A stretch of DNA of 5,412 nucleotides from a virus (taxonomy: Duplodnaviria; Heunggongvirae; Uroviricota; Caudoviricetes), in the IMG/VR virus record IMGVR_UViG_2648501669_000015, positions 1 to 5,412 of that record, one strand, 5' to 3'. A model generated the notes under the pieces. It did not search any database, was not told where the DNA came from, and saw nothing but the letters and a program-made list of their open reading frames with translations. Below are positions 1 to 5,412 of this stretch, piece after piece (positions within the stretch are counted from its first letter, which is position 1; each line of letters starts with the position of its first letter). Position numbers and translations under genes: made by a program.

Positions 1-1007
1 TTGGCGTAAAACTTCCCCTGCTTGCTCTCCCTGACCAGCCCTGTATTGATCCGTTGCTCAATACGGGTCAGATACGGCACAAGGGAATAGTTAATGAAAC
101 CAAGCCCCAGCTCTTCAATATTGTTGAAGGTGGCGCGATCGGTGTTCTGCACCATATGCAGCGGCACGCGGAACAGGCGACAGATTTCTTCCAGCTGAAA
201 CTTGCGGGTTTCCAGGAACTGGCTGTCCTCGGCATTCAGTGCCACCGTTTTCCAGTCCAGCCCCATTTCCAGAATCATCGGACGATGAGAGTTTCCCAGC
301 CCGACATGCCGTTCCTCAAAATCCTTTTTGATACGCGCATAAGCCTGGTCAGAAAGTTGTTGATCCGTACGCAACACACCGGATGTTACCGCGCCATTGC
401 CAAACAATCTGGCACCATGCTCCTCGGTTGCCGCTGCCAGTGAAATGGCCTCGCGCGCATATGCAATGGGATTCAGACCGACAAGTCCATCCAGCGTCAG
501 GGTACGCACATGCCAGATTTCATTCTGGGTCAGCACATCCACAGAACCATCCGGAAACGTCACCTGATAAACCGGCTGCCACTGGCTGTTCAGCTTCGGT
601 TCCACACAGCCCGGATCTATCGGAAGAAGCTCCACCACTTCCCCCAGTGCCTTTACCTTGTAGGCGTAAAAATTACCCCGCAGACACAGGCAGACGATAA
701 CCAGTTCCCAGAATTCCTGCGGCGTCATGTAGCCATTGGGTTTTGCCGAAATCAGCTTATGCAGCCGTTCATCCACCGCCCGTGTTTTAAGGGTGCCGCT
801 GATTTTGTAGAGACTGCAGGGCAGCATACCAACAGACTCAGCCAGCACCCTGACGCAGGAATAGACCGCCGTCAGCCGCATGGCCCGCTGGCTGCTGATC
901 CGCTTTCCGGTATAGGTGTCGTATGACAGCCCGATAGCCTCCGCCAGCTCTGCTGGCGTGGTCACCGGTGCGTCACTTTTTCGTTGAAATAACCCCGAAA
1001 AGAACAC
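1..1007 (-). CDS. Phage portal protein, HK97 family (partial; 3' end lies beyond the left edge of the window)
   Basis: My own minus-strand translation of 1..1007 is open throughout in one frame (codon tops at positions 2 mod 3) and gives ...TRKFQLEEICRLFRVPLHMVQNTDRATFNNIEELGLGFINYSLVPYLTRIEQRINTGLV..., which I recognise as HK97-type portal. Likely start is GTG at 1005-1007, preceded by GGAGGT (1013-1018) and overlapping the upstream TAG stop (TAGTG). It is absent from the ORF track only because it has no stop inside the window. It sits directly downstream of the large terminase, as expected. Confidence 0.82.
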   Translation of the reverse strand, partial: MFFSGLFQRKSDAPVTTPAELAEAIGLSYDTYTGKRISSQRAMRLTAVYSCVRVLAESVGMLPCSLYKISGTLKTRAVDERLHKLISAKPNGYMTPQEFWELVIVCLCLRGNFYAYKVKALGEVVELLPIDPGCVEPKLNSQWQPVYQVTFPDGSVDVLTQNEIWHVRTLTLDGLVGLNPIAYAREAISLAAATEEHGARLFGNGAVTSGVLRTDQQLSDQAYARIKKDFEERHVGLGNSHRPMILEMGLDWKTVALNAEDSQFLETRKFQLEEICRLFRVPLHMVQNTDRATFNNIEELGLGFINYSLVPYLTRIEQRINTGLVRESKQGKFYA

Positions 1008-1189
1008 TATTTACCTCCGCCGACAGACTGCCGTGTACGGTCGAGATATCGTGCAACCAGCCACGACCAGAACAGGCACAGCGCCCCGGCAACAACAAAA
1101 CCCGCCGGGGGATAAATCAGCCAGGCGCCATACGCCAGCAAAAGCACACCCAGCACGCCCACCAGAGGCGCGAGAATCAGCATGATCAT
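1007..1189 (-). CDS. Small hydrophobic protein (60 aa, two predicted TM helices), function unknown, between large terminase and portal
   Basis: ATG at 1187-1189 is preceded by GAGGT with about 4 nt spacing. The TAG stop at 1007-1009 overlaps the portal GTG start by 1 nt. The protein [60 protein letters not shown] has two hydrophobic spans and a basic C-terminus. Confidence 0.5.
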
Positions 1190-1200
1190 AATTACCTCAG

Positions 1201-2931
1201 TTAAAGCGAACGGATCCCGTAGGACTCAATGTGGTCAGACAGCGTGTCTTCTTTCTCAAATAGCATGCAACGACCAATCGCCATAATCAGCGCCACAGCA
1301 CCATCGATTTTGTTTTCGTTGCCTTGTTTGATCGGACGAACAACATCATCGTCGCCGGGAATGTGCTTTCCAATCACGTTGCTGATACACCATGTCATCA
1401 CAGGATTACCATCATGATGAAAACGCCCGGCCTCAATAGCCGCCTCAAGTTCCTTCATGGGATCCGACATATTGGTGTAGTTCTGAATGATGGTAATAGG
1501 GTTTAAGTTTTCATCAGCAAGGTGGTGAGAAAGGTTTGTGGCTCCGTGGGGATCTATAGGTGACTCCTCCACTGCGTTTAAGCGATTTGCTTCTTTCGCA
1601 GACTCAAGGATCTCCCGGTAATCAATTTCCGCACCATCGGTAACGGTAATAAATCCCCCTTCAACCCACTTCTGATAACGTTCTGCTGTGCGACTGTCTG
1701 TCACATCAGCGCTGTAGATTGTGTCGTAGGGAACAAAAAACTTGGGTGCGACACAATAATAATGCGTTTTACCGTCAATCTCTCGGGTAAAAAGCCGTAC
1801 CATCGCGTTCAAATCCAGCTTTCGCGCAAGGTCAAACGCCAGAATGCAGGTATGCCCCTCAAAACGCTCCAGCGTCAGACTCCTGTCTTCACATTTCTGC
1901 CAGTTCACAAGATTGAAGAAGGCGTCTTTTGCTGCCACCCAGATATTCAGATGTTTCGTTTTGAATACGCCCACTTTTCGTGGGTTGTTAATTGCCGCGC
2001 GCTGTTGAGATAACAGGTAATCGCTGTAGACAGAAATCCCCATATTGGGGTTCGCTTTACGCAATACCGCCGGATCTGTCCAGTCATCCCCGTCGTCAAT
2101 GGTATAAATAATCCCGAACAGTTCATCATTGGGCACAATCCCTTCAAGCATTTCGATCACTTCACGACGTTTGTCGTAGCATGGTCCTTCAATGTTATAG
2201 CCCGCAGTGGTGATACCAAAAATCAGCGGCTGACGACGTGCCCCCATCCCGGTTTGCATCGTCTGGTAAAGCGCATCGGTCTGATGCTCGTGATATTCAT
2301 CAATGAGGGCGCAACTCGGCGACGCGCCGTCCCCGGGATCTCCAATCAACGGTTCAAAACGGGCACCGTCCTCCGGACGGCTCATGCTTTGAGCATGTAC
2401 TTCAATACCAAATGCTTCACGCAATGGTTCCGTGCGTTGCGCCATCAGTCTGGCTGGACGAAAAACTTCCCACGCCTGTTTCTCTGTTGTGGCCCCGGAA
2501 TACACTTCAGCGCCAAATTCATCATCGCAGGCAAACATATACAGACCAACGCCAGCAGACATTGCTGATTTCCCGTTTTTACGGGGTATTTCGTTGTAAG
2601 CCTCGCGAAATCGACGCAGGCCGCTCTTTTTTCTCACCCACCCAAACACAACACAAATACAGAACAACTGCCAGGGTTCAAGCGTAATGGGCATCCGTTT
2701 AAATGCCCACTCCCCTTTGGTGTGTGGCAAAAGCTGGATAAATTTCGCTACACGCTCAGCTTTATCCTTATCAAATTTAAACGGATAGTTTTTTTTAGCT
2801 GAGTTTTCCAGGTCATCAAGGTGACGCTGGCAGGCCAGAACGACATAACGGCAAACCTGAATTTTTCCGCGAACCACGTCACGTGCATACTGATTTGCGG
2901 CGTTAACGTTCACGTAATTTTTTCGTGTCAT
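1201..2931 (-). CDS. Phage terminase large subunit (Terminase_1 / HK97-like TerL: ATPase plus nuclease)
   Basis: A 576-aa ORF with the characteristic length and sequence character of HK97-type large terminases (N-terminal ATPase region ...[14 protein letters not shown]..., acidic C-terminal nuclease region ...[12 protein letters not shown]...). The ATG at 2929-2931 overlaps the TGA of the upstream small-terminase gene (ATGA). Confidence 0.92.
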
Positions 2932-3398
2932 AGGTTTTTAAATGGATTATCGCTCCCCTGCTTCGGCGTGATAAGCCGCTGCCGACTGGCAGGATCGAGC
3001 CCTAATAAACTACCGAATGTCACCATTTGTCTGGCGGCCTCATTTGCCGCCGTGAGTGCCGGGTTTTTCTTTGGCCCCACCTCACTCTCTACCGTAATCC
3101 CAACGCGCATAACCTCCTGCTGCGACTCATGCCAGTTGCGAAAAGCAGTGCAGAATGCAACGACATTATGCAAATCAGTAACATAAAGAACTCGCTGGGC
3201 ACAGAGCTCACGAATAATGGTATCCCACATATGGCGAGCGGTTTCATCAAACCACTCGGGAGGGTCAGCATGGGTGATCGGCGTGAATTTTGGCTCAAAC
3301 TTATTTAATGCCCGCTTGCCGGGATTGCCTGCCAGCTCCTTACGGGTGGTCGGCTTCGGCTTTCTCCCTCTTCCGGGCGCAACAGATTTTCCTGACAT
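2928..3398 (-). CDS. Phage terminase small subunit, P27 family
   Basis: Starting from the internal ATG at 3396-3398 gives [38 protein letters not shown]..., a typical P27-type TerS N-terminus. The track's longer ORF (to 3599) would overlap the HNH gene and the putative cos region. A weak AGGA lies about 10 nt upstream. The stop overlaps the TerL start. Confidence 0.85.
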
Positions 3399-3513
3399 GT
3401 CAAATCCTGAAATTTTTAATTTCGCGGGTGTAAAAATTTGACGGGGCGGGCGGTCCCGGACAGCCAGGGTTGCAGGGATTTGACCCGCCCCTCCCCACAA
3501 GTGAGAATAATTA
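3399..3513. other. Candidate cos / packaging-initiation region (HNH-to-TerS intergenic)
   Basis: A 115-bp non-coding gap with ATTTGAC at 3436-3442 and 3478-3484 (direct, about 42 bp apart), each followed by a GC-rich element in opposite orientation (GGGGCGGG at 3443-3450, CCGCCCC at 3485-3491), and an inverted GTCAAAT copy at 3399-3405 abutting the TerS start codon. Its position between HNH and TerS matches where cos lies in HK97-like phages. Confidence 0.35.
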
Positions 3514-3864
3514 TCACCTGATTCGTTCGCGCGCTGTTTTCGCTTTATGGCAGGGCCAGCACAGACTCTGCAGGTTGCTGTCTGCGTCTGTTCCGCCATG
3601 CGCTTTCGGGATGATGTGGTCGACAGTTTTCGCCTCGCTCACCACACCAACACGCAGACACAACTGACACAGACCTTTATCGCGCTTCAGTATACGGGCG
3701 CGAATCACCGTCCATTTTGAGCCATAGCCACGCTGGTGGCGGCTCAGTCCGCGCTGGTGCTGCACCCAGCCTTCACCCCGATGTTTATCGCAGTAGCCAG
3801 AGCTGTCTGTTGTTGTGCCTGCGCAGCCTCGCTTACGGCATGCGCGGGGGATTCGTGACGGCAT
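3514..3864 (-). CDS. HNH endonuclease (phage packaging-associated HNH)
   Basis: A 116-aa ORF with a Cys-rich N-terminus (CRKRGCAGTTTDSSGYCDKH) and an HNH core (DHIIPKAHGGTDADSNLQSLCWPCHKAKT). It lies immediately upstream of cos and TerS, as in HK97-like phages. Confidence 0.9.
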   Translation of the reverse strand: MPSRIPRACRKRGCAGTTTDSSGYCDKHRGEGWVQHQRGLSRHQRGYGSKWTVIRARILKRDKGLCQLCLRVGVVSEAKTVDHIIPKAHGGTDADSNLQSLCWPCHKAKTARERIR

Positions 3865-3892
3865 AGAACTTCACTCATCTGATGTTAAAATT
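3864..3892 (+). promoter_or_regulatory. Candidate sigma70 promoter with extended -10 (TGtTAAAAT) for the plus-strand moron gene
   Basis: TGT at 3883-3885 followed by TAAAAT at 3886-3891, with a weak -35-like TAGAAC at 3864-3869 (about 16 bp spacing). It lies 34 nt upstream of the ATG at 3925, in the divergent gap between HNH and the plus-strand ORF. Confidence 0.25.
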
Positions 3893-3924
3893 CCCACCCT
3901 TTAAAAAAACAATACGGAGGACAA

Positions 3925-4125
3925 ATGAAAAACACGATTTCTAAAGGCTTTCACCGGGTAGGAATTCTGTTAGCTATTCTGGTGTTCATTTTCGGCCTTT
4001 TATCAACAGAGACCCGGGGGTTTTCACTGTTTGATATCCTTGTTTCCCTGATATCTGCCTTGTTGGTATACAGCATCATCAGGCTTGTGGGATGGGCCAT
4101 TAAAGGATTTATGAAAGACAACTAA
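3925..4125 (+). CDS. Small 2-TM membrane protein (66 aa), moron-like accessory gene of unknown function, counter-oriented to the phage late genes
   Basis: Strong Shine-Dalgarno GGAGG at 3916-3920, 4 nt before the ATG. The protein MKNTISKGFHRVGILLAILVFIFGLLSTETRGFSLFDILVSLISALLVYSIIRLVGWAIKGFMKDN has two hydrophobic helices separated by a short polar loop. The region is visibly AT-richer than the flanking phage genes (by eye, not computed). It is the only plus-strand gene in the window. Confidence 0.6.
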   Translation: MKNTISKGFHRVGILLAILVFIFGLLSTETRGFSLFDILVSLISALLVYSIIRLVGWAIKGFMKDN

Positions 4126-4135
4126 AGCATTATCG

Positions 4136-4162
4136 CAGCCCATCGCTGTGTGAAGGGCTGCT
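4136..4162. terminator. Perfect 7-bp stem hairpin (GCAGCCC / GGGCTGC, 13-nt loop) just 3' of the plus-strand moron gene; possible terminator or RNA-stability element without a U-tract
   Basis: The inverted repeat was read directly and starts 11 nt after the TAA stop at 4123-4125. No T-run follows on either strand, so an intrinsic-terminator role is uncertain. Confidence 0.25.
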
Positions 4163-4172
4163 GTAATGCCTG

Positions 4173-4185
4173 TTACTCAGTAACG
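4173..4185. promoter_or_regulatory. Short perfect palindrome GTTAC-TCA-GTAAC between convergent genes
   Basis: Read directly from the sequence. It could be a protein-binding site or a small hairpin; its function is unknown. Confidence 0.15.
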
Positions 4186-4204
4186 ACTGCGCCTTCCGGC
4201 AATT

Positions 4205-4333
4205 TCACGTCTTATCAAACAGCGCCAACAATTCAGAATTTATCTTCTCGAAGCATTCTGAATTAAGTCGAGTGCCAACTGCTACATTTGCTGATGCAGC
4301 AGCTTTTTTATTTAGATTATTTTTCTTCTCCAT
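4205..4333 (-). CDS. Hypothetical small protein (42 aa, Lys/Ala-rich, non-hydrophobic), AT-rich, downstream of the lysis lipoprotein
   Basis: Hand translation of the minus strand gives MEKKNNLNKKAAASANVAVGTRLNSECFEKINSELLALFDKT with a TGA stop at 4205-4207. AAGAGGGT lies about 7 nt upstream of the ATG at 4331-4333. It falls below the ORF-track size cutoff. It could equally be non-coding. Confidence 0.3.
   Translation of the reverse strand: MEKKNNLNKKAAASANVAVGTRLNSECFEKINSELLALFDKT
4290..4309 (+). terminator. Weak candidate intrinsic terminator (plus strand): GCTG-ATGCAG-CAGC hairpin followed by TTTTTT
   Basis: A 4-5 bp stem at 4290-4303 is followed by a T6 run at 4304-4309. It is about 165 nt downstream of the plus-strand moron gene stop and lies inside the minus-strand 42-aa ORF. 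Confidence 0.25.
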
Positions 4334-4372
4334 TAATCTACCCTCTTAAATATAGATGCGGAGTGTCAGCGA

Positions 4373-4555
4373 TCAGTTCTGCAGACACTGCCGAACACCG
4401 TCGACAATTTCACAGACCTGAGAAGCCGTATCGAAAAGCTGGCGCGCCTTATCCAGGCTAACGCATCCCACCAATAAAAAAGGCACCAGTATCACTACCA
4501 GTGCCCATTTCGCCGCCGTTCGCGGCATTCTGTGTGTCCAGTGTTTTCTGCTCAT
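4373..4555 (-). CDS. Small lipoprotein (about 60 aa precursor) in the lysis cassette; possible o-spanin-like or other lysis/exclusion lipoprotein
   Basis: Starting at the internal ATG at 4553-4555 (AGGTG about 4 nt upstream, and after the endolysin stop) gives MSRKHWTHRMPRTAAKWALVVILVPFLLVGC|VSLDKARQLFDTASQVCEIVDGVRQCLQN. This has a basic N-region, a hydrophobic core and an L-V-G-C lipobox, leaving a short mature peptide with three Cys. The track's longer ORF (to 4627) would overlap the endolysin 3' end. Confidence 0.5.
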   Translation of the reverse strand: MSRKHWTHRMPRTAAKWALVVILVPFLLVGCVSLDKARQLFDTASQVCEIVDGVRQCLQN

Positions 4556-4569
4556 AACACACCTGGTTA

Positions 4570-4947
4570 TCAGCGTTTCAACTGAAAGTGAGGCCCGTCT
4601 TTCAGTGTTTTCCAGTCCCCGCCCCATTCGATGGCAGTTCCCAGCTCTGCGGCAGCCTGCTTAAATGCCTGCGCGATTTTCTCGTACAGAGGCCAGTCCC
4701 ATGACACCTGGCTGCCACCCCAGGCAACAACATCCACCGCATCACCGGTCAGATGGCGGCTGTTCATGGTCTGGCTCTTACCTTCTGCGACCAGCTGTTT
4801 CTGGCGATACTTACTGCGCAGGCCTTCCGTAATACCGAAATCAACCTCCGTCAGCTCAAGGGCACGGCGAACGACAGCAACCAGCTGTGGTTTGACGCCC
4901 TCCAGATTCTTTTCGCTGCGACGACTAAATCTGAATTTACCCGACAT
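4570..4947 (-). CDS. Endolysin, peptidase M15 family (L-alanyl-D-glutamate / D-Ala-D-Ala-type zinc peptidase)
   Basis: The protein carries zinc-peptidase M15-type motifs: SRHLTGDAVDV and WGGDW...DGPHFQL. The likely start is ATG at 4945-4947 with GAGGTG upstream; the track's GTG at 4953 is an alternative. It lies directly downstream of the holin-like gene. Confidence 0.82.
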   Translation of the reverse strand: MSGKFRFSRRSEKNLEGVKPQLVAVVRRALELTEVDFGITEGLRSKYRQKQLVAEGKSQTMNSRHLTGDAVDVVAWGGSQVSWDWPLYEKIAQAFKQAAAELGTAIEWGGDWKTLKDGPHFQLKR

Positions 4948-4949
4948 AT

Positions 4950-5225
4950 TCACCTCAACAATGGAAAGATTTTTGTGACGTTCCCGCGTGCGCGTATCAC
5001 CAGCACGCAGAACAGCAGGTTAAAAAACACCTGGAACCAGTCTGTTTCTAACGGGCGACCACACAGATAGCTGAGTGGAACAAAGCCATAAAGCAACATC
5101 AGCAGCCAGGCCAGCCATGACATCAGCGGTTTATGTCTGGAATCACGGCGACGATAAAAAAAGAGCGTCAGCACGATAACCGTGCATAACGCCACATTCA
5201 GTAATCCGGGAAGGTTACTTAACAT
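4950..5225 (-). CDS. Putative holin (about 91 aa, three predicted TM segments, basic C-terminus)
   Basis: ATG at 5223-5225 is preceded by GGAGG with 5 nt spacing. The protein MLSNLPGLLNVALCTVIVLTLFFY...LMSWLAWLLMLLYGFVPLSYL...WFQVFFNLLFCVLVIRARGNVTKIFPLLR is hydrophobic. The TGA stop at 4950-4952 abuts the endolysin start, as in holin-endolysin cassettes. No holin family is recognised by sequence. Confidence 0.45.
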   Translation of the reverse strand: MLSNLPGLLNVALCTVIVLTLFFYRRRDSRHKPLMSWLAWLLMLLYGFVPLSYLCGRPLETDWFQVFFNLLFCVLVIRARGNVTKIFPLLR

Positions 5226-5412
5226 TGTCGCCTCCACCACTCTTCAGGCGGGAGAGCAGACAGGACATCAGTGATATAACGTCCTGCCTGTGCACAAAGG
5301 ACAGCACTTTTACCGACAATACAGACACCAGTACTGCACACAATGCGTCGACAGGTGCACCGTCAAACTCTGTATGCTTTACCAGCCAGGATGCCAGAAC
5401 CTCTGCCCCCAG
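5215..5412 (-). CDS. Partial ORF (C-terminal 65 codons; start beyond the right edge), hydrophobic; possibly a second holin/antiholin-like or other late protein
   Basis: It is the only minus-strand frame open across 5241..5412 and gives ...LGAEVLASWLVKHTEFDGAPVDALCAVLVSVLSVKVLSFVHRQDVISLMSCLLSRLKSGGGDNVK*. The TAA stop at 5215-5217 overlaps the start of the holin-like gene. An open frame of this length could arise by chance. Confidence 0.25.
   Translation of the reverse strand: MGAEVLASWLVKHTEFDGAPVDALCAVLVSVLSVKVLSFVHRQDVISLMSCLLSRLKSGGGDNVK

Follow-up and report, generated by a model that had tools for sequence, protein, structure and literature searches.

A 262-bp segment at positions 3865–4126 of the window, by which we mean the whole analysed stretch of 5,412 nucleotides, is a genuine and fairly ordinary moron cassette, and as such a solid, unsurprising example of phage mosaicism. 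It carries the gene ORF66. The best explanation as a whole, to which we give a probability of about 40%, is that the cassette is expressed in the lysogen and that its product, a small membrane protein, most likely serves superinfection exclusion. The host element is a phiP27-like E. coli prophage with an HK97-type head and a P27-type TerS. All recognisable phage genes of the window (portal fragment, YmfR-like gene, TerL, TerS, HNH, lipoprotein, M15 endolysin and holin) lie on the minus strand, and the 66-aa gene with two transmembrane (TM) helices stands among these late genes on the plus strand. On both points an earlier reading of the window, made from the letters alone (the sequence-only reading), was right. 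The features of the region are listed here.

3514–3864, minus strand: HNH endonuclease gene, a packaging accessory (Pfam HNH, E = 1.7e-16)
3864–3891, plus strand: putative sigma-70 promoter with a weak -35 TAGAAC (3864–3869), a 16-nt spacer and an extended -10 (from leader conservation)
3865–4126, plus strand: ORF66 cassette, a 60-nt leader and a 201-nt CDS, the actual moron (from the phiP27 indel)
3916–3920, plus strand: Shine-Dalgarno (SD) sequence GGAGG, 4 nt before the ATG (read from the sequence)
3925–4125, plus strand: ORF66, a predicted 66-aa two-helix inner-membrane protein (from dN/dS, homologues and AF2)
4127–4169, no strand assigned: inverted repeat or hairpin, GCATTAT.GCAGCCC, variable loop, GGGCTGC.GTAATGC (from folding and relatives)
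4173–4208, minus strand: remnant, the last 11 codons and the stop of a phiP27 L33-type gene (..KLPEGAVVTE, stop; from alignment)
4205–4333, minus strand: orf42, a putative 42-aa ORF with an AAGAGGG SD in late-operon orientation (annotated in A36 as WP_258796094.1)
4288–4312, plus strand: terminator-like stem TTGCTGATGCAGCAG followed by CTTTTTTATT (from a consensus scan)
4373–4555, minus strand: gene of a 60-aa lipoprotein with the lipobox LVGC (phrog_7528, E = 5e-38)

Boundaries and position of the cassette

The segment 3865–4372 had been described as an AT-rich moron island. Its GC content is indeed the minimum of the window, 41.1% against 52.2% in the rest; the 508-bp window with the lowest GC anywhere in the sequence begins at 3850, and only 0.5% of windows are equally low. 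The extent of the island did not hold. The homology to phiP27 ends at the start of the HNH gene (3864) and restarts at 4127, and the cassette is a clean 262-bp indel that is absent from phiP27. This alignment indicates that the island is a composite, in which only 3865–4126 is added DNA and the hairpin and the gene remnant belong to the shared backbone. The compositional claim applies to the segment, and for the gene it is overstated. The low GC of ORF66 is seated in codon positions 1 (0.40) and 2 (0.33); at position 3 the gene is like TerL (GC3 of 0.51 against 0.50) and lies within the range of the neighbours (0.50–0.61). The signal therefore largely reflects the hydrophobic amino-acid composition of the protein. 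Genuine AT-richness is found in the 60-nt leader (35% GC) and in the region 4205–4333 (36% GC). Low GC as proof of a foreign origin was rejected, since GC3 gives no such sign.

The HNH gene is the divergent neighbour of ORF66 at a distance of 60 nt, and a divergent spacing of 60–67 nt is found in all phiP27-like loci with ORF66 relatives. The right-hand flank of the slot is the lipoprotein gene, the last one of the lysis cassette. It had been asked whether the region between the HNH gene and the lysis genes bears variable cargo in related prophages. Comparison with these prophages shows a slot, between the backbone hairpin and the HNH start codon, that is variable, cargo-bearing and prone to swaps: E. 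coli A36 has an unrelated minus-strand 98-aa gene there, and A36, A8 and PSS-15 all carry alternative cargo. The remnant at 4173–4208 can be aligned to the 3′ end of phiP27 L33 and to the same end of the 98-aa genes in A8 and PSS-15, and more than 100 E. coli genomes contain it. The putative orf42 is a relative of the C-terminal portion of phiP27 L31 and belongs to an A36-type block (4126–4600), which is 96.4% identical to A36.

The sequence-only reading had seen in the cassette an autonomous transcription unit with its own ribosome-binding site, an extended -10 promoter and downstream hairpins. The strong GGAGG was found, and both the ATG and the SD are conserved, the latter as GGAG or GGAA across the homologous loci. 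The extended -10 TGTTAAAAT at 3883–3891 on the plus strand reads TGtTAAAAT, with a predicted transcription start near 3898. By itself the motif is not significant, as TGNTAAAAT occurs once against 0.23 times expected by chance and at least once in 39 of 200 shuffles, and the standard sigma-70 -35/-10 scan did not report the proposed promoter, which has no good -35. Both points count against the best explanation. The motif draws its weight from conservation and not from the single occurrence: GATGnTAAAAT, with n being T, C or G, is kept in 14 of the 15 distinct close-family leaders. Moreover, the leader with TGnTAAAAT and GGAG travels with ORF66 and the unit is retained in lambda-like LT-II prophages, where no HNH gene is adjacent. 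The conserved leader thus suggests a putative own promoter of ORF66.

The claim of autonomy does not extend to the 3′ end. The hairpin at 4127–4169 is strong (RNA MFE -27.7 kcal/mol on the plus and -25.5 kcal/mol on the minus strand, z about -5, with -5.3 for the plus strand), with 13 pairs, nearly invariant arms, a hypervariable loop and two compensatory changes. It is also present in phiP27, A36 and K_EC180, all of which lack ORF66, and it has no T-run on either strand. It was rejected as the terminator of ORF66 for these two reasons, and the comparison places it outside the cassette, as a junction element of the backbone. A terminator scan found no canonical terminator owned by the cassette and only a weak terminator-like site downstream (4288–4312). 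This site lies 163 nt past the stop codon of ORF66, antisense within orf42 and in another mosaic block, and it is not conserved together with ORF66. It may be coincidental, because its T-run is the complement of Lys codons. No Rfam family was found in the whole window. The missing canonical terminator and the GC3 without a foreign sign are points against the best explanation.

ORF66-like DNA was detected in 21 of 5,426 complete E. coli genomes (0.4%); E. coli A8, CFIAFB20180511 and PSS-15 are examples of lysogens with the cassette. A wider query, 3400–4700, from HNH to the endolysin, gave at least a partial match in 1,120 genomes, and about 98% of the relatives lack ORF66, as does phiP27. A tblastn search of ORF66 against 50,697 phage isolate records gave no match, and among species-representative genomes a close-alignment search returned related loci only in Citrobacter braakii. 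The cassette is accessory, rare among related prophages and, as shown below, under selection, which bears out its interpretation as a moron. Compared over the same pairs of loci, the dS values of ORF66 and HNH are discordant (0.19 vs 1.24 and 1.10 vs 0.24), which suggests mobility of the module. A recent insertion is nevertheless improbable, because relatives with 43–65% identity hold the same slot in diverged phages.

All these relatives are located at the lysis/packaging junction, on the strand opposite to the late genes. P0010 (65% identical to ORF66) lies between the lysis genes and Nu1 in a lambda-like prophage, L057 (49%) is found 67 nt from the HNH start beside a different lysis cassette, and L054 (43%) and L055 occupy the same junction. 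The position of ORF66, which immediately adjoins the lysis cassette as well as the HNH/terminase genes, and the persistence of this association down to 43% identity, would suit an accessory of the lytic cycle, either an antiholin or holin modulator of lysis timing or a factor of packaging or the cos region. Two-TM proteins with N-in/C-in topology are known among the class II holins. We consider this role quite improbable. ORF66 cannot share a transcript with the lysis or packaging genes because it is on the opposite strand; it is dispensable, being absent from phiP27 and from most phages with the same lysis cassette; and the linkage survives changes of the endolysin type (M15, GH108, lysozyme). 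Distant members reside on plasmids and islands without lysis genes, and ORF66 matched no holin family in Pfam or PHROG.

The ORF66 protein and its family

The dN/dS values of ORF66 range from 0.1 to 0.3 at dS above 1, and the median of the sense frame, 0.22, is the lowest of all six frames. Codon comparison thus identifies ORF66 as a real gene under purifying selection, with dN/dS of about 0.2. It is very improbable that the protein is incidental and that the segment is a DNA or RNA spacer, a roadblock or an antisense element that modulates how far transcription of the lysis genes runs on into HNH/terminase, or that the true gene is the in-phase 56-aa minus-strand ORF at 3951–4121. The segment does lie inside the late transcript, and the antisense frame is open in most close homologues with a dN/dS of 0.30. 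However, an open antisense frame is to be expected opposite a hydrophobic gene rich in NTN codons, the conserved ATG and SD and a confident AF2 model speak for the sense protein, and the motifs of the sense family stay invariant even at about 30% identity and on contigs that differ widely in GC content (44–65%). With the lower sense dN/dS, the invariant sense motifs and the disruption of the antisense frame in L004 and L054, the 56-aa ORF was rejected as a real gene.

Hydropathy places two hydrophobic helices at residues ~12–27 and 34–59, and the AF2 model is a helical hairpin (H2–27 and H35–65) with a mean pLDDT of 86.6, which agrees with the two TM helices first read from the sequence. The N-terminus has a net charge of +3, the loop of 0 and the C-terminus of +2, and the predicted topology is N-in/C-in.

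As the sequence-only reading had surmised, the protein matches no characterised family. Scans of ORF66 against Pfam, PHROGs, NCBIfam and PADLOC-DB v2 gave nothing above threshold (PADLOC nothing at E <= 1). The Pfam family PF04226 (transglycosylase-associated, GlsB/YeaQ/YmgE) scored 14.8 bits (E = 0.034), which is below its gathering threshold of 25.3 bits. It matched none of 30 family members at E <= 0.01, and the Pfam scan of these 30 returned scattered chance matches only. A PDB profile search and Foldseek against BFVD and PDB gave no significant match, which is expected for a generic helical hairpin. ORF66 is annotated in E. coli A8 as the hypothetical protein WP_001542814.1, and literature searches by accession number and on LT-II prophages returned no mention of it. 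Members of the family are often missed in annotation, being unannotated in six complete E. coli genomes and two plasmids.

ORF66 belongs to an unnamed two-TM family, defined in this work, that has no entry in Pfam/DUF, NCBIfam, PHROG or PADLOC. Its marks are an invariant H-R-x-G ahead of TM1, an invariant Y...R..GW...GF where TM2 ends, two TM helices and a core of about 65–77 aa. With roughly 360 members, the family comprises at least 132 representative clusters with the signature GFHRxG...Y...R..GW...GF. The invariant residues H10, R11, G13, Y49 and W57 are all present in ORF66, the profile matches are full-length, and the minimal members have the same length and topology as ORF66. His10, Arg11 and Gly13 precede helix 1, while Tyr49, Arg53, Trp57 and Gly61-Phe62 end helix 2; in the model, the conserved residues cluster at the predicted cytoplasmic face of the membrane. 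The predicted periplasmic loop is hypervariable across the family. Some members have an insertion of 40–90 aa in the stretch linking the helices, or an extended C-terminus (a tRNA_anti-like OB domain, DUF2569); these fusions were uninformative as a functional clue.

Distant members ride other mobile elements, namely two conjugative plasmids, IS-flanked virulence loci and a phage-plasmid-like repressor operon, which favours the best explanation. Others are found in apparently non-mobile chromosomal contexts, which counts against it, and for this reason the function of the family is not necessarily phage-related. A survey of the contexts of distant members found no conserved partner gene.

Proposed role of the cassette

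We propose that ORF66, read against late transcription at the lysis/packaging junction, is most likely expressed in the lysogen from a promoter of its own, and that convergent late transcription would silence it during lytic growth. The product would be an inner-membrane helical hairpin with both termini in the cytoplasm, the periplasmic loop of which tolerates variation and can take up inserted domains. Through the patch at the cytoplasmic face the protein may act on an inner-membrane component of the host or associate with itself, and the lysogen would profit from this. The likeliest single advantage would be exclusion of a superinfecting phage at the DNA-entry or membrane step. A role in defence or exclusion is plausible, and the small inner-membrane moron product gp15 of HK97 sets a precedent (PMC3594210). 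Against it stands the lack of homology to known exclusion or defence proteins (no PADLOC match, 2.5% probability with HK97 gp15). In addition, a conserved cytoplasmic patch and a hypervariable periplasmic loop are unexpected in a protein that recognises an incoming tail tip in the periplasm.

Several observations could also be explained by lysogenic conversion, with ORF66 being a host-fitness factor like Bor of lambda that has no part in phage defence and modulates an envelope or membrane process such as stress tolerance, transport, division or colonisation. ORF66 shares the position and orientation of lambda bor, its close relatives reside in toxin-converting phages (the Stx2e family and LT-II prophages), and distant relatives are found beside fimbrial and virulence-plasmid loci. 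The cytoplasmic-face patch would suit contact with a conserved host protein, and some family members have non-phage chromosomal contexts. Such a factor is possible but rather unlikely: ORF66 has no homology to a known conversion factor, no conserved partner or co-occurring host gene was found, and the rarity of the gene (0.4% of the E. coli genomes) speaks against a strong fitness gain of a general kind.

The small hydrophobic hairpin with conserved His, Arg, Tyr and Trp at one membrane face is likewise compatible with a membrane-active toxin or abortive-infection effector, a pore or depolarising oligomer that, once triggered or derepressed, would kill or arrest the cell and would otherwise be held in check by the antisense late transcript or by low expression. 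The strong antisense transcript that converges with ORF66 is reminiscent of the control of type I toxins, and family members on plasmids and phage-plasmid-like elements are located beside addiction genes (ParA, RHH/YafQ). Typical type I toxins, however, have a single TM helix, from which the 66-aa ORF66 with two differs. Neither a dedicated antitoxin nor an sRNA gene is conserved alongside (no Rfam match), PADLOC gave no match, and a toxin without a guard would not usually have a strong SD and a promoter that looks constitutive. We regard a toxin as unlikely.

Superinfection exclusion remains our preferred reading. A broader proposal, which we make tentatively, is that ORF66 is a founding phage-borne member of an undescribed, widespread family and represents a new module of superinfection exclusion, membrane-level defence or host manipulation. 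This module would act through the His-Arg/Tyr/Trp patch at the cytoplasmic face, be on in lysogens and off in lytic growth, and have its preferred home at the lysis/packaging junction. If an exclusion or host-membrane effect is true, an unannotated family of at least 132 representative clusters would gain its first assigned function. The predicted patch leads to immediately testable point mutants.

Comparison with known moron systems

Moron elements of lambdoid and HK97-like phages were reportedly described by Juhala and colleagues in 2000. They are also the subject of Cumby et al. 2012 (PMC3594210). Like these morons, the ORF66 cassette is extra DNA relative to close relatives and is inserted between conserved late genes. 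It also has a lower GC content than its flanks, bears its own promoter-like sequences, codes for a small envelope protein and is spread among otherwise different phages. Unlike classic morons, it has no canonical terminator of its own, and the GC deviation of the ORF reflects amino-acid composition. Members of the family other than ORF66 occur also on plasmids, islands and chromosomes besides phages.

HK97 gp15 is a small inner-membrane moron product that is related to YebO and confers superinfection exclusion (PMC3594210). With 62 aa against 66 aa, its location in the inner membrane and its origin from a moron of an HK97-type phage, it may serve as a functional model for the proposed exclusion role of ORF66. 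The two proteins are not homologous: hhalign of the ORF66 family profile with gp15 gave a probability of 2.5% over 10 aligned columns, and the signature GFHR...GW...GF is missing from gp15. The gp15 gene also differs from ORF66 in being located in the tail operon, on the same strand, with an annotated putative terminator.

In relative position ORF66 matches bor of lambda, which lies between Rz/Rz1 and cos: both stand at the end of the lysis cassette, ahead of cos/terminase, and opposite to the late operon. The P0010 homologue occupies exactly the bor position in its lambda-like prophage. The proteins themselves are unrelated in sequence. Bor is a 97-aa outer-membrane lipoprotein, whereas ORF66 is a predicted two-TM inner-membrane hairpin that has no Bor-like lipobox, the protein containing no cysteine. 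If the proposed role is true, ORF66 would represent a second well-defined type of occupant, besides bor, of the lysis/cos moron hotspot, a hotspot that belongs to toxin-converting phages of the Stx2e and LT-II families.

Late-region setting and anatomy of the 3865–4372 segment

The window comes from a phiP27-like prophage (Stx2e-phage family) and falls in its late region; every recognisable phage gene in it lies on the minus strand. The IMG/VR contig L042 is 99.5% identical across 787–5412; the gene arrangement is therefore no assembly oddity.

Features of the window, in listed order
Portal fragment, minus strand
1007–1189, minus strand, YmfR-like 60-aa two-TM membrane protein
1201–2931, minus strand, TerL
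2928–3398, minus strand, P27-type TerS
3514–3864, minus strand, HNH endonuclease
3865–4126, plus strand, ORF66 unit: 60-nt leader and the 66-aa membrane protein gene ORF66 (3925–4125); exactly the DNA missing from phiP27
4127–4169, conserved inverted repeat (hairpin), MFE -27.7 kcal/mol, z -5.3
4173–4208, remnant of a phiP27 L33-type gene, last 11 codons (..KLPEGAVVTE, stop)
4208–4372, A36-type block including a minus-strand 42-aa ORF
4205–4333, minus strand, this 42-aa ORF, good SD (AAGAGGG), related to the C-terminal part of phiP27 L31
4373–4555, minus strand, 60-aa lipoprotein (phrog_7528)
4570–4953, minus strand, M15 endolysin
4950–5240, minus strand, holin

The sequence-only reading had treated 3865–4372 as a single AT-rich island. 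The segment is indeed the GC minimum of the window (41.1% versus 52.2% elsewhere), but comparison with phiP27 and the prophages of E. coli A36, A8, PSS-15 and K_EC180 divides the 508 bp into three pieces, of which only 3865–4126 is the ORF66 unit. The proposed variability of the slot between the HNH and lysis genes is borne out: phiP27 lacks the ORF66 unit, its hairpin lying about 20 nt after the HNH start, and in A36 the place of the unit is taken by an unrelated minus-strand 98-aa gene. Judged by sequence comparison, the hairpin and the L33-type remnant are backbone; over 100 E. coli genomes have them, whether ORF66 is present or not. The 42-aa ORF, absent from the earlier reading, is a candidate gene annotated in A36, with a very low GC3 of 0.33.

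The downstream hairpin noted earlier is present and strong, but no T-run follows it on either strand, so that it is not a canonical terminator. It was also rejected as the own terminator of ORF66, being a backbone element that occurs without this gene. In a comparison of 13 distinct copies, the arms hardly vary, the loop is hypervariable and two changes are compensatory. No Rfam match was found for the repeat. It could serve the processing or stability of the late RNA, or it could mark a recombination junction. Further copies lie in related loci (L003 3485–3527, L002 3820–3862, L006 2510–2550), and this conserved repeat, of 13–15 bp, marks the homology break between phiP27-like phages where cargo gets swapped.

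Several neighbouring features were also recorded. Every related locus retains the YmfR-like protein between TerL and portal, and within the packaging/head module it counts as a small membrane protein of the core. The lipoprotein, encoded directly after the endolysin, has a lipobox (LVGC) and three Cys in its mature part of about 29 aa. Possibly it is a lysis lipoprotein, o-spanin-like or otherwise; the window shows no i-spanin partner. In relatives a shorter 51-aa start is annotated, and some carry an extra 37–38-aa TM protein upstream (L018 6432–6545, L004 4511–4627). A terminator-like hairpin with a T-run (4481–4506, minus strand) lies inside the signal-peptide coding region of the lipoprotein gene, within the late operon. 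With ORF66 inserted, the HNH upstream region (3865–3885, minus strand) has only a weak SD (GAG..), versus AAGGAG in phiP27; the cassette may reduce translation initiation of HNH.

ORF66 as a gene and its expression signals

The plus-strand 66-codon ORF and its GGAGG SD, 4 nt ahead of the ATG, are present as first described. The -10 motif TGTTAAAAT is likewise found at 3883–3891, but alone it could be chance (0.23 occurrences expected; at least one in 39 of 200 shuffles). Of 15 distinct close leaders, 14 keep the motifs GATGnTAAAAT (n variable) and GGAG/GGAA. The 60-nt leader moves together with ORF66, also into lambda-like LT-II enterotoxin prophages in which the neighbour is Nu1/cos, not HNH. 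The compositional argument is qualified by codon position: in ORF66 the low GC lies at positions 1 and 2, and at position 3 the gene equals TerL (GC3 0.51).

Pairwise dN/dS of ORF66 is 0.1–0.3, with dS reaching more than 1. The sense frame gives the lowest value of the six (median 0.22), followed by the in-phase antisense frame (0.30), as would be expected with wobble positions common to both. The antisense ORF is disrupted in two homologues. The sense protein belongs to a family whose traceable members reach down to about 30% identity and come from contigs with a GC of 44–65%; this membership is decisive for ORF66 being a real gene.

Protein family and distribution

Hydropathy, charge (+3/0/+2 for N-terminus, loop and C-terminus) and an AF2 model (helices 2–27 and 35–65, pLDDT 86.6) agree with the two TM helices proposed earlier and point to a hairpin, both termini of which are predicted to be cytoplasmic. 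Profile searches at E ≤ 1e-3 returned 132 matches among 1.84 billion representatives and 363 in a 5.8-billion-protein database; none of the 120 matches listed from the latter has a Pfam domain or informative name. As suspected, the protein matches no characterised family: Pfam, PHROG, NCBIfam, PADLOC, PDB and structural searches gave no match. An hhalign comparison with HK97 gp15 was negative.

The family is marked by [S/H]xGFHRxG ahead of TM1 and by YxxxRxxGWxxxGF where TM2 ends; across an alignment of 30 sequences, H10, R11, G13, Y49 and W57 do not vary. Given the modelled topology, the conserved residues are predicted to cluster in a single cytoplasmic-face patch. Between the helices, the loop can be as short as 6 or longer than 90 residues, and C-terminal extensions occur in some members.

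Distant members occur mostly in mobile elements (IS-flanked fimbrial/virulence loci, two conjugative plasmids, a phage-plasmid-like HTH/ParA/toxin–antitoxin operon) and in a few chromosomal contexts, with no conserved partner gene across those surveyed. The homologue P0143, on a 65% GC contig (L036 5523–7651), follows an HTH_3 regulator in an operon continuing with SWIB, ParA and an RHH antitoxin, and a YafQ/ParE-like toxin gene lies on the opposite strand; the region looks like a phage-plasmid maintenance region.

Among 5,426 complete E. coli genomes, 21 contain ORF66-like DNA: full-length in 13, cut off at a prophage end next to hyaA in 3, and with about 71% nucleotide identity in 6. It is absent from the sequenced phage isolates; a wider query from HNH to endolysin (3400–4700) matched at least in part in 1,120 genomes. 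In E. coli STEC306-308 (L005 3061–3309) the prophage ends inside the 3′ end of the homologue, beside hyaA; the resulting fusion ORF of 82 aa retains both TM helices and lacks the final residues. The genes in six chromosomes (H91–H96, the 71% group) and in two 150-kb conjugative plasmids (NZ_OP242271.1, NZ_OP242220.1) are unannotated; this small gene is systematically under-called. For the same loci, dS of ORF66 does not agree with dS of the adjoining HNH gene, which demonstrates recombination between the two genes.

Moron status and proposed role

All close homologues are divergent from HNH and start 60–67 nt from its start, whether the endolysin is of the M15, GH108 or lysozyme type. Members at 65%, 49% and 43% identity are also encoded on the strand opposite to the late genes and sit where the lysis module meets the packaging module; the same holds for one in a phage with a TerL of just 24% identity. 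Because such diverged members recur in this position and orientation, ORF66 appears to be an old inhabitant of a moron hotspot, often lost or swapped, and not a recent insertion. In the lambda-like prophages L029–L031 the 65%-identical homologue (5001–5207) lies between the lysis cassette and Nu1, and LT-II enterotoxin genes sit between the holin and endolysin genes.

Morons are recognised as extra DNA with deviating GC, their own promoter and terminator, and prophage expression (PMC3594210). The ORF66 cassette is extra DNA and has no canonical terminator of its own; its leader holds a putative promoter, and its low GC does not extend to the third codon positions of ORF66. The moron interpretation was largely right, with its extent, terminator and compositional argument corrected: the cassette is a real, well-delimited moron, and its product belongs to a family of small membrane proteins that is undescribed. 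As a rival reading, a lysis or packaging accessory is disfavoured: ORF66 lies on the strand opposite to the late genes, is dispensable and has non-phage relatives. In the most likely working model, ORF66 would be an inner-membrane protein made in the lysogen and acting via its cytoplasmic-face patch, and convergent late transcription would silence the gene during lytic growth. A membrane toxin or abortive-infection effector is one rival to superinfection exclusion, which by analogy with HK97 gp15 is the leading guess, with roughly a one-in-three chance, or slightly more, of being correct. Another is a host-fitness factor like Bor, and lambda bor matches ORF66 and its relatives in position and orientation.

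Follow-up and report, generated by a model that had tools for sequence, protein, structure and literature searches.

The window, by which we mean the whole 5,412-nucleotide stretch of viral DNA that was analyzed (IMGVR_UViG_2648501669_000015:1-5412), spans the genes from lysis to packaging in a phiP27-like prophage of Escherichia, as indicated by Megablast matches, annotated relatives, and the cos region. The interval from the HNH endonuclease gene to the small-terminase gene is identical to the phiP27 cos region, and the IMG/VR contig L009 matches the window exactly across ~640 bases around the region described here. The late strand is the minus strand of the window (Table 1). The 60-aa lipoprotein at the end of the lysis cassette matches phrog_7528 (E = 5e-38), and PGAP gives 183-nt genes at the corresponding place in relatives. 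On the opposite strand, the 66-aa gene is annotated as WP_053272783.1 in a relative and is absent from phiP27, E. coli A36, E. marmotae, and locus L133; it is a presence/absence insertion between a stem-loop and the ribosome-binding site of the HNH gene.

A first-pass annotation of the sequence had singled out positions 4129-4333, between the stop codon of the plus-strand gene at 4125 and that of the lipoprotein gene at 4373, as a structured region of convergent 3' ends containing three hairpins and a 42-aa open reading frame (ORF), and had proposed either antisense regulation or a bidirectional terminator. Both stop codons are confirmed by the ORF coordinates, and all of the features listed for this region exist, two of them being off by one base. 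The region is also structured: the folding energy of 4120-4200 is -33 kcal/mol for each strand (z = -4.3; none of 200 shuffles folds as well), and 4200-4345 gives z = -2.9 on the plus strand and z = -3.5 on the minus strand against shuffles, so folding is stronger than that of shuffled sequence on both strands in both intervals. The three hairpins, as shown below, have three different origins and are not one device. An Rfam search of the whole window at E values up to 10 gave only chance-level matches, a DNA pattern scan of one genome per species gave only chance palindromes in unrelated bacteria, and a metagenome pattern scan added one variant and one chance match.

Table 1. Genes and structural features of the window, in order of position.
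Feature	Position	Strand	Details or basis
P27-family small terminase and large terminase	1201-2931	-	
HNH endonuclease	3514-3864	-	
66-aa gene, protein with two hydrophobic segments	3925..4125	+	ORF call
Conserved stem-loop, 17 pairs	4127..4169	-	Arms 4127-4144 and 4152-4169
Palindrome GTTAC-TCA-GTAAC	4172-4184		Within the relic, codons Val-Thr-Glu-stop
Relic, last 10 codons and stop of L33-family gene (...LPEGAVVTE-stop)	4173..4207	-	Alignment to intact genes
42-aa gene	4205..4333, stop codon included	-	ORF call and family homology
Perfect 10-bp inverted repeat, 15-nt loop	4230-4239 with 4255-4264		Inside the 42-aa ORF
Eroded predicted Rho-independent terminator, interrupted 5+4-bp stem and T6	4279..4309	+	Inside codons 9-19 of the small gene
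Shine-Dalgarno GAGGG, 7 nt upstream of the 42-aa gene ATG	4341..4345	-	Read from sequence
60-aa lipoprotein gene, lipobox LLVGC, end of lysis cassette	4373..4555	-	ORF call
Two holins and M15 endolysin	4570-4953	-	

The hairpin nearest the plus-strand gene had been described as a perfect 7-bp stem at 4136-4162. The perfect stem is there, at 4135-4161, within a longer, imperfect stem-loop whose core it makes up: GCAGCCC (4135-4141) pairs with GGGCTGC (4155-4161) to form this G+C-rich core, and a 2x2 internal loop parts it from a 6-bp outer stem formed by 4127-4132 and 4164-4169. Eighty IMG/VR loci were fetched by anchoring on the L33 protein. In 65 of them we could place the stop codon of the L33-family gene, and in all 65 the same stem-loop follows it directly. 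Past the stem-loop (...TAATG), the sequences of these 65 loci diverge at once into many unrelated classes. Since the stem-loop is constant and the sequence beyond it is unrelated, the stem-loop is the 3' boundary of a conserved module. It is also found in phages without any plus-strand gene, where it lies immediately upstream of the HNH ribosome-binding site.

Pairing in this stem-loop is kept in 91% of cells across 19 distinct variants. Nearly all of the one-sided changes produce G.U or U.G pairs on the late strand and would give A.C mismatches on the other strand, an asymmetry for which a strand-specific C-to-T mutation bias could be an alternative cause. True covariation is weak, with double changes at 2 pairs and a covariation score reached by 50 of 500 shuffles. 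We found no U-tract on either strand, the tail being CTGTTACTC on the plus strand and, on the minus strand, TTTAGTTGTC in the window and unrelated sequences elsewhere; the stem-loop thus lacks the U-tract by which a Rho-independent terminator is recognized, and the terminator scan gives no call. This element closes the L33-family gene module on its 3' side and would fold in late-strand RNA, where we suggest that it protects or processes an RNA 3' end. It may also serve as a shared sequence at which modules recombine or are exchanged.

The bases next to the stem-loop are the remains of the gene to which it belongs. Two loci related to the window, L001 and the enterotoxigenic E. coli (ETEC) locus L006, as well as phiP27 itself (L002), carry an intact 98-aa late-strand gene where the window keeps only ~35 bases; this gene is L33 of phiP27 and falls in phrog_1935, which has no assigned function. 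Window positions 4126-4207 align to the 3' end of the 98-aa gene together with the stem-loop in all three. The relic reads in another frame than the 42-aa ORF, and it is probably the end of an L33-family gene that was kept when the remainder of the gene was replaced. The perfect 5-3-5 palindrome reported earlier falls within the relic; it exists, one base to the left of the 4173-4185 assigned to it, and is too short to matter structurally.

The ORF on the late strand, for which a credible ribosome-binding site had been claimed, does have one, and PGAP annotates the same gene as WP_258796094.1 in E. coli A36. With the single sequence as the query, a word-index search retrieved its own cluster only, and an exhaustive search retrieved a 44-aa relative with 65% identity, with E = 1e-6 for P0002. 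A profile built from four sequences retrieved 15 proteins (P0001-P0015; E = 1e-23 to 9e-8), among them P27p31/L31 of phiP27; their sources are E. coli, E. marmotae, Serratia, and metagenomes. These proteins are 40 to 51 aa long and are similar across their full length. Neither the 42-aa ORF nor the ~90-aa partner described below had a significant match in Pfam, PHROGs, NCBIfam, or PADLOC, and a literature search on the motif and the accession numbers returned nothing. Neither the libraries nor the literature searched has a name for the small protein, for its partner, or for the stem-loop.

The AlphaFold model of the 42-aa peptide is one continuous amphipathic alpha-helix (pLDDT 79), predicted to be soluble. 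The peptide is hydrophilic, with a GRAVY of -0.43 and a best 19-aa Kyte-Doolittle window of 0.28. Its earlier description as Lys-rich does not name a conserved property of the protein, whose net charge is +2 in the window, -5 in phiP27, and +5 in P0009. Two candidates raised for this gene were set aside. A spanin or disruptin does not fit a protein that has no hydrophobic segment, whose charge is not conserved, and whose gene keeps its place beside the partner gene rather than beside the lysis genes. A weak A/U hairpin at the start codon (4313-4319 with 4334-4340) is not conserved in L031 and was dropped.

Facing the small gene in most relatives is a convergent gene of ~90 aa encoded on the other strand, and the two 3' ends usually share 20 nt. 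We observed this arrangement in phiP27, the ETEC locus L006, the common E. coli type (present in ~400 blocks of the collection), P0002, P0009, P0011, L125/L126, and a Serratia prophage. The partner is mostly 89 to 90 aa long; the longest ATG-initiated ORF in L125/L126 has 67 aa, and the Serratia partner has 109 aa. At the Serratia locus (L115), a 13-nt gap takes the place of the overlap. Searching from the partner protein led to the same pair, as the small ORF lies at the corresponding place in all five further loci; that of one Salmonella phage is fused to a longer upstream frame. The surroundings of the pair differ: HNH and terminase genes of P27 type, a lambda-type GpA terminase in L131, and a Mu-like baseplate region in L132. 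Because the pair is kept in these differing surroundings, it moves as a unit. The model of the partner is a four-helix protein (pLDDT 79), and a fold search of this model against the PDB gave no match below E = 1.

The third hairpin of the earlier description, the one with a T6 run, derives from the predicted terminator of this partner gene. Its stem lies within 4279-4302 and its T6 run at 4304-4309, and the terminator scan does flag it on the plus strand, counting 6 pairs, of which 3 are G-C, ahead of CTTTTTTATT. In relatives that carry the partner, the corresponding element is a G+C-rich stem of 9 to 12 pairs with a 4- to 6-nt loop, located ~75 nt past the stop codon of the partner. A T5-T6 run directly follows the stem in all variants except that of phiP27, which has a T-rich tail, and the consensus scan flags the partner-strand terminator independently in phiP27 and L130. 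Across 12 distinct variants, the stem is paired in 92.4% of cells, and 5 pairs have changed on both sides, giving a covariation score reached by 0 of 500 shuffles. The T6 hairpin therefore derives from a predicted terminator that covaries in relatives. On the late strand, an A-tract precedes the stem and no U-tract follows it, so that the terminator would act in one direction only.

This predicted terminator is written into the coding sequence of the small gene. Read in the small-ORF frame, the T-tract becomes Lys-Lys and the stem-loop becomes Ala-Ala-Ala-Ser-Ala-Asn-Ala-Ala-Ala; the two lysine codons complement the U-tract of the opposite-strand terminator. Third codon positions pair with third codon positions in the stem, so synonymous sites can covary. 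In L131 and L132, the hairpin and the T-tract are kept, the stem sequence is different, and the peptides read TMVSANTMAA and TAISENTAAA. Since a change of the stem brings a change of the peptide, the "invariant" AAASANAAAG motif is an RNA signal and not a protein motif. With half of the peptide dictated by the terminator, it is chiefly the C-terminal 19 codons and the stop-free frame that carry the coding signal.

A second inverted repeat, 4230-4264, was missed in the first-pass annotation. Its arms are read as Asn-Ser-Glu...Asn-Ser-Glu in the window and as Asn-Pro-Ala...Asn-Ala-Glu in relatives, with some compensatory changes. It is kept in only part of the family (74.7% of cells paired versus 70.2% after shuffling, the observed level being reached by 7 of 500 shuffles), and in partner-bearing relatives it could possibly act as a hairpin in the 3' untranslated region (3' UTR) of the partner.

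The window itself has no partner gene, and neither do A36, E. marmotae, or L133. The convergent, overlapping small genes of the earlier description are thus real in relatives, where the small ORF overlaps the ~90-aa gene, and do not occur here, where the partner is absent. The small ORFs of these four partner-less members end in ...FDKT and are joined to three different junction contexts; in the window, the sequence past codon 39 runs into the L33-family relic. The stability of the T6 hairpin follows the presence of the partner: it is -9.4 kcal/mol in the window and -6.5 kcal/mol in E. marmotae, both partner-less, versus -16 to -22 kcal/mol in loci with the partner. Nonsynonymous changes in the partner-less clade cluster in the terminator-coded half of the small ORF, with A17V and A19V on the branch leading to the window, A18I on the other branch, and A11D in E. 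marmotae. We attribute this decay of the stem to the loss of the partner's need for a terminator. The C-terminal half has 4 synonymous versus 4 nonsynonymous changes in the same clade, and the C-terminal helix may still be under selection there. The idea that selection on the ORF had relaxed over its whole length in these partner-less members was softened in view of L133, which has synonymous changes in the C-terminal half.

The overlap of terminator and coding sequence raises the question of whether the 42-aa ORF is a gene at all. The block could instead be nothing but what remains of the lost ~90-aa partner gene, namely, its 3' UTR and its terminator, with the open frame as a by-product. Codons 1-20 are fully explained by the T-tract and the stem-loop, the peptide changes along with the stem sequence in L131 and L132, the four libraries named above contain no match for the ORF, and all 10 codons that differ between the window and E. 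marmotae differ nonsynonymously. The behavior of the reading frame argues against this explanation. Fifteen distinct DNA variants align without gaps across 31 codons, and the ORF frame is free of stop codons in all 15. Among the 14 variants scored for the other frames, four of the five frames contain 21 to 27 stops each (an average of 1.5 to 2 per sequence), and the antisense frame that shares its wobble position with the ORF contains 5. The pN/pS ratio of the ORF is moderately low (0.46 with 8 sequences and 0.62 with 14, synonymous sites being near saturation) and is similar in the antisense wobble-sharing frame (0.52 and 0.61), versus 0.9 to 1.4 in the remaining four; these two frames have the lowest ratios, and only the ORF frame is stop-free. 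In the closest partner-bearing pairs, synonymous changes outnumber nonsynonymous ones by 7:3 and 9:6, and the loop codons, Trp-Phe-Glu-Lys-Val, vary mainly at third positions.

The start of the small gene is likewise hard to reconcile with a leftover UTR. A start codon and a purine-rich box are present in all nine variants for which the upstream sequence was read, embedded in unrelated flanking sequence, and they lie 25 to 30 nt beyond the T-tract, outside the transcript of the partner. In one lineage, the ATG overlaps the endolysin stop codon as ATGA. The block also persists without the partner in three junction contexts, and the partner-less clade retains the synonymous changes in the C-terminal half described above. 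We therefore consider the leftover-UTR explanation unlikely. Conservation at the protein level, which had been named as the check on this ORF, is borne out by a frame open in 15 diverged variants and by a pN/pS below that of four control frames. Judged from these sequence comparisons, the 42-aa ORF is a real gene and a member of a small-protein family that current libraries lack. As to what the protein does, our likeliest guess is that it binds its usual partner.

Taken together, these results lead us to conclude that the interval is probably a mosaic joint in an accessory slot of variable content, which has the lysis cassette on one side and the HNH-cos-terminase module on the other. The joint would be assembled from four pieces of different origin: the stem-loop, the gene relic, an inserted block, and the terminator of the partner. 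The inserted block, at approximately 4208-4367, would have brought in the Shine-Dalgarno sequence and the 42-aa gene, which elsewhere is half of a mobile convergent pair. The partner is missing in this lineage, and its terminator inside the small gene would have decayed to the weak T6 hairpin. A simple deletion from the phiP27 gene order is ruled out as the route to the present arrangement, since the lipoprotein gene lies upstream, not downstream, of the small ORF here. Late transcription would proceed from the lipoprotein gene through the small gene, the relic, and the stem-loop to the HNH and terminase genes, and the ribosome-binding site in front of the small gene would serve for translation of the small protein. 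Transcripts running on the plus strand from the 66-aa gene, whose sole 3' structure is the borrowed stem-loop without a U-tract, would meet first that stem-loop and then the weak T6 terminator, which would limit antisense transcription into the lysis genes.

The last of these steps comes close to a different view of the interval, namely, that it serves mainly to shield the 66-aa gene and the late operon from each other's transcription, in both directions, with the ORF being irrelevant. The stem-loop (~-20 kcal/mol or better) does stand right after the stop codon of the 66-aa gene, and the T6 hairpin follows further downstream on the same strand. Yet the stem-loop has no U-tract on either strand, and it occurs directly upstream of the HNH ribosome-binding site in phages that have no plus-strand gene. 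Termination there on the late strand would, moreover, cut off expression of the HNH and terminase genes, and the T6 hairpin is one-directional and eroded. What survives of the bidirectional terminator proposed earlier is thus a terminator relic; the bidirectionality does not survive, as the T6 hairpin works one way and is weak and the strong stem-loop has no U-tract. We regard a mainly insulating role as distinctly improbable.

The mosaic-joint reading also leaves room for a more ambitious proposal about the pair from which the small gene came. The small helical protein and the four-helix protein could form a previously undescribed two-gene module that moves among unrelated temperate phages of Escherichia, Salmonella, and Serratia. 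The prophage would make one of the proteins, and the late operon would supply the other. Binding of the small protein to its partner would neutralize one of the two, and the terminator in the small gene would couple the expression of the two through convergent transcription. This proposal is speculative, and we would give it rather little weight; if it is true, the window holds an orphaned half that may have a partner-independent role.

By far the least probable explanation is a type I toxin-antitoxin-like or small RNA (sRNA)-controlled pair in which antisense pairing would let the 66-aa and 42-aa transcripts control one another. In its favor, the genes are convergent, two segments of the 66-aa protein are hydrophobic (best 19-aa Kyte-Doolittle window, 2.25), and, should the stem-loop fail to terminate, the 66-aa 3' UTR would be antisense to the small ORF until the T6 hairpin. 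Against it, the two genes occur independently in relatives (L001 has the 66-aa gene and lacks the small ORF; A36, E. marmotae, and L133 have the small ORF and lack the 66-aa gene), no segment of the 42-aa peptide is hydrophobic, a consensus scan of both strands of 3865-4372, which a weak promoter could escape, found no sigma-70-like promoter for an antisense RNA and Rfam gave no match, and the hairpins trace to unrelated modules. The earlier suggestion of a membrane toxin under type I or sRNA control is accordingly not upheld, as there is no hydrophobic 42-aa peptide, no conserved linkage, and no common origin of the hairpins.

What appeared to be a regulatory knot thereby comes down to the usual mosaicism of phages, with a stem-loop at a module boundary, the relic of a gene, and an accessory gene left without its partner. 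Several points of wider interest follow from the small gene. It defines a small-protein family that Pfam, PHROGs, NCBIfam, and PADLOC do not hold. About a dozen of its codons are fixed by a terminator on the opposite strand, which makes it a natural case of a terminator and a coding sequence on the same bases. Where the partner has been lost, the stem decays and the ORF stays open, which offers a natural experiment for telling the codons under one constraint from those under the other. For annotators, it carries a warning that an apparently invariant stretch such as AAASANAAAG can be an RNA signal rather than a protein motif.

Phage morons, described for HK97 and lambdoid phages, are accessory genes that form self-contained units inside late operons. 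The 66-aa gene and the ~90-aa partner of relatives resemble morons in their presence or absence between conserved late genes and in their orientation opposite to late transcription, and the partner, like a moron, brings a predicted Rho-independent terminator of its own. Unlike in morons, this terminator sits within a second, convergent small gene that travels with the partner; the scan detected no promoter for the 66-aa gene or, in relatives, for the partner gene; and the window keeps only the small gene and the decayed terminator. As in type I toxin-antitoxin systems such as Hok/Sok, TisB/IstR, and Ldr/Rdl, there are small ORFs, a convergent arrangement, and structured RNA. The 42-aa peptide, however, is not hydrophobic, no antisense RNA gene was detected, and linkage is not conserved.

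The stem-loop after the relic invites comparison with stem-loops that protect or process mRNA 3' ends, since it lies right after a stop codon, has no U-tract, and tolerates wobble changes on the transcribed strand. It also recalls the "boundary" sequences of mosaic phages, as homology between phages breaks exactly at its 3' edge. This putative 3'-end element differs from known ones in having no Rfam family and in showing weak true covariation. The element in relatives that corresponds to the T6 hairpin is like the Rho-independent terminators found between convergent genes in its G+C-rich stem of 9 to 12 pairs, its 4- to 6-nt loop, its T5-T6 run, its covariation, and its call by the terminator scan. 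It is unlike them in acting one way, in lying wholly inside the convergent coding sequence, and in fixing ~12 codons there, and the copy in the window is degenerate. Mosaic boundaries, late-operon accessory genes, relics, and terminators are all familiar components of such genomes; what is new is a convergent pair with a terminator written into its small gene, orphaned here.

The gene that we call the small ORF, encoding 42 amino acids on the minus (late) strand of the window, does not begin in the same way in all related phages. In the common Escherichia coli type, its ATG overlaps the endolysin stop codon as ATGA. This arrangement suggests that the small ORF is translationally coupled to the endolysin gene and yields a 51-aa product. 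In the lineages in which the small ORF follows the endolysin gene, as at locus L112 (positions 2501-2710) and in phiP27 (L002, 3024-3239), its frame is open back into the endolysin 3' end, which is why annotators have called proteins of 69 to 71 aa there. In the Salmonella locus L128, the small ORF lacks a separate start and makes up, in frame, the C terminus of a longer ORF of 136 aa (1754-2164). Either the small ORF is fused to the upstream gene there or the frame was miscalled.

In most relatives, the small ORF is paired with a convergent gene of about 90 aa, and the pair is also present outside P27-type packaging modules. In L131 it adjoins a lambda-type GpA terminase, and in L132, a Serratia genome, it lies within a Mu-like baseplate and head-fiber region. 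The pair therefore moves between unrelated phage types.

The 84-aa ORF covering the lipoprotein gene begins with residues that are the endolysin 3' end read in an alternative frame, and conservation of the endolysin alone accounts for the recurrence of this ORF in relatives. The lipoprotein gene itself starts further in, with the ATG at 4555 on the minus strand. The signal-peptide codons of this gene contain a terminator-like hairpin, and the equivalent hairpin in phiP27 was also flagged (L002, 2647-2622). If it terminates transcription, a terminator would lie within a late gene, upstream of the HNH and terminase genes. Just upstream of this common lysis cassette, toxin cargo differs between related prophages: L112 carries Shiga toxin A and B subunits (1-1102), as in phiP27, and L133 carries an LT-II-type heat-labile enterotoxin pair, Enterotoxin_a and LT-IIB (1-564).

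Features of the window discussed here
Feature	Position	Strand	Details
Mechanical terminase ORF	2928-3599		223 aa
cos region	3395-3520		between HNH and small terminase
cos site	about 3443-3452		GGGGCGGGCG
66-aa protein gene	3925-4125	+	two hydrophobic segments
Mechanical lipoprotein ORF	4373-4627	-	84 aa; first residues MGRGLENTERRASLSVE
Terminator-like hairpin	4481-4506	-	11 pairs, then TTTTTATTGG; T-run to about 4471

The 66-aa gene is a presence/absence insertion exactly between the conserved stem-loop and the HNH ribosome-binding site. No promoter for it was detected in the window, and the top family match of its product, Transgly_assoc (PF04226), was subthreshold (E = 0.034).

The cos region is identical to that of phiP27, whose annotation places the cos site. 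The mechanical terminase ORF therefore overruns the real small-terminase start; the protein is annotated as 156 to 160 aa in relatives.

What the first reader, a model, noticed from the sequence alone, without database searches (positions are those of the whole stretch)
4373..5225. Lysis cassette with an M15-peptidase endolysin and a lone short lipoprotein but no recognisable i-spanin partner
The gene order is holin-like 3-TM protein, M15-type zinc-peptidase endolysin, then a lipoprotein. The lipoprotein has an LVGC lipobox and only about 29 mature residues, which are Cys-containing and not Pro-rich. That is atypical for Rz1-type o-spanins, and there is no adjacent or embedding ORF with an N-terminal TM plus periplasmic coiled coil (Rz-type i-spanin). 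It also has no C-terminal TM as a unimolecular spanin would. The protein could be a non-canonical outer-membrane disruptor, or a lipoprotein with another role such as receptor blocking or exclusion, as some phage lipoproteins have.
Basis: partly seen in the sequence, partly recalled or inferred. Interest (0 to 1): 0.45.

Follow-up and report, generated by a model that had tools for sequence, protein, structure and literature searches.

The report
Lone lipoprotein in phage spanin slot
A phiP27-like E. coli prophage carries a conserved 60-residue outer-membrane lipoprotein gene directly after its cell-wall-degrading enzyme, where phages normally keep the two-part "spanin" that bursts the outer membrane, and no partner protein exists, so it is a testable candidate for a different way of breaking that membrane.

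Summary
On the minus strand the window encodes a partial Phage_holin_8 holin, a Phage_holin_3_7 holin, an M15_4 endolysin, and 14 nt later a 60-aa lipoprotein gene (4373-4555). It has an LVGC lipobox, 29 residues after the lipid cysteine, no proline and two more conserved cysteines.

The gene is real: pN/pS is 0.19 in frame and 1.0-1.9 out of frame. The family is small and enterobacterial (PHROG 7528, unknown function), found in 352 of 5,426 complete E. coli genomes.

In all 100 loci that could be judged it lies downstream of an endolysin on the same strand, abutting it in 53. This holds across two endolysin types, two holin types, and P27-like, Mu-like and lambdoid backbones. No Rz-type i-spanin accompanies an intact copy, including in one complete 42-kb prophage.

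Kongari et al. (2018) listed the phiP27 homologue as an o-spanin. Their paired "i-spanin" is a non-conserved ORF antisense to a real gene. In the two lineages found with canonical Rz/Rz1, the lipoprotein gene is decayed.

Best reading, at moderate confidence: a lysis-cassette lipoprotein that performs or assists outer-membrane disruption without a classical partner. Function is untested, and exclusion or regulatory roles remain possible.

The parts
5215..5412 (-). 3' part of the first holin gene (phiP27 L28-like, Phage_holin_8 type). The gene runs off the right end of the window.
   Evidence: The translation ends ...VKVLSFVHRQDVISLMSCLLSRLKSGGGDNVK. Full-length homologues lie upstream of the second holin in 84 related loci. 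phiP27 L28 matches Pfam Phage_holin_8 at E=3.7e-22 and PHROG 198 holin.
4950..5225 (-). Second holin, 91 aa, with three hydrophobic segments.
   Evidence: Pfam Phage_holin_3_7 E=6.8e-24. PHROG 217 holin E=2.5e-39. Its stop overlaps the endolysin start region.
4570..4947 (-). Endolysin, a soluble M15-family peptidase of 125 aa (127 aa if the GTG at 4953 is used).
   Evidence: Pfam Peptidase_M15_4 E=5.1e-12. PHROG 465 endolysin E=3.4e-74. Annotated as M15 family metallopeptidase in relatives.
4556..4569 (-). 14-nt intercistronic spacer holding the ribosome-binding site AGGTG. It follows the endolysin double stop TGA TAA.
   Evidence: Sequence read. In other lineages the start and stop overlap or abut (ATGA, TGAATG).
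4373..4555 (-). Lipoprotein gene, 60 aa. The signal peptide is residues 1-30 (4466-4555) with lipobox LVGC. The lipid Cys31 is at 4463-4465. The mature 29-residue amphipathic helix carries Cys48 and Cys57 (4376-4462). The stop is at 4373-4375.
   Evidence: pN/pS is 0.19 in frame against 1.0 and 1.9 out of frame, and the N-terminal 17 residues are also constrained. G30, C31 and C48 are invariant in the clean 17-member alignment, and C57 is nearly so. PHROG 7528, unknown function, E=1.4e-37. AlphaFold2 gives a helix over 12-59 at mean pLDDT 70. Hydrophobic moment is 0.53, and 7 of 8 heptad a/d positions are hydrophobic.
4471..4506 (-). Terminator-like RNA hairpin (11 bp, GNRA-type loop) followed by UUUUUUAUU. 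It sits inside codons 17-29 of the lipoprotein gene.
   Evidence: Found by the terminator scan. Folding energy is -22 kcal/mol, z=-5.0. It is kept in 20 distinct alleles, with 97% of cells paired and pair-preserving changes; 1 of 500 shuffles was as good. Synonymous diversity is lower here (pS 0.11 against 0.20) and the rare codon ATA is invariant.

Best explanation
The 60-aa ORF is a genuine late gene of the lysis cassette of a phiP27-like prophage.

Shown:
- It is protein-coding and under purifying selection.
- It carries a canonical lipoprotein signal whose Gly-Cys is conserved throughout the family. Its +2 residue is Val, Ala, Thr, Ser, Gly or Glu in the members read, never Asp.
- It sits in the position where related phages keep their spanin genes, directly after the endolysin.
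- No Rz-type i-spanin is found next to any intact copy, nor anywhere in one complete related prophage.

Inferred mechanism:
1. Q-antiterminated late transcription reads through the hairpin inside the gene.
2. [quoted passage not shown]
3. There the 29-residue amphipathic helix oligomerises and/or lies in the membrane. The two conserved cysteines, probably oxidised by Dsb, would form intra- or intermolecular disulfides, as in T4 PseT.2 or lambda Rz1.
4. Once holin and endolysin have removed the peptidoglycan, this weakening lets the outer membrane rupture.

In function it would stand in for a spanin. In design it is nearer to a colicin-lysis-protein-like or 'solo o-spanin' lipopeptide than to a membrane-bridging two-component complex.
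For: 1. Coding and constrained. pN/pS is 0.19 in frame against 1.02 and 1.86 out of frame. The constraint is the same in loci with and without a neighbouring small TM ORF (0.18 and 0.19).

2. Position. In 100 of 100 loci that could be judged the gene is downstream of an endolysin on the same strand, and within 20 nt of it in 53. This holds with:
- M15_4 and GH108 endolysins;
- the Phage_holin_8 plus 3_7 pair, and lambda-type Phage_holin_3_1;
- P27-like, Mu-like (GemA, Mor, Portal_Mu) and lambdoid backbones.

3. Same slot as a real spanin. In P2-like P88 and Chuche a related M15 endolysin (about 78% nucleotide identity over a 271-nt segment) is followed by a DUF2570 Rz-like spanin.

4. No other spanin.
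- The complete A8 prophage has no annotated spanin, no other credible lipobox ORF, and no type II TM protein with a long tail.
- A topology scan of 91 loci found an i-spanin-like ORF only in L007.
- tblastn with three i-spanins and one Rz1 found nothing in loci with an intact gene.

5. Decay where Rz/Rz1 exists. The gene is a pseudogene with three in-frame stops in GER2 and in the FDAARGOS_403 prophage. It is truncated and fused in L007, which has an i-spanin and an overlapping o-spanin.

6. Expression. No promoter-like site was found in 3800-5412. The gene has an SD sequence and start/stop coupling to the endolysin.

7. Prior independent listing of the phiP27 homologue as an o-spanin.
Against: - There is no experimental evidence for this family.
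- In 47 of the 100 judged loci, 21 to more than 700 nt of unrelated genes separate it from the endolysin, so the coupling is not universal.
- The region between lysis and packaging genes is a common site for morons.
- 29 residues, about 4 nm as a helix, cannot bridge the periplasm, so the known spanin fusion mechanism cannot apply as such.
- The mature peptide is near neutral (net charge -2 to +2), unlike cationic membrane-active peptides.
- The two decay events could be recombination scars rather than signs of redundancy. The GER2-type stops are one inherited event.
- The hairpin inside the gene could mean that expression is low.
- Weak PHROG 'Rz-like spanin' hits (E=0.0076 to 0.2) are probably driven by the signal peptide.
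Confidence: 0.5

Rival explanations
1. It is a classical o-spanin that needs an inner-membrane partner which has not been recognised. Candidates are a non-canonical phage protein, such as the small C-terminal-TM proteins that abut it in about 45% of loci, or a host inner-membrane protein. On this reading the window copy is either partnered in trans or crippled.
For: Kongari et al. filed the phiP27 homologue as a separated two-component spanin, and they note that type I or other topologies could serve as i-spanins. In 41 of 91 loci a small TM ORF (PHROGs 4493, 1115, 3246, 4906, all of unknown function) ends 1-5 nt before the lipoprotein start codon. Two periplasmic Cys is the commonest o-spanin pattern.
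Against: - Kongari's 64-aa i-spanin occurs only in phiP27 itself. It is antisense to a conserved 90-aa gene (PHROG 36812), and its frame is broken in L030 and L072.
- 50 of 91 loci, and every divergent lineage examined (L090, L095, L097, L099, L101-103, L108), lack any abutting TM ORF.
- Purifying selection is identical with and without such an ORF.
- The small TM proteins have basic N-termini and almost nothing after the TM, so little of them would face the periplasm.
- No holin or endolysin type is a constant companion.
Confidence: 0.15
2. It is an accessory outer-membrane lipoprotein unrelated to envelope rupture. It could be a Cor/Llp-type receptor mask that protects progeny from debris or excludes superinfecting phage, or a Bor-like conversion factor.
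For: Small disulfide-containing outer-membrane lipoproteins such as T5 Llp and phi80 Cor do this (my own knowledge). The lysis-to-packaging junction holds obvious morons in this very window and in relatives: the + strand 66-aa membrane protein, KilA-N, an LPS phosphatase. Inserts separate the gene from the endolysin in 47 of the 100 judged loci.
Against: - It travels with the lysis cassette, not with tail or receptor-binding modules. It occurs in myovirus P27-like, Mu-like and lambdoid elements with unrelated packaging and tail genes.
- No promoter-like site was found, and it is translationally coupled to the endolysin, so it would be made only minutes before lysis.
- It has no Pfam, NCBIfam or PADLOC match to any exclusion or defence family.
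- It is decayed in both lineages found that carry Rz/Rz1.
Confidence: 0.2
3. It is a regulator of lysis timing, such as an antiholin-like or endolysin-controlling membrane protein. It would act as an unprocessed type II membrane protein or through its unusually long, conserved signal peptide.
For: The n-region is 17 residues long, strongly basic and under purifying selection (MSRKHWTHRMPRTAAKW, pN/pS 0.19). The h-region is highly conserved. Colicin lysis proteins have biologically active stable signal peptides (references cited in PMC2896534).
Against: The lipobox Gly-Cys is conserved across all members read, even where the h-region has diverged (P0125, P0131), which points to lipoprotein processing as the conserved feature. 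There is no constant holin or endolysin partner to regulate. Part of the h-region conservation is explained by the embedded RNA hairpin.
Confidence: 0.1
4. The ORF is not functional. On this reading the conserved element is only the transcription terminator, and the reading frame is incidental.
For: A strong, conserved hairpin plus U-run lies inside the ORF. PGAP leaves the gene unannotated in several genomes.
Against: pN/pS is 0.16-0.25 in all three parts of the ORF, including the mature part 3' of the hairpin, against at least 1.0 in the other frames. The start codon is invariant among the 54 alleles compared. The three cysteines are conserved down to about 48% identity. Where function is plausibly redundant, the ORF accumulates stops while the hairpin remains.
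Confidence: 0.03

Closest known systems
o-spanin of two-component spanins (lambda Rz1; T4 PseT.2)
   Same: An outer-membrane-sorted lipoprotein encoded in the lysis cassette downstream of the endolysin, small, with conserved periplasmic cysteines. Two Cys as in T4 PseT.2 is the commonest o-spanin pattern. The phiP27 homologue is listed as an o-spanin in Kongari et al. 2018.
   Different: No cognate i-spanin is found embedded, overlapped or separated. It has no sequence relationship to any spanin family beyond marginal signal-peptide-level hits. It has 0 Pro and is predicted almost fully helical, whereas Rz1 is Pro-rich and unstructured. Its periplasmic part of 29-30 residues is the shortest in the Kongari table rows returned.
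Unimolecular spanin (T1 gp11)
   Same: A single gene in the spanin position with an N-terminal lipoprotein signal.
   Different: A u-spanin needs a C-terminal transmembrane domain to anchor in the inner membrane, and has a periplasmic domain that is much longer by my recollection. This protein has no C-terminal hydrophobic segment. u-spanins lack periplasmic Cys; this protein has two.
Colicin lysis proteins / bacteriocin release proteins (Cel, Kil, BRP)
   Same: A very small lipoprotein: the precursor is about 47 aa and the mature part about 28 aa in the ColE7 example. [quoted passage not shown] It is lethal when over-expressed. Its expression is attenuated by a terminator just upstream (PMC2896534). 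Here the mature part is 29-30 aa and the terminator-like hairpin lies inside the gene.
   Different: There is no match to the Pfam colicin-lysis family or any other family. The mature sequence is an amphipathic Cys-containing helix. It is encoded in a phage late operon with holin and endolysin rather than in an SOS-controlled colicin operon. OmpLA dependence is untested.
Disruptin (phiKT gp28)
   Same: A small non-spanin protein proposed to break the outer membrane in a phage that lacks spanins (bioRxiv 10.1101/515445).
   Different: Disruptin is described as a cationic antimicrobial peptide, with no lipid anchor mentioned. This protein is lipid-anchored and near neutral. There is no sequence relationship.
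Phage exclusion lipoproteins (T5 Llp, phi80/N15 Cor) and lambda Bor
   Same: Small phage-encoded outer-membrane lipoproteins. Llp also depends on a disulfide (my own knowledge).
   Different: Those genes sit with receptor-binding or tail genes, or have their own promoter. This one is tied to the endolysin across unrelated virion modules, and no promoter was found. It has no family match.

Membership tests
Two-component spanin, o-spanin subunit | N-terminal lipoprotein signal with a lipobox and the lipidated Cys | tested here: met
   LLVGC with Cys31. Residues 21-31 fit, by inspection, the PROSITE-type rule as I recall it, and there is K/R in the first 7 residues. G30 and C31 are invariant in the aligned intact members.
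Two-component spanin, o-spanin subunit | Outer-membrane sorting (no Asp at +2) | tested here: met
   The +2 residue is Val, Ala, Thr, Ser, Gly or Glu in the family members read, never Asp. Localisation itself was not tested.
Two-component spanin, o-spanin subunit | Cognate i-spanin gene (type II inner-membrane protein with a periplasmic coiled-coil domain), embedded, overlapping or separate in the same phage | tested here: not met
   None in the window. None in the complete A8 prophage. None in 90 of 91 related loci by topology scan, nor by tblastn with three i-spanins. The phiP27 'i-spanin' of Kongari et al. is not conserved and is antisense to a real gene.
Two-component spanin, o-spanin subunit | Location in the lysis cassette | tested here: met
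   Downstream of an endolysin on the same strand in 100 of 100 loci that could be judged, and within 20 nt in 53.
Two-component spanin, o-spanin subunit | Sequence membership of a known o-spanin family | tested here: not met
   Only PHROG 7528 (unknown function). Hits to 'Rz-like spanin' PHROGs have E=0.0076 to 0.21. No Pfam or NCBIfam family matches. Kongari et al. list it as a singleton.
Two-component spanin, o-spanin subunit | Needed for outer-membrane disruption; complements lambda Rz/Rz1 mutants together with its partner | not testable with these tools
   Requires genetics.
Unimolecular spanin (T1 gp11 type) | Lipoprotein signal plus a C-terminal transmembrane domain | tested here: not met
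   The only hydrophobic segment is the signal peptide. The mature 29 residues are amphipathic with mean hydrophobicity of about -0.06.
Colicin lysis protein / BRP | Sequence membership of the Pfam colicin-lysis family | tested here: not met
   No such hit at E up to 1.
Colicin lysis protein / BRP | Small lipoprotein (mature part about 28 aa) sorted to the outer membrane | tested here: met
   The mature part is 30 aa including the lipid Cys. The comparison is with PMC2896534.
Colicin lysis protein / BRP | Acts through activation of outer-membrane phospholipase A | not testable with these tools
   Needs a pldA mutant host.
Cor/Llp-type exclusion lipoproteins | Homology to Cor or Llp, or genetic linkage to receptor-binding or tail genes | tested here: not met
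   No family hit. The gene is linked to endolysins across unrelated virion modules.
Cor/Llp-type exclusion lipoproteins | Blocks adsorption or DNA entry when expressed | not testable with these tools
   Requires a plating or adsorption assay.

The most novel reading that the evidence does not exclude
A third kind of phage outer-membrane breaching factor, working with no phage partner. It would be a roughly 29-residue, lipid-anchored, disulfide-bearing amphipathic helix: a 'solo o-spanin', or a phage counterpart of colicin lysis proteins.

It would replace the two-component spanin in P27-like, Mu-like and lambdoid prophages of Enterobacteriaceae. A terminator-like hairpin embedded in its signal-peptide codons would keep it silent until Q antitermination.

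A bolder sub-version: the unprocessed precursor, anchored in the inner membrane by its long conserved signal peptide, pairs through the Cys-containing helix with the mature outer-membrane form. One gene would then supply both ends of a minimal bridge.
Probability: 0.3. Interest if true: 0.75.

Novelty: new variant of a known kind. Interest (0 to 1): 0.55.

Why it matters
About 13% of phages of Gram-negative hosts have no recognisable spanin (Kongari et al. 2018). How they open the outer membrane is an open question in phage lysis.

This family is a ready candidate in the most tractable host. It is present in 352 of 5,426 complete E. coli genomes, including Stx2e phage phiP27. It is 60 codons long, and the established lambda Rz/Rz1 complementation assay can test it directly.

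If it works alone:
- it would add a minimal lipopeptide mechanism for outer-membrane rupture;
- it would link phage lysis to colicin-release biology;
- it would correct spanin annotation, both the spurious phiP27 i-spanin and the many records that call the gene 'hypothetical' or leave it unannotated.

If it does not work alone, it is still a widespread late-expressed prophage lipoprotein of unknown role.

Tried and rejected
1. Family searches. The lipoprotein and two divergent members were scanned against Pfam, NCBIfam, PADLOC and PDB sequences.
- The only Pfam hit was sub-threshold (DUF7442, E=0.012) and was not reproduced by divergent members.
- NCBIfam and PADLOC gave nothing.
- The PDB hits were spurious, to a designed helical repeat protein.

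2. Profile search of 1.84 billion representative proteins. It found only 23 clusters, all variants or fragments of the same small family. There was no bridge to a known o-spanin family.

3. Kongari's phiP27 i-spanin was rejected as a shadow ORF.

4. The small TM ORFs upstream of the gene were considered as an obligate partner and rejected. They are absent from 50 of 91 loci and from every divergent lineage examined, and selection on the lipoprotein is the same without them.

5. Other membrane proteins were considered and rejected as partners, because they have two TM segments or the wrong strand: the 66-aa + strand ORF (3925-4125), the YmfR-like ORF (1007-1189), and DUF3927.

6. The AlphaFold2 monomer model gives one long helix at pLDDT about 70. 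That is too simple for a meaningful fold search, so none was run.

7. Literature searches linking bacteriocin release proteins with spanins, or for experimental work on this protein, found nothing.

8. The terminator-only explanation was rejected on codon evidence.
Full report
**What the window is.** The 5.4-kb window comes from a phiP27-like E. coli prophage.
- The lysis region is about 91% identical to Stx2e phage phiP27. A 6.8-kb IMG/VR contig (L008) encodes 97-100% identical products over the same genes.
- On the minus strand it encodes a YmfR-like 2-TM protein, TerL, TerS and an HNH endonuclease.
- The exact phiP27 cos sequence lies between HNH and TerS at 3443-3452.
- To the right, still on the minus strand, lies the lysis cassette that the finding concerns.

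**Observation check.**
- The holin (4950-5225) matches Phage_holin_3_7 at E=6.8e-24.
- The endolysin (4570-4947) matches Peptidase_M15_4 at E=5e-12 and PHROG 465 at E=3e-74.
- After the endolysin double stop TGA TAA and an AGGTG ribosome-binding site, 14 nt downstream, begins a 60-codon gene (4373-4555). It encodes MSRKHWTHRMPRTAAKWALVVILVPFLLVG/CVSLDKARQLFDTASQVCEIVDGVRQCLQN.
- The 84-aa mechanical ORF (to 4627) is an over-extension into the endolysin 3' end.
- The lipobox fits the usual rule. The +2 residue is Val. The mature part has 29 residues after the lipid Cys, no Pro, two further Cys, and no second hydrophobic segment.
- No ORF in any frame of 4200-4630, or elsewhere in the window, has the i-spanin layout.
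- A second, upstream holin gene (Phage_holin_8 type, phiP27 L28-like) runs off the window at 5215-5412.

**Is the small ORF a real gene?** Yes.
- Among 54 distinct alleles from 91 loci, pN/pS is 0.19 in frame, against 1.02 and 1.86 in the other two frames.
- The N-terminal 17 residues, the h-region and the mature part are each constrained, at 0.19, 0.25 and 0.16.
- The constraint on the N-terminus places the start at MSRKHW, not at the Met10 used by Kongari et al.
- In the clean 17-member alignment G30, C31 and C48 are invariant and C57 is nearly so. All three cysteines persist in divergent members down to about 48% identity.
- AlphaFold2 gives one helix over residues 12-59 at moderate confidence, pLDDT 70.
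- The mature segment is strongly amphipathic, with a hydrophobic moment of 0.5-0.6. In a conserved heptad register 7 of 8 a/d positions are hydrophobic, and Cys48 sits in the core. This occupancy is comparable with Lpp and quite unlike Rz1.

**How wide is the family, and is it known?**
- It is PHROG 7528, 'unknown function'.
- It has no Pfam, NCBIfam, PADLOC or PDB relative.
- A word-indexed search found 141 close clusters. A full HMM scan of 1.84 billion representatives found only 23 clusters.
- The source names given are all Enterobacteriaceae: E. coli, Salmonella, Citrobacter, Cronobacter and Lelliottia.
- There are two subfamilies, QLFDTASQVC and NWFGVAADVC.
- It occurs at 547 places in 352 of 5,426 complete E. 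coli genomes, always as 'hypothetical protein' or unannotated.
- It occurs in four distinct deposited phages, one of which (GER2) carries only a pseudogene.

The one prior mention I found is in Kongari et al. 2018 (PMC6139136). Their tables list phiP27 as a 'separated' two-component spanin.
- The o-spanin is at 20706-20861 (51 aa, periplasmic part 30 residues, 83% helix). This is the homologue of the window gene.
- The i-spanin is at 20348-20542 (64 aa).
- The text singles phiP27 out as having the shortest combined periplasmic length, 62 residues.

**The published i-spanin does not hold up.**
- The 64-aa ORF starts with TTG.
- It is fully antisense to a 90-aa reverse-strand gene that has its own PHROG (36812, E=5e-20).
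- It is found only in phiP27 itself among about 100 loci.
- In L030 and L072 the 90-aa gene is conserved at 46% identity, yet the antisense frame is broken to 36 codons.
- The DNA segment that carries it is absent from the window, where the lipoprotein gene abuts the endolysin.

**Context across relatives.** I fetched 80 viral contigs, genome loci and annotated E. coli regions.
- In 100 of 100 loci where the upstream DNA is held, the gene lies downstream of an endolysin on the same strand.
- The endolysin is M15 in 70 loci and GH108 in 30.
- In 53 loci the gap is at most 20 nt. In the rest, 21 to more than 700 nt of variable inserts intervene.
- The holins are the Phage_holin_8 plus 3_7 pair in 84 loci and a lambda-type Phage_holin_3_1 in 9.

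Divergent members (about 45-65% identity to the window protein) show the same layout with start/stop overlap or abutment:

| Locus | Holin(s) | Endolysin | Backbone or note |
|---|---|---|---|
| L090 (Lelliottia) | lambda-type | GH108 | next large ORF ParB-like |
| L095 | holin_3_1 | M15_4 | Q antiterminator upstream |
| L097 | holin_3_1 | M15-like by sequence (no Pfam hit on record) | followed by ParB and Terminase_2 |
| L099 | holin_8 + holin_3_7 | GH108 | Mu-like: GemA, Mor, DUF1804, Portal_Mu |
| L101-L103 | holin pair or lambda-type | M15 | viral contigs |
| L108 | holin_3_1 | GH108 | next gene on the opposite strand |

In P2-like P88 and Chuche a related M15 endolysin is followed, with a 4-nt overlap, by a DUF2570 Rz-like spanin. 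The slot the lipoprotein occupies is therefore the spanin slot.

**Is there a partner anywhere?**
- A complete 42-kb prophage of the window's architecture (E. coli A8, integrase to tail fibre) has no annotated spanin.
- Its only credible lipobox ORF is this gene, and it has no type II TM protein with a hydrophilic tail.
- A topology scan of all same-strand ORFs from -3 kb to +1.8 kb in 91 loci found one i-spanin-like ORF, in L007.
- tblastn with three i-spanins and one Rz1 hit none of the loci that carry an intact gene.
- In 41 of 91 loci a small protein with a C-terminal TM (PHROGs 4493, 1115, 3246, 4906, all of unknown function) ends 1-5 nt before the lipoprotein start.
- These small proteins are absent from the window, from 50 loci and from every divergent lineage examined. 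The lipoprotein is equally constrained with and without them, at 0.19 and 0.18. They are not an obligate partner.

**Where canonical spanins are present, the gene is dead.**
- In Stx-type phage GER2 and an identical prophage in strain FDAARGOS_403 the cassette is class II holin, lysozyme and Rz with embedded Pro-rich Rz1. There the homologous stretch has no start and three in-frame stops.
- In L007 the cassette is lambda holin, GH24 endolysin, a 93-aa i-spanin and an overlapping o-spanin. There the gene is truncated and fused to downstream sequence.
- These are two independent events, so the evidence is suggestive rather than statistical. The direction is what functional redundancy predicts.

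**Expression.**
- No sigma-70-like promoter was found in 3800-5412.
- The gene is co-oriented with the late genes and coupled to the endolysin.
- These prophages carry a Q antiterminator upstream.

A terminator-like hairpin followed by UUUUUUAUU lies inside codons 17-29.
- Its folding energy is -22 kcal/mol, z=-5.0.
- It is kept in most of the lineages folded and in both subfamilies, but not in L099. 97% of cells are paired over 20 distinct sequences, changes preserve pairing, and 1 of 500 shuffles did as well.
- It goes with depressed synonymous diversity and an invariant rare ATA codon.
- It persists in the GER2 pseudogene.
- My inference is that it blocks un-antiterminated read-through into this gene and the packaging genes. 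That would fit a toxic product. It also recalls the terminator that precedes colicin lysis genes (PMC2896534).

**Mechanism.** What is shown:
- a constrained lipoprotein gene with outer-membrane sorting signals;
- its position in the spanin slot of several unrelated cassettes;
- the absence of a recognisable partner.

What is inferred is that the product acts on a host structure, the outer membrane, and supplies or assists the last step of lysis. At 29 residues it cannot bridge the periplasm, so Rz/Rz1-type membrane fusion is unlikely as such. Three routes seem more plausible:
- (a) destabilisation of the inner leaflet by a lipid-anchored amphipathic helix, possibly as disulfide-linked oligomers;
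- (b) a route like that of colicin lysis proteins, through phospholipase A;
- (c) pairing of the uncleaved inner-membrane precursor with the mature outer-membrane form. This is the more speculative option.

I put about 0.5 on 'outer-membrane step of lysis without a canonical partner'. The rivals are 0.15 for an unrecognised partner, 0.2 for an exclusion or other accessory role, 0.1 for a timing regulator, and 0.03 for a non-functional ORF.

**Comparison and novelty.**
- It meets the o-spanin criteria of lipobox, sorting, cassette position and periplasmic Cys. It fails the defining criterion of a cognate i-spanin, and it belongs to no spanin sequence family.
- It fails the u-spanin criterion of a C-terminal TM domain.
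- It resembles colicin lysis proteins in size, anchor and sorting route, and would resemble them in lethality control if the hairpin inference holds. It is not homologous to them.
- I therefore class it as a new variant of a known kind, a spanin-slot lysis lipoprotein. It was partly anticipated by a database entry whose two-component interpretation is wrong.
- Its value lies in making the question of spanin-less lysis directly testable in E. coli.

Noticed in passing
window 4471-4506 (minus strand): A terminator-like hairpin plus U-run lies inside the lipoprotein ORF, at codons 17-29. Folding energy is -22 kcal/mol, z=-5.0. It is conserved with pair-preserving changes in both subfamilies and is retained in the GER2 pseudogene. 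Synonymous diversity is depressed across it, and the rare codon ATA is invariant.
   Followed up: partly
L110 3489-3680 (phage GER2); L111 about 3001-3175; L007 2932-3123: The lipoprotein gene is a pseudogene with three in-frame stops and no start in Stx-type prophages that carry canonical Rz/Rz1. It is truncated and fused in another prophage that has an i-spanin and an overlapping o-spanin.
   Followed up: yes
L001 4833-5027 (phiP27 record 20348-20542): The phiP27 'i-spanin' listed in the Kongari et al. 2018 spanin tables is a TTG-start ORF antisense to a conserved 90-aa gene (PHROG 36812). It is absent from or broken in all relatives. GenBank L32 is also annotated in the wrong frame across the lipoprotein gene.
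   Followed up: yes
loci L057 -175..-2, L061 -339..-5, L093 2135-2457 (relative to or near the lipoprotein start): Families of small proteins with a C-terminal TM (PHROGs 4493, 1115, 3246, 4906, all of unknown function) end 1-5 nt before the lipoprotein start in 41 of 91 loci. They are absent from the window.
   Followed up: partly
window 3925-4125 (+ strand), with a terminator-like site starting at 4288 (+ strand): A 66-aa protein with two TM segments is encoded on the opposite strand between the lysis and packaging genes. It has a good ribosome-binding site and a terminator-like site downstream, and it looks like a moron. It is present in only some relatives (L004, L021, L035, L089). It has no family match.
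   Followed up: partly
window 4205-4333 (minus strand): A 42-aa ORF downstream of the lipoprotein resembles the C-terminal half of phiP27 L31 (54% identity). In phiP27 that gene lies upstream of the lipoprotein, so the region has been rearranged. Whether the ORF is coding was not tested.
   Followed up: no
window 3443-3452, and ORF 2928-3599: The phiP27 cos-site sequence is conserved exactly, with 51 of 51 bases around it identical. The long 223-aa 'TerS' ORF is therefore over-extended, and the real TerS is 2928-3398 as annotated in relatives.
   Followed up: partly
L002 (PP818812.1): 'Actinobacillus phage vB_Apl-pPE4' is about 96% identical to E. coli prophage DNA across this lysis region. 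That is unexpected for a Pasteurellaceae host and may reflect a host mis-assignment.
   Followed up: no
L105 and L106 (phages P88 and Chuche), 1572-2368: A related M15 endolysin (about 78% nucleotide identity over a 271-nt segment) in P2-like phages is followed, with a 4-nt overlap, by a DUF2570 Rz-like spanin. This marks the slot that the lipoprotein occupies in the window as the spanin slot.
   Followed up: yes
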